A DNA stretch of 64,000 nucleotides from contig JAZKJH010000005.1 of assembly GCA_040384485.1 (NCBI GenBank), positions 3,375 to 67,374 on the forward strand. Direction: 5' to 3'. This DNA is from Patescibacteria group bacterium (GTDB lineage Bacteria > Patescibacteriota > Minisyncoccia > Phycocordibacterales > DATDWN01). Position numbers and translations under genes: made by a program. The notes under the pieces are model-generated. The model saw only the letters and a list, made by a program, of their open reading frames with translations, ran no database searches and was not told the origin of the DNA. This document shows, one piece after another, positions 1 to 64,000 of the stretch; position 1 is the stretch's first letter; each line of letters begins with the position of its first letter.

Positions 1-426
1 GGTTCTATTATCGAGATTTATGATGAAGGAAAGAAAATCAGAATGCTTAAAGAAAAAGTGCCTTCTAGTCTAGTCCTAGTAGACGGATTCTCTGTTGGTA
101 ACGTACAAGAAATGGTTTTGAGAGACAGAAAAATGCTCGCTCAAGACGGAATCTTTGTTATTGTTGTTAGCCTTAACACCAAAACAGGTAAACTTAAGAA
201 ATCTCCGGATATTATCGCCCGAGGCTTTGTATACGTCCGTGAATCACAAGACCTGCTAACTCAAGCTAGAATGGTTATAAAGAAAACTGTTGAAAGCACT
301 GCAGAAGGTATGAACCCCATAAACTTCGATTTGGTTAAAGCTAACCTTACTGACGACCTGACAAGATTTTTGTTCCAGCAAACGGCAAAAAGACCGATGG
401 TCATCCCAGTTATACTTGGAGTTTAA
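1..426 (+). CDS. rnj: Ribonuclease J (beta-CASP / metallo-beta-lactamase RNase), C-terminal part. The 5' end lies upstream of the window.
   Basis: The frame is open from nt 1. The translation VLRDRKMLAQDGIFVIVVSL...DIIARGFVYVRESQDLL matches the conserved RNase J C-terminal domain. Confidence 0.75.
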   Translation, partial: GSIIEIYDEGKKIRMLKEKVPSSLVLVDGFSVGNVQEMVLRDRKMLAQDGIFVIVVSLNTKTGKLKKSPDIIARGFVYVRESQDLLTQARMVIKKTVESTAEGMNPINFDLVKANLTDDLTRFLFQQTAKRPMVIPVILGV

Positions 427-430
427 AAAC

Positions 431-457
431 AAAAACCCCGAAAGGGGTTTTTGTTTT
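431..457 (+). terminator. Rho-independent terminator after rnj
   Basis: Hairpin aaaaaccccg-aaa-ggggttttt followed by a T-run. Confidence 0.7.
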
Positions 458-483
458 ATACTTTATGTTTTATACTATTCTAT

Positions 484-1659
484 ATGGACAAAATACTTTC
501 CCCGTGGAGACAGAGCAAGTTACTTAACACTTTATTTTTCTCAAATATTTTCTTAGCCTTCCATTATTCACTTATTGTATATGTAAACTCTTCCCTTCTA
601 AATAACTTTTTTGATGCTGCACAGATATCATCCCTTTATATTGTTGGTTCTATTGTCACCACAATAATACTACTCAACGCTTCTAAACTCTTGGAAAGAA
701 TTGGTTTATACAAGTTTACATTGTACACACTTATTTTCGAGCTTATCTCGATAGTAGGACTATTTGTGTCGAATTCAGCATTTCTCATAGGTGTACACTT
801 CCTTATTCACCATATTTTCATATCTGTCCTATATTTTAATATGGATATATATATTGAAAAAATTGCACCTGATAAGGAGTTCGTAGGAAGTATCCGAGCA
901 ACATATCTAACCATCTCGAACCTTACTATTATCGTAGCGCCGACTATAGTTTCCTTTCTGATTATCCAAAAATACTATGGGTATGTGTATATGCTTTCTG
1001 CGATACTTATTGTTCCTGTATTTTTGCTCCTCAGTAAGTTTAAAAAAATAGAAGCAGGAAAGGTGAAACATGTGAACATGAGAGAAACTCTGACTGAATA
1101 CCTCTGTAACAAAAACCTATACAATATTTTTATCGCCAATTTTTTACTACAGCTGTTTTATGCCTATATGATTGTGTATATGCCCATCTACCTTTCCAAC
1201 TACATAGGTTTTTCTTGGTCAGAGATTGGAATTATTTTTACAATAATGTTACTCCCTTTTATACTTTTTGAACTTCCATTGGGTGAAATGGAAGACAGTA
1301 CTTTTGGAGAAAAAGAATTCTTAATAATAGGGTTAATCATTATGGGTCTTTCAACAATTTTTATAAGTTTTATAACTGCTAAAATATTTTGGATCTGGGC
1401 TACGGTTCTGTTTATTACTCGTATCGGTGCGAGTTTTGTAGAAATTAGTTCCGAAACATATTTCTTTAAAAAAATAAAACCGGACCAAACTAACTTGGTA
1501 AGTTTTTTCAGAGCAAGTAGGCCGTTGTCTTTTGTGATCGCACCGATACTCGCTACTATAACTTTTGAACTTTTACCATTTCAATACATATTTATGATTT
1601 TGGGTACTATTTTAATCATTGGTACAAAATGGGCCATAGCCATAGAAGACACGAAATAA
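484..1659 (+). CDS. Polytopic membrane transporter (MFS-like)
   Basis: ORF of about 390 aa with many hydrophobic helices. The start is moved to the ATG at 484 because the track start at 451 overlaps the rnj terminator. Confidence 0.5.
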   Translation: MDKILSPWRQSKLLNTLFFSNIFLAFHYSLIVYVNSSLLNNFFDAAQISSLYIVGSIVTTIILLNASKLLERIGLYKFTLYTLIFELISIVGLFVSNSAFLIGVHFLIHHIFISVLYFNMDIYIEKIAPDKEFVGSIRATYLTISNLTIIVAPTIVSFLIIQKYYGYVYMLSAILIVPVFLLLSKFKKIEAGKVKHVNMRETLTEYLCNKNLYNIFIANFLLQLFYAYMIVYMPIYLSNYIGFSWSEIGIIFTIMLLPFILFELPLGEMEDSTFGEKEFLIIGLIIMGLSTIFISFITAKIFWIWATVLFITRIGASFVEISSETYFFKKIKPDQTNLVSFFRASRPLSFVIAPILATITFELLPFQYIFMILGTILIIGTKWAIAIEDTK

Positions 1660-1697
1660 ACTGTTAAAATCCTCTGGTTATTGATATATTTAGGAGT

Positions 1698-3080
1698 ATG
1701 CAACAGAACAACTCGCCGTGGATAAAACAACTTAACCGTGTACGAAAAGCGGATGAACTAGAAGAAGACATCGCCACAGACGTACTTATAATAGGTGGCG
1801 GTATCGCAGGAACTATGACTGCGTACTTTACCCTAAAGCATACAGACAAGAAAGTTGTACTGATAGAAGCCGATAAAATAGCCCATGGAGCCACAGGCCA
1901 CAACGCCGGACACGTAACTTCCTACATCGAAAGATCTACAAGTGAAATAATAAAAGAGTTTGGAAAAGAAATGGCTATTGATGGTATCTGCCAAATCGAG
2001 TCGTCCTGGAAACTGCTAGCTGAAATCTATACTGACACAGGACTAAAAACCCCTTGCCACAAACTTACTGGATATGGAGGATATACTACACTAGACCAAG
2101 TTCTATCTGTTCTGGAAGACAACGCTCATCGACTAAATGGTGGTCTTAAGGCGGAAACAATAATGATTGCGGAAGAAGCTGAGATAGAAAAAGATATACC
2201 AGAAGTTTATAGAGAACTTTATAAAATATCTAAAAAAGAAAGCATTCTTTCCCTCTTAGAAACAGACAACCAAGACTTTATCGCATGCTCTTCAGCAGAA
2301 GAAGCCTGCATGAACAGTGCTCTCTTTTGTGAAGAATTAATACAGTACATTATTGAAAAATATAGCGGAAGGTTTACTCTATATGAAAATAGCCCAATTA
2401 AAAAGGTGTTTTTAAAGGATGGCTCTGCAGTTTCAAAAACACTTAGGTATTCAATAGAATCTTCTAATGTAATACTCTGCACCAATGGTTTTGAGAATTT
2501 TAATATTATAAACGAAGTCGGAGACAACATAGATTCTAGATTCCACCATTCTGTAAGTGGAAGAGTTGGTTATATGTCAGGCTACCTTGAGGCAGTGGAT
2601 AAGCCTCCATATGCAGTAGGTTACTTTTCTCCAGATATGAAGTACCAGAATGACCCGACTGGCTCTTCTTATTTGTATATAACAAGACGACCATTTGAAA
2701 GTGAGAGTCATGACTCTTATAACCTAGTCTGTGGTGGAGGGCCGGAAACAGTCTTACCAAACCATGCCAAATACTCCAAAGATGAAATCTACCCAGAACA
2801 CAGAAAAAGTGAGATGAATGAGCTTATGCAAACTAATTATAAAAATTATCAAAAAGTCCCGGATGAAAATGCTTTTTATTGGCATGGTCTCATGGGATAC
2901 ACACCAAACGGCATCAGAAGAATTGGTTTCGAACCAATAAACAAAGTTCTTTTATACAATTTAGGCTGCAATGGAATAGGTATTATGCCATCCATATACG
3001 GTGGTAAAAGAATCTCTCAACTTCTGAACGGAGAGAACTTGAAACCTTCTATATTTGATCCACATGATCCTAGAAAATAA
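1698..3080 (+). CDS. FAD-dependent oxidoreductase (DAO / glycine-oxidase-like family)
   Basis: N-terminal dinucleotide-binding motif VLIIGGGIAGTMTAY. 460 aa. Confidence 0.7.
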   Translation: MQQNNSPWIKQLNRVRKADELEEDIATDVLIIGGGIAGTMTAYFTLKHTDKKVVLIEADKIAHGATGHNAGHVTSYIERSTSEIIKEFGKEMAIDGICQIESSWKLLAEIYTDTGLKTPCHKLTGYGGYTTLDQVLSVLEDNAHRLNGGLKAETIMIAEEAEIEKDIPEVYRELYKISKKESILSLLETDNQDFIACSSAEEACMNSALFCEELIQYIIEKYSGRFTLYENSPIKKVFLKDGSAVSKTLRYSIESSNVILCTNGFENFNIINEVGDNIDSRFHHSVSGRVGYMSGYLEAVDKPPYAVGYFSPDMKYQNDPTGSSYLYITRRPFESESHDSYNLVCGGGPETVLPNHAKYSKDEIYPEHRKSEMNELMQTNYKNYQKVPDENAFYWHGLMGYTPNGIRRIGFEPINKVLLYNLGCNGIGIMPSIYGGKRISQLLNGENLKPSIFDPHDPRK

Positions 3081-3103
3081 AAACCACCAAAGGGTGGTTT
3101 TTT
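3079..3103 (+). terminator. Rho-independent terminator (bidirectional look)
   Basis: Hairpin aaaaccacc-aaa-gggtggtttttt lying between convergent genes. Confidence 0.65.
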
Positions 3104-3108
3104 ATTTA

Positions 3109-3411
3109 TTATTCTTTTGGCTTATCTAGTTTGTCCAAACCGAGAGCTTTTACTCCAAAGTAAACTACCGCCGCAATGACAATAAAATCAATCATAACGC
3201 TTATCAAATCCCCATACATTATACGAGCAGATCCTATGCCGAAAGAAGCGGTTTTAAAGTCTCCTATGGCGCCCAGTGCCAAACCTAACAAAGGATTAAC
3301 AATATCAGTCACAATAGCCGATACGAGCTTGGAAACTGCCCCTCCCAACATAAAACCGACTGCTAAACCCACCACTCCCTGTTCACGTACGAAATTTAAA
3401 AATCCTTTCAT
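3109..3411 (-). CDS. mscL: Large-conductance mechanosensitive channel MscL
   Basis: 100 aa with FVREQGVVGLAVGFMLGGAVSKLVSAIVTDIVNPLLG, which is the MscL signature. Confidence 0.85.
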   Translation of the reverse strand: MKGFLNFVREQGVVGLAVGFMLGGAVSKLVSAIVTDIVNPLLGLALGAIGDFKTASFGIGSARIMYGDLISVMIDFIVIAAVVYFGVKALGLDKLDKPKE

Positions 3412-3432
3412 TTTTTTATTTAAACTAATAAA

Positions 3433-3861
3433 TTATTTAAAAAACATAGAACCACTATCTAGGTCCAGTTCTATTACCAACCCACCATCTTGATCAAAGA
3501 AGAAAGTTCTGGCATTAACTAATGCAGTTTTAAACTCTTCCTCTTTTGAACCTTCGCAAAACATTTTCGTAGAAAATATATTCTTAAATGTAATCAAGTT
3601 ACCTTCAGAAACATATTCTCCTCCCGTAGTGTTACAGTCAGTCTCTGAAGAAAACTTTCCGTCTTGCTTAAATGTTATTGAGAAATCCCCTGTTTTGTTG
3701 GGAAGCATCTCAGTTTCATCACTGTAAACGATTTTTGCAAGTTCCCAAGACTTTTTATCTAAGCCATTAAGTTCCGAGTCTGCTCGGTTATTTATAAAAA
3801 ACCAAGTCCCTATAAGTAGCAACAAAACTAAACTCAAAATTATATATAGTTTCTTCATCAA
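3433..3861 (-). CDS. META / HslJ-domain lipoprotein
   Basis: Signal peptide plus ...CNTTGGEY...FCEG...LDLDSGSMFFK. It is a paralog of the C-terminal domain of the CDS at 13705..14622. Confidence 0.55.
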   Translation of the reverse strand: MMKKLYIILSLVLLLLIGTWFFINNRADSELNGLDKKSWELAKIVYSDETEMLPNKTGDFSITFKQDGKFSSETDCNTTGGEYVSEGNLITFKNIFSTKMFCEGSKEEEFKTALVNARTFFFDQDGGLVIELDLDSGSMFFK

Positions 3862-3896
3862 TATTATATTAACATTTGAAAATAGATCTTCAAAAC

Positions 3897-5471
3897 CTAC
3901 ACAAATGTGTGTTTTTTAGCGAAATCGATAGTGCCGGCAACTTTCTTACCAGGATTAAAAATATTTTTTGGGTCAAATATATTTTTTGTTTCCTGGAATA
4001 GTCGGAGTACCTCGTCAGTAAACATTAGATTAAGAAATGGTGTTCTAATAATTCCATCGTTATGATCTACACTAATAGATCCTCCAAATGAAATAGTGAG
4101 TTTGTACACTCTTTCCGCCAAATCAAAAATCTGATTTACGGAATCTCTTGAATCACATTGAACTAGAGGAATAAGTCTTATGCTTCCATCCCCTATGTGC
4201 CCAGCAAAAGTGTAAGTCATTTTATAGTCCACCAAAATCTCCTCCAGTCCTTCCAAGAATTCCCCGTACTTTTCGATAGGAACAATGGTATCTTCGATAA
4301 ACGGTACTGCTACGAATCCTTTTGGTGCGTGATTCTTTAGTAAACTGTAGCTGGCACGTCTTATTGCAAAATGTGAATCTTCTATCTCTTTACTGTCTAT
4401 ATTCTCTGGAAAAAAAGCTTCTTCTTTTAGCTTTTCGCTACAAGCAGCTGCTTGCAAAAGTGCCTCACTATCCGTATCTCCAGTAAAAAGTGCGAACAAA
4501 ACTAGTTTATACTCATCTTTCCACAAAACCCTCTCAGCATTTATGGACATATGTTCTTTTGCTAGTACATACGTATGGTTATCATAGGTTTCCAAAACCT
4601 CTGGGTTGAAAGCGAGTATGGTTTTAACTGCGTGAGCTAGTTGAGCCAAAGAACTAATAGGTAAAACTATCATTTTTGAAAACGGCCTAACAGGAACTAG
4701 TTTAATCAAAACTTCTGTAATAAAGCCCAGTGTACCCTGGCTACCGACTAACAACTTTCCAATATTAAAAGTATTTTTTTCTTTATTCCAAATATTCCAT
4801 AAACCCAAACCTGCCGCATTCTTTTTTGTTTTTGGCTTTGCTGAAGAGATTTGGTCCTCATATTTCGTCAAAATATTGTAAATACCCATGTATAATTCCC
4901 CCTCAAAATCCTTCTGTAGTAGTTTTTGTTCAAGCTCAGTTTCAGTTATTTCTCCAAATATATATTCATTTCCGTCAGTACAAATCATTTTTACAGCAAG
5001 AGTATTGTCTATTGTAGCTCCATATCGAATACTTTTCTCTCCTGAAGCGTTATTTCCAACCATCCCTCCTACACAGCAAATATCTTTTGAAGAGGTGTAT
5101 GGGGCAAATAGAAGGTTGTGAGCCAAGGTTTTCACCTCAAGATCTCTATAGTAAGCACCCGCACCTACCCACACTTGGTTGTTTTGGATATCTATTTCTC
5201 CGATACTTGAAAAACCCTCCTTCATATCCACCATTATTCCTTCAGTCAGAGATCCTCCTGACATACAAGTTCCGCCAGCTCTTGGAGTCAACGTTATTCC
5301 ATCTGATTGGAATGCATGTACTATCAGCTTCTTAAGTTCTTCTATGTTTTTGGGAAATGCCACAAGCGCCGGTTTAACTTCAAAAATACTAGCATCTCTT
5401 GAGTACGACTTCACCACATCTTCTTCTATAGATACACGACAAATCCCCTCTAGTTCCTTTATATTGAGCAT
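3897..5471 (-). CDS. FAD-linked oxidase (GlcD / D-lactate dehydrogenase family)
   Basis: 524 aa. The PCMH-type FAD-binding region is visible as VKPALVAFPKNIEELKKLI...PRAGGTCMSGGS. Confidence 0.75.
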   Translation of the reverse strand: MLNIKELEGICRVSIEEDVVKSYSRDASIFEVKPALVAFPKNIEELKKLIVHAFQSDGITLTPRAGGTCMSGGSLTEGIMVDMKEGFSSIGEIDIQNNQVWVGAGAYYRDLEVKTLAHNLLFAPYTSSKDICCVGGMVGNNASGEKSIRYGATIDNTLAVKMICTDGNEYIFGEITETELEQKLLQKDFEGELYMGIYNILTKYEDQISSAKPKTKKNAAGLGLWNIWNKEKNTFNIGKLLVGSQGTLGFITEVLIKLVPVRPFSKMIVLPISSLAQLAHAVKTILAFNPEVLETYDNHTYVLAKEHMSINAERVLWKDEYKLVLFALFTGDTDSEALLQAAACSEKLKEEAFFPENIDSKEIEDSHFAIRRASYSLLKNHAPKGFVAVPFIEDTIVPIEKYGEFLEGLEEILVDYKMTYTFAGHIGDGSIRLIPLVQCDSRDSVNQIFDLAERVYKLTISFGGSISVDHNDGIIRTPFLNLMFTDEVLRLFQETKNIFDPKNIFNPGKKVAGTIDFAKKHTFV

Positions 5472-5566
5472 AGTCTCATTATAACAAAACTTTTAAAAAA
5501 CTTGACTCTAACGTAGCGTCATAGTTTATGATATACTCCGAGTGTGGTCGACACTCAAAAAAGAAA

Positions 5567-6316
5567 ATGACGTACACAGTCCAAAAACTAGCGACACTTG
5601 CAGGCATAAGCGCAAGAACTCTTCACTATTATGACGAAATAGGATTACTTTCCCCTACCCGAATACTTAGGAACGGCTACAGACAGTATGATGAACCGGA
5701 GCTTTTAAAACTCCAACAAATAATGTTTTATAGAGAGCTAGAATTTCCACTAGAAGACATCAAAAAAATCCTAGAAAATAAAAACTTCGACATGCAAAAA
5801 GCCTTAAGTGATCATCGAGGACTTCTGGAATTGAAACAGAAAAGACTAAAAGAGTTGTTAAAAACAATTGATAAAACCATTAAAAAAATAAGCAAGAAAA
5901 ATAATATGAAAGATGACGAACTATATAGCGCCTTTGATGACGCAGAGATGAAACAATACGCTGAGGAAGCAAAGCAACGTTGGGGCAAGACCGATGCTTG
6001 GAAACAATCCCAAGAACGAACAAAGGGGTGGACAAAGGCAGATTACAGTAAGCTAAAAGAGGATGGTGACAAATGGATGAAAAACTTTGTGCTACATATG
6101 GAACATGGACATGACAGTGAGATAGTGCAAAACTTGATTTCTGAACACTATAACTCGTTACGGACTTTCTATGAACCTAACATGGAAATGTACCGTGGAC
6201 TGGCCCAGATGTATGTAGAAGATCCTAGATTTGCTGCCTACTTTGCAAAGTATCACCCCGACCTACCAACCTTCTTCCAAAAGGCCATATTTTTCTTTTG
6301 TGATAATCGAAAATAA
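5567..6316 (+). CDS. MerR-family transcriptional regulator with a TipAS-like C-terminal effector domain
   Basis: MerR HTH directly at the N-terminus (MTYTVQKLATLAGISARTLHYYDEIGLL). The start is taken at the internal ATG at 5567. Confidence 0.7.
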   Translation: MTYTVQKLATLAGISARTLHYYDEIGLLSPTRILRNGYRQYDEPELLKLQQIMFYRELEFPLEDIKKILENKNFDMQKALSDHRGLLELKQKRLKELLKTIDKTIKKISKKNNMKDDELYSAFDDAEMKQYAEEAKQRWGKTDAWKQSQERTKGWTKADYSKLKEDGDKWMKNFVLHMEHGHDSEIVQNLISEHYNSLRTFYEPNMEMYRGLAQMYVEDPRFAAYFAKYHPDLPTFFQKAIFFFCDNRK

Positions 6317-6319
6317 ATA

Positions 6320-6349
6320 AAAAACATCCTGATCTCAGGATGTTTTTTA
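6320..6349. terminator. Bidirectional rho-independent terminator
   Basis: Stem aacatcctga-tc-tcaggatgtt flanked by A/T runs between convergent genes. Confidence 0.7.
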
Positions 6350-7120
6350 TTTATTTTTAGCATGAGGAGTGGACCCACACCACAAACCTTCAAAGATAGC
6401 GCTCATAGTATCAGCATGCTCTTTAGAAGTTATAAGTACGCAGTAACTGTTGTTTTTTGAGGAAACATACAAGGTTTTGTCATCGTAGACAAAAATAATT
6501 GTATTAAATTTCCCGAGCATCACTGAAGGTAGTATCCGTATGTCTGAAAAACCTTCATAATACTGCTTAATCAACTTTGTATCTATTGGAGACTCCCATA
6601 AGTTTTTTGTTTTTATATTTCTCCGTTTTCTCTCCTCAATAAATAGTTCTACAAAATCCTGACCAATCTGCCAAAAGAAGTTATCTTTTGGAACAATAGA
6701 TTTTATGGCTTTGCTTTTGCAATACAACATCTCCATAATCGTATTCTTTACTGCATCTGCTCCTTCATAGAAAGCAACAACCGGTTTGTTTTTTGTTGTA
6801 GAAACTAAAGAAGCCATCCCTGGAATCATTTCTTTTATGTTTGCTTCAAGTTTTGAAACCTCAAGCACTTTCTCGTTAGCAATAACAGCGAGTTTTTGGA
6901 GTGGCTCTAATGCAAAATTCTTGTCTCCAGCTAAACCGGTTTTACTCGTAAGTCCTCTTTTTTCTAAGCAACCCAGTGCATAGTAGACCGTTGGTCTTTT
7001 AAGTCTAGTTACTTTGACTAAATCTCTCGCAGTTCTAACACCCGAAACCATGGCTAAATAAACCACAACTTCTGAGTCGGAAAGTCCAAGGTCGGAAAGA
7101 TACTTTTTAGGTTCTTGCAT
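6347..7120 (-). CDS. TrmB-family (sugar-type) transcriptional regulator
   Basis: N-terminal winged helix (LSDLGLSDSEVVVYLAMVSG...TRLKRPTVYYALGCLEKRGL) plus a C-terminal TrmB-like domain. Confidence 0.55.
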   Translation of the reverse strand: MQEPKKYLSDLGLSDSEVVVYLAMVSGVRTARDLVKVTRLKRPTVYYALGCLEKRGLTSKTGLAGDKNFALEPLQKLAVIANEKVLEVSKLEANIKEMIPGMASLVSTTKNKPVVAFYEGADAVKNTIMEMLYCKSKAIKSIVPKDNFFWQIGQDFVELFIEERKRRNIKTKNLWESPIDTKLIKQYYEGFSDIRILPSVMLGKFNTIIFVYDDKTLYVSSKNNSYCVLITSKEHADTMSAIFEGLWCGSTPHAKNK

Positions 7121-7225
7121 GGTATGTAAACATTATTTGTATAATGGTTATTATACAGTATTGACTATTTTTGTCAAAGAATAGAAGATAATACCAGAGT
7201 AGCTCTTTGAAAAGAAAGGGTAAAT

Positions 7226-7825
7226 ATGAAGCTGTTTGGAATTACTGGAAATATTGGCTGTGGTAAAAGCACAGTTTGCAAACTCCTTAGCAAATACAAC
7301 GATATTGTAATTATAGATTGCGACCAAATCGCAAAAGAAATAATCGCCTCCTCAACTCACAGGCAGGACCTCATTCGGATTTTGGGAATCGAAATATATC
7401 CGCATGGACAAGTAGATTTTCAAAGTATCGGAAAGGTCATCTTCAGTGACGACAAAAAGAAGCGGTTACTGGAGGAGTTTGTTCACCCTCATGTGTGGAA
7501 AGCTGTTGAGGAACGTGTAACCCTTGTCCATCCAAGCTTCATATGTATTGTAGAATCCGCACTCATCTTTGAAACAAAGAGCGAGGAACGGTTCAATGGC
7601 GTTGTTGCAGTTGTGTGTGACGATGCAGAACAGTTTCGAAGATTAGAAACAAATAGAAAAATGGGTCGGGAAGAATACTATTCCCGACAGTCACACCAAC
7701 TACCCTCTTCGCTAAAAGAAAGTAGGGCTCAGTTTGTAATCGATACAAATTGTAGCCTGAAAGAACTTGAACAACGCGTACAAAACTTGTACCACAATCT
7801 CAAAACCCGAAAGGCTGAGCTATGA
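7226..7825 (+). CDS. coaE: Dephospho-CoA kinase
   Basis: P-loop GITGNIGCGKSTV at the N-terminus, 199 aa. It overlaps the downstream coaD by 4 nt. Confidence 0.8.
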   Translation: MKLFGITGNIGCGKSTVCKLLSKYNDIVIIDCDQIAKEIIASSTHRQDLIRILGIEIYPHGQVDFQSIGKVIFSDDKKKRLLEEFVHPHVWKAVEERVTLVHPSFICIVESALIFETKSEERFNGVVAVVCDDAEQFRRLETNRKMGREEYYSRQSHQLPSSLKESRAQFVIDTNCSLKELEQRVQNLYHNLKTRKAEL

Positions 7826-8955
7826 CTACGAGAAAAGCGGTGTATGCAGGAAGTTTCGATCCTATCACCAACGGGCACATCAACATTGTAGAAAGAGCGG
7901 CTCGGCTCTTTGATGAGGTTGTTGTGGTTGTGTCAGTTGCATCTTCGAAACATTACACATTTTGTGTATCGGAGAGAGTATTGATGGTAAAACAAACACT
8001 ATCTCATCTACAGAACGTTAGTGTACACATCTGTACCGACCAGTATGTGGTGAGTTATGCGTACTCTATCGGAGCTACAACTCTCGTACGAGGACTTCGA
8101 AACTCTGAAGACTTGGTACATGAACAGGTCCTAGCAGAAGAAAACCGAAACATCTGCCCAGAAGTTGAGACTGTTCTTATTCCCTGTATCCCCAACCTAA
8201 TGCACGTAAGCTCAAGTATGGTAAGAGGTCATGTAGGGGCAGACAGAAACTGGGAAGCACAGGTATCCCGTTCAGTTCCAGATCTCGTTGTACAAGAGCT
8301 AAAGAAAAAGTTCATTCTGGGAAAAGCCCGAGCACATTGGGCAAGACTCATGTCCGAAATTGGAAATCCAACTGGATCTGAAAAGATACTCCTGGAGGTC
8401 CTATCCCGCTACAGTGAATCGCATCGGGCGTATCACGACCTTATACATATTGTGAATATGCTGGATGAGCTTGATCTCATAGTTACAAAAGAAGGATTTT
8501 CTATAGCACTCAGGCTTGCAATCTGGTACCACGATGTGGTCTATGAGACAAAATCAAAAGACCATCCAGTAGTCGCGGATAACGAAGAGCGCAGTGCTTA
8601 TAAAGCACAGTTGGATATGGAACAGATGGGTCTTCCTTGTAACCTCATTCAAGAGGTCAAAAGACTTATTCTTGTAACCAAACATGCCGACACACCATCT
8701 GACCATGATGCCAAGCTTCTAATGGACCTAGATCTCATGATTCTTGGTAAAACAGCTGAAGAGTTTGATGAGTACGAAGCAGGAATTCGCATTGAGTACG
8801 AATGGGTTCCAGAAACAACCTTCAGTACCAAGCGAGCTCAAATTCTCCAGTCCTTTCTTAACCGAAAAATGATTTACTCAACACCCATCTTCCAGGAAAA
8901 GTACGAAGGATCAGCACGTACAAATCTTGAAAGGTCAGTCAGTAAACTCTCATAA
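7822..8955 (+). CDS. coaD: Phosphopantetheine adenylyltransferase (CoaD) fused to a C-terminal HD-domain phosphohydrolase
   Basis: N-terminus AVYAGSFDPITNGHINIVERA (the nucleotidyltransferase H-x-G-H signature). The C-terminal 200 aa carry H...HD...D motifs (RAYHDLIH, AIWYHDVVYE, SDHDAKLLMDLDL). Confidence 0.7.
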   Translation: MTTRKAVYAGSFDPITNGHINIVERAARLFDEVVVVVSVASSKHYTFCVSERVLMVKQTLSHLQNVSVHICTDQYVVSYAYSIGATTLVRGLRNSEDLVHEQVLAEENRNICPEVETVLIPCIPNLMHVSSSMVRGHVGADRNWEAQVSRSVPDLVVQELKKKFILGKARAHWARLMSEIGNPTGSEKILLEVLSRYSESHRAYHDLIHIVNMLDELDLIVTKEGFSIALRLAIWYHDVVYETKSKDHPVVADNEERSAYKAQLDMEQMGLPCNLIQEVKRLILVTKHADTPSDHDAKLLMDLDLMILGKTAEEFDEYEAGIRIEYEWVPETTFSTKRAQILQSFLNRKMIYSTPIFQEKYEGSARTNLERSVSKLS

Positions 8956-8991
8956 ACTCAAAGGTGTCACTTCATGTGACACCTTTTTATT

Positions 8992-9888
8992 TTACTCATT
9001 TATGCTTTTCAAAAATAGTTCTCCTAGAACTTTGTGTCCATCCATGAGACAGTCAACAAGCCCATCGAAGTCTTGCCATCGTGCCTCTACCAGGTCGTCA
9101 CCAGCTTTTACTTCTCCGTCTAGATACACCGCAGAAAACAAAGCGGTCATAAGCTTGTGCTCTGACTTTCTATATCGATAATCATTTGCACGGACGGAGG
9201 CGATATACTTCACATCAGCAACTTCTATATTTCCAACCTCCTCTCTCGCCTCACGTCTCGCCGCGTCCTCAAGACATAAATCTTTTGGATCCACAAACCC
9301 ACCGGGAAATCTCCAATTCTTTTCTCCAGGCTTTCTACCAACAATAACTTTTCTTTCTGTTGTGTGTCGTATGGCAATATCAACCGCTTGAAAAGATGTG
9401 GGAAAGTTTTGTGAGTTACTAGCGTATATAACACCTGTACGGAAATCCTCAGAGTCAATAATTTTGTTTGCAAGTTTTTTACGCACTTCGGTTCCAGAAA
9501 CTGACTCATGTTTCGGCTCAACATACTGAGTTTTATGTTTACCAAGATAATGAGGAATAAAACTATCTCGAGACCCGAACAAAGTAATATCGTGATCTGA
9601 AAAATTATTTTCGATTAAAGTATCTAAGTTTTCAGACCATGCCTCGTTAGTTGAACAATCATATATAGGCAATATGTGTGCATCTGGATAATGCTTCTGC
9701 AACATCACTTTCCGAGTTTCAAAATCCAATGGGTCATTACTTCCAGCCCAACCTCCATTTACACCCAAAGCGACAAGTAGTTTATCTGCATTTTGTTTCG
9801 CTGTGTCCAAAAGATACCGATGTCCGTCGTGGATCTGAGGCACTTGGAGCCTACATACCACCACCCCTACTGTGTTATTTTTGTTCAT
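8992..9888 (-). CDS. nadM: Bifunctional NMN adenylyltransferase / Nudix ADP-ribose pyrophosphatase (NadM-Nudix type)
   Basis: HDGH nucleotidyltransferase motif and a Nudix box GGFVDPKDLCLEDAARREAREEVG. The start is moved to MNKNN (9888) so that the upstream operator and promoter are non-coding. Confidence 0.75.
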   Translation of the reverse strand: MNKNNTVGVVVCRLQVPQIHDGHRYLLDTAKQNADKLLVALGVNGGWAGSNDPLDFETRKVMLQKHYPDAHILPIYDCSTNEAWSENLDTLIENNFSDHDITLFGSRDSFIPHYLGKHKTQYVEPKHESVSGTEVRKKLANKIIDSEDFRTGVIYASNSQNFPTSFQAVDIAIRHTTERKVIVGRKPGEKNWRFPGGFVDPKDLCLEDAARREAREEVGNIEVADVKYIASVRANDYRYRKSEHKLMTALFSAVYLDGEVKAGDDLVEARWQDFDGLVDCLMDGHKVLGELFLKSINE

Positions 9889-9933
9889 ATTTATTAAATA
9901 AATTATATGGTTGATTATATACCTTTGCTTATT

Positions 9934-9952
9934 TAGTGTCAAGTCAACACTA
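9934..9952 (-). promoter_or_regulatory. Candidate NrtR operator (TAGTGT-caagtca-ACACTA) overlapping a TTGACA-17-TATAAT promoter for nadM
   Basis: 19-bp palindrome with the same half-sites as the sites at 12381 and 33962. On the minus strand it reads tagtgTTGACTTGACActa ... TATAAT. Confidence 0.6.
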
Positions 9953-9978
9953 TTTTTAAACAAATATAAAAATAAAAT

Positions 9979-10647
9979 CTATTGTGTCTTAAAGCAGTAC
10001 AAAGCTGCGGGTCGCATCACCCCTTTCTTAATGGTTCTCTTGGTATCCTTCAAAAGCCCAAGGGATAAAATTCTCTTTCTGAAATTTCTCTTATCCATAC
10101 TCTCTCCCAAAATAGCCTCGTACGTTTTCTGTAAATCAGAAAGTGTAAACTCTTTTGGCATCAAGTGCTTGGCGATGTCTGTATAGATTATTTTTGATCG
10201 TAGTCTTTCTATAGCGACATCTGTTATTTTATTGTGATCATAAGCTAGCTTCCCCACACTATACGCTGACTTCCAAACTGTAGGGGTTTTTGCTTTTTCA
10301 ACATTTTGCTCTGATTTGGAATTTATAAAACCTAAGTAGGCTACCGCCACCACTCTGCCTCGCGGATCCCGATCTATTTCGCTAAACGTGTATAGCTGTT
10401 CCTTGTAAATATCCTGGATCCCACCTTTGTCTCGAAGTAATCGATCAACGGATTGTTCTGCAGTTTCATCCACATGTATAAGCCCTCCTATATGGGCCAA
10501 TTGGCCCTTAAAGGTATTGTCCGAGGTAACCTCCCCCAACAAAACCTCTAGCTTACCTTCTGTGACACAGAAACAAACAACATCCACAGCAAGAGCTGCA
10601 AAACGTATATCAACTGGTATTGGATTATTGTCCTTAGATTTCTTCAT
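9979..10647 (-). CDS. nrtR: NrtR-type Nudix-related transcriptional regulator of NAD metabolism
   Basis: Degenerate Nudix domain (GGLIHVDETAEQSVDRLLRDKGG) followed by a C-terminal winged-helix domain. It is embedded in the NAD salvage operon. Confidence 0.7.
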   Translation of the reverse strand: MKKSKDNNPIPVDIRFAALAVDVVCFCVTEGKLEVLLGEVTSDNTFKGQLAHIGGLIHVDETAEQSVDRLLRDKGGIQDIYKEQLYTFSEIDRDPRGRVVAVAYLGFINSKSEQNVEKAKTPTVWKSAYSVGKLAYDHNKITDVAIERLRSKIIYTDIAKHLMPKEFTLSDLQKTYEAILGESMDKRNFRKRILSLGLLKDTKRTIKKGVMRPAALYCFKTQ

Positions 10648-10666
10648 GCTCTTATTATAACACTAA

Positions 10667-11653
10667 TTATTTTACTAATATTTGATCGATTGCTCCAATA
10701 GCTTGTTTTAATCGTTCTTCCGGACTACCGCTCACACAAATGAAGTTTCTGTTAGTTTGGGTTAATTTTTCAATAAACCTTTTGTGCATATCGTGACGAA
10801 TATGCTCACCGTCTCGCAAGCCATCTTGAACAAAAGGTATTTCATCCCCTGTAACAATGTATAAATCATATTTTCTGGTGTCAGAAAAATCATCGACTTC
10901 TTTAGATGCTTTGCCTACATATCTTTCGTGCCAAACACTTGTTGCAAAAGGGTCAGTATCGCATATTACCAATCCATTTCCAGATTCTGTAATAAAATCC
11001 TCTGTCATTGCTTGCATTCTTGCGATGTTTAAAAATTCCTCGCTTCTCCATCTAGCTTCTTCTCCACCAAAACCTTTGCTTTCAGAGTATAGTCGTCCGT
11101 ACTCCGGTACCCAGACAGTTTTGTAATATTTCGCCAAGTCGCGAGATAAAGTCGTTGTGCCTGTTGACTCTGCGCCCAGAACACAGACTCTTCTAGAGAA
11201 GTTAGCCCTCACGCACGGCTCTAAAAACGGCGCTGCGGCCAAAGGGTCCTTTCTGACCATTGTCGCTGAGATAGGTATTGTAACTCTGGCTCTGTCCACT
11301 AGCACATGAGCACATCCCATAAAAGATGCGTATGGGTCACCGTAGTCCTCCGAAGTGAATACTGCGTCTGGTTTTTTTCCAAGCACTTCCAGAGTAAACT
11401 TTGCCCACCCCTCTGAGTCGTCATCGGTTAACTTGTTATCTTCTACAACTTTTATATGTACGTCTGGATGAATTTTCCTCAACCAATCAGCTCGAAGATA
11501 GCCAGAAATAGTTTCGCTTCTTTTCCAGCAAAGTATAACTATCAACTCATCACACTGAGCTTTTGCAGTATCGATAAGGTATTTATGTCCACGGTGAGGC
11601 GGATAAAACTTACCAATAACAAGACCTGTTTTAAATTTAAAAGAATTATTCAT
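10667..11653 (-). CDS. nadR: NadR-like bifunctional NMN adenylyltransferase / ribosylnicotinamide kinase (no HTH domain)
   Basis: N-terminal GKFYPPHRGHKYLIDTA (the H-x-G-H motif). C-terminal P-loop VCVLGAESTGTTTLS of the RNK domain. Confidence 0.75.
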   Translation of the reverse strand: MNNSFKFKTGLVIGKFYPPHRGHKYLIDTAKAQCDELIVILCWKRSETISGYLRADWLRKIHPDVHIKVVEDNKLTDDDSEGWAKFTLEVLGKKPDAVFTSEDYGDPYASFMGCAHVLVDRARVTIPISATMVRKDPLAAAPFLEPCVRANFSRRVCVLGAESTGTTTLSRDLAKYYKTVWVPEYGRLYSESKGFGGEEARWRSEEFLNIARMQAMTEDFITESGNGLVICDTDPFATSVWHERYVGKASKEVDDFSDTRKYDLYIVTGDEIPFVQDGLRDGEHIRHDMHKRFIEKLTQTNRNFICVSGSPEERLKQAIGAIDQILVK

Positions 11654-11662
11654 AAATAATAA

Positions 11663-12370
11663 TTAGATTGTCTCAGTCTCTAGGTTACTTTTCGTTTGCT
11701 TACTGTATGACTTATGTTCTTTGTGCCAACCAATCAAGCCACTTATCGCTATTCCCAGGAATAAAACATATTCCAGAGAAATAAACTTCACTCCTTTAAC
11801 CCAGTATAGCCATATACCTATAACATCCACGATAATCCAAAGTACCCAAGACTCTAGTTTCTTCTTAACCAATAACCACTGTGCAATAAAGCTCATTGTA
11901 GTTGTAAACGCATCTAAAAAGGGATATGTTGTTGCTTCTGGAAAGTATTTTGGTAGCCAATTATCTAGATTCATAGTTACCCATGCTAAAACAACAGTAA
12001 GGAAAGCGACTAGGATAGCATAGAAAACATTCACCTTAAAGCTATTTGTTGATATTTTTAGAGTGTCATTTTTCACTCCGTTCTTATCCTTCTTTGGATG
12101 TAGCCAAACATACCAACCAATAAAACCTGTAATCAAAAAGTACCCCTGTTCCAACATATCTCCATACAGATTGATTTGGTAGAACAGGACCATATATAAT
12201 GTAACTCCAACTATTCCAATAGGCCAAGATAGGATTTTGGCTTTTGATGTGAGCCATACGCACCAAATGGTGAATATCGTACCGAAAAACTCAACATAAC
12301 TCATGGAATAATCCATAAGCGTGAAAAACGTAGTATTTATGCTGAAAAAACTTTGTATTGCTTCAATCAT
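11663..12370 (-). CDS. pnuC: Nicotinamide riboside transporter PnuC
   Basis: 235-aa membrane protein with the W-rich PnuC pattern (ILSWPIGIVGVTLY...WLYWVKG). Confidence 0.8.
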   Translation of the reverse strand: MIEAIQSFFSINTTFFTLMDYSMSYVEFFGTIFTIWCVWLTSKAKILSWPIGIVGVTLYMVLFYQINLYGDMLEQGYFLITGFIGWYVWLHPKKDKNGVKNDTLKISTNSFKVNVFYAILVAFLTVVLAWVTMNLDNWLPKYFPEATTYPFLDAFTTTMSFIAQWLLVKKKLESWVLWIIVDVIGIWLYWVKGVKFISLEYVLFLGIAISGLIGWHKEHKSYSKQTKSNLETETI

Positions 12371-12380
12371 AATGATATGG

Positions 12381-12399
12381 TTATAACTATTAGTGTATA
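12381..12399 (-). promoter_or_regulatory. Candidate NrtR operator, a perfect 19-bp palindrome TAGTGTATAATATACACTA, 11 bp upstream of the pnuC start
   Basis: Perfect inverted repeat with a GT-N7-AC core. It contains a TATAAT box and lies next to the nrtR-containing operon. Confidence 0.65.
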
Positions 12400-12443
12400 A
12401 TATACACTATCATAACCGATATTATAATGCAAGTATTTAAATA

Positions 12444-12478
12444 AAATCGCACGTTGCAACTACAAAGTGCGATTTTTA
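12444..12478 (-). terminator. Rho-independent terminator of the upstream Nudix gene
   Basis: Stem atcgcac ... gtgcgat with a U-run on the minus strand. Confidence 0.55.
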
Positions 12479-12483
12479 TCAAG

Positions 12484-12906
12484 TTAGTTATCGAAGAAGT
12501 TCTTACCTCCTTTATAAGCCTCAAAATAGTGCTCTAGCCCAGAAAATAGTGGTGATGGTAAGTTATCCAAGTCATACCAACCCCAACCTTCACACTTGTT
12601 TGGTTCCATAACTTGTGGTTCCCCGCTCTTCCAGTCAGCAATTAACCCAATGTCTACATAGTGTTTTGGGGCATATGTTTTTAGGTTTAATAACCGGAGA
12701 AAATTTATATTATCAATCTCGATTCCTGCTTCTTCCATAACTTCCCTCTTTGCTGACTCGGTAAAAGACTCCATGTATTCAAAATGTCCGCCCGGAAAAG
12801 CATATTCGCCTACTGCATGCGAACCTTTTCTTTTTCCAAGCAACACTTTGCCATCCTTAAGGATCATCACCCCTATTCCAACTTTTACTATATTTTCATT
12901 TTCCAT
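12484..12906 (-). CDS. Nudix hydrolase (MutT-like)
   Basis: Nudix box GGHFEYMESFTESAKREVMEEAGI. 140 aa. Confidence 0.75.
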   Translation of the reverse strand: MENENIVKVGIGVMILKDGKVLLGKRKGSHAVGEYAFPGGHFEYMESFTESAKREVMEEAGIEIDNINFLRLLNLKTYAPKHYVDIGLIADWKSGEPQVMEPNKCEGWGWYDLDNLPSPLFSGLEHYFEAYKGGKNFFDN

Positions 12907-12979
12907 ATTATATGATTTTTACATTTATTGGTGTTGCCATGTGTTTTTGAAAAAATAGTAATGTAGGACAATGATACTC

Positions 12980-13696
12980 TTAAAAATCTTTATCCGCAAT
13001 TATTTCACTTTTAATTAGATACTTGTCCATAAAATATACTTTTGCCACAATAACTGCACACCATGCAAGCAGTATGGCTAGTATATAAATTAAATCCAAC
13101 CGCAGTAGAGCATCTCCAGTGATGTAAACAAAAATCCCCCAGAAAGCATTCCAAAAAACAACTCCTATAGTTGAGTACAAAATAAATTTTCGAAATGGAA
13201 TCTGCATAATACCAGCTGTTGTAGAACATATTGATGCCATATTCGGCAACCAATAACTGGACAATACGGCAGTAAACAAATGCTTTAAAACCTTCTCTTT
13301 CATTGATTCTACGGAACCACCCAGACCAAACTTTATAAGTAACTTGTACCAACCGTACTTGCCTATAAAATAATCAGCTGTGTAGGATACGGTAAAAGCT
13401 ATGCAGACCACCACGACTACGAACATGGCCCGTGGAATATTTCCGACCGCACTCATAACCCCTATAAATATAACTGCCCCGCCTGGGAAATAATTTCCGG
13501 CCAGCAGTAACCCTTCCACTACTGCAGACAAGAAAATAACAGTAATTCCGTATTCATTTACAAACTCAGTAACTATTCTAAGCACCTCATCTCTAGGAGG
13601 TAAACCGAAAAACTTACTAAGTAGTTCCAGTGAAATAAAAGAAAGTAAAATAACCAAAGGAATAGCTGTTATCTTTAGAATTTTACCGAGACTCAT
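12980..13696 (-). CDS. DedA / VTT-domain (SNARE-associated) membrane protein
   Basis: 238-aa multi-TM protein with a DedA-like core (EGLLLAGNYFPGGAVIFIG). Confidence 0.6.
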   Translation of the reverse strand: MSLGKILKITAIPLVILLSFISLELLSKFFGLPPRDEVLRIVTEFVNEYGITVIFLSAVVEGLLLAGNYFPGGAVIFIGVMSAVGNIPRAMFVVVVVCIAFTVSYTADYFIGKYGWYKLLIKFGLGGSVESMKEKVLKHLFTAVLSSYWLPNMASICSTTAGIMQIPFRKFILYSTIGVVFWNAFWGIFVYITGDALLRLDLIYILAILLAWCAVIVAKVYFMDKYLIKSEIIADKDF

Positions 13697-13704
13697 TTTT
13701 TAAT

Positions 13705-14622
13705 TTACTTAAAAACAACTGAACCGCTATCTAACTTCAAATCAAGTACCATCTCTCCCTTAGAAGTAAAACTGTATGCTTGAGAAGCAGTAAGTAACCC
13801 GATAAAGACTTGTTCTTGTGAACCTTCACAGAACGCCAGCGTAGAGATTGTGTTTGTAAACTTTATGTTTCCCTCAGTTGTTGAATAGTTTCCACCCGCA
13901 CTATTACAATCAGTGGTTGCAATGAAAGTCCCGTCATTTTTAAAACTAATGCTAAATGCCTCTGACTTGTTTGGAGTTACAACTTTTCCGTCGTTATATA
14001 CAACCCTAACCCATGTCCAATTTTTCATTGTAAGAGACATTTTCTTTGGATCTGCCTCGCCTTCAAAGTTCTGTTCTACTTGTCCAAACTGCATACTATC
14101 TACATCAAGTTTAAGCCATATACTTTTCCCAACTGAAGGCGATACTGTAAAAGCCTCGCCCGCCTTTCTATCGGCATAGTTCACAATGATCACGTTGTCA
14201 TGTGATGGATTCTTACTCATTTCTGTTGTCTGCGGTGCGATTCTATCTCCTAACAGTAGACCTTCTGACCCGACATATCCGTCAGCAGTGTTCAGACTAG
14301 CTACAACATAATAAAATGTCCCACTACCTCCATTATTTTGTGTTACAAGAAACACTACATCTTCCCTACCATCCTTGTTCAAATCCGCTCGAACTTCATT
14401 TCCAAAATACTGAGTCGTAACAACTGACGCGGAACCAGGTGCTGCAGGTGTTTCTGAAACACCGCCTACCAACATCACTTTCTGCCCATCAATAGTGTAT
14501 TCTGTATTTTTATAATCCTTTTGAGATACCTCCTCGTTTTCTACCTTAGATTTTGTAAACAAGAAAAACAAACTCGCTACCACAACCAAACCTATGATTC
14601 CATATATTATTTTTTTATTCAT
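13705..14622 (-). CDS. Secreted protein with a C-terminal META / HslJ domain
   Basis: Signal peptide. The C-terminal 100 aa are paralogous to the protein at 3433..3861 (...CNSAGGNY...FCEG...LDSGSVVFK). Confidence 0.5.
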   Translation of the reverse strand: MNKKIIYGIIGLVVVASLFFLFTKSKVENEEVSQKDYKNTEYTIDGQKVMLVGGVSETPAAPGSASVVTTQYFGNEVRADLNKDGREDVVFLVTQNNGGSGTFYYVVASLNTADGYVGSEGLLLGDRIAPQTTEMSKNPSHDNVIIVNYADRKAGEAFTVSPSVGKSIWLKLDVDSMQFGQVEQNFEGEADPKKMSLTMKNWTWVRVVYNDGKVVTPNKSEAFSISFKNDGTFIATTDCNSAGGNYSTTEGNIKFTNTISTLAFCEGSQEQVFIGLLTASQAYSFTSKGEMVLDLKLDSGSVVFK

Positions 14623-14635
14623 ATAGTTTTAGACG

Positions 14636-15586
14636 TTATTTTCCAGCTTTTATTGCACCCTTGATAAGATCTGGAGAAAATCCAGTAGGAACAGTGCCTG
14701 TTAGGGCATACTGGTATATTGCTAGTTTAAATATTGAACTAAGTGTAGAGGACACAACACTAATACCAACCATAGCAACAACGAACAATATTCCAACCAA
14801 AATAACCATTTCAAACACAGGTACAAGTATAATAATTATTCCACAAACTGCTATTATCCCCAAAACAAGTGCCATAAAATATAACCCTACACCAAAGCTG
14901 ATTATTATTGTTTCTCCCCATGTCTTCCTAATGAGCGCAGCAGACTCCTTGAAGGATTCTCCTACCGAACGTTGACCGATAACAAGCGAAGGTAAACTGA
15001 AATAAGTCATTATTGCCCATGCAGCACCTAGTAGCCATACTACCAATTGTCCAAGCCATTTAGATTTATCAGAAATAAATCGTAGTACTACCCCAACTGT
15101 AGCTGATATAACTGACCAAACAAAAATCTTTCCGATATTTCTATTTGCACCACTTATTCCTTCACTAAGAGATAAGTTTTGTCCGTTAAACTGTCCTTGG
15201 ACAATAATATAAACCCCTGCCATAAAGTAGTTTGCGATAAAAAACATAACTACATAGTAAACAAATAAAGTTGTGTAAGTTAGAACTTCTCCTCCAACAT
15301 CACTAATGTTATTAAAGGCGTTTATGTCTCCCTGCATGACCACAAAGAAAAATAAGGCCACCATCACAACAAGCGCCAAAAGACTGGCGATTCCTGAAAA
15401 AACAGGAAACCAAAGTAGTTCTTTGTTTTGTTTTAAAATATTCCAAGACTCCTTAAATATCATTTTACTTGCCTTAAACTTCCCTATTTTTATTGGAGGA
15501 GTTTGTGGCACTTGCTGTTGTACTGGTTGTACGGGTGTGAAGTTTTGAACTGGACTCATCGGGGACACGTTTTCTTCTGGGTTCAT
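14636..15586 (-). CDS. Integral membrane protein of unknown function
   Basis: 316 aa. The N-terminus is rich in P and Q, followed by at least six TM helices. Confidence 0.4.
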   Translation of the reverse strand: MNPEENVSPMSPVQNFTPVQPVQQQVPQTPPIKIGKFKASKMIFKESWNILKQNKELLWFPVFSGIASLLALVVMVALFFFVVMQGDINAFNNISDVGGEVLTYTTLFVYYVVMFFIANYFMAGVYIIVQGQFNGQNLSLSEGISGANRNIGKIFVWSVISATVGVVLRFISDKSKWLGQLVVWLLGAAWAIMTYFSLPSLVIGQRSVGESFKESAALIRKTWGETIIISFGVGLYFMALVLGIIAVCGIIIILVPVFEMVILVGILFVVAMVGISVVSSTLSSIFKLAIYQYALTGTVPTGFSPDLIKGAIKAGK

Positions 15587-15647
15587 TTCTATGTAAATAA
15601 ATTAGAATAATAACTTAATTATTCCACACAAAACCTGTTTTGGATAG

Positions 15648-15908
15648 TTAGCTCAGTTTCCCTTTTTTGTAGGTTTTTACTAGTCCTAATTTTTGCAATT
15701 TAGACAACTTTTTCACTTCTGCTTCTCTTTTTGAGGCAACAGATCGGTTTTCTTGCTTTTCTGTATATACAACTCTCAAGACCTTTCTAGACCTCGTATA
15801 GTGCCCACCCTTTCCTAGTTTGTGTTCCAGGAAACGACGATCCAAATCTGTTGTAATACCGGTGTACAGTGAGTTATCAGAGCATTTTAGAATATATAAA
15901 AAATACAT
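15648..15908 (-). CDS. GIY-YIG nuclease-domain protein
   Basis: YFLYILKCSDNSLYTGITTDLDRRFLEH is a GIY-YIG motif. 86 aa. Confidence 0.8.
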   Translation of the reverse strand: MYFLYILKCSDNSLYTGITTDLDRRFLEHKLGKGGHYTRSRKVLRVVYTEKQENRSVASKREAEVKKLSKLQKLGLVKTYKKGKLS

Positions 15909-15974
15909 AACTTACATTATCTCACATTCAAATAAAAACTCCGCAATCCTTTTCAAGACTGTGGAGTTTATTTT

Positions 15975-16841
15975 TTAGCGACTCAACTTACGAGCAAGAT
16001 ATCGAACTAGAGCAACTTCGATATTGTACAGGGCATGCAACACTATCGCGGTACCGATGCCGTAAAAAATCGTGGCGTACATCATCACAAACCCAACGAT
16101 CCATGAGTTCAAAAGACCCACAGGACCTTGGTACTTGTGCCCGTCCCGAAAACTTGCATTGGCTGCAATGATGCCAAACACAAACAGTGGTGAAAGATTG
16201 GGATGGTTAAAAACCATTTCAAAGTTACCGAGGGTTACAAAGTTTACCAACGGTACTGTAATGTTCTGATAGATCCAGAATACAGGATCACTGTACCCTC
16301 CATACCAGATCATCCACAAGATCAGAGCACCAAAACTTATCGGCACAAGAGCTACAAATTTATTCCACCTCTCTGCATTTATGAGTATGAGTAACCCGAA
16401 GATAAGGATCACTAGTCCGATAATACTTCCAGCGAATGTGCCCAGAAGCCAGTTCAGTGCGGTGATGCTTACCATGGCTGTACAAATGTACAACCAACGG
16501 TAACCTATCTCTTCCCAAACTCCTGCCAGAGTGCCAGTTACAAGACTTAACCCAAACACTGCCTCATCCTCTTCACCACTCGAAATACCACTTGCAAGAG
16601 TGACAACGATTGCGAGAGATGCAGCATACAAAAGCAGTGGCCAGAAGTATGTGATTACTCCTTCAGGTACAGACCATCTTAGGTTTGGATGTTGAAAAAA
16701 GTTGGGATAAAAATACCCAACAACCCAAACAAAAGCAGCTGCACAAGCCAACCCAGCTATGTTAATGAGCTGACCAGCAAATATCGTCTTTTTGAATTCC
16801 AGTTCCCTGCTTGGTAAAGCAATTGTCGCTGTTCGACTCAA
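15975..16841 (-). CDS. CPBP-family intramembrane metalloprotease (CAAX protease / Abi-like)
   Basis: Motifs EExxxR (WEEIGYRW), FxxxH and HxxxN (HALYN) in a polytopic protein. Confidence 0.6.
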   Translation of the reverse strand: MSRTATIALPSRELEFKKTIFAGQLINIAGLACAAAFVWVVGYFYPNFFQHPNLRWSVPEGVITYFWPLLLYAASLAIVVTLASGISSGEEDEAVFGLSLVTGTLAGVWEEIGYRWLYICTAMVSITALNWLLGTFAGSIIGLVILIFGLLILINAERWNKFVALVPISFGALILWMIWYGGYSDPVFWIYQNITVPLVNFVTLGNFEMVFNHPNLSPLFVFGIIAANASFRDGHKYQGPVGLLNSWIVGFVMMYATIFYGIGTAIVLHALYNIEVALVRYLARKLSR

Positions 16842-16924
16842 AGAATCCTCCTCTGAAACGTTAGTTTATTCCGACAATACAATAAAGTATTTACTGTAAA
16901 ATGTAAAGGGGTGGGCACTTAAAA

Positions 16925-18637
16925 CTATCGTAACTTTTCAACGCTGGCTAGTTCATGACTGCTAGAAGCCCGGGACCTTAAATATTCAATATGTTCGCCA
17001 CGAATAGACTGCATTTCTGCCGCATGTTCTGCAAACTTACCTACTAGAGATGCCGCGTGTGCTCCACCCAAAACATGTGGAAGAATCACGTAGTCTGCCC
17101 CTGCTTCATACAATGTTATAGCATTAGAAACTCTGTGAGCCACCAGCATCACCACAGGCCCCTTACCGTCAGGTTTTATAGTAGACAATATAACCAGGTT
17201 CGTTTCCAAGTCTGGAACGGTAGATACCACCAAATCCGCCTCATTCATTTTTAGTTCAAGTAACAAGTCAGGGTCTCCGGCATCTCCATAAGTATATTCA
17301 ATTTTTTTATCTGCTAGCTCTGCCATAACTTCTGGATCGTGCTCCAAAACCATAAACTTTCTTTTTTCTTCTTTAAAAATTCTAATAAACTCGTGTCCAA
17401 TACGATTGGCACCTATTAGAAAAACTGGATAACTTTTGATATGTATTTGTTGCTCCTTTGCATTTTTTCGTTCAAATATAGTTAAATACTTTGCTAGATA
17501 CTTGTATAAGGTGTCAGAATAAAAAATAAGATAACTAGATATAAAAATTGTTATTAGTCCAACCAGTGTCACCATCGAAAGTACATTTGGAACAACTTGT
17601 CCCAAAGAAACTCCGAGTGCGACTAGAATCAAAGAAAACTCGCTGATCTGAGCTGCCATCATCCCCGTCTGAAAACTTGTTTTTTTCTTGTAGCCCAACA
17701 AACCCATAACAATAAGCTGAAGAAGTGGGTTACATACAAGTACGAATAAAGAAAGGAGGATTGCTGGGGCCAAAATCGCTCCAAAATCTGTCACCACCAT
17801 TCTGGTTCCAAGAAGAATAAAGAAAGCGACAATAAAGAAATCTCGTAGTGGAGCCAGGCGCGCGCTGATCTCGTGTCGACTAGGTAATGTAGAAAGTGCA
17901 ACTCCGGCAATCAAGGCTCCTCCCTCGATCGAGAGTCCGATACTCGCAAACAAAGCTGCAATTCCCATCCCCCATGCATTTGCAAAAAGAAATAATAATT
18001 CTTGAGACTTGGTTAGATATGTATGTAAATGTCGAACTATATAATGAGACACCAGAAACACTGCAAATCCAATAACTATTGCCAGTCCCAGAGTTTTAAA
18101 AAGTTCTATTCCATTACCTTGTGCTCCAGTTATAAAAGGAATAGCAAAAAGTAGAACGATGGCGATAAGGTCCTGTAGAAGCAAAGAGCCGATAGAGAGT
18201 TTTACATACAGCTTATCCAAATCACCTTTGTCGGAAAGAATTTTGAGCACAATAACAGTACTAGAGAATGAAAGTGCAATTCCAACATACATTGAAGTTA
18301 TCCAATCAAACCCAAGCAACATACACAACAAAACTCCAACTCCTCCAGTAAGTAGAACCTGTCCTATACCAGTAATAAAAGAGGCTTTTCCGTACTCTTT
18401 TAACATTTTAGGATTAAGACTTAACCCTACACTGAACAATAGAAAAGAAATCCCCAATTCACTAAAAAGTTCCAATGTTTCTACATCTTTAAAAAGTCCT
18501 AACGCGAACCGACTCATTAAAAAACCTGTTAATATGTGTCCAATAATTAACGGCTGTTTCAAAACCCTCATAAGCAGAGCGATGAGTGTAGCGAACACAA
18601 CCAGAACACCTATTTGAGCAAAAACATTGAGATCCAT
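16925..18637 (-). CDS. CPA2 monovalent cation:proton antiporter (Kef-type) with a C-terminal RCK/TrkA-N domain
   Basis: 570 aa with 12 or so TM helices, then the Rossmann-like stretch VFLIGANRIGHEFIR...VVSTVPD. Confidence 0.8.
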   Translation of the reverse strand: MDLNVFAQIGVLVVFATLIALLMRVLKQPLIIGHILTGFLMSRFALGLFKDVETLELFSELGISFLLFSVGLSLNPKMLKEYGKASFITGIGQVLLTGGVGVLLCMLLGFDWITSMYVGIALSFSSTVIVLKILSDKGDLDKLYVKLSIGSLLLQDLIAIVLLFAIPFITGAQGNGIELFKTLGLAIVIGFAVFLVSHYIVRHLHTYLTKSQELLFLFANAWGMGIAALFASIGLSIEGGALIAGVALSTLPSRHEISARLAPLRDFFIVAFFILLGTRMVVTDFGAILAPAILLSLFVLVCNPLLQLIVMGLLGYKKKTSFQTGMMAAQISEFSLILVALGVSLGQVVPNVLSMVTLVGLITIFISSYLIFYSDTLYKYLAKYLTIFERKNAKEQQIHIKSYPVFLIGANRIGHEFIRIFKEEKRKFMVLEHDPEVMAELADKKIEYTYGDAGDPDLLLELKMNEADLVVSTVPDLETNLVILSTIKPDGKGPVVMLVAHRVSNAITLYEAGADYVILPHVLGGAHAASLVGKFAEHAAEMQSIRGEHIEYLRSRASSSHELASVEKLR

Positions 18638-18838
18638 ATGGCTTAATTATAGCTTTCGCTCAACCAAATTGCGAATAAAAGTGTGGACTAAAAACATATC
18701 ATTTGACATAAAAGCTTAGCTCGTAGTAGTATCAAATTATGTCAAAAAGTTTTAAACAAAGCCCAATCAATAGTTATTATTACTATACTCATCTCGCGAC
18801 GGGGCTTGTTTAAGGTGCTGAAAATTTTTCAACTTCTC

Positions 18839-18868
18839 AAAACCGGCCTCACAAGGCCGGTTTTGTTC
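18839..18868. terminator. Orphan intrinsic-terminator-like hairpin in a 275-bp non-coding region
   Basis: aaaaccggcc-tcacaa-ggccggtttt with a T-run, 45 bp upstream of the kinase gene start. No annotated gene ends here. Confidence 0.45.
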
Positions 18869-18912
18869 TTTAACAATTTACTTTATTTCTTCAATCAAAC
18901 AGGAGACAACCG

Positions 18913-19455
18913 ATGCGGAAACTAATGCTGTTCTGTGGCTTGCCCGGAAGCGGAAAGACTACCTTATCAAAAGAGGTGTGCAGAGTCACAAGTGCCCACC
19001 TCATCGACCTCGACGATTTCAAAAAAGTTGACGTGGACCCATCAAGTGTAACTAGTGAGATAGATCCCCCAGAAGTTAGGTGGAAATACTACCAAAAAGG
19101 TGTATGCGAAGCAGCGAGACTGTTTGATGGTGGAGTTAAAACCATCGTGTTGGACGAAGTGTTCCACTTGGCAGAGCTTAGGGAGCGAATCAATGTCTTC
19201 TGTCACGCTAAAGGTATTTCTACTGTCTGGGTTGAGGTCAAATGCCCTTATGACATCGTAAAAGAAAGACTGCTTTCCAAACCTCGTATTGGACACATAT
19301 TGTCTACTGCGGAGGCTCTAGCGATGTATCAAATGTTTACTGAGATCTTTGAGCCATTTGAACCGTGTAGTCAGCATATTGTGATTAACAATGTGGACTC
19401 TGATTTTATTGGTAGGTCAACCAACCTGATTCTCGATAAGATTGAATGGAAGTAA
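18913..19455 (+). CDS. P-loop kinase (AAA_33-like NTPase)
   Basis: Walker A motif LFCGLPGSGKTTLS. 180 aa. Confidence 0.55.
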   Translation: MRKLMLFCGLPGSGKTTLSKEVCRVTSAHLIDLDDFKKVDVDPSSVTSEIDPPEVRWKYYQKGVCEAARLFDGGVKTIVLDEVFHLAELRERINVFCHAKGISTVWVEVKCPYDIVKERLLSKPRIGHILSTAEALAMYQMFTEIFEPFEPCSQHIVINNVDSDFIGRSTNLILDKIEWK

Positions 19456-19522
19456 ATTGTAAAAATCCGACACAACGGTGTCGGATTTTATTTATCAACA
19501 ATAAGTTATAATTATAATCAAT

Positions 19523-19954
19523 ATGAAAATATTATTTATCTGCAAAAACAACCAATTCCGTAGTCAAATGGCGGCAGCCATTTACAACAAACTCACAAAA
19601 ACTGAGGATGCTTTTTCTGTCGGCACTTATGTTGGGGTACCAGAAAACCCTGGAGGAGACCCTATAAGGAAGTTCTTCCGAACGACAGACTTATTTGAGT
19701 TAATGGAAGCTAACGATATGTATATTCGAGATGTGCAAACCCAGAAACTTTTACCAGAACATTCGGACAATGCCGATGTGGTTGTTTCAATGGCGGAGGA
19801 ACCATTTATTCCAGACTTTCTAAAAGAAAACAAACAAGTTATTTGGTGGAATGTAGATAATCCCCCCTTTGCAACAAAGGAAGTTTCTGAAGAAATATAT
19901 AAACAAATACACCAGTTAATCGAAAACTTATTGATTAGTAGTAAAAAACTTTAA
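19523..19954 (+). CDS. Low-molecular-weight protein-tyrosine-phosphatase / ArsC-like protein
   Basis: CX5R active-site motif (ICKNNQFRSQMAAA) at the N-terminus. Confidence 0.65.
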   Translation: MKILFICKNNQFRSQMAAAIYNKLTKTEDAFSVGTYVGVPENPGGDPIRKFFRTTDLFELMEANDMYIRDVQTQKLLPEHSDNADVVVSMAEEPFIPDFLKENKQVIWWNVDNPPFATKEVSEEIYKQIHQLIENLLISSKKL

Positions 19955-20486
19955 ACTTGAGCTCTGGAAGCAATATAGTCTCCAAATCGGGTCTTATTTC
20001 ATCTAGTTTATTTTTGTTCTCTTCCACATAGTGACAGATAACCTTTACTGGCAACACACCAAACCCTTCCCCTGCCCCCATTCGCAAACTATAAAAACCG
20101 GCACATAACACATTGGCTCCGGCTGAATCACCTGCTACAACTTTTCCTTTTAATAATTCTGGGAATTCCGGGAATTTCTTTAGGGTTTCCATAAGTTTTC
20201 CTGTATGTCCACCGTGAAAGTAAATAACGTCGGATTCTTGGATTTGACTTAGAAAACTCTCTTCTGTTGCCACATCAAACACCAGATTTTTACCTCCACT
20301 ATTCTTGGTAAACTGCTCAATATCTTCTTTCATATTCTTTTCTATTCTATCTGCTTCTTTAGCAAAAAGAACCAGAAGAATCTTGGTATCCTGAGGTGCT
20401 GTACTTAAAATTTCCGTAAAAAATGAATCATTTTCTTGTTTTCCGTCTTTTGGAAAACCACCCTGGAGAATAAATTTGGTTTTCAT
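19935..20486 (-). CDS. Peptidase S51 (dipeptidase E-like) / class I glutamine-amidotransferase-like protein
   Basis: VVAGDSAGANV nucleophile elbow. 183 aa. Confidence 0.6.
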   Translation of the reverse strand: MKTKFILQGGFPKDGKQENDSFFTEILSTAPQDTKILLVLFAKEADRIEKNMKEDIEQFTKNSGGKNLVFDVATEESFLSQIQESDVIYFHGGHTGKLMETLKKFPEFPELLKGKVVAGDSAGANVLCAGFYSLRMGAGEGFGVLPVKVICHYVEENKNKLDEIRPDLETILLPELKFKVFYY

Positions 20487-20496
20487 ATAAAATTAA

Positions 20497-21156
20497 TTAA
20501 CCTAAGTGATTATGATCGTTATAAATCCAGAAGCGCCATTTTGGTTCTACTTCGTCACTCCATCTAGCATATTGTAATACTGACAAACCAGTGTTCTTCA
20601 TAGACGCAACTGACTGAAAATGTTTTAGATTTTCCTCTGTCATCGAATTTCCCAGCATTACTCTTGCCATTATAACTCTAAGAAAAAATCCGTGCGTTAC
20701 AACGAGAATATTCTTGGCTTTATGGTTTTTCAAAAAGTCCAAAGCTTTATCGGCTCGTTCCACTATCTCTTCATAATTTTCTCCATCTTGCACTTTCAAA
20801 CCTTTTTGAAAAAGACTTTTCTTCCACTCTTTACCCACCTTTACCGCTTCTACATCCTCATGAGGTTTTCCGTTAATAAAACTCGGTTTTACTCGCTCTG
20901 TAAATAAGTCCGAATATTCAGGTAGTTTGTTTGTAGCTTCGGCAATAGCTTCAGCTGTTTCTTTTGCTCTAGTATACCCACTGGAAACAAGTGCTTCAAA
21001 ATCTAATTTGGTAGCTCTTTCTGCGACCTTCAGTACTTGTTCCCGACCTCGTTCACTCAATGGTGATTCTATGGACTGAAATACAGGTCTTGTGTTATCT
21101 TCACTCTCTCCATGTCGGACAAAGTAAATTGTTTTTTCTACATCTATTTTAGGCAT
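20497..21156 (-). CDS. Histidine phosphatase family protein (phosphoglycerate-mutase-like)
   Basis: RHGESEDN catalytic motif at the N-terminus. Confidence 0.75.
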   Translation of the reverse strand: MPKIDVEKTIYFVRHGESEDNTRPVFQSIESPLSERGREQVLKVAERATKLDFEALVSSGYTRAKETAEAIAEATNKLPEYSDLFTERVKPSFINGKPHEDVEAVKVGKEWKKSLFQKGLKVQDGENYEEIVERADKALDFLKNHKAKNILVVTHGFFLRVIMARVMLGNSMTEENLKHFQSVASMKNTGLSVLQYARWSDEVEPKWRFWIYNDHNHLG

Positions 21157-21191
21157 ATAATTTATTATAGCAAAATATCAGCTGCCAGAAT

Positions 21192-21330
21192 TTGGGTACT
21201 CGCTTCGCTGCGTCTTGGAAACCCACGGTTTTCCAACGCTCGCTAACGCTCACTGCCTTCCTACACGGAAAACTCCCGTTTTCCGACCCTTTCCCCAACC
21301 CAAGTCTGGCATCTGACTCGTTTTACAAAA
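21192..21330 (-). other. Degenerate tRNA-Gln-like remnant (tRNA ends retained around a 120-nt unrelated core)
   Basis: On the minus strand it starts with TGCCAGACTTGGG and ends with CCCAAATTCTGGCAGCTG. These copy the 5' and 3' ends of the adjacent tRNA-Gln. Confidence 0.3.
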
Positions 21331-21337
21331 CTCGCAG

Positions 21338-21408
21338 CTGCCAGACTTGGGATCGAACCAAGATTATCGCTTTCAGAGAGCGATGTCCTACCATTAGACG
21401 ATCTGGCA
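21338..21408 (-). tRNA. tRNA-Gln (anticodon CUG)
   Basis: Hand-folded cloverleaf: acceptor TGCCAGA/TCTGGCA with U1:A72, D-stem GTCT/GGAC, anticodon loop CTCTGAA, T-arm CTTGG-TTCGATC-CCAAG, discriminator G. Confidence 0.8.
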
Positions 21409-21485
21409 ATACTACACTAAAAAATACCTCTCCTTGTCAGACCTGCAAACACTACTCAGTAATCTGGCAATACGACTACAATACC

Positions 21486-21520
21486 TAAAAATCCCCTCTT
21501 TTACAAGACGGGGATTTTTT
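21486..21520. terminator. Rho-independent terminator (bidirectional)
   Basis: 10-bp stem aaaaatcccc ... ggggattttt. Confidence 0.6.
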
Positions 21521-21663
21521 AAAAAATTTATTTTTTAGCTTTCTTTGGTTTCTTTTTTTCTTTTTTGTGGGTTTCTCCTTTTGACATATATTTTGATAAT
21601 TAATTGATATAAGTTAATTATATAATACTTTTAATTTACTTTAAATACATTTGAACCCGAGTA

Positions 21664-22548
21664 TTACACAGTAATTATCGCCAGAGTAAGAGCGCCAAAT
21701 AAAGCCAAGAGTAGCCCTATTTTTTGATGAGTTTTTAGTTTTTCTTTGCTTACTGTAATCCCCAGGATAACAGAGATAATGATGTAGCTTTCCGAAAGTG
21801 CCACTACTATTCCTATAGGGGCCAGACTCATAGCAAAAGCAAAAGCTATCCAAGCTATATTGTCCATAACTGACATTGATAATATGAGTTTAGGATTATT
21901 TTTTATATCAATAACTGTTTTGTGTAAAAGGTTGTTGTACAGAAGATAACAAACTGAAAAAACTAGACACACCACACTTATAAAAAAGTAAATAACGACT
22001 GGGTCAGAAGCTCTAGCACCAAGCCCAACCATAAAGTTAGCGATACCCATTGCAATAGCAGCACAAAAAGCAACAAAAACACCTTTCTCTAGAAAAAGCT
22101 TTCTGATACTGAAACCTATCTTATCTTTTATCGAAACCATAATTAGTCCGACAATAAGGGTTGTAACCAGAGCTATTTGTTGCATATTTAGGCCCTCAGA
22201 AAGTATAAAATACGCAAGCAATGCAGAAACAACAATCTCGGCAGACCAGACTGACTCCACTACACTTATTTTTCCAACCTTTAAGGACTCGAAATCCAGG
22301 AGAGAGCCCAAAAGAAAAACTAGCCCGCAACCCGCTAAAATAAGCATGGTTAATATATCCTTACCAACAACGACATCCACCAAACCCTTCCACACAAAAG
22401 GTGCGAGCATAAGTGAACCCACAAAAGACACTGTAAACAATGTTTCCCAATCCCCTATTTTTCTGGAAGTTTTTTGAATTAAAAAATCACCAATACCCCA
22501 ACAAAACATCGCGACAAATGCAAAAAATATACCAGTAGTGACTGTCAT
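21664..22548 (-). CDS. EamA / DMT-family transporter
   Basis: 294 aa with 10 TM helices and duplicated EamA-type halves. Confidence 0.65.
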   Translation of the reverse strand: MTVTTGIFFAFVAMFCWGIGDFLIQKTSRKIGDWETLFTVSFVGSLMLAPFVWKGLVDVVVGKDILTMLILAGCGLVFLLGSLLDFESLKVGKISVVESVWSAEIVVSALLAYFILSEGLNMQQIALVTTLIVGLIMVSIKDKIGFSIRKLFLEKGVFVAFCAAIAMGIANFMVGLGARASDPVVIYFFISVVCLVFSVCYLLYNNLLHKTVIDIKNNPKLILSMSVMDNIAWIAFAFAMSLAPIGIVVALSESYIIISVILGITVSKEKLKTHQKIGLLLALFGALTLAIITV

Positions 22549-22549
22549 G

Positions 22550-24223
22550 TTATTTTTTATTCACTGATACTTTTTTAGTTTTCAATGGTTGCAAGCAGGC
22601 ATTTATAAAAGCAGTAAAAAGTGGGTGTGGGTGCAAGGGTCGAGCCTTTAGTTCAGGGTGAGCTTGGGTACCGGTAAAAAATGGATGAACTTTTTCTGGC
22701 AGTTCTACAAATTCCATAAGTCTACCGTCGGGAGAAGTTCCCGAGAAAACTATTCCAGCCTTCTCTATTTCCTTTATAAACTCAGGATTAACTTCGTATC
22801 GGTGTCTATGTCTCTCGTCTACCTCCAAACTGCCGTAAGCTTTTGCTACAATACTTCCTTTTTTAAGCTTGGCTGTGTACTTACCTAGGCGCATAGTTGC
22901 CCCGTATTTTCCGTCCGCTATATTTTTCTTTTGCTCAGGCATTATGTCTATTACTATATGGTCTCCCTTACTACTTATCTCTCTCGTGTGGGCATCCTTC
23001 CAGCCCAAAACGTTTCTGCAATACTCTACAACAGCAAGTTGCATACCGTAACAAAGTCCTAAGTATGGAATTTTATTTTTTCTTACGTACTCTATCGCCA
23101 TTATCACTCCCTCTATCCCACTCTCACCGAAACCACCAGGAACTATGACTCCGTCAAAATCTTTTAGCTCATTCACTTGTCTTTTTCCTGTCTCGTATTC
23201 TTTGGAATTTATCCAGGTAAGCGTTGTATCAGCGTCCTTCCAATAAGAAGAAAACTTAACAGCCTCGATAACCGAAACATATGCGTCCGAAAGTACGAAG
23301 TCCCCTGTATCAAAGTACTTACCTATTACAGCTATATTTAATTTTTTCTTTGCATTTTCTCTTTTTGATACAAATTTTTTCCATTTCTCAAGTTCGTTGC
23401 TTTGAGACTTCGGCCTCATGTGGAGAGATTTTAAAATGATGCTACTGATTTTGTCTTTTTCAAAGTTGAGTGGAACGTCGTAGATGCTTTTTATGTCTGG
23501 CGCAGAGATAACGTTTTCAGGTCTTAATGCACAAGAAAATGCTATTTTTTCTTTTCTTTTCTCATCTAGTGGATGTGTACCACGAGCAATAACCACATCA
23601 GGCTGAACGCCGTATGAGTTAAGTTGCCTAACCGCATTCTGAGTAGGTCGGGTTTTCATTTCCCCTAGTGAGCCTGGAACCGGAAGATATGAAACCATAA
23701 TAAACATAACGTCATCTGGATTTTTTATTTTCAAAGTTCTGGCCGCTTCAATAAACAAAATATTTTGGTAGTCCCCTATTGTTCCGCCTATTTCAACTAG
23801 TGATATGTCTGACTTGTGGTGTTCAGCTGACTTTTTCCATCTACGAATTATCTCTTCTGTTATGTGGGGTATTGCCTCTACACACTTACCACGGTATCCC
23901 AAGTTTCTTTCTTTTTCTATAACATACTGATACACCATACCTGAAGTCATATAGTCGTCCGGTCCCAAATCCATTTCTAGAAAGCGCTCATAGTTACCCA
24001 TATCCTGGTCAGTCTCGAGTCCAGAATCAAGCACAAAAACCTCTCCATGTTCCGTTGGGTTCATTGTGCCTGCATCTACATTGAGATATGGATCAACTTT
24101 TACTGGATTTACTTTAAAACCTTTACTCTGAAGAATCTTACCTATCGAGGAGGAAGCTATACCTTTGCCGACTCCCGACATCACACCACCGACAACAAAG
24201 ATATATTTATGATTCTTCTTCAT
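22550..24223 (-). CDS. pyrG: CTP synthase
   Basis: N-terminus KYIFVVGGVMSGVGKGIASSSIG and a C-terminal GATase domain. 557 aa. Confidence 0.9.
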   Translation of the reverse strand: MKKNHKYIFVVGGVMSGVGKGIASSSIGKILQSKGFKVNPVKVDPYLNVDAGTMNPTEHGEVFVLDSGLETDQDMGNYERFLEMDLGPDDYMTSGMVYQYVIEKERNLGYRGKCVEAIPHITEEIIRRWKKSAEHHKSDISLVEIGGTIGDYQNILFIEAARTLKIKNPDDVMFIMVSYLPVPGSLGEMKTRPTQNAVRQLNSYGVQPDVVIARGTHPLDEKRKEKIAFSCALRPENVISAPDIKSIYDVPLNFEKDKISSIILKSLHMRPKSQSNELEKWKKFVSKRENAKKKLNIAVIGKYFDTGDFVLSDAYVSVIEAVKFSSYWKDADTTLTWINSKEYETGKRQVNELKDFDGVIVPGGFGESGIEGVIMAIEYVRKNKIPYLGLCYGMQLAVVEYCRNVLGWKDAHTREISSKGDHIVIDIMPEQKKNIADGKYGATMRLGKYTAKLKKGSIVAKAYGSLEVDERHRHRYEVNPEFIKEIEKAGIVFSGTSPDGRLMEFVELPEKVHPFFTGTQAHPELKARPLHPHPLFTAFINACLQPLKTKKVSVNKK

Positions 24224-24224
24224 T

Positions 24225-25151
24225 TTATACTTTTAGATATTTTCGGACCGCGAGAAACGATGATACTGAACCAATGAATACTCCAGAACCGACTATGATC
24301 AAGAAGATCTGTCCAAAGTTGTTTGCATAATAATGGAAAATATTTAACCCTACAAAGAAGTTCTGTGTAGTCCCGCCAAGCCACATAGTAATAGGATAAA
24401 ACAAAATAAGAGTTATAACCGCAGAAATAAAACCATAAATAGCTCCGGCCACAAAGAATGGTCCTCTAATGTAGTTTGCTGACGCTCCCACAAGACGCAT
24501 AACCGATATCTCATCCCGTGACATATAAATAACAAGGCGAATCGTGTTGAAAGTAATAAGTATAGAAATACCAATAAGAAGGATTGTAAGAATTAATCCT
24601 AGTTTATTTGCAGAGTTTATAACCCGAGTTAGTCGGTCTATAACATCTTTGTTTTGGTAGTAATTAACCTTGTCTACAATAACCTCTCCGTCAGATGAAA
24701 GCGCGCTATTACTTTCCAAAAACCTAGCGATGCTTTCGTATTGAGACGGTTCCTTAGCCCGTATGTTAAGAGTCGCTCCAAAAGGATTCTCTCCAAGCTC
24801 CTCAAGTGCTTGCAGGGTTATCTCGTCATTTTCATGCTTCTTTCTAAAATCTGCTAAGGCATCTTCGCGGGAGACATATACAATAGGCGGTGCTACTTCA
24901 GGAAGATTTTCCAAACTTTCTTTCATTGCCAAAACATCTTCCTCCTCAGTAGTAGTAAGAAAATATACGTTTATATCTACTTTTTCTTTTATTTGATCCA
25001 GTGTTGAACGCAAAATAACCCCAGAGAATATTGTAGATCCAATAACAAAAAGAGTTACTACCATTACTAAAATAGAAGAAAGCGAAATAAATCCGTTTCG
25101 CCAAAAACTAAAAAATCCTGCGCGTATTACTCTTTTTATTTTAATCCACAT
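24225..25151 (-). CDS. ftsX: Cell-division permease FtsX
   Basis: 308 aa with 4 TM helices and a large periplasmic loop. It lies downstream of ftsE. Confidence 0.8.
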   Translation of the reverse strand: MWIKIKRVIRAGFFSFWRNGFISLSSILVMVVTLFVIGSTIFSGVILRSTLDQIKEKVDINVYFLTTTEEEDVLAMKESLENLPEVAPPIVYVSREDALADFRKKHENDEITLQALEELGENPFGATLNIRAKEPSQYESIARFLESNSALSSDGEVIVDKVNYYQNKDVIDRLTRVINSANKLGLILTILLIGISILITFNTIRLVIYMSRDEISVMRLVGASANYIRGPFFVAGAIYGFISAVITLILFYPITMWLGGTTQNFFVGLNIFHYYANNFGQIFLIIVGSGVFIGSVSSFLAVRKYLKV

Positions 25152-25156
25152 AATAT

Positions 25157-25837
25157 TTAAATGATATATTTACCCTCCTTGTCATCTCTAATAATTTTAC
25201 CATTTTCCATCGTTAACACCCTCTTTTTTAGGGAGTCTATAACGCCTTTGTTGTGAGTAGTCAAAATAACTGTAGTACCTAAATCGTTTATTTTCTTCAA
25301 AATCTGAACAATGTCATAGGTATTTAGCGGGTCTAGGTTCCCGGTAGGCTCGTCTGCAATAATGACATCTGGCTGGTTCACGATAGCTCGTGCGATAGAG
25401 ACTCTTTGTTTTTCACCACCAGACAGCTCGTGCGGGAAGTTCCAGATTTTCTTACTGAGATCTACAAGCTCTAGCACGTGTGGCACATCTGCTTCTATTT
25501 CCTCATCTGTTCTGCCTGCAGCCTCCATAGCAAAAGCAATATTCTCGTATACATTCTTGTTTGGAATTAGACGGAAATCCTGAAAAACCACACCTATCTT
25601 TCTACGAAACTCATTTATCTGGTTTTTAGAAAGACTATGGATATCTGTGGACTCGAAATATATTTTACCCTCCGAAGGACTTTCCTCTGCTAATAGCATT
25701 TTAAGTAAAGTTGTTTTACCTGCACCAGAGTGTCCAACAATAGACACAAACTCTTTGGGTTCAATAGAAAAAGATATGTCTTCCAGCGCAATTGACTTGT
25801 CTGTATAGACTTTTGATACTTTATCGAAATGAATCAT
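25157..25837 (-). CDS. ftsE: Cell-division ABC ATPase FtsE
   Basis: Walker A GHSGAGKTT, ABC signature LSGGEKQRVSIARA, Walker B IIADEPT. Confidence 0.85.
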   Translation of the reverse strand: MIHFDKVSKVYTDKSIALEDISFSIEPKEFVSIVGHSGAGKTTLLKMLLAEESPSEGKIYFESTDIHSLSKNQINEFRRKIGVVFQDFRLIPNKNVYENIAFAMEAAGRTDEEIEADVPHVLELVDLSKKIWNFPHELSGGEKQRVSIARAIVNQPDVIIADEPTGNLDPLNTYDIVQILKKINDLGTTVILTTHNKGVIDSLKKRVLTMENGKIIRDDKEGKYII

Positions 25838-25892
25838 ACCAACTATTATAACCTATTGAAACCAGTAGGGCAAAACAGAAAGCAGGGCTAAT

Positions 25893-26780
25893 TTATAGAC
25901 TTTTTTCAGCTTGAATAAACTCTTCTATGTCACCCGCGAGTACAGAATCCACATCACTTGTTTCTACTTCAGTACGATGATCCTTAACCATCTTGTATGG
26001 ATGAAGTACGTATGAACGAATCTGATTACCCCATGTTATTTCGGTTGTCTTAGAAATATACATACCCTTTTCTCTTGCCACCCTTTCTTCCTCAATGGCT
26101 TTGTATATTTTTCCGTAAAGTATCGACAAGGCATTATCTTTATTTTGAGCTTGGGAACGTTCGTTGTCACTTTGGGCAGATAAATTTGTGGGTATATGCA
26201 CCACCCGCACTGCAGTTTCCCTTTTGTTCACGTTCTGCCCGCCTGGACCTGAAGAACGAGATAGCTCTACTCTAATATCTGAATCCTTTATATCCAAATC
26301 CTCAGGTTTAAACTTTTGAAACTTAGGAATCACTTCCACCATTGAAAAAGAGGTATGACGAAGGGATTTTGCATTAAACGGCGAGACTCGAACCAGCCTG
26401 TGCACTCCCGACTCATTTTTTAAAGTCCTGTAAGCAAACTTTCCTTTTATATCGATAGTTACATTTCTAAAACCCCCGTGATCGTTTTTGTTTTCATGAA
26501 TTAGAGAAACTGAAAATCCATTTTTATCCAAGTATTTCAGATACATAGTCAGAAGCATTGAAGAAAAATCCTCGGCATCGTCTCCTCCAGCACCAGATAG
26601 TATTGTCATAACTGCGTCCCCGGCGTCATACTTACCCACTCCTTCTATTTCTTGTTTTAGATCTTGAATTCTTTTTATAGTTTCCTGTGCTTTGTCTTTG
26701 TTGGACCAAAAATCAGAAGCTGCCATTTCTGCCTCTAATTGCTCTAATTCCAGCTCCAGGTTTTTCTTTTTATCGTCCAT
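25893..26780 (-). CDS. prfB: Peptide chain release factor 2 (short N-terminal domain)
   Basis: SPF tripeptide (RVSPF) and GGQ motif (SGPGGQNVNK). The ORF begins at the position equivalent to the first post-frameshift residues of canonical RF2. Confidence 0.8.
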   Translation of the reverse strand: MDDKKKNLELELEQLEAEMAASDFWSNKDKAQETIKRIQDLKQEIEGVGKYDAGDAVMTILSGAGGDDAEDFSSMLLTMYLKYLDKNGFSVSLIHENKNDHGGFRNVTIDIKGKFAYRTLKNESGVHRLVRVSPFNAKSLRHTSFSMVEVIPKFQKFKPEDLDIKDSDIRVELSRSSGPGGQNVNKRETAVRVVHIPTNLSAQSDNERSQAQNKDNALSILYGKIYKAIEEERVAREKGMYISKTTEITWGNQIRSYVLHPYKMVKDHRTEVETSDVDSVLAGDIEEFIQAEKSL

Positions 26781-26782
26781 AA

Positions 26783-27085
26783 CTATAAAGATCTTATAAA
26801 GTCGGCGAGAGAGTCTTTGTCTGGAAAGTCGAATTTGGTACTTGGATTTTTTTCATCAACCGTACTACCAACCAGAACATGCCACATTCTATAATTTATG
26901 TAATCTGGATATTTATTTTTTATTTCAGTTGCTTTATCTGTAACTCTTTTATACATATCAAAAAAACCATCATTATCTTCCTCACTATACCTAGCAAAAG
27001 TTGTCTCGTGGATTTTCTCAATCTTTTGTGCCAGCTCCAACAAAATTTGATTTGGGTCTTGTTGTTCGTGTTTAAATTTTTCCAT
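26783..27085 (-). CDS. Hypothetical 100-aa protein. Its C-terminus resembles the RF2 pre-frameshift peptide.
   Basis: It ends in ...DSLADFIRSL-TAG, 2 nt before the prfB ATG. Confidence 0.35.
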   Translation of the reverse strand: MEKFKHEQQDPNQILLELAQKIEKIHETTFARYSEEDNDGFFDMYKRVTDKATEIKNKYPDYINYRMWHVLVGSTVDEKNPSTKFDFPDKDSLADFIRSL

Positions 27086-27101
27086 AAGTTTTAATAACTA
27101 G

Positions 27102-27123
27102 TGAGCCGCTGGCCAGACTTGCA
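27102..27123 (-). repeat. Direct repeat copying the 3' end (T-loop plus 3' acceptor strand) of tRNA-Thr
   Basis: gagccgctggccagacttgcac is identical to 27253..27274. Confidence 0.6.
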
Positions 27124-27253
27124 CATGCCTCCTTACAGGAGCAGTACACCTTTTTGATTTTTTATTTCATTTTATTCATAAAAAATCTAAAAAGGTCTTG
27201 CGAAGCTGTAACACAGCTTCGCAACCTCGTATTACCAATCGTTTTGTTTTGAG

Positions 27254-27327
27254 AGCCGCTGGCCAGACTTGCACTGGCGACCTCGTCATTACCAATGACG
27301 TGCTCTAACTACCCGAGCTACAACGGC
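27254..27327 (-). tRNA. tRNA-Thr (anticodon GGU)
   Basis: Cloverleaf: acceptor GCCGTTG/CAGCGGC (one G-U pair), D-arm GCTC-GGGTAGTTA-GAGC, anticodon arm CGTCA-TTGGTAA-TGACG, T-arm GCCAG-TGCAAGT-CTGGC, discriminator U. A leader and trailer (gaga/tctc) extend the acceptor stem. Confidence 0.75.
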
Positions 27328-27350
27328 TCTCAAAACAAAACTTGCTAGCT

Positions 27351-27373
27351 CCTACCCGAGCTACAACAGCATA
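27351..27373 (-). repeat. Partial copy of the tRNA-Thr 5' half (acceptor 5' strand plus D-arm), immediately upstream of the tRNA
   Basis: Minus strand GCTGTTGTAGCTCGGGTAGGAGC versus tRNA GCCGTTGTAGCTCGGGTAGTTAGAGC. Confidence 0.5.
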
Positions 27374-27395
27374 TGCCAAATACTATCACAATTTC

Positions 27396-28019
27396 TTATT
27401 TTTTAAACTCGACTATTTTACCGATTTCTATTTCTATTTTATCGGCAAGTCGGAGATTTTTTATTTGTTTCTTGGAAAGGATCGAATGATGTTTGATTGA
27501 ATCAAGTTCTCCTGGTATATCCCACAACTCTTCTTCACTCGTTCTCCATTCTATTTTATTGAATCTGTTTAGGTTTAGTGGTACCGAATACTCTCGCAAT
27601 GTTTTTTCTCCTGAGTGCAGGAAATATTCATGAAAAAAAGACATTACGAGTTCACGTATGGTTTTATACACTGGCTCTCTATACCGCAGTACTCCATGAT
27701 TAGTTTTAGAAATCGCTCCCCAATGTCCGTCTTGTTTCCAAACTGCAAGCACATGGTCATAATCAAATGGTTTTTTCACAGAACGTAAGTCGAGCACAAG
27801 CGGCTTGTAACCGTGGAACTCTAATGCTGCTGCGGCGAACATCGCTCCTTCCATACAGTGCGCTGTTCCATCCCTAACAACTCTTCTTGGTGACATAAAC
27901 GTATCGCCATTTTTCTCAAAGTTGAAAGGGATACTGTTTAGGTAGTCTTGAATTTTTGCTGGTGAGTTTAGTTTTTTTAGAAAATCTTTCTCTTCTTTCG
28001 TGTATCCGTAATCCTTCAT
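27396..28019 (-). CDS. Transglutaminase-like / papain-fold cysteine-peptidase-superfamily protein
   Basis: DGTAHCMEGAMFAAAALEFHGY (Cys region) and DHVLAVWKQDGHWGAIS (His region). 207 aa. Confidence 0.45.
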   Translation of the reverse strand: MKDYGYTKEEKDFLKKLNSPAKIQDYLNSIPFNFEKNGDTFMSPRRVVRDGTAHCMEGAMFAAAALEFHGYKPLVLDLRSVKKPFDYDHVLAVWKQDGHWGAISKTNHGVLRYREPVYKTIRELVMSFFHEYFLHSGEKTLREYSVPLNLNRFNKIEWRTSEEELWDIPGELDSIKHHSILSKKQIKNLRLADKIEIEIGKIVEFKK

Positions 28020-28085
28020 GGATACATTATATCAAAAAAGTCCCCACCGAAGTGGAGACTGTGTAGTAACCGAAATATAGATACA

Positions 28086-28235
28086 TTATTCTCCCCCTTT
28101 CTTTATCGCGAGCTTTGCCGACTGCCGATTGTAACTCACTCGACCCTTTCCAGGTCGATGGTAACCGCCTGTCTGTCGCGGAAGTGGAACACGCGGCAGA
28201 TTAAAACCATGCTTCGTTCGAGCTGACTTTCTCAT
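28086..28235 (-). CDS. Unannotated small basic protein of 49 aa
   Basis: AAGGAGG Shine-Dalgarno 6 nt upstream of the ATG. MRKSARTKHGFNLPRVPLPRQTGGYHRPGKGRVSYNRQSAKLAIKKGGE. GC-rich codons. Faint bL32/bL34-like character. Confidence 0.35.
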   Translation of the reverse strand: MRKSARTKHGFNLPRVPLPRQTGGYHRPGKGRVSYNRQSAKLAIKKGGE

Positions 28236-28300
28236 CTCAGACCTCCTTATTTACTATAGCATATTATAGTTAAAAAGTCAATATATTGTAATTTTGTTAT

Positions 28301-28330
28301 AAAAAAACGCCACCTTTTGCAAGATGGCGT
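28301..28330 (-). terminator. Terminator of the kinase gene
   Basis: Imperfect stem acgcca ... tggcgt followed by a U-run on the minus strand. Confidence 0.45.
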
Positions 28331-28354
28331 AGTGAAAAGAACAATGTGACAGGT

Positions 28355-30088
28355 TTACTTCATACGGAGACTCCAAACGTCTCCGTTTTGTATGTACACA
28401 ACCATATCACCCAAGTTGAAAAGAACCATATCAGTGCTAATATTCTTGTCACTGAGATGCTTTCCAGTTCCGTTTGTTGGAACTGTAATAAACAGCTCGC
28501 TGTCAGTTTCAATCGTTGCACATACTCCCTTTGGCAGGATGGCGACGTTTAACTCGGCAGTGTCTGTAATTTTCTCTGACAGTTTGTATGTTTTATAACT
28601 ACTGTCAAAAGAGAGCTCAACTTTTCTGTATGAACCATCTTTTGCAACACACGAAAGAACAATAAACCGGTGACCGGACTTGGCGTTCACCACCTTCAAA
28701 TTATCCAGTTCCGGCACACGGACATGGGCACATGTTCCTTCTCCGAAGGGAGATATAACATACGTTGCTCCCATCATATCCTGCACACCAACACCGTTCC
28801 ACCATTTGGTAGAGTTCACCACCACACCCCAGGTATTTCCCGCGGAAAGTAGGGGTTTTGCAAACATGTTTACAGTAACTTCAGTCAACCCGTTTTCGGT
28901 TACTGCAAACATACGGTTTTGGTAACTTAGAAATCGTGTCAGTGAGTACGGAAAAGAGAGTTCGAACTTTTCAAAACTCGTCTCTTGTATATACTCAAAC
29001 ACAACTACCTTGTTACGATAGTCCGCGACCAGGTATCCACCAGTGACTTTTACCACTTCTGCTTCTACAGAAGTCACCTGTCCGATTTTCCTGTTTTTGA
29101 AAATCTCCACAAGTAATCCCGATGAAAGCAGTGCTACGCCACAACTAAAAACTTTGACCACAGGATCATTAGCTACAGTCAAAAGTTTTTGGAAAACAAG
29201 TAAGTCTCCCACGCCCACAGTTACTGTTTTTAAAACTTTCGCTGTTTTTGGGGAAACGGTATTGTTATCCAAAGGAGAAGGAGCTTTGACTCGTTCCCCT
29301 TTTTGAAATGTAGACTCATACCAAGATAGCAAGTTTTTCGGTATGACAGAAAAGTCTCTCACTGCCCTGTTCAACCGAATACCTTTTGAAAAAACAGATG
29401 CATTCGCTTTCATTCTCCCTGTGAGATCTCCCATCTTAAAACCATCCAGAGTTCCCTTGTACGGGTGGATCCCTGTATAGATCTGGAAGGTAATAATCCC
29501 CCAAGAAAACCAATCTGTACTCTGGCTGAAACCCTTACTGTGCCAATCCCTAATTGAAGGCATGATCACAGTAGGTTTCCATTTTCCTATTGCCCACGAG
29601 TCGACATCAAAAACCCTTGGTTCAGGACTTTTGCTTTTCTTATGAACAACGTTCCAATTCAACTCGTTTGGATCAACCAGAGTTGCGCCGTGCGCATGTC
29701 CAAACTCAAACACTTCCCGCATCCTATGCACAAGTACCGACGCATCTTTATCTCCAAAGCCGTACTTAAGATAAAAATCATTAGTAAAAACTTGAGACAA
29801 GGGGTGTCCGTCTGCTTTCTCCATGTAGAACCCGAGAAATTGCCCCTTACTTCCAAAGACCAAATTTTTCGGAGCAACTATGTACGGATGCTGCAGTCCA
29901 CTAAGTAACTTGATTTTATCCTGTAAACCACTTCCCAAAACTTTTTGTGGGTCGTGGTATAGCTTTATGACAGTGTCAGAAAGTCCGTAAACTGAACCTT
30001 CACCGCCACTCGCTATGTGGTCGTTGGGTCGGAGAATAACACTTCCCCGCCCAACCAACTCAATCTCTGTGTTGGTTTTGATTTGCAT
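28355..30088 (-). CDS. Ser/Thr protein-kinase-like protein with a 300-aa C-terminal domain of unknown function. It is the kinase member of the TerY-P-like triad.
   Basis: Gly-loop IASGGEGSVYG, beta3 Lys in TVIKLY, hinge YMEKADGHPL, catalytic-loop-like HGATLVDPNELN, subdomain IX DWFSWGIITFQIYTGIHPY. The start ATG abuts the TAA stop of the phosphatase. Confidence 0.7.
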   Translation of the reverse strand: MQIKTNTEIELVGRGSVILRPNDHIASGGEGSVYGLSDTVIKLYHDPQKVLGSGLQDKIKLLSGLQHPYIVAPKNLVFGSKGQFLGFYMEKADGHPLSQVFTNDFYLKYGFGDKDASVLVHRMREVFEFGHAHGATLVDPNELNWNVVHKKSKSPEPRVFDVDSWAIGKWKPTVIMPSIRDWHSKGFSQSTDWFSWGIITFQIYTGIHPYKGTLDGFKMGDLTGRMKANASVFSKGIRLNRAVRDFSVIPKNLLSWYESTFQKGERVKAPSPLDNNTVSPKTAKVLKTVTVGVGDLLVFQKLLTVANDPVVKVFSCGVALLSSGLLVEIFKNRKIGQVTSVEAEVVKVTGGYLVADYRNKVVVFEYIQETSFEKFELSFPYSLTRFLSYQNRMFAVTENGLTEVTVNMFAKPLLSAGNTWGVVVNSTKWWNGVGVQDMMGATYVISPFGEGTCAHVRVPELDNLKVVNAKSGHRFIVLSCVAKDGSYRKVELSFDSSYKTYKLSEKITDTAELNVAILPKGVCATIETDSELFITVPTNGTGKHLSDKNISTDMVLFNLGDMVVYIQNGDVWSLRMK

Positions 30089-30940
30089 TTAGTTACCCTC
30101 TCTGTCGATTCTTACAACTGCATAAGAAATATCATCAACCGGACCATGTCCAACTTTTTGATAATCCTTGATGCCTCGGATCATGCGCCGTTTAGCAAAC
30201 TCACCGCTCAGACTTTTAAAATCCAAAAAGTTTAGAGTTGCGCTTTTCCAGTCCACGGAATCCACTTGTGTGACCCCGTCAGAAAACAATGCAACAAACT
30301 CCAAATCATTCTGAATTTCTTCTGTGCTGATAAAAACACTAAACCCACCAATCGCATCGGCAAAAGGAATGCTCGTCTCCTTTTCACTGACACAGACACT
30401 ATCACGATACTCGACTTCTATAAGTCGAAGTTTTGCATTCTCCAAAACACCACCGTGAATATTCTGTACATACAAATCTGAATCAGATTCGGTATACGCA
30501 GGATAATATGGAGCGTTATTGGCCCAATCAAACCTTTTTAAAGAGATCCTGCCGTCTGTGTACTTCAATGCAATCACACCATCACCTAAAATTCTGATGA
30601 TTCCCTGATCCTGCGACAGAAAAGAATACATACACGTTGCAAGTAAATCCGATCGGTCTAGGCCAAGACTTTTTTTTACTTCCTCTACTTTTTGTTTTGC
30701 TTGTGTCTCTACTTCAAAAACAGAAAAATCTGCCTTTGTGCCAACACCTAATACATTTGCTATAGACAATGCGTACAAACGAGCACCAATGTCTGTATGT
30801 CCACCAGTGGAACAACCATCCGAAACTACTGCATACCCCGAAGAGTCAGAACTCTTGGAGAGTGCATAATCCTGGCATGGCTTACCCGAGTTCAAGTGGC
30901 TATAACCAATGTAAAAGTAATGATCAGTATAAAACTTCAT
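30089..30940 (-). CDS. PP2C-family Ser/Thr protein phosphatase (triad member)
   Basis: Motifs CQDYAL, AVVSDGCSTGGH, ILGDGVIAL, SDGVTQ and DDISYAVVRI. The start is set at the ATG at 30940, preceded by GGAAGGAGAGG. The ORF-track TTG start at 30955 is rejected. Confidence 0.75.
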   Translation of the reverse strand: MKFYTDHYFYIGYSHLNSGKPCQDYALSKSSDSSGYAVVSDGCSTGGHTDIGARLYALSIANVLGVGTKADFSVFEVETQAKQKVEEVKKSLGLDRSDLLATCMYSFLSQDQGIIRILGDGVIALKYTDGRISLKRFDWANNAPYYPAYTESDSDLYVQNIHGGVLENAKLRLIEVEYRDSVCVSEKETSIPFADAIGGFSVFISTEEIQNDLEFVALFSDGVTQVDSVDWKSATLNFLDFKSLSGEFAKRRMIRGIKDYQKVGHGPVDDISYAVVRIDREGN

Positions 30941-30954
30941 AACCTCTCCTTCCA

Positions 30955-30988
30955 ATAAAAAAGGAGGAACGGTAGAGACCGTTCCTCC
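30955..30988 (-). terminator. Strong intrinsic terminator between the vWA and PP2C genes
   Basis: Perfect 11-bp stem ggaggaacggt-agag-accgttcctcc followed by UUUUUUAUU on the minus strand. The PP2C SD and ATG follow within 15 nt. Confidence 0.65.
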
Positions 30989-31003
30989 TGTGAACGACCT
31001 CGA

Positions 31004-31762
31004 TTAGATCGTGGCCGCGATATTCTGACTCGGTCCGCCAGTGCCCAGAGACTGGGACTGCGACGAGACAGACTGTGATACAAAGTTTGCGAGTTTGGCA
31101 AGTTTGCCTTTGGTCGCATCCCCAGCATCAATGTACTGATCCAATCCAGCATCCGACTGGAAGGCCGTAAGAATTGAAGCGTAGGAACCAGCATTGATAC
31201 CAACAAGAACGGTCACGAGTGACTCGATCTCTTCGGCTCTGGTTCCACGTCTCAACTCCTCTTTGATGGATAAGGATGTAGCTTTGGATTTGTTATCGTC
31301 CCCGTCAGTGATGACAAAAACGATACCATTTGCCAAAAAGTCCTGATCCATGAGTTTCTTTGCGTACGAGTTGGTAGCCCCAACCGCCGAAAAGACTGCA
31401 TCACACAATGGTGTCTCGCCTGATGGACGAAAGTCTGGATACAAAGTTGTATCAACTTCCGACAAAGGTTTGAAGCCATGAATCTCCTCAACACCACCAT
31501 GAAGTGAAGTTGAGAACATGATGACACGCAACAATAAGTTGTTGGCTCGTGGAGACTTTTTGCAAGCCTCCACGGCAACAATCAAAGCGTCGCGCAGTTC
31601 TTTGGCGAATCCCCAGGTTGAACCAGACACATCAACTGCAATCGTTGCAAGTGTGTACTCGGTTGCCCCGAGGTGTTCGATTCGCTTACCGGAAAACTGG
31701 AAGGCTTGTAACCCTCCAATTTTTCCGGTTTCCATTGTTGGGTCGTTCAAGATTTTTGGCAT
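31004..31762 (-). CDS. von Willebrand factor A (vWA) domain protein, TerY-like (triad member)
   Basis: MIDAS DxSGS in IAVDVSGSTWG and a downstream VITDGDDN. AAGGAG lies 6 nt before the ATG. The start is 10 nt after the pncA-like stop. Confidence 0.75.
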   Translation of the reverse strand: MPKILNDPTMETGKIGGLQAFQFSGKRIEHLGATEYTLATIAVDVSGSTWGFAKELRDALIVAVEACKKSPRANNLLLRVIMFSTSLHGGVEEIHGFKPLSEVDTTLYPDFRPSGETPLCDAVFSAVGATNSYAKKLMDQDFLANGIVFVITDGDDNKSKATSLSIKEELRRGTRAEEIESLVTVLVGINAGSYASILTAFQSDAGLDQYIDAGDATKGKLAKLANFVSQSVSSQSQSLGTGGPSQNIAATI

Positions 31763-31772
31763 TGTTTTCTCC

Positions 31773-32593
31773 TTATGCCAAGAAATCAGTAGTGGTGGTG
31801 ATCTTCATTCCTAAACGTTGCATATCCTTGAGCCATGCTTCCGCAATAGCTGGGAAATCAACAATGTTCGGGATTGCTGGAACAGGACTCATACCGTCAC
31901 GGAGCAAGTGAAACTTCTTCACCTGATCCGCTCCGATATTGTCGGCGATCTGCTGAACTGTGTTCAACACGCAGTGGCTCGATGCCTCCCCTGCGACCGC
32001 GACGATGTCCGCATCTGCAATGGTCTGCAAGAATGCAGTATTGAGACCGGTCGAAGGGTCCGACGGATCTGGCACTTCTGCCAGAAGGGCGCCGTAGTGT
32101 TCAGTCCAAGGATTTGAACCCTTTGTGACATAATCCACCATGGCGAACTGTTTCTCCGACCACCGTTGCAATGCGTCGTTCAGTACTGGATGGACATTGT
32201 GTCCAGCCGTACCAATGAGGCAATGCGGGGGCCAGATGGTAAGCGTAAATTTCTTCTGCGCTTCCAGTTCCTTGGTATACGCAAGTGAACGAGCTCGAAA
32301 GCTCGGATTGCGAGGGGTCCAGATTCCAGCTTCGATATCACTTGAACTGATCTGAGTAAATGGTGGAGGATTTTCACCCTTTCCATTCACCCACCAAGCA
32401 GGATGAGCGATATCGATCAGCCGATGACTATCCAATGTGACATGGATGTCATCCAGTTTGTGTCCGATACGATCAACGAGTTTTGCAACCCGCTTCATAT
32501 CAGCATCGGCCCCAGGAACCGGCAGTGCCGATCCCGGGAGATCGCAGAAATCAATCTGCGGATCGATGATCAAAAGATGCACTTTCAAACTAG
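31773..32593 (-). CDS. pncA: Isochorismatase-family cysteine hydrolase, probable nicotinamidase (PncA-like)
   Basis: The core LLIIDPQIDFC and its position downstream of pncB. The start is re-assigned to the GTG at 32593, preceded by AAGGAG. The ORF-track ATG at 32711 would overlap pncB by 77 nt. Confidence 0.55.
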
Positions 32594-32634
32594 ACTTTCT
32601 CACGACTATCTCCTTTATTTGTCTTGCGTTTATT

Positions 32635-33879
32635 TTACGAATGACATACTTCTTGGAAGGTATTGGTATACCCAACAAGTCTTTTTGCACGTTCGACTGC
32701 TTCAGCATCACCCGTAGCTTTTTCGATGTTATCCGAAAGCTTGACTACGTAGTAACCGTTGGCTTTGGTCGGTTTAACCACAATAGAAATGGACTTAAAG
32801 CCCAAGTTATTACTGGCGTTTGTGCCCCAACCAAATGTCGTGAGCATCCTTTGGTCAACCTTTGTATAGATCTCAATCATTCTGTCTGCATTGAGACCGT
32901 CTGCAAAGATAACCAGTTTCGTACGAGGATCAACTCCGATGAGTCGATACTCGTTGATACGTGCCTCCGCGTATTCTTCGGGAACCCCCGAGTCCTGACG
33001 CGAACCTTTCCATCGACGCAGCATATCTGCATCGACACAATTTTTGAAGAACCAATCACTACCGTAAGTATCAGGCAGAAAGATTGATAACCCCTGGCCG
33101 TATTCATTGTCCCAATCTGCAAGCATTCGCTTCTGCGAATACGCTGGGTCAACATCATCACTGTCTCGAAAAATCCCACTGTATACCATTGGCAGTTCGT
33201 GTGCGTTGGTACCTACTGGCATCAACCCGTACTTCTGCGCAAGATATGTATTGGAAGTTCCTTTGAAAGTTTCAGGGCACTCTTCCTTCATGACACTAAC
33301 AACGTAGTCCTGCCAGTTACGGCTAAACCGTCGTCGAGTACCAAATTCGGAGAATGTGATCCCTGGGTACTTCGCAAGCTTGTCGAGACTCTCACCCAAA
33401 CGAAGCCTGCCGTTTGCCTCCACTTTGTCGCGCTCAAAAGAAGAATAACCTCTCATGAGCTGGCGATTGTAGAGCTCGTTAACAACAGACATTCCAAAGT
33501 TTTCCCAGTAAGTTGCTTTCGCCCACTCACCAGCAAATCCAAGTTCAATCTGTCCATCCCGTTCTTCCAAATGGAATTCGGGAAGCTGTAGAGTCTGAAG
33601 AAAGTCGATGTAATCAAACTTAAACATCGGACTTCCGTACTCGTATGTGCCCATGATGTAGTGAAGCTCTTGAGGCGTAAAACGCAATGTGCGGATATGC
33701 TCCAATTCTTCACGAAGTTGACCGAGGTCAACTTTCTTACCAAGTAACACAGACTTGCTTCTGTTGATGAATGAGAACTCCACAGGAACCTTTGGATGCC
33801 GATGAAAAATCATCTGCCCCATTGTAAACTTGTAGAAATCTTGATCCATCAAAGAATGAATGACTGGTGCGTCCTTCAT
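32635..33879 (-). CDS. pncB: Nicotinate phosphoribosyltransferase
   Basis: 414 aa. The N-terminus is MDQDFYKFTMGQMIFHRHPKV, and the whole protein has PncB-like architecture. Confidence 0.85.
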   Translation of the reverse strand: MKDAPVIHSLMDQDFYKFTMGQMIFHRHPKVPVEFSFINRSKSVLLGKKVDLGQLREELEHIRTLRFTPQELHYIMGTYEYGSPMFKFDYIDFLQTLQLPEFHLEERDGQIELGFAGEWAKATYWENFGMSVVNELYNRQLMRGYSSFERDKVEANGRLRLGESLDKLAKYPGITFSEFGTRRRFSRNWQDYVVSVMKEECPETFKGTSNTYLAQKYGLMPVGTNAHELPMVYSGIFRDSDDVDPAYSQKRMLADWDNEYGQGLSIFLPDTYGSDWFFKNCVDADMLRRWKGSRQDSGVPEEYAEARINEYRLIGVDPRTKLVIFADGLNADRMIEIYTKVDQRMLTTFGWGTNASNNLGFKSISIVVKPTKANGYYVVKLSDNIEKATGDAEAVERAKRLVGYTNTFQEVCHS

Positions 33880-33961
33880 AACTCTCCTTTTGGGCCTTAG
33901 CCCTAAAATCCATATGTTGTTGTCAAAGGTCTATATAATGTTCTAAGTACACTATATACCT

Positions 33962-33980
33962 GTGTGTATTAAGTGTCAAG
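33962..33980 (-). promoter_or_regulatory. Candidate NrtR operator (AAGTGT-caagttt-ACACTA) overlapping a TTGACA-17-TATAGT promoter for pncB
   Basis: Half-sites identical to those at 9934 and 12381. The spacer is almost identical to the nadM site. Confidence 0.55.
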
Positions 33981-34083
33981 TTTACACTAAATTAGACAAT
34001 TAAATAGTAAATAAGTCAAATAAAACCGTTTTTCACGGCTTGAAGTGTTTACTTATGAAAAGCGGTAATGCATCGGTGAAGAA

Positions 34084-35742
34084 TTAGATTTTTTCACCAA
34101 TCAAAACCATATTTGTTTCTGGATAAGGTATTGAAGTTAATGTACTCCCCTCTTTGTTATAAAGTGCAACTTTGTTATTAAAACGGTTCTCAACTATCCA
34201 CGGTATTGCAAACGCTCGAGAAGATTTCTCCATTTCATTTGGGTTTTCAATTATCCTAAATCCAGCATTTTTTAAAGCATTCTTCCATTCATTGAAACTC
34301 CAAAAAGCAAACTCTTCATTCAATTCACTGTTCCAATTATCTGTATAATCCTTTTTGGTCATAAACTCCATAGCGTCTTTTAGTTTCAAAACTATGTATG
34401 TTTTGTTGTCCAGAATTTCTTCAGTATATTTTATTTTTGTGTCCTCTCCTCTTTTACCATTCTCTCTCATACCTCTTAGGTAGTCTTCTGCGAACCTAAC
34501 AAATCTAGCATGAGTAGAAAGCCCATTTAAATGTTCTTGTAAACTATCTTGTGAATCACAAACTTTCAAAATATCTTCGTTTGAACCGTCACTGCTATTA
34601 AGTTCCATATAGACTATTGAATCTTTGTTTTCAGGTCCCACCACATCACGTATAACCAACCTGCCTCCTTTGTTTAGTTGTTTTTGTTTAAGGTCGATGT
34701 AGTTCAAAAGTGATTCTTCTCTATCCCCATATGACCATATCTCGTGAGTTGTAGAGTTGCAAATAGTAGTATCGATAGACGAATCTTCAAATATTTTTTC
34801 CATCAAATTTCTCTGATGAAAATAAACGAAAGTGCCTCCAAATTCTCCGGCACGCTGTCTCTCAAGACACCGAGCAGTGAACTCACTTGTTATTTCTATT
34901 CCTATTATATCTGAGTCAGTAAAGTCTTTTGCAAGGAGAGTCATCAAAGCTCCGTCTGCACAACCTTCGTCAACTATTTTACCAGGTACAAGAGATTCTT
35001 TTATGTCTTTATATTTTGAAAGTAAAAGATTGGTATGACCCATCCCAATTGCGTATGTAGAGTAATTTCTAGTTTCAGTAAGACTTCCACTTTCAGTAAG
35101 TAACGGGTCTCTCCAAAGTCGTACTATCTTTGCAGTAATTTCAGGAAAATCCTTCCAGAGCTGTATGGTTGATCTTGAAACACCATCAACCAATCCTTGA
35201 TTGTCACTCCAGCTATTTCCTACTTCCACCAATTTTTTTATGTATTCGATAGGTGTATCTGACTTTAACAACTTATTTGCAACATCGTATTCAGCTGGTA
35301 AGACTGCAAAACCAAGTTTATTATACATATCGATCATAGTTGGGGTAGAACTAAGAACAACTGTATTTTTGTTTGTTAATTTGATATTACTTTCAGTCCT
35401 TTCACTTACTTCTTTTAAAATATAGTCAGCAAAGTGTTCGTTTGGATTAAAATGAGGAATAGCCACAATATCACATTGCACACCCAAAGATTCCCTATAC
35501 TCTTTTGAAAACCTATCTAGACCTAGTGCCCTCATATAAAATGGAACTGGATTGTAACGAGAATTTTCCTGGTTAGCCGAAGTCACTGCAAAGATTATAT
35601 GAGTGATTTTGTCATTTGAGTCTCCCTTATAATCTCCTACCAAATCAAGTTTACTAACTGGTAAACGCAAAATATCCCACAAATAGTTCTGTTGAAAAGC
35701 TGTGGTTAAAAGATGTCTTCCTGGAAATAACAAATACGCCAT
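34084..35742 (-). CDS. Two-domain protein: an N-terminal domain of about 250 aa of unknown function, plus a class I SAM-dependent methyltransferase
   Basis: Motif I GKIVDEGCADGALMTLLA and post-motif II GGRLVIRDVVGP. The N-terminus has only a faint resemblance to HIGH-type nucleotidyltransferases (LLFPGRHLLTTAFQQNYL). Confidence 0.5.
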   Translation of the reverse strand: MAYLLFPGRHLLTTAFQQNYLWDILRLPVSKLDLVGDYKGDSNDKITHIIFAVTSANQENSRYNPVPFYMRALGLDRFSKEYRESLGVQCDIVAIPHFNPNEHFADYILKEVSERTESNIKLTNKNTVVLSSTPTMIDMYNKLGFAVLPAEYDVANKLLKSDTPIEYIKKLVEVGNSWSDNQGLVDGVSRSTIQLWKDFPEITAKIVRLWRDPLLTESGSLTETRNYSTYAIGMGHTNLLLSKYKDIKESLVPGKIVDEGCADGALMTLLAKDFTDSDIIGIEITSEFTARCLERQRAGEFGGTFVYFHQRNLMEKIFEDSSIDTTICNSTTHEIWSYGDREESLLNYIDLKQKQLNKGGRLVIRDVVGPENKDSIVYMELNSSDGSNEDILKVCDSQDSLQEHLNGLSTHARFVRFAEDYLRGMRENGKRGEDTKIKYTEEILDNKTYIVLKLKDAMEFMTKKDYTDNWNSELNEEFAFWSFNEWKNALKNAGFRIIENPNEMEKSSRAFAIPWIVENRFNNKVALYNKEGSTLTSIPYPETNMVLIGEKI

Positions 35743-35808
35743 ACGGTTAATATTATCACATGAACTATAAAAGAAAATGCATGGGAATTTGTCCCATGCA
35801 TGTGTGTA

Positions 35809-36816
35809 TTAGAGTACCGATATTACTGCATCAGTAAATTCCATAGTTGAAACTGAATTGACTGGATTTACATCACCAGTGACTGAAGTACCCTGCTGCA
35901 ATACAGCATTCACTGCAGCACGGACTTTTACAGCGGGAGTAGAGTAACCCAGATGTTCCAGCATCATGGCAGCAGACAGAATTGCTGAGGTTGGGTTGGC
36001 AACACCTTTGCCTGCAATGTCGGGAGCAGTTCCATGAACTGCTTCGAAAATTACTTGGTTTGTACCAAAATTTCCACCTGGAGCGAACCCTAGTCCGCCC
36101 ACCATTTCAGCACATACGTCAGTGACCAAGTCTCCCACAAAGTTTGGCAAAAGAATGCAGTCAAACCTGTCTGGATGATTGATTAGTTTGCCTAAAAACG
36201 CGTCTGCGATAAGGTCGTGATGTTCAATCTCTGGGTATTCCTTTGCAACAGCCCGAGCGATATCCAGAAAAAGACCGTGAGTCATTTTCAAAATGTTCGC
36301 CTTGTGCACAGTAGTCACTTTCTTGCGATTGTTTTTTCTCGCGTATTCAAATGCATATCGTGCAATACGCTTTGTGCCATGAACTGTGATTCTTGAGATT
36401 GCCTCTGCATCCGTGCCGACCATCCTTTCTTCTCCACAATACAGGTCCTCCAGGTTTTCACGGAAGCACACAATATCAATGTGAGTGTCGGACCATCGTG
36501 TCTTCAGCCCTGCCATACTCTCTACAGGACGCACGTTAGCATAGAGTTTGAACTCTTCTCGCAGGCGTACGTTGTAGCTCCTGTGACCACCTCCAACTGT
36601 CGTTCCAGTTGGACCTTTCAGTGCAACCTTGTTCCTCCGAATTGAATCGAGAGTTAGTTGCGGTAGTGGTACACCATATGCTTCAATTGCTGGTTGACCA
36701 ATCAAATGTGGTTCCCACACAATTGGTTCTCGTAGACCGAGCGCGTCTACAACCCTCATCGCTGCAGGAATAACTTCTAAGCCAATGCCCTCACCTGGTA
36801 ATACTGTCACCTTCAT
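35809..36816 (-). CDS. Isocitrate / isopropylmalate dehydrogenase-family decarboxylating dehydrogenase
   Basis: NFVGDLVTD metal and substrate motif. 335 aa. GC-rich. Confidence 0.8.
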   Translation of the reverse strand: MKVTVLPGEGIGLEVIPAAMRVVDALGLREPIVWEPHLIGQPAIEAYGVPLPQLTLDSIRRNKVALKGPTGTTVGGGHRSYNVRLREEFKLYANVRPVESMAGLKTRWSDTHIDIVCFRENLEDLYCGEERMVGTDAEAISRITVHGTKRIARYAFEYARKNNRKKVTTVHKANILKMTHGLFLDIARAVAKEYPEIEHHDLIADAFLGKLINHPDRFDCILLPNFVGDLVTDVCAEMVGGLGFAPGGNFGTNQVIFEAVHGTAPDIAGKGVANPTSAILSAAMMLEHLGYSTPAVKVRAAVNAVLQQGTSVTGDVNPVNSVSTMEFTDAVISVL

Positions 36817-36886
36817 GTCGCTTCTCCTTGTTGTGTTCTGGTGATACTATGACATAAAACTATAAAAAAGCAAATTAAAAACCACT

Positions 36887-37228
36887 TTATGAGTGGTTTG
36901 TTTTGAAAATAAGATCAGCTTTAGCTGCAACAATAAAATCATTGGGGGTAAGTCCCCTAGCTGCATGGGTCGTCAACGAAAGCTTCACGTATTTCCATTT
37001 GTAGATGGACATGTCTGGGTGATGACCTTCTGTCTCTGCAACCTCCGCTACAGCATTGAAAAATACTAGTGCCTCTTTGAAATTCTTGAAGGCAAAGCTT
37101 TTCTTAATCGACCTACCAACTTTCTTCCAGCCCAAAAGCTCTCCAAGATACTTTGCGGCCTCCGTGTTGCTCAAGGTGGGCATTCCTACTCGACAAACCT
37201 CGCACTTTTTTTGATGTAGTTTTTGCAT
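36887..37228 (-). CDS. Pterin-4a-carbinolamine dehydratase (PCD / DCoH)
   Basis: EGHHPD motif. 113 aa. Confidence 0.8.
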   Translation of the reverse strand: MQKLHQKKCEVCRVGMPTLSNTEAAKYLGELLGWKKVGRSIKKSFAFKNFKEALVFFNAVAEVAETEGHHPDMSIYKWKYVKLSLTTHAARGLTPNDFIVAAKADLIFKTNHS

Positions 37229-37295
37229 AGATTATTCCCTGATTAAAACTGTCCTTCCATAGCATATCGGTATCTAAATGAAAGTCAATAAATCC

Positions 37296-37631
37296 TTAAA
37301 GCACATTCAGATCCTCCAAAAGTTCTCTCTTAACTTCATCCGGAATAGCAGAATCTTTTTCTGGGTATTGAAATTTAAATTTATAGTGTTTTTCTTTCAA
37401 AATTTCCAACTTATTTAAAATCTCTGCAACTTTTTCTTTTCCCACCTCCTCTTCCAATTTGGAACTAACCGAGTAAGTTTCAATTATAAATATTCTACTA
37501 CCTAAACATGCCATCCAACTATTTTGAGTTCTAGCGAACTCAGATTCAATCGCCTCGGGAGAATTAGAGATTGTTTGTTGTAGTATCTCTAACCTACTCT
37601 CTTCTGGGGTCGTGATTTTTTCCATATCCAT
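37296..37631 (-). CDS. Hypothetical protein
   Basis: ORF of 111 aa with no recognisable motifs. Confidence 0.3.
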   Translation of the reverse strand: MDMEKITTPEESRLEILQQTISNSPEAIESEFARTQNSWMACLGSRIFIIETYSVSSKLEEEVGKEKVAEILNKLEILKEKHYKFKFQYPEKDSAIPDEVKRELLEDLNVL

Positions 37632-37785
37632 AATTTATATAAATATATCACTGATAAAGTGAATTATACTTAAAAAAATAATATTTGGAAGTATGTTACA
37701 ACACATCACCCTTATTTTTGAAAAAAGTAAAAAACTGGACCAAATGATTATTTTCCAGTAATCTGCTAACTAGATAAGGAGTGAC

Positions 37786-38211
37786 ATGTCAAACATTACA
37801 TCGCCGAGTCCGTTCGCGGTAGCCCTGAAAAAATTACTTGATGAAACTCAGTATTTTTCTCGTCCACAATGGGCTAGATTCCTTAGTGTTCCTGAGGAAA
37901 AAATAGAGGATTGGGTTAGTGACCGTGCCCTCCCAGTTTCTCATATTATGAAAGTGATAGTCGAGATACTGGAAGCTACTACTGGGACTAAGAAAGCTTT
38001 GAAAGACTTCGAAGAAATGTCCTCGATGTCATCCACAGAGGTTTCTCCTTTTGGTGAATTCATGTCACCAACTGTACAGGAATACCTAAACGTATCCCTA
38101 TTTGTTAGCTACCCAGAAAGACTCCGCACTCTTTCACCAGAGCAAAAGGTGCGAGTCCTGGGAGGAAGCTGGGATCCAGATGCAATAGAAACCTATCTAA
38201 AATCCCGATAG
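37786..38211 (+). CDS. Hypothetical protein
   Basis: ORF of 141 aa followed by a terminator. Confidence 0.35.
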   Translation: MSNITSPSPFAVALKKLLDETQYFSRPQWARFLSVPEEKIEDWVSDRALPVSHIMKVIVEILEATTGTKKALKDFEEMSSMSSTEVSPFGEFMSPTVQEYLNVSLFVSYPERLRTLSPEQKVRVLGGSWDPDAIETYLKSR

Positions 38212-38216
38212 AACAA

Positions 38217-38244
38217 ACACCCATCAAGTTGATGGGTGTTTTTT
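38217..38244. terminator. Bidirectional rho-independent terminator
   Basis: acacccatc-aagtt-gatgggtgt followed by tttttt. Confidence 0.65.
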
Positions 38245-38251
38245 AAAGAAT

Positions 38252-38656
38252 TTAGTGAATAATGCCAGACCTCGCTTGATGGTCCTTGGTATAACCACCT
38301 CTCCTTCTTTTATAATCAACAAAAAGATAAATTTCTAAAACTATGTACAAGATTGTGCTTGATATAACAAAAGAATAGCTGATTGATCCTTGCAAGATCA
38401 TAAAATAATAAACCATCCAAAAACCAAGAACACCGGTAACCACATCCATGATTTTATTTCCAAAAAGTTCAAATTCTCCAATATAAACTTCATATACTTC
38501 CCACGCCAGAGCCAAAATAAAATACATTAAAAATACTAACCAAAGATTTGACCAAATTTTAAATATCCATCCTGCAAAAACAACCCCTGACAAAAAATGA
38601 TTTACTGACCACAAATTCACGTATTTGCCTTCTTTAAGTGTGTTTAACAAACTCAT
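38252..38656 (-). CDS. Small integral membrane protein
   Basis: 134 aa with 4 TM helices. Confidence 0.4.
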   Translation of the reverse strand: MSLLNTLKEGKYVNLWSVNHFLSGVVFAGWIFKIWSNLWLVFLMYFILALAWEVYEVYIGEFELFGNKIMDVVTGVLGFWMVYYFMILQGSISYSFVISSTILYIVLEIYLFVDYKRRRGGYTKDHQARSGIIH

Positions 38657-38690
38657 GTTTATATTATAACAGTTCTAGAATTATCTACGG

Positions 38691-38704
38691 TGCGCGATCG
38701 ATGG
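38691..38704 (-). repeat. Copy of the tRNA-Asp 3' end (gcgcgatcgatggg), distal
   Basis: A 14-nt exact match to the 3' acceptor plus T-stem of tRNA-Asp. It contains the GCGATCGC palindrome. Confidence 0.55.
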
Positions 38705-38914
38705 GCTCGGTCAGGAATAAATTTTCTTTGAAAATTTTTCATGACCCTGCCTAGACTACGACCTTCGGCCGGCTCCGCGGTCTCCGGCTTTCGAGTTTTA
38801 AATCAGACTCGTTCAGGGATATTTTGCTCGTCGTCACACCACAAGAGTACTTCCAATTTCTAATCGCAAGGCTCAAGAAATTTAGGTCGCTCACAAAATT
38901 CCACAACCCTAGTG

Positions 38915-38928
38915 GGCGCGATCGATGG
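38915..38928 (-). repeat. Copy of the tRNA-Asp 3' end (gcgcgatcgatggg), proximal
   Basis: Same 14-mer. A perfect 10-bp hairpin (aaaattgtgt-cgtc-acacaatttt) lies next to it. Confidence 0.55.
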
Positions 38929-39096
38929 GAGTCTCTCCCTCGCCTTAAAATTGTGTCGTCACACAATTTTAGGCTGGGCACCGACTCGCGACCCAGTCTA
39001 CTGACTGTGTCCCCGCTCCGTCGTTCGAGTCCCGTACGCAAACCATGGTTTGCTCGAATCGGCAAAACAAAAAACGCCTAAGCGTTTTGTGTTTTG

Positions 39097-39170
39097 CGCG
39101 ATCGATGGGACTCGAACCCACGGCCTCGTCCGTGACAGGGACGCGCTCTAACCAGCTGAGCTACGACCGC
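39097..39170 (-). tRNA. tRNA-Asp (anticodon GUC)
   Basis: Cloverleaf: acceptor GCGGTCG/CGATCGC (one G-U pair), D-arm GCTC-AGCTGGTTA-GAGC, anticodon arm CGTCC-CTGTCAC-GGACG, T-arm GTGGG-TTCGAGT-CCCAT, discriminator G. Its own terminator hairpin is at 39071..39096. Confidence 0.8.
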
Positions 39171-39219
39171 ATTTTGGCACAAGTGAAATATAACAGATTT
39201 TTGGGCTGATATCAAATAT

Positions 39220-39783
39220 TTATTTTGACTGTTCCAGCCATTCTTTATGCCTATCTATTATCTTTCCTACAACCTCCTCGGGAGTAAATTCGTGTGTATC
39301 CAGGACCAGATCAAACCGATCCTCTTCCCACAAAACACCCTCGCCATATATTTTCTTATACCTTTCTCTGTTTATTGCGTCTCTTATTTTTATCTTGTCG
39401 AATATCTCCTTTTCAGTCATGTTTGGAAAATCCTTGGCTCGTCTCTTAGCTCTTACTTCTGGAGGACAGACCAAAAGCACGTGAAATGCATCAGGAGCAA
39501 AATGATGAACCAACCGGCCCTCAAACACTGCGTAATCTTGCTCAGCGAAGTGGCGAATCATGTTGTCACACAACTCATCCACTTTTTCTTCAGGATGGGA
39601 AAGACTATAAGCATTGAACTCGTCTATACTCATTCCTCTTTCTTTTGCTAGTTCCCGCATTATAGCTCCAGCATTTACCCACCTCCATGGTGAGATTCCC
39701 ATATGCTCGATAAATCTCCTAGAAGTTGTTGTGCTCCCTACCCCACTATCTGCCGTTATGGAGATTTGGTTTTTGAAAGTCAT
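39220..39783 (-). CDS. Cytidylate-kinase-like nucleoside-monophosphate kinase (family 2 / archaeal type)
   Basis: P-loop ITADSGVGSTTTSR. 187 aa. Confidence 0.55.
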   Translation of the reverse strand: MTFKNQISITADSGVGSTTTSRRFIEHMGISPWRWVNAGAIMRELAKERGMSIDEFNAYSLSHPEEKVDELCDNMIRHFAEQDYAVFEGRLVHHFAPDAFHVLLVCPPEVRAKRRAKDFPNMTEKEIFDKIKIRDAINRERYKKIYGEGVLWEEDRFDLVLDTHEFTPEEVVGKIIDRHKEWLEQSK

Positions 39784-39789
39784 TTTGGG

Positions 39790-39862
39790 TGTCGAGGGTG
39801 GGTTACGATCCCACTACCTTGGGCTTATGAGTCCCACGCTCTACCAATTGAGCTACCCCGAC
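39790..39862 (-). tRNA. tRNA with a CAU anticodon (Met family: elongator or initiator Met, or Ile2)
   Basis: Acceptor GTCGGGG/CCTCGAC, D-arm GCTC-AATTGGTA-GAGC, anticodon loop CTCATAA with GGG/CCC in the stem, T-arm GTGGG-ATCGTAA-CCCAC, discriminator A. Confidence 0.7.
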
Positions 39863-39958
39863 GATATAGGAAATATAGCAGAAAAAAGTTGAAAAACAAA
39901 GGCCCAGTATCCTAGTCCTATTGCTTACAAACCAAATATACTGTAGAATCCCTAACTA

Positions 39959-40027
39959 GCGGGATAGAGAAGCAGTATCTCGGTAGGCTCATAACCTGCA
40001 GACCCAGGTGCAAGTCCTGGTCCCGCA
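39959..40027 (+). tRNA. Atypical short tRNA-like gene with a CAU anticodon
   Basis: Acceptor GCGGGA/TCCCGC, anticodon arm GTAGG-CTCATAA-CCTGC, T-arm CCAGG-TGCAAGT-CCTGG, but only a 3-bp D-stem. A strong terminator follows. Confidence 0.4.
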
Positions 40028-40039
40028 ACAAGAAACAAC

Positions 40040-40066
40040 AAAACCCCGAAAGGGGTTTTGTTGTTT
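40040..40066 (+). terminator. Rho-independent terminator
   Basis: aaaaccccg-aaa-ggggtttt followed by gttgttt. The hairpin is the same sequence as the one at 431..457. Confidence 0.65.
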
Positions 40067-40109
40067 CTGAAAGTGGGAACAGAACCTCAGAAAGGGTGCT
40101 TTCTTTTAA

Positions 40110-41036
40110 CTAGATAATCCTAAACTCTTCAAATATTTCCTTGTATAAACCTATAATCCTCTTCGTCTCATGAGCACTTAGAAGGAAACTGACTCCGTCA
40201 TGAGCAATCCTGTTTCTTATCTTATGAGCCTCCCAAGCGTTCTCTACAGTAGTAAAGTCACTTTTCTCAACTGCTTTTAACTTATCCCCTATAGTATCTC
40301 CAGGTAAAGAAAGTTTATCTAACAAGTCCCCGAGCATGATGTCAGCCTCAAGAATAGAAAGTCTCCAATCACTTTCATTTCCAGAATGAGCATGCGCCAA
40401 CACTCTCTGCCATTGAGGATTCACAGCTTCGATCTCTGTATTTTCTTTTGGATAATATTTTTGCTCTTCCATTTCACCCAACTCTTTAAGCTTTTTGTAC
40501 AAGTAATGCAAAAGCAGAATGAGTCCGGCCGATAATATTACTGAAAAATATTTAAAATAGTTAAAAAAATTAAAAAATATTCTTTTTGCTTGCCCTACCA
40601 AGGAAGTGTCCGTTTGTATGTGGAGCAAATCTTTTTCCTTAACCCATCCAGATGTTCCGTTTGTGAATTGGATGTGCCAATATTTGGTACCCATTATAGA
40701 TACAGGTCCATCAATAATAAAACCGCGAGTTCCTTTTTTAACTACACCTTTTTCTACTCCACCTGGGCTACTATAAAGTACTGTTTCATCAGAGGTTTCT
40801 ACAGTATCTCCCTCCTTTGCAGAAGGTGAAGAAGAAAGAGGAGTGGCAGTAGTATAACCTCCCCCATCCCACTTAGGAATAATTCTACCTGAAGTCAGTA
40901 CTGACAAAAATCCGTTAATTAAATAAACTACTACCAACAAAACCAAGATTGCCCAAACTACATCTACAAAAGGATCACCAGTTCCGGTAGGAGCTTTTTC
41001 CTCTGGTTTCTTTTCTGGTTTTTTTGCTTCCGCCAT
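40110..41036 (-). CDS. Membrane-anchored protein with a central beta-rich domain and a C-terminal HEPN-like motif
   Basis: N-terminal TM helix, a second TM helix mid-protein, and a C-terminal AWEAHKIRNRIAHDG (Rx4H). Confidence 0.4.
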   Translation of the reverse strand: MAEAKKPEKKPEEKAPTGTGDPFVDVVWAILVLLVVVYLINGFLSVLTSGRIIPKWDGGGYTTATPLSSSPSAKEGDTVETSDETVLYSSPGGVEKGVVKKGTRGFIIDGPVSIMGTKYWHIQFTNGTSGWVKEKDLLHIQTDTSLVGQAKRIFFNFFNYFKYFSVILSAGLILLLHYLYKKLKELGEMEEQKYYPKENTEIEAVNPQWQRVLAHAHSGNESDWRLSILEADIMLGDLLDKLSLPGDTIGDKLKAVEKSDFTTVENAWEAHKIRNRIAHDGVSFLLSAHETKRIIGLYKEIFEEFRII

Positions 41037-41089
41037 ACTAATAGTATATAGCAGCTAGTATTGAGTTACTAGGGATTGCATAATTAAAA

Positions 41090-42514
41090 TTATTCTCCTC
41101 TAAATTTTTTACCAACTTCAAAAAATAAATGTTCGTTGTTGTGAGGTGCCATAAACTGTATTCCCAGAGGAAGTTGTTTCCCTTCTACTTCAACAAAACC
41201 TGAAGGTATAGAAATAGCTGGTATACCAACAATGTTCGCAGGTACTGTAAAAATATCCTGAACATATAGTGCCAAAGGATCGTTGGACTTCTCTCCTATT
41301 TTAAATGCTGGACCTGGGGTTGTTGGTGTGACTATTAAATCAACCTCCTTAAAAACCTCATTTATCTCATCACTAATTTTCTGTCTCAAAAGCAGGGCTT
41401 TGTTGTAATAAGCATCATGATACCCAGAAGAAAGTACGTATGTTCCCATGAGAATTCTTCTTCTAACTTCTTTACCAAAACCAGTGCCTTTTGTTTTCAT
41501 ATAGTCTTCTAACAAATTTTTACCCTCAACATGCAGACCGAACCTAACACCATCAAAGCGAGCTAGATTAGAAGACACTTCAGCCGGCATCAATATGTAA
41601 TATACCGCCAAAGAATATGAGATATTCGGTAGGTTTATTTCTTTAATTTCATAACCTATGTTCTTTAGTTTTTCTATTGATTGATTGAAAACTTCTTCAG
41701 CGTCTTTTTCCAACCCACCATTTTTAAATAAATGATAAGGAACACCTAGAACCATTTTTTCCTTCAGCGGTTTTTTAACATAGGTACTTTCGTCGAAAGT
41801 GGTACTGTCCATAGAATCCTTACCCTGAACAACATCAAAAAGAATTTCTGAATCAGTAACTGTTTTTGTAAATGGGCCTATAATATCTAGTGACGAACCC
41901 ATCGCCATAAGACCATGTCTTGAAATTCCCCCATAAGTAGGCTTCAGCCCGACTAAGCCACAAAAAGCTGCGGGCTCCCGCACTGATCCTCCGGTATCAG
42001 AACCAAAAGAAACTAGACTCATATCTCCCGCCACACTGGCAGCAGATCCACCCGAAGAACCTCCAGGAACTCTTTCTTCATCGACAGGGTTTCTGGTTAT
42101 TCCAAAAGCTGAGTTCTCAGTTGAACTGCCCATAGCAAACTCATCCATATTTGTTCGACCAATCAATACAGCTCCAGCATCTTTTAATTTTTTAACCAAA
42201 GTAGAATCATAAGGGGCAACAAAACCTTCCAGTATTTTTGAACCAGAGGTAGCTCTCTTTCCCTTTACTAAAATATTATCCTTTAGAGCAACTGGAATCC
42301 CAAGAAGTGGTAAATCTTCCCCTCTCTGTATTTTTTCATCGGCTGCTTCGGCTTGTTTCAATACATCATCATAAACTTCAAGAAAAACATTTAATCTCTG
42401 GTTATTTGCCTGGATAACATCCAAATATGCCTTGGCCAAATCCACTGCAGAAAATTCTTTCTGTTTCAATTTAAGCCTAGCTTCTTTGAGAGTAAGGTTT
42501 TTTAATTCAATCAT
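41090..42514 (-). CDS. gatA: Glu-tRNA(Gln) / Asp-tRNA(Asn) amidotransferase subunit A
   Basis: Amidase signature GGSSGGSAASVAG. 474 aa. Confidence 0.9.
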   Translation of the reverse strand: MIELKNLTLKEARLKLKQKEFSAVDLAKAYLDVIQANNQRLNVFLEVYDDVLKQAEAADEKIQRGEDLPLLGIPVALKDNILVKGKRATSGSKILEGFVAPYDSTLVKKLKDAGAVLIGRTNMDEFAMGSSTENSAFGITRNPVDEERVPGGSSGGSAASVAGDMSLVSFGSDTGGSVREPAAFCGLVGLKPTYGGISRHGLMAMGSSLDIIGPFTKTVTDSEILFDVVQGKDSMDSTTFDESTYVKKPLKEKMVLGVPYHLFKNGGLEKDAEEVFNQSIEKLKNIGYEIKEINLPNISYSLAVYYILMPAEVSSNLARFDGVRFGLHVEGKNLLEDYMKTKGTGFGKEVRRRILMGTYVLSSGYHDAYYNKALLLRQKISDEINEVFKEVDLIVTPTTPGPAFKIGEKSNDPLALYVQDIFTVPANIVGIPAISIPSGFVEVEGKQLPLGIQFMAPHNNEHLFFEVGKKFRGE

Positions 42515-42518
42515 TTTT

Positions 42519-42833
42519 TTACAGAATCTTTTTTACAACCAAGTAATTCTTGTCTCTTTTTGGAGCATTATTCAAAAGATCCTCTGTGTAGATTCCGGAC
42601 TCATTTGTCACCACATCTTCCCGCATTACATTGTGAAGTCCAGGTATTACTCGTTCAATATCACCTGTTACGCCTTTTATAACCCCAACATAGTCGAGTA
42701 TAGAGCCCATCTCTTTTGATAGGTTTTCCATCTCATCTTCAGAAACTTCTATTCTGGCCAAACTAGCTAGATTTTTTACTTCTTCCTTTGTGATCATTTG
42801 TAAAATATTAACACTTTTATAGGCATTAGTCAT
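42519..42833 (-). CDS. gatC: Glu-tRNA(Gln) amidotransferase subunit C
   Basis: ITKEEVKNLASLARIEVSEDEM... is GatC-like. The true start may be the internal Met at 42797. Confidence 0.7.
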   Translation of the reverse strand: MTNAYKSVNILQMITKEEVKNLASLARIEVSEDEMENLSKEMGSILDYVGVIKGVTGDIERVIPGLHNVMREDVVTNESGIYTEDLLNNAPKRDKNYLVVKKIL

Positions 42834-42863
42834 TTGACTTACTTCTTAATATATAGTTACATT

Positions 42864-43214
42864 ATGTTAGAAGCCATGATGGACAACACATTCGCTAAGC
42901 TCTTAAGAGACTCCAAAAGAGTCTCAGGAGTGAGAGAAAGGACACTGAAAACTGAGTTTAATGTAAGCTCAGTATCCACATTCAATAATTGGGAGAGCGG
43001 CGAAAGCTTTCCCAAAGAAGATCGAATACCGTTAATTGCTAGGGTTTACCAAGTCGATGAGAATCAACTTAGGCAGGCCCTTGAAGAGTCTAAATTAGCT
43101 CGCGAGGAAGAAAAAAGGGTTAGGCGAGGATTAAAAAGCCGGAATAAAGTCAAAATCTCGACTGAATATGACTTGTACCCCTATCCGGCTGCAGTAATGC
43201 CTCGTAGTTACTGA
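42864..43214 (+). CDS. Helix-turn-helix (XRE-like) DNA-binding protein
   Basis: FAKLLRDSKRVSGVRERTLKTEFNVSSVSTFNNWESG. The start is taken at the internal Met. The ORF-track start at 42834 would abut gatC. Confidence 0.4.
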   Translation: MLEAMMDNTFAKLLRDSKRVSGVRERTLKTEFNVSSVSTFNNWESGESFPKEDRIPLIARVYQVDENQLRQALEESKLAREEEKRVRRGLKSRNKVKISTEYDLYPYPAAVMPRSY

Positions 43215-43220
43215 AATTGA

Positions 43221-43253
43221 TCCGGGAACAGCAACGCTGTTCTCGGATTTTTT
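43221..43253 (+). terminator. Rho-independent terminator
   Basis: tccgggaacagc-aac-gctgttctcgga (one mismatch) followed by tttttt. Confidence 0.6.
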
Positions 43254-43265
43254 ATTTATCACACA

Positions 43266-45296
<2,031 letters not shown>

Positions 45297-45299
45297 TCA

Positions 45300-45779
45300 C
45301 TAGTAAGTAAGAGTAACACCTCTCTCAAAACGTCTTGGAGAGTTTATATCGCATGTGTTGTATCCACGAGAGTCAATGATAGTCATGTTTCCTGAATGCT
45401 TACCCACCCTCACTATCACACAACCTTTTGTAAAATTTAACTGAAAGGTGCTAGTAGCTGCACCCCCTATTCGACTACTTTGAGTTGGTATGGTGCTAAT
45501 ATCAGTTTGGGAGCCTGTGGTTATAGTCTGACCATTACAATTAATACTTGCTGCCACTGCATCTGTGGCAAAAGGACTTTCCTCACTATTAACTAGGTCC
45601 CAATACACAGCACATTCTGTACCTGCATCAGCTGCGTAAAAAGCATATTGTGATTGCTCATTAGCATCTGCAATAATAAGCTGTTTGTAAGCAATATTCA
45701 CCACAACAAAACTCACGATAAGAAGCATCGAAGTTGTTATGATAGCCACCAATAATGTAAAGCCTTTATTTTTCTTCAT
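45300..45779 (-). CDS. Type IV minor pilin / pseudopilin
   Basis: Class III signal NKGFTLLVAIITTS (G-F-T-L-hydrophobic-E/A prepilin motif). Confidence 0.65.
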   Translation of the reverse strand: MKKNKGFTLLVAIITTSMLLIVSFVVVNIAYKQLIIADANEQSQYAFYAADAGTECAVYWDLVNSEESPFATDAVAASINCNGQTITTGSQTDISTIPTQSSRIGGAATSTFQLNFTKGCVIVRVGKHSGNMTIIDSRGYNTCDINSPRRFERGVTLTY

Positions 45780-45780
45780 G

Positions 45781-46371
45781 TTATTCTCTGTTTAATAAAG
45801 TTTCTCTTACTTGAAAAAATTTTGTACCAGAATTTCCAGTCCAGCTTACCGTCACAACAACCCTCACCTCTCTGCCTGCAACCACATTCTCTAACTGTAC
45901 CTCGCGCTTAAAACGCGTCAGCGGCCAACTCGAATTGTACCCGTACAAACCATTACTTTCATTCTGTCTCATGTTTGTGGTACATGCGTTAGGAGCTGAT
46001 GATGTAATAGCGGCATCACCACAGTATGTAGCTGTTTGTGTTAATGAATCTATCTGACAAACCTTACCGAAGTAGCAAGGGTCAGTGCCGGCTTGTGCCA
46101 ATCCGTACAGCCACTGTCTAGAAGGAGTATTGCCTATTGATAATTCATGGAGAGAGTGCAGGACGTTGTTATCCCTTTTATTTTTTATACTTTCAACTGC
46201 CTGCTGAGCGAGATAAAAAGCTGTGATTTGATCTTTGGCGGTAGTAGAAAACCGAATACCGTTTTGAACAGCTGTAAATGTAGCGGTGATAGACAGTGAC
46301 AATATTGCTATAGCTACCAAAGTCTCTACCACTGTAAATCCTTTATTATTTTTTGAAAAAAATTTATTCAT
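45781..46371 (-). CDS. Type IV minor pilin / pseudopilin
   Basis: NNKGFTVVETLVAIAIL prepilin N-terminus. Confidence 0.7.
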   Translation of the reverse strand: MNKFFSKNNKGFTVVETLVAIAILSLSITATFTAVQNGIRFSTTAKDQITAFYLAQQAVESIKNKRDNNVLHSLHELSIGNTPSRQWLYGLAQAGTDPCYFGKVCQIDSLTQTATYCGDAAITSSAPNACTTNMRQNESNGLYGYNSSWPLTRFKREVQLENVVAGREVRVVVTVSWTGNSGTKFFQVRETLLNRE

Positions 46372-46373
46372 AT

Positions 46374-46958
46374 TTATTGAAAATCAAATGTTCTTTGGGA
46401 AACTTCCGTTTGCAATGTAAAATCTGACCTACTGCTAGGCTTGTCCCCTGAATATCCGCGAATTACGATAATTACCATAGGTTGTACGACGTTATTTACC
46501 CCTCCACCATATGGAGGAGAGCCTAAAACCCAAAATGTAAGGTCAGTTATATTCATATCTTCTGAGGTCAGGTAATACTCGGCACCTCCATCAATCGTAC
46601 GGACAATTCTTTCATTTTCATCATCTAAATAATAAGCAATTTGTTTTCCGTCTGACGAACGCACCTCCAGAGAGGGTCCTCCGCTGGCACCAAAACAATC
46701 CAGTGGTTGAGTTCTTGTGCCAACCGTTATGTCACAGTGGTAGTTAGTACCAAATCTAATATTTCTAACCATTGATTCCATAGTTAGACTCACATTGTCC
46801 ATAACAGTTCGAAGGCTTTGAGATTTTCTGTTGGAATCAAAAATACTAATAATTGCTCCGGCACTAATAACCATAATAACTGCAAATATAGAAACTGCCA
46901 CCATTATTTCTATCAGTGTGAATCCTTTATTATTTTTTAGTGATTTTTTCTGCAACAT
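46374..46958 (-). CDS. Type IV minor pilin / pseudopilin
   Basis: NNKGFTLIEIMVAVSIF prepilin N-terminus. Confidence 0.7.
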   Translation of the reverse strand: MLQKKSLKNNKGFTLIEIMVAVSIFAVIMVISAGAIISIFDSNRKSQSLRTVMDNVSLTMESMVRNIRFGTNYHCDITVGTRTQPLDCFGASGGPSLEVRSSDGKQIAYYLDDENERIVRTIDGGAEYYLTSEDMNITDLTFWVLGSPPYGGGVNNVVQPMVIIVIRGYSGDKPSSRSDFTLQTEVSQRTFDFQ

Positions 46959-46970
46959 GGATTTAAAAAT

Positions 46971-47627
46971 CTAATTCATATTAACTAACACTTGCCCCGT
47001 GCTTTCTATAGTAATAACGAGCTCAGTACCTTGTGGCGAAACTAAAACAATCTGACTTGTTAAAGGATCGGCATAAAATAAACCACTATTCGACAAACGT
47101 ATGTTCGCGTCTGGGTTCGGTCGCAAAAATGTAACACTCATTGCGTTAAAACTACTAGTTGCTGGTGCACATACAGGTGCTCCTATGCTCGGCACGCTGC
47201 ACAACCTACTAATCCTGATGCCATTTCTCAGTGCAAACCTCTGAACGCACTCAGTACTAGGTGCACCACAGACAGAACCTATCCCATACATCTTATCTGC
47301 GACCACATCCGCAAAAAGATAATAACTGGTCGGATCAGAAAGAGTAAAATATGTCCCATACCCAGAAGAAAAACTTCCTGGCGAGCTGGTTAATTCTCTC
47401 ACACTCAAACCATAAGTCTGAGCTTGTCTTATTGTTACAGCTATTTCCTGCCCTGCTGCAGTTAAAGCGAGTCTGTCAGTGAATCGTCCATAATTATACA
47501 GCACGACCACCATCATAACAGTTACTATAGATATAGAAACTAGCACTTCTACTAAAGTAAAGCCTTTAATGGCTGTGTCACTATTTGGCTGTAATTTTTT
47601 TATAAACATATTAACCAGTAAGAACAC
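46971..47627 (-). CDS. Type IV minor pilin / pseudopilin
   Basis: AIKGFTLVEVLVSISIV prepilin N-terminus. Confidence 0.65.
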   Translation of the reverse strand: MFLLVNMFIKKLQPNSDTAIKGFTLVEVLVSISIVTVMMVVVLYNYGRFTDRLALTAAGQEIAVTIRQAQTYGLSVRELTSSPGSFSSGYGTYFTLSDPTSYYLFADVVADKMYGIGSVCGAPSTECVQRFALRNGIRISRLCSVPSIGAPVCAPATSSFNAMSVTFLRPNPDANIRLSNSGLFYADPLTSQIVLVSPQGTELVITIESTGQVLVNMN

Positions 47628-48477
47628 TTATAAACTCCTCGATTCCCAAAAAGTCAGCTTGAGTAAAAAAAACTACAATTGTCGCGAGAATCAAAAAAGG
47701 AGCGAATGGTATTTCTGATTTTAAACCGATGGGTTTTTTACGAGAACTTCTGATTCTGTCATGAAAAATAATATAAATACTCCACAATGCTCCAATCCAA
47801 AATGCCAAAATAATAGCATTAATCCCTGAAATAAAACCGAGTAAGGCTCCCATACCCAGTGCAAGCTTAGCATCTCCAAAACCTATCCACTTGCCACCTG
47901 ACACATACCACAAAAATGCGAAGGGAGAAAACAATAAAATCGGAGACAAAATATCAAGCAGATCAAGACCGGTTAAAACAAAATTTTTGCAGAATAAGTA
48001 CACCAAAAGTTTAAAAAAAGATAGACCGATGAATGCATAAACTAGCTTGTTTGGAATTATCTTGTGTCGTATATCATAAATCATAATAACGATCAAAAGA
48101 CAAAATACAAAAGCATAAAACACAAAAAATAGTATTGAGTATAGGAGCCCGTATTCAAAAGCTCCATACAGTGGCCATAGTGAAATTTGTCTCAATGCCA
48201 AACATACAAACACAAGTCCGGTCAAAAGCTCCACAGCCGGATACTGGAAAGAAAGCGGAGTCTTACACATACGACACTTGCCTCTTAGTGTGAAAAAACT
48301 GACAAGTGGTATAAGGTCATACCACTTAAGAGCAATGCTGCAAGAAAAGCATTTCGACCTGCCTTTGGCAGAAGAAAGTCCACTGTTATATCTAAGACCA
48401 ACCACATTTACAAAACTTCCAATAATAATCCCCAGAATAAATATAAAAAGTAACATCACAAGATTGATAGAAATCAT
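47611..48477 (-). CDS. pilD: Prepilin peptidase (A24 family)
   Basis: Zn-binding CFSC...CRMC tetracysteine plus a polytopic membrane domain. 288 aa. Confidence 0.8.
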   Translation of the reverse strand: MISINLVMLLFIFILGIIIGSFVNVVGLRYNSGLSSAKGRSKCFSCSIALKWYDLIPLVSFFTLRGKCRMCKTPLSFQYPAVELLTGLVFVCLALRQISLWPLYGAFEYGLLYSILFFVFYAFVFCLLIVIMIYDIRHKIIPNKLVYAFIGLSFFKLLVYLFCKNFVLTGLDLLDILSPILLFSPFAFLWYVSGGKWIGFGDAKLALGMGALLGFISGINAIILAFWIGALWSIYIIFHDRIRSSRKKPIGLKSEIPFAPFLILATIVVFFTQADFLGIEEFISVLTG

Positions 48478-48524
48478 ACTAATATTATATCTTAGTCAAT
48501 AACTAAAACAAAGATGTATATAAC

Positions 48525-48551
48525 AAAAAACCACCCGTAGGTGGTTTTTTT
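48525..48551. terminator. Rho-independent terminator after the major pilin gene
   Basis: aaaaaaccacc-cgta-ggtggttttttt. Confidence 0.7.
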
Positions 48552-48565
48552 ATTATTAAAGAATA

Positions 48566-48985
48566 CTAGTCGTTGGCACAAGTATAGTCTGATCCATCCG
48601 TGATGTCATCAATTGATGATGTTGCTGAAGCCCCAGTTGAGTCAACACAGTATTGAATTGCTGTTGACTTAAGCAATGCTCTCGCTGCCCAAGCAGTATC
48701 TGAATCCGCACATTCTACTGAAGTTGAACCTGCTGATGTAGCTCCAGTAATCATAGCGCTGATATTGTTTGTACCTGTTGTACAAACAGTAGTATAGTTA
48801 CCAGCTGTATCATAAAACAACTCAGCTTGTGCTCTAGCGTTGTTCAAACTTGATCTAATAGCTGCATCTGCTCCCTTGCTTCTCGCTGAGTTAAGTGAAG
48901 CCAAAACAACTGAAGAAAGGATACCGATGATAGCTATAACCACCAACAACTCAATCAATGTAAAACCTCTGTTTAATCTATTCAT
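48566..48985 (-). CDS. pilA: Type IV major pilin (PilA-like)
   Basis: NRGFTLIELLVVIAIIGILSS. 139 aa. Its own terminator follows. Confidence 0.75.
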   Translation of the reverse strand: MNRLNRGFTLIELLVVIAIIGILSSVVLASLNSARSKGADAAIRSSLNNARAQAELFYDTAGNYTTVCTTGTNNISAMITGATSAGSTSVECADSDTAWAARALLKSTAIQYCVDSTGASATSSIDDITDGSDYTCAND

Positions 48986-49129
48986 AAATTAATTAATTTA
49001 TTTATTAAAACTTAATAATGATTATAAATTCGTTCGACCGACTGCTCCCTTGTAGGGATTTCCCGCTAATAAACGAATACATATATTATACGGCTATATC
49101 TATAGAGTGGAAAGGTGGGGTGTGGATAA

Positions 49130-49588
49130 TTAGTTACATCTATAAGTAGATCCGTTCACTGCTGCAGTAGGAGTTCCGGCATATTGTTTTGAAACACCTT
49201 GGCCGTCTACACACCACGAACTACTAGAACCTTTATATGACACTGCTGCTGCGTAGTCTTGCCCGGATGCAGCACATCTAGTTGTGTTCCCTCCCACAGA
49301 AGCTGCCTTTGCAATGGCTCGTACAACAATAGAATCATTAAAAACACTTCCCGCAGTAGCTGTGGCTGGACAACTCGCTGCTACAAAAGTGCCGTAGGTG
49401 TTATTGTTGTTCAAATAATATAATTCTGCTTGCTTTTTTGCACCTTCCAGGTTTGTTTTAACCCCAACATCACTGCCTCTATTTCTAGCATCTCCTAAAA
49501 ACGACATCCCGACCGAAGTAATTATTCCGATTATTGCCACCACCACCAACAACTCAATCAATGTAAAACCTTTATTTATATTTTTCAT
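49130..49588 (-). CDS. Type IV pilin, second PilA-like paralog
   Basis: NKGFTLIELLVVVAIIGIITS. 152 aa. Confidence 0.75.
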   Translation of the reverse strand: MKNINKGFTLIELLVVVAIIGIITSVGMSFLGDARNRGSDVGVKTNLEGAKKQAELYYLNNNNTYGTFVAASCPATATAGSVFNDSIVVRAIAKAASVGGNTTRCAASGQDYAAAVSYKGSSSSWCVDGQGVSKQYAGTPTAAVNGSTYRCN

Positions 49589-49600
49589 TTTTATTTGCTT

Positions 49601-50803
49601 TTATGTTGCTGATGCAATGTTGTAGATAGGCATAAGAACAGCAGCAAGAAGTATTCCCACACCAAGACCAAGGGCAACTATCATCACCGGCTCAATAAGA
49701 CTAACCATAGTATCCACAGCATTATTTACCTCTCGTTGATAAAATTTAGCTAAAGATTTCAAAATATTCCCAAGCTCTCCTGTCTCTTCACCTACTTTTA
49801 CCATTTGAGTCATGATACTTGGAATTTCTTTGTGTTGTCCAAAAGCATTAGAGAGTGAAGTTCCTTCTTTTACCTTAATAAGAGTATCGTCCAAAATAGC
49901 CTTATAGGTTCTGTTATCTACAACAGATGAAGTTATTTCAAGAGCTCGCAAAATAGGAATACCACTGATAATCATAGTATCCAAGTTGTCTGCAATACGA
50001 GAAAGATATAGCTTTCTATACAAACTACCTAAATAAGGAAGATTGAGTCGCATCGTATCAAGAGTTATGGAACCTTCGGTTGTTTTGGAATATCTCCAAA
50101 CTCCAAAACCCGCTATTATAACCGCGATAGCCAAGAAAACTCCATAGTTTACAAAAATATTACTAAGTCCCAAAACTACTTCCGTATAAAAAGGAACTTC
50201 CTGCCCAGAGTCGGTAATCATCAAAGCAATCTTAGGAATAATAACCGTAAGCATCAGGACCATCACACCTACGAATGTCATAATAACGAATGCTGGATAA
50301 ATCAAAGCATTCTTGGCTTTTGTAGTTACTTCATACGTTCTGTCTAAATAGTCAGCCAAATAACTAAATATCTCATCTAGTTTTCCTGATTCTTCTCCAG
50401 ACTTCACCATGTTCACATAAAAACTAGAAAAAATATCTGGGTACTTGGCAAGTGCAGTAGAAATAGATGTTCCACCTTGCAGGTCATCTGCCATATCCAT
50501 TAAACATTTCTGCAACACTGGATTCTCTACTTGATCAGAGAGAAGTCGAAAGACACGAAGTGCCGAAACTTGTGCCTGAAACAAGGTTGCTATCTGTCTC
50601 GACAAAATAACTATATCTTTGTTGGATACCCTGCTAAAAATAGAAAAAGAAAAATTGAATTTTTTATCAACATCTTCATGAATCTCAGAAATAATCAAAC
50701 CTTTTTTTTGCAACTGACTGATTGCAATATCCACATTTACAGCTTCTATAACGCCTTTTGTTTCCTGACCAGTATTTGTTAGACCTTTGTATTTAAAAAT
50801 CAT
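49601..50803 (-). CDS. pilC: Type IV pilus platform protein PilC (GspF family)
   Basis: 400 aa with two GspF repeats and 3 TM segments. Confidence 0.85.
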   Translation of the reverse strand: MIFKYKGLTNTGQETKGVIEAVNVDIAISQLQKKGLIISEIHEDVDKKFNFSFSIFSRVSNKDIVILSRQIATLFQAQVSALRVFRLLSDQVENPVLQKCLMDMADDLQGGTSISTALAKYPDIFSSFYVNMVKSGEESGKLDEIFSYLADYLDRTYEVTTKAKNALIYPAFVIMTFVGVMVLMLTVIIPKIALMITDSGQEVPFYTEVVLGLSNIFVNYGVFLAIAVIIAGFGVWRYSKTTEGSITLDTMRLNLPYLGSLYRKLYLSRIADNLDTMIISGIPILRALEITSSVVDNRTYKAILDDTLIKVKEGTSLSNAFGQHKEIPSIMTQMVKVGEETGELGNILKSLAKFYQREVNNAVDTMVSLIEPVMIVALGLGVGILLAAVLMPIYNIASAT

Positions 50804-50813
50804 GGAATTAAAA

Positions 50814-51881
50814 TTATAACATTCGCTCTAACCCTTTTGAGTTCTGGGAATGTAAATATGCGTTTTCAATAGTAATCTCGCCGGCTCGAACTAATTCACT
50901 CAAATATCTGTTCAAGTCTATCATGCCATCTGCAGACCCAGTTTCTATTACAGAGTTTATCTCATGAGTTCTGTTTTCACGTATCAGGTTTGAAACTGCA
51001 TTATTGTTTATTAATAGTTCAACAGCAGGAATAAGTCCACCTGATACTCTAGGAATAAGTCTTTGAGAAAAAATTCCTATCAAGCTTGATGCTAGTTGGA
51101 TTCTGATTTGATCCTGTTGATGCGGACCAAAAGAGTCGATAATTCTTTCTATAGTCTGAGCAGCGGTGTTAGTGTGAAGTGTAGAAAAAACTAAGTGTCC
51201 CGTTTCTGCCGCTGTAACTGCAGCAGAAATATCTTCCGGTGTTCGCATCTCACCAACCATCAAGACATCGATATCCTGTCTAAACATGCCTCGTAGAGCG
51301 GAAGCAAAACTGGGTGCATCCTGACCTATTTCTCTCTGATCGATTATGGATTTTTTTGATTCAAATACAAACTCGATAGGGTCTTCTAGGGTAATGATGT
51401 GCTCAAGCCTCTCACTGTTAATTATTTCAATCATTGAGGCCAATGTTGTGCTCTTTCCTTGACCTGTTGGTCCCACCACCAAAAAGAATCCTTGCTGTTT
51501 CTTTGTAAAACTTTCCAAAATAGGTGGAAGTTTTAATTCATCAAATGTTTTTATTTGTTTTGGTATAAGTCGGAGTGCGATACTAATTTTGCCAAGTTGA
51601 AAATATGCATTGCCCCGGAAACGAGTACCCTTTTCATCGTAATATGCAAAGTCTACCTCTTTCTGACTTAGAAATTCTTCTTTTTTGGCTTCATCTATTA
51701 TCTCGTCTAGGATTCCCTTTAAATCTTGCTTGGTAAGTACTGGGTGACTTTCTATGGGTAACAAAAAACCAGCAGAACGTATGATGGGTTTTCTTTCCTC
51801 AGCTAAATGGAGGTCGGAGGCATCCCCTTGTATAACTAGAGCTATCAGTGTGTTAAAAAGTTTTTTATGTTCAACTGACAT
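50814..51881 (-). CDS. pilT: Type IV pilus retraction ATPase PilT
   Basis: 355 aa. Walker A GPTGQGKSTT, and PilT-type length and motifs (ASDLHL, ...GMIDLNRYL). Confidence 0.8.
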   Translation of the reverse strand: MSVEHKKLFNTLIALVIQGDASDLHLAEERKPIIRSAGFLLPIESHPVLTKQDLKGILDEIIDEAKKEEFLSQKEVDFAYYDEKGTRFRGNAYFQLGKISIALRLIPKQIKTFDELKLPPILESFTKKQQGFFLVVGPTGQGKSTTLASMIEIINSERLEHIITLEDPIEFVFESKKSIIDQREIGQDAPSFASALRGMFRQDIDVLMVGEMRTPEDISAAVTAAETGHLVFSTLHTNTAAQTIERIIDSFGPHQQDQIRIQLASSLIGIFSQRLIPRVSGGLIPAVELLINNNAVSNLIRENRTHEINSVIETGSADGMIDLNRYLSELVRAGEITIENAYLHSQNSKGLERML

Positions 51882-52282
51882 TATTTTTTCTTCTTAGTGT
51901 TATATATAGATGTAACCTGCTCAACAACTTCTGATGGTATAGTAGTTGCTTTTATAATATATCCGTCCACAACCAAGGCCTTTGCCTTTTCAAAATCATC
52001 AGCTTGATTAGTAAGCATAATAATCACAGCATTCGGTACAAGTTTTTCGTCTCTGATGTGCTTCAAAACTTCTAGTCCATCCATGGTCGGCATAATAATA
52101 TCCAGAAGGATAACATCGAATTCACCACCTGTTCTAAGTTTTTCTAATGCTGCTGTACTTGTAGGAAAGGCTTCAACTATAAAGTTGGACTTTTTGAATT
52201 TCAAAGAATACATGTCCAAAAGAAACTTGTCGTCGTCGACTAGCATGATTCTTATTGGTTGGTTTGTGTTTTCTTCAGCCAT
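51881..52282 (-). CDS. Single-domain response regulator (CheY-like receiver)
   Basis: DD pair in IMLVDDDKF, phospho-acceptor D in VILLDIIMP, and the T and K residues. 133 aa. It is embedded between pilT and pilB. Confidence 0.75.
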   Translation of the reverse strand: MAEENTNQPIRIMLVDDDKFLLDMYSLKFKKSNFIVEAFPTSTAALEKLRTGGEFDVILLDIIMPTMDGLEVLKHIRDEKLVPNAVIIMLTNQADDFEKAKALVVDGYIIKATTIPSEVVEQVTSIYNTKKKK

Positions 52283-52309
52283 AATAATTAATTAAGATTA
52301 TAAGGAAAA

Positions 52310-54025
52310 TTATAACATATTAACTTCCTGGAACGGAATTAACTTATGCATTGATTTTATGATCGCATCCTCTTTCATAGTAAGCATGCCTTTGGCTCTA
52401 GCTATTTTAACAATCTCAATCTCAGTTGGACTCTTCAGGATAACTTCTTCTAAGTCTTTGTCCATCTCCAAAACTTCAATAACCGCCATTCTACCCCTAG
52501 TTCCACTTGGACATTCGGCAGTAGGAACTGATTTATACACAGTATCTCTGAAATCTATCTCATCTAGATACTTTTGAGGTAAGTTTTCAAACTGCTTATC
52601 TATCATCATTTTTATAGCCCCCTCTACAGGTACTGCCTCACCAGCATCAGGACAAAGCCCAGTTGTGAGTCTTTGGGCCATAGCCAAGACTAATGTTGGA
52701 GCAATAAGATAAGGATCCACACCCATGTCTACCAATCTAGGAATAACTCCGGTTGCAGAGTTGGTGTGAATAGTTGATAAAACCAAGTGACCGGTCAAAG
52801 CTGCCTGAATAGCAAGTTGGGCTGTTTCTTTGTCTCGAATCTCCCCCACCATGATAATATCAGGGTCCTGTCTCAAAGTTGTTCGAAGTCCCGTAGCAAA
52901 CGTATAGCCTATCTCTGCATGAACTTGAGACTGAGACATGCCTTCGATGTTGTACTCGATAGGATCTTCCAAAGAAAGCACATTATGATGTTCTCTGTCT
53001 ACTTCATTAAGCATCGAATACAAGGTCGTTGTTTTACCTGAACCTGTTGGTCCTGATATAAGGATAAGTCCATATGGTTTTGTGATTGCTTTACGCACGA
53101 GCTCTAGATTTCTTTTGCTCATTCCTAAGTCGTCAAGTTTTTTAACACCTTTTTCTTGGTCCAAAAGACGCATAACAACCTTTTCACCAAAAAAAGTTGG
53201 AAATGTAGATACACGAAAATCTATTTTTCGTCCTTCGACTTTAGTAGTAAATCTTCCGTCTTGAGGTTTTCTTTTTTCATCCAACCTCATGCTGTTTGTC
53301 AAAATTTTTATTCTTGCAACTAAAGATGAATGCACTTTTGAGGGAAGGACCAGGCTTGTGTTCATGAGTCCATCAACTCGAAAACGAACCTTAACATTTT
53401 CTCGCCACGGTTCAATGTGGATGTCAGAAGCATTGCCGTCCGTTGCGTAACGTAAAATAGTAGCGACGATTCTAGTAACCGGTGCGTCCTCTGTCAGTGC
53501 CTTATTTATAGAGCTAGCATCTAGTTTCTCTTCTACAACTGCTTCCTTTTCAGCCCTAAGTTCCATCTCCAGCTCTGAAAGAGACTTGGAAACCTCGCCA
53601 GACAAACCTTTGTAAAGTGAAAATATTTTATTAAAATCATCTTCAGTTATCAGAAAAATTTTAAAGGGCATTCCCACTTTGTTTGAGATAAAGTTTAAAG
53701 CGTCTCTTGCCTCAATATCGTCAGGATCAACCATTCCAACTTCTAAAACTCCATCCTTAACACCTGTTGGAATAAAACGGTAGTGTGATGCGGATTCTTC
53801 TGGTATGTACTCTAGTATCTTCGGAGAAACTTCTTCTTCGCTGATATTTTTTACCGGGATATCAAAATACTCACCTTTTGCAATCAAAATATCATGAGGC
53901 TTAACACCTCTTTTTATTAATACTTCTTCTATTGTTAGTCCAGAAGAAGCCACCTCTTCATTTATAGCTGGAAGGTTCTTTGCATCCAATATGCCTTTTT
54001 GAACCAATATTTGTGTTATATCCAT
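52310..54025 (-). CDS. pilB: Type IV pilus assembly ATPase PilB (GspE family)
   Basis: 571 aa. Walker A GPTGSGKTTT, plus the N-terminal GSPII domain and the tetracysteine region. Confidence 0.85.
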   Translation of the reverse strand: MDITQILVQKGILDAKNLPAINEEVASSGLTIEEVLIKRGVKPHDILIAKGEYFDIPVKNISEEEVSPKILEYIPEESASHYRFIPTGVKDGVLEVGMVDPDDIEARDALNFISNKVGMPFKIFLITEDDFNKIFSLYKGLSGEVSKSLSELEMELRAEKEAVVEEKLDASSINKALTEDAPVTRIVATILRYATDGNASDIHIEPWRENVKVRFRVDGLMNTSLVLPSKVHSSLVARIKILTNSMRLDEKRKPQDGRFTTKVEGRKIDFRVSTFPTFFGEKVVMRLLDQEKGVKKLDDLGMSKRNLELVRKAITKPYGLILISGPTGSGKTTTLYSMLNEVDREHHNVLSLEDPIEYNIEGMSQSQVHAEIGYTFATGLRTTLRQDPDIIMVGEIRDKETAQLAIQAALTGHLVLSTIHTNSATGVIPRLVDMGVDPYLIAPTLVLAMAQRLTTGLCPDAGEAVPVEGAIKMMIDKQFENLPQKYLDEIDFRDTVYKSVPTAECPSGTRGRMAVIEVLEMDKDLEEVILKSPTEIEIVKIARAKGMLTMKEDAIIKSMHKLIPFQEVNML

Positions 54026-54031
54026 AAAAAA

Positions 54032-54382
54032 CTATCGGTTAGTTGTTGTAGCCTGTGTGCCTCCTCCAGTTGTCGTAAAATTATCAAACCCTATAGGAGC
54101 AAAAGGATTTGGTCTACCCTGAGCCTCTGCAGTCAAAGGTGTTGAAAAATCTATAAGGCTAACAAAAACGCTAGACTCAAAAAGTGATTTATCTATTGAA
54201 ACTGCATCGAAACGCTCAACAAGGGCAAGAATCTCTGAGCCGTTTATACTGTTTTCTGTTTGTTCTGTAGAAGCCGTATCGAGTTCTTCACTTCCACTAC
54301 TTATGGTACTGTAACCAACAAACCCAAGCAAAAAAACCAGGGCAAGTACAATAAAACCTTTTTGTGTAGCTGTTAGAATCAT
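54032..54382 (-). CDS. Small secreted pilus-associated protein (possibly PilP-like)
   Basis: 116 aa. N-terminal TM helix or signal peptide and T/G-rich tail. Position within the pilMNO-pilB block. Confidence 0.3.
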   Translation of the reverse strand: MILTATQKGFIVLALVFLLGFVGYSTISSGSEELDTASTEQTENSINGSEILALVERFDAVSIDKSLFESSVFVSLIDFSTPLTAEAQGRPNPFAPIGFDNFTTTGGGTQATTTNR

Positions 54383-54383
54383 A

Positions 54384-54971
54384 TTATCTTAAGGAATAAG
54401 TTTTAACTTCTAATGAATACTCGTATGTATTTCCCACCGAACCTCCACCCTGACCTCCCACTGAACGCAGTTGTAAACCAACAATGTCTATTAGACGTAA
54501 GCTAACTTCTGCATCACGAAGAAAACTTTCAAACTGTGAATACTGTCCGGTCATACTAAAAGACACCGTGAAAGTTCTGTAAGGCTGTATTTCAATTTGA
54601 TTTATTATGGCTTCTCGAACGTCTATTTGTGCTTCTCCTACTCTAAAATCTCTGACCAACATGCCGTATTTTGAAGCCATAAAACTAAGTTCATTTGCAA
54701 ATAAAACAGGGTTGAAGTTATCCGGGATCATTTTGTTTAACCTATCCACATTCTCGTTGGAGATTGTTCGGAACTCACCATTAACCTCGTCCCTTTTATT
54801 TTTTAGTTCTATAGAACTTACCAAAACTGTATCGTACTGACTTTTTTTAGACATCAAAACCTTAAGTTCATCTCCTGTAGGTTTTATATAGAACATGTAT
54901 ATCGCCCCGCAGATACATATTATAGCTATTTGAATAATGGATTTCATAGTATTAGTTTGTAGGCAAAGCAC
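54384..54971 (-). CDS. pilO: Type IV pilus assembly protein PilO-like
   Basis: N-terminal TM helix plus a coiled coil, then a ferredoxin-like domain. Gene order pilM-N-O. Confidence 0.5.
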   Translation of the reverse strand: MLCLQTNTMKSIIQIAIICICGAIYMFYIKPTGDELKVLMSKKSQYDTVLVSSIELKNKRDEVNGEFRTISNENVDRLNKMIPDNFNPVLFANELSFMASKYGMLVRDFRVGEAQIDVREAIINQIEIQPYRTFTVSFSMTGQYSQFESFLRDAEVSLRLIDIVGLQLRSVGGQGGGSVGNTYEYSLEVKTYSLR

Positions 54972-55560
54972 CTATAGCTTTTTTATAAGACACCAATGTT
55001 GGGTCAAGTTTTGTTTCAAAGTTTACGCTCACAAATCCGTTGTCACCCAAACTCATTCCTGAAAATTTTGGATCTTTCATATACTCATTTGAGAAGAATA
55101 TTTCCTGTTGTTGTGCCAGAGCATTGTAACTTTGGACTTCTCCTCTCATCTTTATCTCAGGTAGACCTACACCAGGGTTTTTGTATGAAAATCCGTCAAA
55201 ACGCATCCTTCTTAAGGTTAATTCTTCTAAAAGATTTAAAACTTCAGAAACGACCACGTGATTATCTAGAAGGGTCTTAGAAGCTTCAATCTTTGTACTT
55301 GCATCAATCAAATCTTGGATGATTTCTGGTTCATAAGCCAAACGAGCCTCAGCAATACTTGCGTCTGCTTTTTTTATTTGTTCATTGAGTATGTTTTTGT
55401 ACACAAACATCGCCAATGAAACCAGCACAGTCATTACAAAAACCACACTCGCTACTATTGAAAAAAGATTGGTTCTTCGAACTATAGATATGCCTACTGC
55501 TCCGTCTGGGGACGATATAGGTTTTTTGGGAATGAACGATGTTTGAAATTTAGGTTCCAT
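54952..55560 (-). CDS. pilN: Type IV pilus assembly protein PilN-like
   Basis: N-terminal TM helix plus a coiled coil. It overlaps pilO and lies downstream of pilM. Confidence 0.5.
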   Translation of the reverse strand: MEPKFQTSFIPKKPISSPDGAVGISIVRRTNLFSIVASVVFVMTVLVSLAMFVYKNILNEQIKKADASIAEARLAYEPEIIQDLIDASTKIEASKTLLDNHVVVSEVLNLLEELTLRRMRFDGFSYKNPGVGLPEIKMRGEVQSYNALAQQQEIFFSNEYMKDPKFSGMSLGDNGFVSVNFETKLDPTLVSYKKAIGALPTN

Positions 55561-55645
55561 GTTTAAATAGAAATATCCACATCATAATTATAGTACATAC
55601 AAAAATAAAAAACTATGTAGATAACAAAAAATATGTGCAAAAGTT

Positions 55646-56767
55646 TTAATCCGACTCTTGCAGTTTTCGTAATGCAACACCCATAGCCACCGCAAACTCA
55701 GGCCCCGTCTCTTTTAAAACCTTCTCTAGGAAAGCTGGGGCTAAAACTTTTTCAAAAGGATTTCCTGCTACAACTTCCGTCTGGAAGTTCTCCTTTGCAA
55801 CATCAGCCACACCTTTTAAAGCACTCCCTCCTCCTACTAAGACCACCTTACTTACATTTTTGTTGTATTTCTTTTGATATGCGAGCACTACCTTGTTAGC
55901 TTCCCCAAAAATATACCCGAGTGAAAGCGTAATCACATCTTTAATCATAATTCCATTTACCTCGCCCAAAAGACCTTTTTCTCTTTTCAAAAATTCAGCA
56001 TCAGCTAGGGACATCCCTAAGGACTTGGAGAGCTCGTTGGTTATATTTTGAGAGCCTCTGTTAATCATGTGAGATGAACGCAAAATACCACGCTCAACTA
56101 TGTAGAGTTTTGTACTTGTGGCACCCATGTCTACTAGTAGCACTGGGTTTAACTCCTGGTCCAAAATAGAACGCATTGTACTGAATATCTCTATCTCGAA
56201 AAAGCCAGCATCCAAACTACTCTTAGTAACAATTTCTTTGTATTTGTTTATGGTGTCGTTGTGTAAGGCCACAATCAAAACTTCCATTTTATCTCGAGCG
56301 CTTTTTTCGGCATCTGTAAGTTTTGGTCCTCCTTCTGGAACAAGACTATTGTCCTTTGGAATAATATACCAGTCTAGAGTTACTTCTGATATTGGCACGG
56401 GGATATATTTTCTTGCTTCGATCGGTATCATTCCTGCAAGTTGCTTAGGTGGAACATTTGGAAACTCCAAAACTGCCATAAGACTGGATGCAAACGGTAT
56501 TGCGATGCCACAACTACGTGTAGTTATGTTTACCTCTTTTTCCTTAAGCAAATCCCCCACAGCTTCTATTATTTTTTCTAAAGGTAGGTTTGTAGCTTCT
56601 CCAATACCCTTTCCAGAGTAAGGTCCGAGAGCGAGTTCTCCGTACGTATCCAAAACCGCGTGGCCGTTTTTACGGCTTAGTTGAACTATCTTTATAGAAG
56701 AAGATCCTATATCAACTCCCAGTACACTTCCTCCTTTGGATTTGAATAAGTCGTTAAAGTTGAACAT
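55646..56767 (-). CDS. pilM: Type IV pilus assembly ATPase-fold protein PilM (actin-like)
   Basis: VLGVDIGSSSIKIVQL actin-fold phosphate-1 motif. 373 aa. Confidence 0.75.
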   Translation of the reverse strand: MFNFNDLFKSKGGSVLGVDIGSSSIKIVQLSRKNGHAVLDTYGELALGPYSGKGIGEATNLPLEKIIEAVGDLLKEKEVNITTRSCGIAIPFASSLMAVLEFPNVPPKQLAGMIPIEARKYIPVPISEVTLDWYIIPKDNSLVPEGGPKLTDAEKSARDKMEVLIVALHNDTINKYKEIVTKSSLDAGFFEIEIFSTMRSILDQELNPVLLVDMGATSTKLYIVERGILRSSHMINRGSQNITNELSKSLGMSLADAEFLKREKGLLGEVNGIMIKDVITLSLGYIFGEANKVVLAYQKKYNKNVSKVVLVGGGSALKGVADVAKENFQTEVVAGNPFEKVLAPAFLEKVLKETGPEFAVAMGVALRKLQESD

Positions 56768-56814
56768 ATAATATATGCATAGTATATCATAGAGAAAAGT
56801 TATATAATTTATCT

Positions 56815-57471
56815 ATGTTGAAAAGTATAAAAATACTTTTTTTGGAGGCTCTTAATCTGCTTTTACCTGAAAGAAAAAACTTTTCTATAGTTAATAGACT
56901 CTCTTCCGAGGACGTTCGGGGTCTTCCAAAAGCGACCCCTGTCGAAGATTGTGATTTTGTCACTCCACTTTTTAACTACAAAGACCGTCGAGTTAGTGCA
57001 ATTATCTGGGAATTGAAATACAAGAACAACGCCAAGCCGCTTGATGAGATAGGGAGATTAATTTACGAAGAGATGCTTTCTTTGTCATCGGATGTCGTAG
57101 CATTTAACAATGATGCAGAATTTTTACTAATACCAGTGCCAATAACAACCGAACGTAGAATTGAAAGAGGCTACAACCAAAGTGAGTACCTTGCCAAAGC
57201 CATACTTGAAAATGATGTTGAACATTGTTTTGTATACGCGCCCCAATTTTTAACAAAAATAAAAGATACCCCGAGACAAAGCCACAGTATTTCAAAATCT
57301 GAAAGAATTCTAAACATTAAAAACTCGTTTTTTGCTGATGAACGGGTGCAGGGCAAATATGTTGTCCTGGTAGATGACGTAGTGACTACGGGCAGCACGC
57401 TTACAGAAGCCAGAAACACCCTACTTCTGGCTGGAGCAAAAGATGTATTTGCATTTACTATCGCTCACTAG
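56815..57471 (+). CDS. comFC: ComF-family phosphoribosyltransferase (ComFC-like competence protein)
   Basis: C-terminal PRTase motif VVLVDDVVTTGSTL. It is divergent from pilM. Confidence 0.75.
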   Translation: MLKSIKILFLEALNLLLPERKNFSIVNRLSSEDVRGLPKATPVEDCDFVTPLFNYKDRRVSAIIWELKYKNNAKPLDEIGRLIYEEMLSLSSDVVAFNNDAEFLLIPVPITTERRIERGYNQSEYLAKAILENDVEHCFVYAPQFLTKIKDTPRQSHSISKSERILNIKNSFFADERVQGKYVVLVDDVVTTGSTLTEARNTLLLAGAKDVFAFTIAH

Positions 57472-57489
57472 ATTAGTACAATAAACTAC

Positions 57490-57837
57490 ATGTCAAAATA
57501 CAAAATCCTTGCTAACAGCGTGATGGTGGTGCACATGTCATGGGTAGTTCTTATGATATTGAGCATACCGATTGCAATTTTTTATCCGGAAAGTGGTATG
57601 TATCTGTTGGCCTTACCAGTAACAATGATAATTCTTTGGGGAGTATATGGTGGCTGTTTTGTAACTGACCTAGAAAGATATCTCAGAAAAAAATATGATC
57701 CAAACATTTCGTATTCTGATCCATTTATAAAACATTATCTAAAAAAATTCTTTAACTTAGATGTTTCTGCCAAAAAGATAAACTTAATTAGTTATACCTT
57801 GGCGATTGTTCTTGCGATTGTCGTTTTTACAAACTAA
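57490..57837 (+). CDS. Small membrane protein (DUF2784-like)
   Basis: 115 aa with 3 TM helices. Confidence 0.35.
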   Translation: MSKYKILANSVMVVHMSWVVLMILSIPIAIFYPESGMYLLALPVTMIILWGVYGGCFVTDLERYLRKKYDPNISYSDPFIKHYLKKFFNLDVSAKKINLISYTLAIVLAIVVFTN

Positions 57838-58397
57838 AAAGTGTGGAGTGGGTTTTTCTCCAGCAACTCTTGTACTTCTTCAAATCCTGTGAAGAAGGCG
57901 TAGTTGTATCGTGCGGGCAAAGCAAAAACGTATCTGTTGTTTCTTCCAATTTCCGTTGGGCCGATAGGGGCCGCACCGATATGAAACTTGTCTTCGTTTA
58001 GATTCTTCCACTGAGTTAAAGTAAGAACCATTATTGGTATGTCTTGTCTCGGGCTTTTGTACTCCCAGTCTGGGTGGCGAAGTGTAATAAGGGCTCCTGT
58101 TTCAGAAGGAACTTGGCTTCCTGAAGATGCGATACTGTAGCCTTCCCACTCATCTTCTATTACAGAATACCCTACCCATGTATCAGGTAGATAAAAGCTA
58201 AAACCGTAATTAGGGTTTTTGTATTCTGTTTCAGATACAAATTTTTCTTCATCTATAACTTCTTCATTACTCACTTCCTGTACTACTTCCACTGGTTTTT
58301 CTTGGTTCAAAAAACCAAAAAGAAAGTACGCAAGTCCCCCAAAGACTATTAAAATTAAAATTTTGGGTATGTAGCTTTTCATACCCTTATTATACAC
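57834..58397 (-). CDS. Secreted or membrane-anchored hypothetical protein
   Basis: N-terminal TM helix or signal peptide. 187 aa. Confidence 0.4.
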   Translation of the reverse strand: MYNKGMKSYIPKILILIVFGGLAYFLFGFLNQEKPVEVVQEVSNEEVIDEEKFVSETEYKNPNYGFSFYLPDTWVGYSVIEDEWEGYSIASSGSQVPSETGALITLRHPDWEYKSPRQDIPIMVLTLTQWKNLNEDKFHIGAAPIGPTEIGRNNRYVFALPARYNYAFFTGFEEVQELLEKNPLHTF

Positions 58398-58427
58398 CTT
58401 TTGGGATTAAGTAAATAAAACCAACTT

Positions 58428-58934
58428 CTATAATTTATTCATTAAAATTTTAAACCATTCAGTGTAGTTGTTGGGATTCTGTTGTATATCTTCACTAATG
58501 CTGTTCTCAGTCATCCATTTCCAATCACTTGCTTCATCCGGATTCAAAATTGGCTCTTTATCATATTCACCCACAAACACATGCAGAAATTCGTGTTCAG
58601 TAAGACCTTTGTCTAAAACTACTTTGTATATAAATTGTGTAATCTCTTTAAGTTCGCAATCAAAACCCATCTCTTCACCTAGTCTTCGGTTTGCTGCATG
58701 CAAAGTTTCTTCACCATCTCTCGGGTGACCGCAGCAAGTGTTGGTCCACAGCCCCCCACTATGATACTTTCCATCTGCTCTTTTTTGGAGCATTATTTCT
58801 CCATTCTTATTTTTTACAATAATAGAAAAAGCCCGATGTAAAAGACCCTTTTCGTGAGTCTCAAGTTTGCCCATTACCCCTATTTGGTTATCACGTTCAT
58901 CCACTAATATTAGTTGATCTTCGGCAATAGTCAT
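58428..58934 (-). CDS. idi: Isopentenyl-diphosphate delta-isomerase, type 1 (Nudix fold)
   Basis: WTNTCCGHP and the downstream E-rich motif. 168 aa. Confidence 0.85.
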   Translation of the reverse strand: MTIAEDQLILVDERDNQIGVMGKLETHEKGLLHRAFSIIVKNKNGEIMLQKRADGKYHSGGLWTNTCCGHPRDGEETLHAANRRLGEEMGFDCELKEITQFIYKVVLDKGLTEHEFLHVFVGEYDKEPILNPDEASDWKWMTENSISEDIQQNPNNYTEWFKILMNKL

Positions 58935-58940
58935 AAAATG

Positions 58941-59027
58941 CGGACAGAGTGGGATTCGAACCCACGGTACCGATTAGAGTACGGCGGTTTAGTAAACCGC
59001 TGATTTAAGCCACTCATCCATCTGTCC
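58941..59027 (-). tRNA. Type II (long variable arm) tRNA, Ser-like, with an anomalous anticodon loop UUACUAA
   Basis: Acceptor GGACAGA/TCTGTCC, 3-bp D-stem GAT/ATC with an AGTGG loop, anticodon stem GCGGT/ACCGC, variable arm with a GTAC/GTAC stem, T-arm GTGGG-TTCGAAT-CCCAC, discriminator G. Position 34 is A. Confidence 0.55.
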
Positions 59028-59106
59028 AGTTGTGTCAGTATAAACGAAATATAAGCAAAAATACAGCCTTACTAATCCACGGAAAATGTGATAATCTAAG
59101 AAAATT

Positions 59107-59196
59107 GGAGATGTGTCAGAGTGGTCTATCGTGCCTCTTTGCTAAAGAGGTGTACCCTTTAATAAGGTACCGACGGTTCGAATCCGTCCATCTCCG
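59107..59196 (+). tRNA. tRNA-Ser (anticodon GCU)
   Basis: Acceptor GGAGATG/CATCTCC, anticodon arm CCTCT-TTGCTAA-AGAGG, long variable arm, T-arm GACGG-TTCGAAT-CCGTC, discriminator G. The D-stem pairing is poor. Confidence 0.65.
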
Positions 59197-59214
59197 CTTT
59201 TAATAAAGTCTAGG

Positions 59215-59682
59215 TTATAAAGACTTACTACCCAAGATACTTCTTAAAATTTTCTCATACTTAGACGCCACAAAAGCAACCAGAATAGCGATAGAAGTGG
59301 CTACAATGCAAAGTCCTAAAAATCCTGCTGGGTCGTCTTCTGTTGCATGAAATGCTCTTATATATACTCCCGCCATAACAATTGTTGCTCCCAGTATAAC
59401 TGCGCAGTGTTTTATTGTTCGTAACGCTCTCATAGCTGCTTCTGAGAATGTATTATTTTGCTTTATATAGCCCAGCAATTTGAATACTTTATACAACAGA
59501 ATAAAAAAGGAGATTGATGATAAGTACACATAAGCTAAAAATGGATCATTAAAATAAATCTCAAAAACTTTAGCGTTTACATTTCTCCCCTCCAGATGCG
59601 GCATCCATAACATAAAAGTGGCGACCGTTATTCCTAGAATAACTGTTGCTACTTGTAAAAAATTTATTAGAAATTTTTTCAT
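59215..59682 (-). CDS. DUF2975-like 4-TM membrane protein
   Basis: 155 aa. Paralog of the protein at 59905..60417 (shared FSEAAMRALRTIKHC / FSEVSINTLRNIKYC). Confidence 0.5.
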   Translation of the reverse strand: MKKFLINFLQVATVILGITVATFMLWMPHLEGRNVNAKVFEIYFNDPFLAYVYLSSISFFILLYKVFKLLGYIKQNNTFSEAAMRALRTIKHCAVILGATIVMAGVYIRAFHATEDDPAGFLGLCIVATSIAILVAFVASKYEKILRSILGSKSL

Positions 59683-59693
59683 TGTTTATGTAT

Positions 59694-59897
59694 TTAGTTT
59701 TTATATTCCAAAATATCTCCCGGCTGACACTCCAATGCTTTACAGATAGCTTCTAAAGTTTCCAGTCTGACTGCTTTAGCTTTTCCATTTTTTAGAATTG
59801 AAATATTAGCCATTGTTATGCCAACTTTTTCTGCCAATTTAGTGACACTCATTTTTCTTTTTGCGAGCATCACATCTATGTTGATTATAATTGCCAT
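59694..59897 (-). CDS. XRE-family HTH transcriptional regulator (YozG-like)
   Basis: 67 aa. MSVTKLAEKVGITMANISILKNGK HTH. Confidence 0.75.
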   Translation of the reverse strand: MAIIINIDVMLAKRKMSVTKLAEKVGITMANISILKNGKAKAVRLETLEAICKALECQPGDILEYKN

Positions 59898-59904
59898 AAT
59901 ATTT

Positions 59905-60417
59905 TTATACAGTTAGATCATTCTCCGACTTTATATCCACGACGTTCTGTAGTAACTTCTCCACTATTCCAGTAAAGATAGTAATAGTAATAGGAATACA
60001 AGCAATTACCATTCCCATAAGAATTAGTCCCGGTGCATCATCCAACTCTGCAATAGGAAGTAGCCATGGTACCCCACCAACATACAAGACAGAAATAGTA
60101 GCCAGACAATATTTTATGTTTCTAAGAGTATTAATTGATACTTCTGAAAACGCCATGTTTTTATCGATAAGTTTTAATAGTCTCAACCCCTGCCAAAGTC
60201 CTATATAGAACGGAATTGCTGTCGCATAAAGTCCCAACATAATTAGAAAAACAGATGTAGAAGCCTCAGGAAATTCGGCAGACCCACCTTTCCACATTGA
60301 AGGCAGTGCAAAAACGCAGAAAGCGAGCACAATAAGTCCGATAACAAAGATGGCAAGTCTTAAAAAGTTTGTAGATTGCTTCTCAATAAGTGATTCAAAA
60401 TATTTTGTTATTTTCAT
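59905..60417 (-). CDS. DUF2975-like 4-TM membrane protein
   Basis: 170 aa. Paralog of the protein at 59215..59682. Confidence 0.5.
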   Translation of the reverse strand: MKITKYFESLIEKQSTNFLRLAIFVIGLIVLAFCVFALPSMWKGGSAEFPEASTSVFLIMLGLYATAIPFYIGLWQGLRLLKLIDKNMAFSEVSINTLRNIKYCLATISVLYVGGVPWLLPIAELDDAPGLILMGMVIACIPITITIFTGIVEKLLQNVVDIKSENDLTV

Positions 60418-60543
60418 TATTTTAGTGTAATTTATTACTTATCGTTTGTCAATATATTTTTGTTGTTAATAAGTTATAGCTCCTTTCATATCTGATTTTA
60501 CTAACGTAATAAAATATGTTATCATTTTTAAAGAGGTACAAGC

Positions 60544-60924
60544 TTGAACACAATACAACTAGCCGAACTTATGATGAATGAGCGTGGTTGGAGACATGCA
60601 GACCTCGCTCAAAAATGTGGTGTTTGTAGGCAAGTAATCCAAAAAAACATCACCGGAAAGATAAAGACTGGTCGTAGACACCGTTTCCACATCGGGGTTA
60701 TTGCGACTGCCTTGCGAAACGGTTTCGAAGCTGAAGCTTTGTCTATCCTCCTTGGAGATGGTGAGGACAAAAAAGTCTCGACAGTCCTACGAGCAGCAGT
60801 GATTTACCCTGACCTGAGTTCCTCGGAATTGGAACTGTTAAACAAAGCCGAAAAAACAACGTCAATGTCCCCTCTACCTGTTGAGGTGATAAAGTCTATC
60901 GTCCAAACCAACAGAGAACCCTGA
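60544..60924 (+). CDS. Putative DNA-binding protein (HTH-like N-terminus)
   Basis: IQLAELMMNERGWRHADLAQKCGVCRQVIQKNITGK. 126 aa. Confidence 0.4.
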   Translation: MNTIQLAELMMNERGWRHADLAQKCGVCRQVIQKNITGKIKTGRRHRFHIGVIATALRNGFEAEALSILLGDGEDKKVSTVLRAAVIYPDLSSSELELLNKAEKTTSMSPLPVEVIKSIVQTNREP

Positions 60925-60953
60925 GATAGTATCAATGGGTTTTTATTTTATAA

Positions 60954-60988
60954 ATAAAAAAAAACACCGAAGATAGTCGTTCGGTGTT
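60954..60988. terminator. Rho-independent terminator (bidirectional)
   Basis: aaacaccgaa-gatagtcgtt-cggtgttt flanked by A and T runs. Confidence 0.6.
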
Positions 60989-61320
60989 TAATTCATCTCC
61001 CAATCACAGAGCATCTCAAGGATGACAACTTCATCCTGTAAGTCTTCGATGTCTCCATCGAAGTTCATAAAAACTCGGGTCAATTTGTCGACGTCAGCCA
61101 AATTACAAACTGGTGGTGGCAACTTCACAAAATGCGCATCCAAATCCAGCATCGACATAAGAACAAGTTTCTTTTCCCAAAGCAGGTCCATGGCAAGTTT
61201 TTTATCACTGGGGAAAATAAGCGGTTCGCTCATATAGCTCCTCCAATAAATAAACTGTTCTAGTCTAATTGAAACAAATATAAAACAAATAAGCAACAAA
61301 AAAGCACCCATGCTATGCAT
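60988..61320 (-). CDS. Hypothetical protein
   Basis: ORF of 110 aa that overlaps the next gene by 8 nt (operon-like). Confidence 0.3.
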   Translation of the reverse strand: MHSMGAFLLLICFIFVSIRLEQFIYWRSYMSEPLIFPSDKKLAMDLLWEKKLVLMSMLDLDAHFVKLPPPVCNLADVDKLTRVFMNFDGDIEDLQDEVVILEMLCDWEMN

Positions 61321-61576
61321 GGGTGCTGTGATTCTGCTTGCGAGACTCAGTAACTACATGAGACTCAAGTTCCAAAACCTCGGAGTTGAGATCTGTTGCC
61401 AACTCATCTGCTTCTTCTCGAAGCTTGAGCCATAATGGATAGTCTCGCGACTCTCGGTATGGTTCCACCATATCGAGTCTCTCCACAGCTGAAGTTGCTG
61501 TTGCGAGAGCGCTACGTTTGTCTATCAGCAACCGCTTGCAATCGAGCAGCGACTTTGGAAAATCCGACATTGTCAC
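61313..61576 (-). CDS. Hypothetical protein
   Basis: ORF of 87 aa, acidic with a coiled-coil character. Confidence 0.3.
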   Translation of the reverse strand: MTMSDFPKSLLDCKRLLIDKRSALATATSAVERLDMVEPYRESRDYPLWLKLREEADELATDLNSEVLELESHVVTESRKQNHSTHA

Positions 61577-61684
61577 ACCTTCCCTTCCTGGAAATATTTA
61601 ACCATAAAAAATTTGATAAATCAAATATAAAAAATCGCTGGGGAGGAACTTGTCCTCCACCAGCGATGTATGTTTTGTTTTGGT

Positions 61685-62779
61685 TTAACGCTCGATCAGA
61701 GCGTTGCCCCATAGTTCACCCATGATTTCCCATGGGTTACCAACGGGCTGCATGGTGAACTTGTAGCTCACCCACATCCCGGCGGCAAACTTTTCGGGCA
61801 CATCCAACTGAAATGCCTTACCGTGTTTGCCTTTCTCGAAAATCTGGCAACCGAACGGAACGTTGGCATCGTATGTATTGACGCCCCTGCCCCGAACAAC
61901 ACCACAGACCTCGATTGGTTTATCCTCCCAATGCTCAACCTCGATTACGATCACCTTTTTTCGACCGAGGTCGATAGTCTGGCGAATGATCATCTCAGTA
62001 TGAGGAATGAGGACAAGATCCCCAAAGTTCAGATTCCCGCCGTCGTAACGGAAGGGCTGACTCAGAAGCTGCATCCCATTGGCCGAGATTTCCAAACGAT
62101 AGTCACCCGATTGCAATTCACGTTCTCGTCCCCAACCCTCCCAGCAGTTGAATACGTTCTTCTGAACGTAGCAGTTGCCGGTGGACTGGTTCTGATAGGA
62201 TTCATAGCTGAGATACTCATATCCCAACTCTTCGTGCTTAACCATCCGAAGCAAAGTGACTTGTGGATACAAACCACCCGCGAATGAATCGAAAAGATCC
62301 CTGCTGCCGCGAGCCGTGACGAGCTTGCCCGTCACTGTACCACGTACGTCATCATCGGCACGGACAATCGAGTGCCCTGGTTGACCGGAGAGATACTGAA
62401 CTTCATACCACCAGTCCCACTCCCAGTCGTATCCGTAGACACGAATGGTGACCATCTTTCCGTACATGCAACTCGTCGCCGGAAGGTAGAAGCCGTGCTT
62501 TCCCCCCACTCCAAGATACGCATTTACGTCGGTTCGTTCCACCAGGGTCAGATAACCACCAATGTAACACGACTCAGTCTTGTTGGTTTCGGGGTTTGTG
62601 AATTCTCCCCAAACCTCGTAGAACGAGGAATCGTTCGGGTAGACTGGGTTTGCCAGCCAACCATGAATCCCGCCCTTATCGGCTCGGTCGATGTTGCCTT
62701 CGTACGTCTGCGCCGACACGGCGGTCGGCAGAATCGCGAGAACCAGCACAGCGAACCAGTAGATTGGACTCTTTTTCAT
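61685..62779 (-). CDS. Secreted hypothetical protein (GC-rich, likely acquired)
   Basis: Signal peptide MKKSPIYWFAVLVLAILPTAVSA. 364 aa, rich in W, Y and G. Composition clearly differs from the neighbours. Confidence 0.45.
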   Translation of the reverse strand: MKKSPIYWFAVLVLAILPTAVSAQTYEGNIDRADKGGIHGWLANPVYPNDSSFYEVWGEFTNPETNKTESCYIGGYLTLVERTDVNAYLGVGGKHGFYLPATSCMYGKMVTIRVYGYDWEWDWWYEVQYLSGQPGHSIVRADDDVRGTVTGKLVTARGSRDLFDSFAGGLYPQVTLLRMVKHEELGYEYLSYESYQNQSTGNCYVQKNVFNCWEGWGRERELQSGDYRLEISANGMQLLSQPFRYDGGNLNFGDLVLIPHTEMIIRQTIDLGRKKVIVIEVEHWEDKPIEVCGVVRGRGVNTYDANVPFGCQIFEKGKHGKAFQLDVPEKFAAGMWVSYKFTMQPVGNPWEIMGELWGNALIER

Positions 62780-62886
62780 CTAGTATCCTCTTGGAAATGG
62801 CCTGGTTAGGGCCCGTTTAAAGAACTCATGTATATTATAGCATTAAAATAGGCTGTTTGTCAATACTTGGTCCTGTGCTCAAATAT

Positions 62887-62917
62887 AAAAGGCGCGATGT
62901 AAATCGCGCCTGATTTT
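62887..62917. terminator. Rho-independent terminator
   Basis: aaaaggcgcgat-gtaa-atcgcgcctgatttt. Confidence 0.65.
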
Positions 62918-63263
62918 AGTGAACCTTACGTCTGTATTTTAGAATCTTGGAAGGTTTTTGTGTCCCTTGCTCTTGAGTCTCCGTTGGTGTGGCAAGTGTT
63001 TCCGCCCAACCATTAAGCTCTTTATCAAGTCTTAAGTGAAGCTCCCCCAGATCCTTACTAAAGAGTATGATCTCACTCTCTGTGGCTTCGATAGCTGCCC
63101 TAATAGCAGCTTCATGCCAAGCACCTTTATTCTTTACAAGCATCAACTGCAGCCTGTTAATCCGATCATGAAAACTCTCAAGCATTGTCTCATTGAAACG
63201 GATCGCATCCTCTATGTGAGATACAATCGTCAAAGCATCGTCTGATTTGTCTCTCTGTGACAT
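62916..63263 (-). CDS. Hypothetical protein
   Basis: ORF of 115 aa with a helical character. Confidence 0.35.
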   Translation of the reverse strand: MSQRDKSDDALTIVSHIEDAIRFNETMLESFHDRINRLQLMLVKNKGAWHEAAIRAAIEATESEIILFSKDLGELHLRLDKELNGWAETLATPTETQEQGTQKPSKILKYRRKVH

Positions 63264-63349
63264 CTAGTCCCCTTCCTGAACTGATTCTTTCATACTAGAA
63301 ACCCTGCTGTCAATCGTTACAAAAAACATATAGAAGGTATAATTAGCAA

Positions 63350-64000
63350 ATGTCTAAAAGCAACTACGGAAGCAAGTCCCTAAAACTTCATCTAAAACTA
63401 AAAGGTAAACTGGGAATACAAGCCAAAACAAAAATAGAAAACAAGGAAGACTTGTCTGTTGTGTACACGCCCGGGATAGCAGAAGTTTCCAAAGCACTTT
63501 CAAAAAACAAAAGCTTAGCGCACAAGATGTCTATCAAATCAAACTCCGTAGCTGTAATATCTGACGGCTCTGCAGTTTTAGGACTTGGAAACATAGGCCC
63601 CTACGGGGCACTTCCAGTGATGGAAGGAAAAGCTTTGTTGTTCAAAAAATTTGCCAACATAGACGCCTACCCTATCTGTCTCGATACCCAAGATACCGAA
63701 GAAATAATCCAAACTATTAAAAATATTTCTGTAGGATTTGGCGGAATAAACCTAGAAGACATTGCTGCCCCAAAATGTTTTGAAATAGAAGAACGTTTGA
63801 AAAAAGAATTGGACATACCAGTCATGCACGACGACCAACATGGAACTGCTATTGTGGTTTTGGCTGCAGTTATAAACTCTCTCAAAATAGTTAGAAAGAA
63901 AAAAGAGAGTATAAAAGTTGTAGTAAATGGAGCAGGTTCGGCAGCCATAGCCATAACCAACCTGTTTATCGAATACGGAATAACTTCTAGAAATATAATA
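63350..64000 (+). CDS. NAD(P)-dependent malic enzyme, N-terminal part. The 3' end lies beyond the window.
   Basis: The frame is open to the window end, which is why it is absent from the ORF track. The translation SLKLHLKLKGKL...DLSVVYTPGIAEVSKAL...VISDGSAVLGLGNIGPYGALPVMEGKALLFKKFANIDAYPICLD matches malic enzymes. Confidence 0.8.
   Translation, partial: MSKSNYGSKSLKLHLKLKGKLGIQAKTKIENKEDLSVVYTPGIAEVSKALSKNKSLAHKMSIKSNSVAVISDGSAVLGLGNIGPYGALPVMEGKALLFKKFANIDAYPICLDTQDTEEIIQTIKNISVGFGGINLEDIAAPKCFEIEERLKKELDIPVMHDDQHGTAIVVLAAVINSLKIVRKKKESIKVVVNGAGSAAIAITNLFIEYGITSRNII

Follow-up and report, generated by a model that had tools for sequence, protein, structure and literature searches.

We asked whether the NAD-salvage genes found in a 64,000-nucleotide stretch of DNA from a Patescibacteria (CPR) bacterium (referred to as the window here) are controlled by the Nudix-related regulator NrtR encoded among them. 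In our estimate, the probability is about 85% that the window holds a Patescibacteria NrtR repressor regulon for NAD salvage with four predicted operators, from which the repressor would be released by a metabolite. A preliminary description had already proposed NrtR operators repressing pnuC-nadR-nrtR and nadM, with autoregulation, and independent comparisons between genomes support this reading, which is nevertheless a prediction from sequence. The regulon would be an ordinary and very clean one, of a kind already described in other bacteria.

The palindrome TAGTGT-N7-ACACTA is present in four copies in the window, where it marks the promoters of three operons for NAD salvage (operators A to D in Table 1). 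Two perfect sites were observed versus 0.007 expected in 64 kb, and four sites with at most one mismatch versus 0.16 to 0.24 expected; none of 300 Markov simulations reached four sites. The palindromes are real and lie far above chance. They match the palindromic operators of about 19 to 21 bp that characterize the family, and their conserved GT-N7-AC core is that of the published NrtR motif (PMC2330246), as the preliminary description had recognized together with the identical half-sites of the perfect sites A and B. Site A (TAGTGTcaagtcaACACTA) lies exactly where it had been placed, in the 90-nt gap between nrtR and the nadM-Nudix ATG at 9888. Site B is the perfect palindrome reported before, but its coordinates had been given as 12381..12399 and its distance from the pnuC ATG (12370) as 11 bp, when it lies 20 nt 5' of that codon. 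Sites C and D, whose centers are 35 bp apart, had been overlooked; they sit on the pncB promoter, 21 kb from the cluster. The term "complete NAD-salvage cluster" is on weaker ground: the regulon also takes in pncB-pncA, and the kinase domain of the NadR-like protein has no P-loop lysine (see below).

Table 1. Genes, predicted operators and transcription signals in the window
Feature	Position	Strand	Remarks
nadM-Nudix, putative NadM-type NMN adenylyltransferase plus Nudix (ADP-ribose pyrophosphatase-like)	8992..9888	-	Pfam NUDIX 3e-16
nadM promoter, TTGACA-17-TATAAT	9914..9942	-	12/12 matches; -35 9942..9937, -10 9919..9914
Predicted NrtR operator A, TAGTGTCAAGTCAACACTA	9934..9952	.	perfect; nadM -35 inside; matrix 23.2 bits
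nrtR, Nudix-related transcriptional regulator	9979..10647	-	PF21906 NrtR_WHD 5.4e-26
NadR-like NMN adenylyltransferase plus ribosylnicotinamide-kinase-like	10667..11653	-	TIGR01526 1.8e-63
pnuC, nicotinamide riboside transporter	11663..12370	-	Pfam NMN_transporter 9e-49
Predicted NrtR operator B, TAGTGTATAATATACACTA	12391..12409	.	perfect 19-bp palindrome; matrix 24.4 bits
-35-like TTGCAT of putative pnuC promoter	12427..12432	-	17 nt upstream of arm TAGTGT (12409..12404)
Probable terminator hairpin after Nudix gene	12443..12476	-	10-bp stem AAAATCGCAC/GTGCGATTTT, then T-rich tail
Stand-alone Nudix hydrolase, 140 aa	12484..12906	-	Pfam NUDIX 2e-17; upstream neighbor of pnuC operon
252-aa gene, DxSGS (vWA-like) motif	31004..31762	-	10 nt after pncA
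pncA-like isochorismatase-family gene, probable nicotinamidase	31773..32690	-	NF008623 4e-8
pncB, nicotinate phosphoribosyltransferase	32635..33879	-	Pfam NAPRTase 1e-41
Predicted NrtR operator D, TAATGTTCTAAGTACACTA	33936..33954	.	one mismatch; matrix 21.1 bits
Predicted NrtR operator C, AAGTGTCAAGTTTACACTA	33971..33989	.	one mismatch; pncB -35 inside; matrix 23.3 bits
552-aa fusion, NadM-like NMNAT fold plus SAM methyltransferase	34084..35742	-	just upstream of pncB operators

The placement of the sites relative to the promoters is that of a repressor. Operator A embeds the -35 hexamer of the nadM promoter, which agrees at all 12 positions on the minus strand with the textbook promoter described earlier. 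At pncB, a σ70-type promoter (11 of 12 matches) has its TTGACA -35 box at 33979..33974 within operator C, and operator D overlaps the -10 box (33956..33951) and the expected transcription start. The TATAAT previously read as the pnuC -10 box in site B is on the plus strand, while pnuC is on the minus strand, and it therefore cannot serve pnuC. The operator B arm TAGTGT could instead act as a TAnnnT -10 element behind the TTGCAT hexamer; TTGCAT or TTGCAG at the same 17-nt spacing is common to the window and the related locus L082, whereas the best minus-strand pnuC candidate of the promoter scanner would put the -10 box against the ATG. Since some bases belong both to an operator and to a promoter hexamer (cTTGACAC, TATAGTGT), RNA polymerase would be kept off the DNA while NrtR is bound. 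We propose that the four 19-bp palindromes are most likely occupied by NrtR dimers, with one operator covering the region where the pnuC-nadR-nrtR operon starts, one the -35 box of the nadM-Nudix promoter, and two the -35 and -10/start regions of the pncB-pncA(-252 aa) operon. Given that nrtR is itself part of the pnuC operon, repression there would amount to autoregulation.

The boundaries of these transcription units are less clear. A hairpin between the stand-alone Nudix gene and pnuC is a probable terminator and would part that gene from the pnuC unit; it was read from the sequence after the terminator scanner had missed it because of its loop of more than 8 nt, and L082 has a hairpin with another stem sequence (AAAATCCCCC...GGGGGATTTT) at the matching place. 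The terminator scan of the window found none between nrtR and nadM. The earlier proposal of a separate nadM transcription unit is thus borne out with regard to its own promoter but not with regard to its separation, since transcription may read through into nadM. Of the spacings of less than 20 nt attributed to four genes, those of 9 and 19 nt stand, but the nrtR-nadM gap measures 90 nt.

Pfam and NCBIfam matches bear out the original gene calls for the cluster, namely pnuC, an HTH-less NadR-like gene, nrtR, nadM-Nudix and a separate Nudix gene. PnuC scores above the TIGR01528 cutoff (105.9 versus 42.45 bits). The NadR-like protein (PDB 9x6f match, 2.5e-42) aligns to residues 64 to 406 of the 411 residues of PRK08099, the E. 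coli-type NadR, and therefore lacks the HTH; its TIGR01526 score of 214.7 bits is under the cutoff of 341. Its NMNAT motif GKFYPPHRGH fits the expected GxFxPxHxGH, but its Walker A sequence, GAESTGTTTL, departs from the canonical GxxxxGK[ST] by a Lys-to-Thr replacement that is invariant in four orthologs, whereas all solved NadRs carry Lys. The protein is, by its alignment, clearly homologous to NadR, and its kinase activity is not assured. For nadM-Nudix, the N-terminal domain gave a weak CTP_transf_like (cytidylyltransferase) Pfam match, and the NCBIfam bifunctional NadM/Nudix models reached at most 41 bits against cutoffs of at least 350; the motifs HDGH, SGTEVR and REAREEVG, to be compared with HxGH, an ISSTxxR-like motif and a Nudix box in such bifunctional proteins, are visible in the alignment, the Nudix box having an E-to-D change and a one-residue insertion. 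No matrix match (see below) precedes the stand-alone Nudix gene in 12907..12979, and its orthologs adjoin pnuC or nrtR in L082 and L081.

At the second locus, PncB scores above two curated cutoffs (NF003704, 399.3 versus 379 bits; TIGR01514, 308.5 versus 269.55 bits). A PncA nicotinamidase would have an isochorismatase fold with catalytic Asp, Lys and Cys. The pncA-like protein falls under the cutoff of NF008623 (33 versus 174 bits; Pfam Isochorismatase, 0.003), with IIDPQIDFC and SSHCV motifs visible and its true start probably near 32600. It is 67% identical to the product of a gene in locus L094 that follows three NrtR sites, and the placing of the gene behind pncB and NrtR sites is a conserved one. 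The 252-aa gene, without a Pfam match, has a counterpart in matching gene order in L094 and is probably the last of the pncB unit, which ends at the terminator 30989..30962.

NrtR itself shows the family architecture, an N-terminal Nudix-like domain (PF00293 NUDIX, 1e-4) followed by a C-terminal NrtR-type winged helix (PF21906, 91 bits versus a cutoff of 27). In the alignment its Nudix box is degenerate, R-L-L-R-D-K replacing REUxEE, as is also seen in noncatalytic NrtRs (PMC2330246, PMC6800001). It aligns over its full length with two NrtR-family structures, but its closest solved relative is the L-arabinose-responsive BtAraR (PDB 5bs6, 1.5e-36), with Shewanella NrtR (3gz5, 4.5e-23) behind it, and this makes the effector uncertain. 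With 130.6 bits against a cutoff of 400 for NF050029, the equivalog of ADP-ribose-responsive repressors, the protein is, judged by these scores, a member of the wider NrtR family and not of this narrow equivalog.

These matches also speak for another signal at the same NrtR operators, either a pentose or ribose-phosphate, as for AraR-type regulators, or NAD, NMN or nicotinamide riboside, the more so as the family has been recruited to other ligands elsewhere (PMC2330246, PMC4666351). We regard this as unlikely, however, given that all four operators are on NAD-salvage genes, with no sugar genes nearby, and that tested NrtRs controlling NAD genes respond to ADP-ribose (PMC2330246, PMC6800001). 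By analogy, ADP-ribose is the most likely effector. As in characterized NrtRs, an NAD-derived metabolite would bind the catalytically degenerate Nudix domain and cause NrtR to leave the DNA, so that riboside uptake, nicotinamide/nicotinate salvage and NMN adenylylation would be switched on when NAD is consumed.

To assess conservation, we compared eight related Patescibacteria loci (L081, L082, L084, L085 and L088 to L091), whose NrtRs are 53 to 90% identical. These loci carry the motif at orthologous places, 5' of pnuC and in the nrtR-nadM gap (one to three operators there), usually in sets of two or three that have a TTGACA -35 box inside them or overlie the -10 box, with conserved spacings of 34 to 36 and 40 to 42 bp. 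The 19-mer of operator A is identical at the matching position in L082 and L083, operator B has counterparts 5' of pnuC in L082 (8241), L084 (5761) and L090 (8256), and operator D matches the promoter-proximal operator of the relatives in sequence type and spacing. A matrix scan had been proposed earlier for the whole genome; run here on the 64-kb window with a weight matrix trained on 24 sites, all from relatives, it returned exactly four matches at 21 to 24 bits, all 5' of NAD-salvage genes, the next match reaching only 8.8 bits.

Among distant nrtR loci from many phyla, the motif (at most one mismatch) was found in 51 of 80, with 66 sites versus 0.3 expected. Just over a third of the matrix matches (29/77) lie directly 5' of nrtR and others 5' of pncA, pncB, pnuC or nadV; the cyanobacterial loci L056, L063 and L068 carry TAGTGT-N7-ACACTA. 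Even though the window has further small genes without assigned function, one of which might encode the factor that binds the palindromes, this phylogenetically scattered association with nrtR and the published NrtR core make a merely coincidental proximity of nrtR very improbable, as does the Pfam scan of cluster genes, in which nrtR alone showed a DNA-binding domain. It is hardly conceivable that, instead of binding a protein, the palindromes arose as inverted repeats by chance or act as terminator or attenuator hairpins in RNA or DNA, since, although short single-strand hairpins could form (-3.6 and -5.0 kcal/mol, z-scores about -3), the stems are only 6 to 8 bp with no T-tract 3', relatives keep the arm sequence itself and not merely the pairing while the 7-nt spacer varies, no compensatory arm changes were seen in them, and perfect sites are so rarely expected by chance.

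The NrtR regulon proposed here has close precedents. A GT-N7-AC-core palindrome, sites overlapping the promoter and release by ADP-ribose in gel-shift assays are all on record for the family, and published regulons include nrtR<#>pnuC-nadR-#nadM-pncB (Hahella), #nadR-pnuC-nrtR (Streptococcus), #nadM-nadV (Synechocystis) and #pncA-pncB (PMC2330246). The Hahella regulon, described in 2008 in a gammaproteobacterium (PMC2330246), is nearly identical to that of the Patescibacteria window in regulator family and targets (pnuC, nadR, nadM and pncB), with one site preceding pnuC and another, internal one preceding nadM. Unlike in Hahella, where nrtR is divergent from pnuC, the pnuC operon here ends with nrtR, and pncB-pncA forms a separate locus with two operators. 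Synechocystis sp. PCC 6803 NrtR (Slr1690), validated by gel shift and released by ADP-ribose, controls nadM-nadV, nadA and nadE. Like the window protein, it combines a winged helix with a Nudix-like domain whose signature is perturbed. A further likeness is that palindromic operators stand in tandem on the nadM(-Nudix) promoter, relatives of the window also carrying nadM-nadV. No nadA (de novo) or nadE targets were seen in the window, however; the lack of de novo NAD synthesis suggested in the preliminary description would concern the whole genome, not just these 64 kb. The Streptococcus operon is likewise an autoregulated one of pnuC, HTH-less nadR and nrtR, but its gene order differs and its operator motif is very different (PMC6800001). 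Bacteroides thetaiotaomicron AraR has the same two-domain architecture but serves arabinose utilization in response to L-arabinose, whereas the predicted operators of the window NrtR are all on NAD-salvage genes.

Just upstream of the pncB operators, the gene for the 552-aa fusion ends in a terminator of its own (34041..34023), and no operator precedes it in the window. This NMNAT-like/methyltransferase fusion is conserved and elsewhere often adjoins nrtR.

The NAD-salvage genes of the window are distributed over two loci, both of which carry the palindrome TAGTGT-N7-ACACTA, the predicted binding site of NrtR (Nudix-related transcriptional regulator). In the first locus, the intergenic gaps between the Nudix, pnuC, NadR-like, nrtR and nadM-Nudix genes are 113, 9, 19 and 90 nt, and family scans back the names under which four of these genes had been introduced (pnuC, an HTH-less nadR-like gene, nrtR and nadM-Nudix). 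The NadR-like protein aligns to the model of enterobacterial NadR (411 residues) over residues 64-406, showing that the HTH is absent, and the cytidylyltransferase domain of the NadM-Nudix fusion retains HDGH and SGTEVR. In the second locus, pncB is followed by a nicotinamidase-like gene of the isochorismatase family (pncA-like). Given that the regulon is split in this way, and that the Walker A motif of the NadR-like protein is noncanonical, the first cluster cannot be called a “complete” salvage cluster, as it was in the preliminary description.

Table. Positions of genes, operators and transcription signals in the window
Feature	Position	Strand	Evidence or remark
CoaD (phosphopantetheine adenylyltransferase) fusion	7822..8955	+	TIGR01510 1e-42
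NadM-Nudix fusion	8992..9888	-	ATG taken at 9888; clear Nudix domain, weak cytidylyltransferase domain
nadM promoter	9942..9914	-	TTGACA-17-TATAAT, 12/12
Operator A (nadM)	9934..9952		TAGTGTCAAGTCAACACTA
nrtR	9979..10647	-	PF21906 5.4e-26; weak Nudix match
NadR-like gene	10667..11653	-	TIGR01526 1.8e-63
pnuC	11663..12370	-	Pfam 9e-49; TIGR01528 cut-off exceeded
Operator B (pnuC)	12391..12409		TAGTGTATAATATACACTA
Hairpin	12443..12476		Between Nudix gene and pnuC promoter
Nudix gene, 140 aa	12484..12906	-	First of five consecutive minus-strand genes
252-aa, PP2C and 577-aa genes	28355..31762	-	After pncA
Terminator	30989..30962		Strong; after 252-aa gene
pncB (nicotinate phosphoribosyltransferase)	32635..33879		NCBIfam cut-offs exceeded; operators C and D upstream
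Operator D (pncB)	33936..33954		One mismatch
pncB promoter	33979..33951		TTGACA-17-TATAGT, 11/12
Operator C (pncB)	33971..33989		One mismatch
Terminator	34041..34023		Between 552-aa gene and pncB promoter
552-aa gene	34084..35742	-	NMNAT-like/methyltransferase fusion
tRNA-Ser, anticodon ACT	58940..59027	-	ARAGORN
tRNA-Ser(GCT)	59107..59197

A pattern search placed operator A exactly where it had been described, whereas operator B was found ten bases away from its earlier coordinates and at 20 nt, rather than 11 nt, from the pnuC ATG; the TATAAT box that had been noted within it is on the wrong strand for pnuC. The same search recovered two sites that had been overlooked, operators C and D, which lie 57-110 nt upstream of pncB. 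The palindromes are real and their interpretation as NrtR operators was right in its core, even though coordinates and strand were partly wrong. The base composition predicts 0.007 perfect sites in 64 kb and ∼0.24 sites with no more than one mismatch; the latter averaged 0.16 in Markov simulations, which never attained four. When scored with a weight matrix trained on 24 sites, all from relatives, the four window sites reached 21.1-24.4 bits, compared with 8.8 bits for the next best position in the 64 kb. Because of this gap, we dropped a candidate fifth operator with two mismatches (TTGTGTTCTGGTGATACTA, 36831..36849), whose AC core is broken and which scores below 8 bits, making it probably a chance occurrence; it lies 15 nt upstream of the ATG of the isocitrate dehydrogenase gene. 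The reading of the palindromes as hairpins or terminators was likewise tried and rejected.

According to the promoter scanner, the -35 element of the nadM promoter lies within operator A, while in the pncB promoter the -35 element lies within operator C and the -10 element is overlapped by operator D. For pnuC, alignment with the closest relative revealed a conserved element, TTGCAT/TTGCAG, separated by exactly 17 nt from the operator arm TAGTGT downstream of it, and we infer that this element and the arm, which fits TAnnnT, might form the pnuC promoter. The earlier proposal that nadM is a transcription unit of its own agrees with the presence of the dedicated nadM promoter, but a terminator scan of the window found none between nrtR and nadM, so that nadM may also receive read-through. 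The hairpin upstream of the pnuC promoter (stem AAAATCGCAC/GTGCGATTTT) has a counterpart with a different stem sequence (AAAATCCCCC/GGGGGATTTT) at ∼8185..8221 of L082, the locus of a relative with 90% identity, which is consistent with a conserved terminator insulating the pnuC operon.

We compared this arrangement with the loci of relatives whose NrtR homologues are 53-90% identical (L081, L082, L084, L085 and L088-L091). In the pnuC-nadR-nrtR loci L082, L084 and L090, a site is found just 5′ of pnuC, and in all of the loci compared, the gap that separates nrtR from nadM-Nudix(-nadV) holds between one and three sites; in L088, this gap precedes nadV. The relatives' upstream operators embed TTGACA (..cTTGACACTA), their promoter-proximal operator has the form TATAGTGT..AGAACAnTA and spans the -10 element, and the operators are 40-42 bp and 34-36 bp apart from centre to centre. 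The pncB promoter of the window shows the full two-operator design. Three operators precede nadM in L081, L084, L089, L090 and L091, of which the window and L082 retain the middle one only; in the window (9889..9978), the promoter-proximal position has decayed to GGTATATAATCAACCATATAA, and nadM is without the AGGAG ribosome-binding site found in relatives. Among the NrtR homologues that match best (53-92% identity), all those named by their source come from Patescibacteria, Parcubacteria or Paceibacterota, as the earlier guess of a CPR origin had anticipated. The 552-aa protein, too, has a 100% identical counterpart in a metagenome-assembled genome of a Patescibacteria group bacterium. An exact-sequence look-up of the window NrtR gave no match, and a metagenome scan with a single NrtR protein yielded three loci. 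The window encodes LigA, PyrG (CTP synthase), type IV pilus ATPases, isocitrate dehydrogenase and seven tRNAs, showing that it is cellular, as well as a Na+/H+ exchanger; a phage origin was therefore rejected.

Beyond these relatives, we searched 80 loci among the genome-scan matches listed, with NrtR homologues of 38-51% identity from Acidobacteriota, Planctomycetota, Chloroflexota, Cyanobacteria, Verrucomicrobiota, delta-proteobacteria, Saccharibacteria, other CPR groups, and DPANN archaea. These matches did not help with orthologous promoters but provided a test of the motif across phyla. In 51 of the 80 loci, we found a total of 66 sites with no more than one mismatch, against 0.3 expected. 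Directly 5′ of nrtR lie 29 of the 77 matrix matches, and others lie 5′ of pncA, pncB, pnuC or nadV homologues. The number of sites and their frequent position before nrtR indicate that TAGTGT-N7-ACACTA serves as operator generally within a large clade of NrtR proteins, a single consensus serving homologues in many bacterial phyla and DPANN archaea, and no peculiarity of this genome. With such a shared consensus, matrix scanning should readily predict the NAD-salvage regulons of uncultured organisms with small genomes. The archaeal NrtR homologues (∼40-45% identity; L009, L010, L011, L047, L050 and L065) come from metagenome-assembled genomes of DPANN and others (Woesearchaeota, Nanobdellati and a Methanosarcinales-labelled bin), and their loci carry perfect or near-perfect sites. 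NrtR and its operator have evidently moved jointly between CPR-like bacteria and archaea.

The NrtR family was defined by Rodionov et al. in 2008 (PMC2330246), who described most of its motifs as 21-bp palindromes with a GT-N7-AC core, sites that overlap promoters, implying repression, a degenerate, inactive Nudix signature in many members, and suppression of DNA binding by ADP-ribose for the Synechocystis and Shewanella proteins. The NrtR of M. smegmatis is an autorepressor that is freed from DNA by ADP-ribose (PMC6800001). Every target of the window NrtR has a precedent among the regulons in Table 1 of PMC2330246, namely, nrtR<#>pnuC-nadR-#nadM-pncB in Hahella, #nadR-pnuC-nrtR in streptococci, #nadM-nadV in Synechocystis and #pncA-pncB in lactobacilli. 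Our literature search returned no paper linking NrtR with Patescibacteria, and the window system adds them to this well-described family. In the best-supported mechanism, an NrtR dimer on the promoter-embedded operators would repress sterically, and an NAD-derived ligand would relieve this repression; the existing knowledge of how NrtR works is unchanged by our finding. The identity of the ligand is the weakest link. The window protein scores well below the cut-off of the equivalog model for ADP-ribose-responsive NrtR, and the solved structures nearest to it by sequence are the arabinose sensor BtAraR (1.5e-36), followed by Shewanella NrtR (4.5e-23). Judging from its Nudix box, G-x5-E-x7-R-L-L-R-D-K-G, the window NrtR is probably not catalytic. 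The regulon also indicates that these reduced genomes devote resources to a regulated import and recycling of pyridine precursors, in keeping with a vitamin dependence on host or community.

The practical value of the finding lies in genes that recur beside nrtR or behind NrtR operators, as these are candidate genes for steps still missing from the NAD metabolism of these lineages. One candidate is the NadR-like subfamily that lacks the P-loop lysine. In the kinase domain of the window protein, the Walker A motif reads GAESTGTTTL instead of GxxxxGK[ST], with this lysine replaced by threonine at residue 166. This motif is invariant in four NadR-like orthologues, while solved NadR structures have the lysine in four of four cases; at this position, 74 of the 150 nearest 50%-cluster representatives carry K, 59 carry T and 7 carry S. 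The missing lysine makes the riboside-kinase activity of the subfamily uncertain, and the membership of the co-regulated window protein in this large subfamily may point to a noncanonical riboside-salvage step.

Outside the operator finding, the most interesting lead nearby is the second candidate, the 552-aa gene adjoining the pncB operators. It belongs to a family of more than 1,300 homologues, of which the best 120 listed are all at least 50% identical and annotated as methyltransferase only. The N-terminal 215 residues gave no Pfam match, and a fold search with the full-length model retrieved methyltransferases only, so the N-terminal domain was modelled separately (pLDDT 93.5). The top 19 Foldseek matches of this model in the PDB were all NadM-type NMN adenylyltransferases (1ej2, E 2e-8, TM 0.79; also 2qjo and 2r5w), and an NadM-type fold is thus predicted with high confidence. 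A profile-profile comparison of the protein against the local NadM family gave no significant match (E 0.018, probability 2.6%), although the motifs were aligned sensibly. The domain retains the G-R of the NMNAT motif and an SRYNPxPFxxR element, its catalytic HxGH is changed to an invariant T..Q, and it is followed by a class I SAM methyltransferase and a C-terminal domain. Homologues stand directly beside nrtR in five unrelated loci (L003, L010, L011, L084 and L094), with an operator between the two genes in L010. The protein could act as a sensor linked to NAD salvage or as a new enzyme that binds NAD/NMN or modifies NAD; our literature search found no paper describing such a fusion. The 552-aa protein is highly conserved in CPR/DPANN. 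It is a tentative and rather doubtful proposition that the NAD economy linked to NrtR in Patescibacteria and DPANN archaea includes enzymes not yet understood.

Downstream of pncB, the 252-aa gene starts 10 nt after pncA; its product has a DxSGS (vWA-like) motif, and past the strong terminator come two further genes, one for a PP2C phosphatase and one for a 577-aa protein whose match to a kinase is faint. We take these genes to resemble a vWA/PP2C/kinase (“TerY-P”-like) triad. The same gene order is found in L094 (8718..11674), behind an NrtR-controlled pncA-like gene, and on account of this repetition the vWA-like gene may be cotranscribed with pncB-pncA. On the other side of the first locus, the CoaD gene adjoins the NAD cluster, convergent with nadM, and its product carries a C-terminal extension of ∼200 aa with no family match and H..HD-like motifs (LIHIVN and WYHDVVY). 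Elsewhere in the window, a serine tRNA with anticodon ACT stands beside a normal tRNA-Ser(GCT); a serine tRNA with what looks like an unmodified A34 is unusual in bacteria.

Follow-up and report, generated by a model that had tools for sequence, protein, structure and literature searches.

A nicotinamidase-like hydrolase, a vWA protein, a PP2C phosphatase and a Ser/Thr kinase form a conserved four-gene cassette associated with NAD salvage in Patescibacteria and huge phages

TerY-P modules are known from CoCoNuT loci (Anantharaman 2012 and Gao 2020, as summarised in PMC11090510). On the side of NAD metabolism, the work on NrtR regulons (Rodionov et al. 2008, PMC2330246) lists an unexplained NrtR-regulated gene pair, nrtX-nrtY. 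In phages, three NAD+ reconstitution pathways are known (PMC13464706): NARP1, which recycles ADP-ribose, NARP2, which leads from nicotinamide through NMN to NAD+, and NARP3, formed by PnuC and NadR. Finally, Nudix- or WYL-regulated ADP-ribosylglycohydrolase systems have been reported (Iyer et al. 2022, PMC9503650), where vWA chaperones are described as the peptide-binding partner.

The locus analysed here belongs to a Patescibacteria group bacterium and lies in a stretch of 64,000 nucleotides, the whole of which is called the window. Five minus-strand ORFs follow one another in the order pncB, pncA-like, vWA, PP2C and kinase, an arrangement anticipated in the original prediction and confirmed by the ORF coordinates. 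The elements are:

32635..33879, minus strand: pncB, nicotinate phosphoribosyltransferase, 414 aa (NAPRTase 1.1e-41; NCBIfam NF003704, 399 bits, above the cutoff)
31773..32603, minus strand: long-form PncA-like cysteine hydrolase, 276 aa (longest ORF to 32711; PDB nicotinamidase matches, start and RBS)
31004..31762, minus strand: TerY/YegL-like vWA protein, 252 aa (fold, MIDAS, hhalign to YegL)
30955..30989, minus strand: intrinsic-terminator-like hairpin and T-run between the vWA stop and the PP2C RBS (12-bp stem, 7 GC pairs, loop of 4)
30089..30940, minus strand: PP2C-family Ser/Thr phosphatase, 283 aa (listed ORF 30089-30955; PF13672 PP2C_2, 5.8e-15)
28355..30088, minus strand: Hanks-type Ser/Thr kinase with linker and C-terminal all-beta domain
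28299..28330, minus strand: terminator-like hairpin and T-run at the end of the kinase transcript (10-bp stem, 5 GC pairs, TTTTTTT)

The junctions are tight. Ten nucleotides separate the stop of the pncA-like gene from the vWA ATG, with a TAAGGAG that overlaps that stop codon, and the kinase ATG at 30088 follows the PP2C stop codon (30089-30091) without a gap. The true start of the hydrolase is likely the GTG at 32603, which has AAGGAG 7 nt upstream and lies 31 nt past the pncB stop; that of PP2C is likely the ATG at 30940, preceded by GGAG. The motifs expected for the trio are present in the translations: DVSGS in vWA; QDY, DGCSTGG, LGDG and SDG in PP2C; and the glycine loop SGGEGSVYG, the VIKL lysine and DWFSWGI in the kinase.

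In the Pfam profile search the pncA-like, vWA and kinase proteins were sub-threshold or had no match. The hydrolase matches the nicotinamidases of Mycobacterium tuberculosis (PncA, 3pl1) and Leishmania (3r2j) in the PDB and contains a WPPHC motif. In alignment, its D50/K197/C247 correspond to the D-K-C triad of nicotinamidases and its D94/H96/H103/H163 to the metal ligands, both sets being at least 95% conserved among 115 sequences, 51 of them viral. In Paucimonas the same long hydrolase fills the PncA slot of the array NrtR<>PncA-long-PncB-NadE-NadM-ARH. The substrate could nevertheless be other than nicotinamide, because the protein reaches neither the Pfam nor the NCBIfam cutoff, is extended at its N-terminus and carries an insert of some 50 aa. 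In some genomes a short, canonical gene of the isochorismatase type is also present, and the housekeeping nicotinamidase may thus be another protein than the long form.

The vWA protein, with more than 3000 homologues (JGI name YegL), has a complete MIDAS in which D44, S48, T117 and D153 are invariant; its predicted structure (pLDDT 85) matches vWA/integrin I domains with a Foldseek probability of 1.0. It ends in an ultra-conserved tail rich in Ser and Gln. The kinase, soluble here, comprises a Hanks kinase fold (residues 1-275, catalytic residues invariant), a disordered linker and an all-beta domain (295-577) that is probably propeller-like, as one Foldseek hit and strand counts suggest.

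As judged from sequence comparison, the conserved unit is formed by four genes: the long nicotinamidase-like hydrolase, vWA, PP2C and the all-beta-fused kinase. It was counted in non-redundant loci from genomes, metagenomes and IMG/VR viral contigs. The hydrolase gene is immediately 5' of vWA in 11/11 genome and 50/50 metagenome loci and within 10 kb of it in 58/58 IMG/VR viral loci, while PP2C and the kinase follow 3' of vWA in 9/9 genome, 41/41 metagenome and 54/57 viral loci. The cassette was identified in Patescibacteria, some Proteobacteria and Myxococcota, and many huge-phage contigs, the cellular loci being assigned as CPR-type through sequence identity and the metagenome contigs carrying no taxonomy. 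Architectures are graded: hydrolase alone, hydrolase with vWA, and all four genes. No description of the four-gene cassette was found in the literature.

Among the loci with sufficient flanking sequence, 22/25 cellular and 24/48 viral ones carry NAD-related genes, in a scan with our own queries within 10 kb that left half of the viral loci without a NAD gene. The neighbour clusters identified were PncB, NadE, an NMNAT-type enzyme, ARH and an NDT-like protein; nadD-like genes also recur, and so does nrtR, as a direct neighbour of the cassette. In 10/44 cellular loci pncB starts directly 3' of the kinase, and therefore the trio sits there between two enzymes of one pathway. The coupling of the trio with NAD salvage that had been suggested is thus real and conserved over hundreds of loci, which excludes the insertion artefact offered as its alternative. 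What did not hold is the picture of a triad appended to pncBA: the pncA-like gene is part of the unit, and pncB lies directly 5' of the cassette in this genome only and in 0/49 other cellular loci. This last count, together with the terminator between vWA and PP2C, is what could be said for a chance juxtaposition, or for a signalling trio without relation to pncBA having been inserted beside it recently. Such an origin is scarcely credible, given that the four genes keep their order at essentially every locus examined, across phyla and phages, and that NAD genes, NrtR and NrtR operators recur around them.

The NrtR elements of the window are the following:

9979..10647, minus strand: nrtR, Nudix and winged-helix regulator (NrtR_WHD 5.4e-26, NUDIX 1.2e-4)
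9934-9952: NrtR-type operator 5' of nadM (0 mismatches)
12391..12409, no strand assigned: perfect NrtR-type operator 5' of pnuC-nadR-nrtR (0 mismatches)
33951..33979, minus strand: sigma-70-like promoter TTGACA-17-TATAGT 5' of pncB (11/12 matches, best of a 9-kb scan)
33971..33989, no strand assigned: NrtR-type operator 1, palindrome TAGTGT-N7-ACACTT with GT-N7-AC core, overlapping the -35 (1 mismatch to TAGTGT-N7-ACACTA)
33936..33954, no strand assigned: NrtR-type operator 2, overlapping the -10 of the pncB promoter (1 mismatch)

The motif was defined within the genome by the sites at 12391..12409 and 9934-9952, and its GT-N7-AC core belongs to the motif class of PMC2330246. The four best matches in the window are all 5' of NAD genes. 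Two of them overlap the -35 (TTGACA at 33979) and the -10 (TATAGT, ending at 33951) of the pncB promoter and nrtR is in the window, in line with the predicted control of this promoter by NrtR, presumed to act as a trans-acting repressor. Among cellular loci, 29/60 have an NrtR-type motif within 400 nt 5' of the hydrolase gene, and site density is 0.10 per kb as against 0.002 per kb in viral loci.

The GC-rich hairpin between vWA and PP2C, at 30989-30962, has a folding energy of -26.8 kcal/mol (z -2.7), and a hairpin with T-run occupies the same junction in 62/100 unique loci, with differing sequences. Simple co-transcription of the five genes, as first proposed, is doubtful because this conserved terminator-like element parts vWA from PP2C. 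Both the hairpin and the membership of the pncA-like gene in the cassette had gone unnoticed in the original prediction.

The reading we favour, and consider slightly more probable than not, is that of a module for nicotinamide salvage under NrtR control, equipped with a vWA partner and its own Ser/Thr phospho-switch. It draws on sequence, structure prediction and comparative genomics, from which the steps of the mechanism are inferred. When NAD+ is consumed, ADP-ribose would build up and NrtR would leave the two operators of the pncB promoter; transcription would then run from pncB through the hydrolase gene and vWA. The hydrolase would convert nicotinamide to nicotinate, and PncB would convert nicotinate to NaMN for NAD+ resynthesis. 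The hairpin 3' of vWA would stop most transcripts, so that PP2C and the kinase would be made at a lower level, from an assumed read-through, a level that would suit regulatory subunits. The beta domain of the kinase may sense a ligand or partner, and kinase and PP2C would decide how far the vWA protein or the hydrolase is phosphorylated, tuning nicotinamide recycling. The best candidate phospho-site would be the invariant serine-rich vWA tail, a role that is weakened because Variovorax, where the adjacent kinase is absent, conserves the tail equally. Carried by a phage, the cassette would help to keep NAD+ available during infection.

The phage copies raise another reading, in which the cassette is a phage weapon for regulated, deamidated (Preiss-Handler) NAD+ reconstitution against NAD+-depleting immunity, the CPR copies being phage-derived and kept because CPR live by salvage. 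The cassette was identified in 58 non-redundant IMG/VR loci, many on contigs of 100-600 kb, although some IMG/VR contigs may be proviruses or cellular DNA wrongly classed as viral, and in three curated huge-phage genomes (LR756511, LR745208 and LR756500); no cultured phage with the cassette was found in INPHARED. Viral copies have their own neighbourhoods, with pncB, nadE, nadD-like genes and even nrtR, and are more diverse (mean vWA identity 47% versus 60% in cellular ones), but faster phage evolution could also account for this. NAD+ reconstitution by NARP1-3 is an established phage counter-defence (PMC13464706). The G+C of the cassette in the window, above that of its flanks, would also fit. 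Cellular cassettes, however, lie within the host NrtR regulon, and their host-type operators and lineage-specific internal terminator argue for long cellular residence; moreover, the need of a salvage pathway for a vWA/PP2C/kinase trio is left unexplained. We consider a phage origin of this kind possible but rather unlikely.

Lower still stands an antiphage role, which the original prediction had raised. The cassette would here be a TerY-P-type system in which infection is sensed by the trio, with the hydrolase serving as effector; by destroying nicotinamide, for instance, it would block the rebuilding of NAD+ by the phage, and NrtR would switch the system on upon NAD+ cleavage. The architecture and remote homology fit the YegL-PphC-YegI class, PMC11090510 reports TerY-P-like modules that form defence systems on their own, and ADP-ribose, which NADase defence produces, is what regulators of the NrtR family respond to (PMC2330246). 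The raised G+C and a Bradyrhizobium cassette inside a region called provirus by IMG/VR point the same way. On the other hand, the PADLOC search gave no match for the trio and none above trace for its neighbours, though the E. coli YegL/PphC/YegI control likewise had no TerY-P match, which deprives the negative result for the trio of weight. The flanks are housekeeping genes (pyrG, ftsEX, prfB and icd) with no integrase or restriction genes among them, and partners across loci are NAD biosynthesis enzymes rather than nucleases or other toxic effectors. An identity of 60-83% and so broad a spread across CPR lineages are not what is usually seen in defence genes; huge phages themselves commonly carry the cassette, and the kinase has neither the OB-fold nor the zinc ribbon of described TerY-P kinases. 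A defence role is thus improbable.

Returning to the salvage module and its relatives, by sequence the trio is distantly related to E. coli YegL-PphC-YegI, of TerY-P type, with the same gene order (vWA, PP2C, kinase). The kinase domains of YegI and the window protein are homologous (hhalign probability 96.8%); the alignment of YegL with the vWA protein spans 173 columns, among them the MIDAS and the C-terminal stretch rich in serine (hhalign 64%, E 6e-5); PphC, a PP2C by annotation and literature, gives a weak direct BLAST match (E 0.003). Identity is only about 25%, and the E. coli locus lacks a hydrolase gene, with neither NAD genes nor NrtR nearby. With TerY-P/CoCoNuT modules (PMC11090510) the trio shares the three component domain classes and the proposed phosphorylation switch on the TerY-like vWA protein. 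The assignment as a TerY-P triad stands for architecture, order and remote homology, but the C-terminal fusion of the kinase departs from it, being all-beta where the kinases described there have a zinc ribbon or OB-fold and occur with restriction/DNA-processing systems. Unlike TerY-P, the cassette has as invariant partner a nicotinamidase-like enzyme within NAD-salvage clusters.

The ADP-ribosylglycohydrolase systems of PMC9503650 share an ADP-ribose-sensing Nudix-HTH regulator, a NAD/ADPr enzyme and a vWA protein with the cassette, near which ARH genes are sometimes found; their enzyme is instead an ADP-ribosylglycohydrolase and their phosphatases are of other families, and PncA, isochorismatase and PP2C do not occur in the main text of that paper. 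NARP1-3 are likewise phage-borne NAD+ gene sets, comparable to the large-phage cassette clusters with pncB, nadE and nadD-like genes. The predicted cassette route differs in being deamidated (nicotinamidase to NAPRTase to NadD and NadE) and in its dedicated signalling trio. The NrtR pncA-pncB operons of PMC2330246 share the Nudix-wHTH repressor, the promoter-overlapping GT-N7-AC palindromes and the pncA and pncB targets, and Paucimonas presents a plain NrtR salvage operon with the same long hydrolase. Classical NrtR regulons contain metabolic genes and transporters only, whereas here vWA, PP2C and kinase are embedded; the nrtX-nrtY pair might be the hydrolase-vWA pair.

The five open reading frames of the original prediction were recovered by translation on the minus strand of the window between 28355 and 33879, in the claimed order pncB, PncA-like hydrolase, vWA, PP2C and kinase, and with all the cited motifs visible. 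The conserved unit, formerly taken to be the vWA-PP2C-kinase trio, needs to be revised to a four-gene cassette that includes the hydrolase, by virtue of an order conserved across genome, metagenome and viral loci. Homologues of the vWA protein numbered more than 3000 at 90% clustering; the best 120 were 62-83% identical and their named sources were nearly all Patescibacteria. The window proteins were mapped onto comparison loci from genomes, IMG/VR viral contigs, metagenomes, plasmids and phages, and the gene-order counts that follow refer to non-redundant loci.

Gene order around vWA in the comparison loci
Genome loci: hydrolase directly upstream of vWA in 11 of 11; PP2C and kinase downstream in 9 of 9
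Metagenome loci: hydrolase directly upstream of vWA in 50 of 50; PP2C and kinase downstream in 41 of 41
Viral loci: hydrolase within 10 kb of vWA in 58 of 58, adjacent in 42; PP2C and kinase downstream in 54 of 57

The genome set includes Gracilibacteria, Saccharibacteria, Paceibacterota, Falkowbacteria, Bradyrhizobium, an alphaproteobacterium and a myxobacterium, and PP2C directly follows vWA in every cellular locus assessed. Homologous cassettes were identified in 58 non-redundant IMG/VR loci and in three curated huge-phage genomes (LR756511, LR745208 and LR756500); the window itself looks cellular. Between viral and cellular loci the vWA sequences are mostly separate, the nearest neighbour being of the same class in 139 of 143 cases, and mean identity was 60% within the cellular group, 47% within the viral group and 47% between the two. 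The viral loci are thus not simply misassigned contigs of candidate-phyla (CPR) bacteria. One contig of 411,618 bp (L020, identical with L142; IMGVR_UViG_3300033489_000001) is viral by listing, yet it carries nrtR, a CPR-type cassette with a vWA identity of 59% and the internal hairpin described below, and could be either a megaphage or a small cellular genome that was misclassified.

Reduced versions were identified in Paucimonas, where the hydrolase occurs alone in the arrangement NrtR<>hydrolase-PncB-NadE-NadM/Nudix-ARH, and in Variovorax, where NrtR<>hydrolase-vWA is found with neither PP2C nor kinase. In a related metagenome contig, NrtR<>hydrolase precedes a 241-aa gene that lacks annotation and is of vWA-like size. 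Rodionov in 2008 (PMC2330246) listed an unexplained pair under NrtR regulation, nrtX-nrtY, which might be this hydrolase-vWA pair; the homology search on this question matched only Burkholderiales and metagenome proteins. The cassette is widespread, and no description of it was found in the literature searched, where NrtR was nowhere connected with this vWA protein, the sole paper containing both terms being an unrelated Nudix-deletion transcriptome.

The connection with NAD salvage, proposed from the pncB-pncA neighbourhood of the window, proved genuine and conserved, since NAD genes recur around cassettes in other loci. Neighbouring ORFs of all loci were clustered and the cluster representatives identified by Pfam. 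The recurrent partners are NrtR/Nudix proteins (43 loci), PncB (41 loci) and glutamine-dependent NadE (36 loci, 12 of them viral), together with a NadD-like adenylyltransferase, a nucleoside-deoxyribosyltransferase-like protein and an ADP-ribosylglycohydrolase. Of the loci whose flanks were long enough, 22 of 25 cellular and 24 of 48 viral ones had one or more NAD-related genes. The comparison of synteny preserved the pairing of hydrolase and vWA but not the position of pncB, which directly precedes the hydrolase in none of the 49 other cellular loci. In 10 of 44 cellular loci the gene immediately following the kinase is pncB, so that the trio sits there between two enzymes of one pathway.

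In the window the neighbours of the cassette are housekeeping genes. The elements closest to it, with the predicted promoter and hairpins left for later, are the following.

27254-27327, minus strand: tRNA gene, between the cassette and prfB
27396-28019, minus strand: 207-aa protein, only faintly and below threshold similar to vasohibin, also between the cassette and prfB
28086-28235, minus strand: 49-aa, very basic ORF (MRKSARTKHGF...) just downstream of the kinase, with its own promoter-like site, strong ribosome-binding site and terminator
34084-35742, minus strand: 552-aa protein adjoining the pncB promoter on its upstream side, with no match for the N-terminal half (~240 aa) and a class I SAM methyltransferase as the remainder

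At least four other loci (L091, L108, L126 and L144) have a homologue of the 552-aa methyltransferase in the vicinity of the cassette. The 49-aa ORF was considered as a fifth component and rejected, having no homologue in any fetched locus. G+C content is 0.42-0.50 over the five genes (28000-34000) against about 0.37 in the flanks. This may reflect a horizontal origin or simply strong protein conservation, and it was not relied on as evidence of transfer, as other conserved genes of the window, such as icd at 36 kb, are also raised. Near some cassettes, genes of RNA-repair or tRNA type were observed, judged by sequence alone: a Thg1-like guanylyltransferase and an RNA ligase in phage loci, and a CCA-adding enzyme cluster in three viral and two cellular loci. 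Examples are listed here.

Viral locus L074: 4714-5499
Viral locus L040: 2267-3385
Cellular locus L108: 2071-3684

The control by NrtR that had been suggested for the pncB promoter is upheld by putative operators over that promoter and by similar sites that recur before hydrolase genes. The elements of the window that bear on it are as follows.

8992-12906, minus strand: second NAD cluster, formed by a Nudix hydrolase, pnuC, a nadR-like gene (NMNAT + kinase), nrtR and nadM-Nudix
9979-10647, minus strand: nrtR (NrtR_WHD, 5.4e-26), within the pnuC-nadR-nrtR-nadM cluster
9934-9952: perfect TAGTGT-N7-ACACTA palindrome upstream of nadM
12391-12409: perfect TAGTGT-N7-ACACTA palindrome upstream of pnuC
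33936-33954 and 33971-33989: two one-mismatch copies upstream of pncB, overlapping its -10 and -35

The GT-N7-AC core of this motif is also that of published NrtR operators (PMC2330246). The promoter overlapped upstream of pncB (TTGACA-17-TATAGT) is the best promoter match of the region. As the palindrome at 9934-9952 falls within nadM when that gene is read as its longest ORF, translation of nadM probably begins further downstream, close to the MNKNN methionine. Window-wide, five operator matches were found against 2.5 expected, a count that 12 of 100 shuffles reach and that alone is not significant; the four best matches are all upstream of NAD genes. NrtR homologues adjoin the cassette in many loci, and a site with at most one mismatch was identified in the 400 nt preceding the hydrolase gene in 29 of 60 cellular loci. 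Cellular loci have 0.10 sites per kb and viral ones 0.002, a density about 60 times higher in the former. Unlike the window-wide count, the placement of these candidate operators is telling, and the comparative test argues strongly for them.

The cassette was thought to be co-transcribed from this promoter, a picture that would hold for its first half and calls for revision in its second. As claimed, 10 nt separate the hydrolase stop from the vWA ATG, and a TAAGGAG overlaps the stop; this hairpin-free junction fits co-transcription with translational coupling. The PP2C stop also abuts the kinase ATG as described. However, a terminator-like hairpin absent from the original prediction (30989-30957) separates the vWA stop from the PP2C ribosome-binding site; its 12-bp stem of 7 GC is followed by TTTTTT, and it folds at -26.8 kcal/mol (z -2.7); a second terminator-like site is located 3' of the kinase (28330-28307). 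A GC-rich hairpin with a T-run was identified in the vWA-PP2C spacer of 62 of 100 unique loci, and in nearly all of those with a spacer of 53-125 nt, which are of CPR type as judged by identity. Its sequence varies between loci and its position is constant. Phage and proteobacterial versions have gaps of 5-24 nt and no hairpin. An Rfam scan of 27-36 kb returned the tRNA as its sole match, the hairpin corresponding to no known RNA family, and a promoter-match scan of the region gave no convincing separate PP2C promoter. We infer that the hairpin is a conserved internal attenuator, which would yield more hydrolase and vWA than PP2C and kinase.

The longest reading of the hydrolase ORF is 312 aa. 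An alternative GTG start at 32603, with AAGGAG 7 nt upstream and located 31 nt beyond the pncB stop, gives 276 aa and matches the family size (median 275 aa). The gene pncB itself is unambiguous (NCBIfam NF003704, 399 bits; Pfam NAPRTase, 1.1e-41). The hydrolase falls below the curated cutoffs, with 17.5 bits versus 27 for Pfam Isochorismatase and 33 versus 174 for NCBIfam PRK11609. Among PDB sequences it matches Mycobacterium tuberculosis PncA, with which its WPPHC motif aligns, and the Leishmania nicotinamidase; an N-terminal IIDPQIDF motif and a SSHCV cysteine region are further aligned segments. The alignment of 115 family members (51 viral) has D50, K197 and C247, as well as D94, H96, H103 and H163, conserved in at least 95%. 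In solved nicotinamidases, the counterparts of the segments around D50 and C247 are the IVDVQNDF and FCV motifs, and the residues covered by the PDB alignment appear to fall on the catalytic and metal-binding motifs of those enzymes. D50, K197 and C247 presumably form the Asp-Lys-Cys catalytic triad of this enzyme family. This triad and a predicted metal-binding Asp/His cluster of D94, H96, H103 and H163, which includes WPPHC, are the features expected of a nicotinamidase, and the gene is associated with pncB and other NAD genes. Several CPR loci have, in the vicinity of the cassette and often not far from nrtR, a second, divergent hydrolase paralogue (25-43% identity).

Locus L002: 12606-13487
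Locus L005: 14566-15444
Locus L007: 8022-8900
Locus L150: about 13587

The vWA protein gave no match in Pfam (E up to 10), including the Pfam vWA models, in PADLOC or among PDB sequences, whether queried as a single protein or as a profile. Its fold is therefore taken from structure prediction and Foldseek: in a search with the AlphaFold model (pLDDT 85), vWA/integrin I domains are hit at probability 1.0. The MIDAS residues D44, S48, T117 and D153 are invariant, and the C-terminal tail is almost so (KLAKLAxFVSQSVSSQSQSLGTGGPSQ). This Ser/Gln-rich tail (residues 221-252; 31004-31100, minus strand) is near-invariant across CPR bacteria, Proteobacteria and phages, and equally conserved in Variovorax, where there is no adjacent kinase; a comparable serine-rich stretch of E. 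coli YegL aligns with it. PP2C belongs to PF13672 PP2C_2 (5.8e-15). In the kinase K42, D139, D161 and D163 are invariant, and the C-terminal domain that had been noticed is present, as a disordered linker followed by an all-beta domain of ~283 aa with about 29 predicted beta-strands. The best full-length structural match is the LRRK2 kinase-WD40, and the model suggests that the domain is probably propeller-like. Sequence and models together indicate that in fold and conserved residues the cassette proteins correspond to an active hydrolase, an active kinase and a MIDAS site. Apart from the PP2C_2 match, the models of Pfam, NCBIfam and PADLOC miss these proteins, which are at present annotated as hypothetical.

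From the conservation of the cassette, its NAD-salvage context, the NrtR-type operators before it and the conserved internal terminator-like hairpin, a mechanism can be proposed. ADP-ribose would release NrtR and derepress the genes for PncB, the hydrolase and vWA; the hydrolase and PncB would convert nicotinamide to NaMN; and the kinase and PP2C, present at a lower level, would set the phosphorylation state of vWA or the hydrolase and so tune the flux, with the signal received by the beta domain of the kinase. A weak point of this phospho-switch is the vWA tail, which is equally conserved where no kinase is adjacent. A more far-reaching reading, held at somewhat less than even confidence, is that the cassette is an undescribed and widespread signalling-controlled NAD+ recycling system of candidate-phyla bacteria and huge phages, in which a Ser/Thr phospho-switch would gate deamidated salvage upon NAD+ cleavage or infection. 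If so, NAD+ reconstitution would in effect have a fourth type of pathway, a regulated one, and a TerY-P-like trio would for the first time be given a role in metabolism. Depleting and rebuilding NAD+ is central to phage-host conflict, and a regulated, deamidated route would be added to those described; the cassette was found among thousands of protein clusters from Patescibacteria and on dozens of contigs of huge phages. The poorly understood TerY-P/YegLKI class would gain a concrete biochemical partner. As candidate-phyla bacteria are salvage-dependent organisms, the cassette may reveal their means of regulating an essential cofactor pool.

The original reading of the trio as TerY-P is supported by its architecture and by remote homology, but not in its defence label, since the partners are NAD genes. 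The trio is, on sequence grounds, a distant member of the same broad class as TerY-P and E. coli yegL-pphC-yegI, whose gene order is identical. The adjacent kinase is Hanks-type and related to YegI (96.8% probability in profile comparison); the vWA protein has the vWA fold and the invariant D-x-S-x-S, T and D of TerY/YegL-type MIDAS sites, matches YegL by hhalign at E 6e-5 with a probability of only 64%, and has homologues named YegL by JGI; the adjacent PP2C-family protein gave only a weak BLAST match to PphC. According to PMC11090510, TerY-P kinases end in a zinc ribbon, as described by Anantharaman 2012, or in an OB-fold in the case of the Gao 2020 defence systems, and the modules associate with restriction or DNA-processing systems. 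In the window kinase the predicted C-terminal domain is all-beta instead, no cysteine-rich zinc-ribbon motif was seen in its translation by eye, and the surroundings are housekeeping and NAD genes rather than restriction, DNA-processing or defence islands. PADLOC returned nothing for the three trio proteins (E up to 10) and likewise no TerY-P match for YegL, PphC and YegI of E. coli K-12 used as control (L166; PADLOC-DB 2.0.0), so that the negative result is not evidence against TerY-P membership.

Three phage NAD+ reconstitution pathways have been described, NARP1-3, and no others are listed in the NARP3 paper (PMC13464706, August 2026); PncA, isochorismatase and PP2C go unmentioned in this context in two surveys of NAD/ADP-ribose functions in viruses and jumbo phages (PMC7824862 and PMC9503650). 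Like these pathways the cassette is phage-encoded, through its homologous viral copies. Its enzymes correspond neither to the ADP-ribose recycling of NARP1 nor to the nicotinamide route via NMN of NARP2, and the PnuC and NadR pair of NARP3 is lacking. Unlike the enzyme sets of NARP1-3, the cassette comprises a nicotinamidase-like enzyme associated with PncB, NadE and a NadD-like enzyme.
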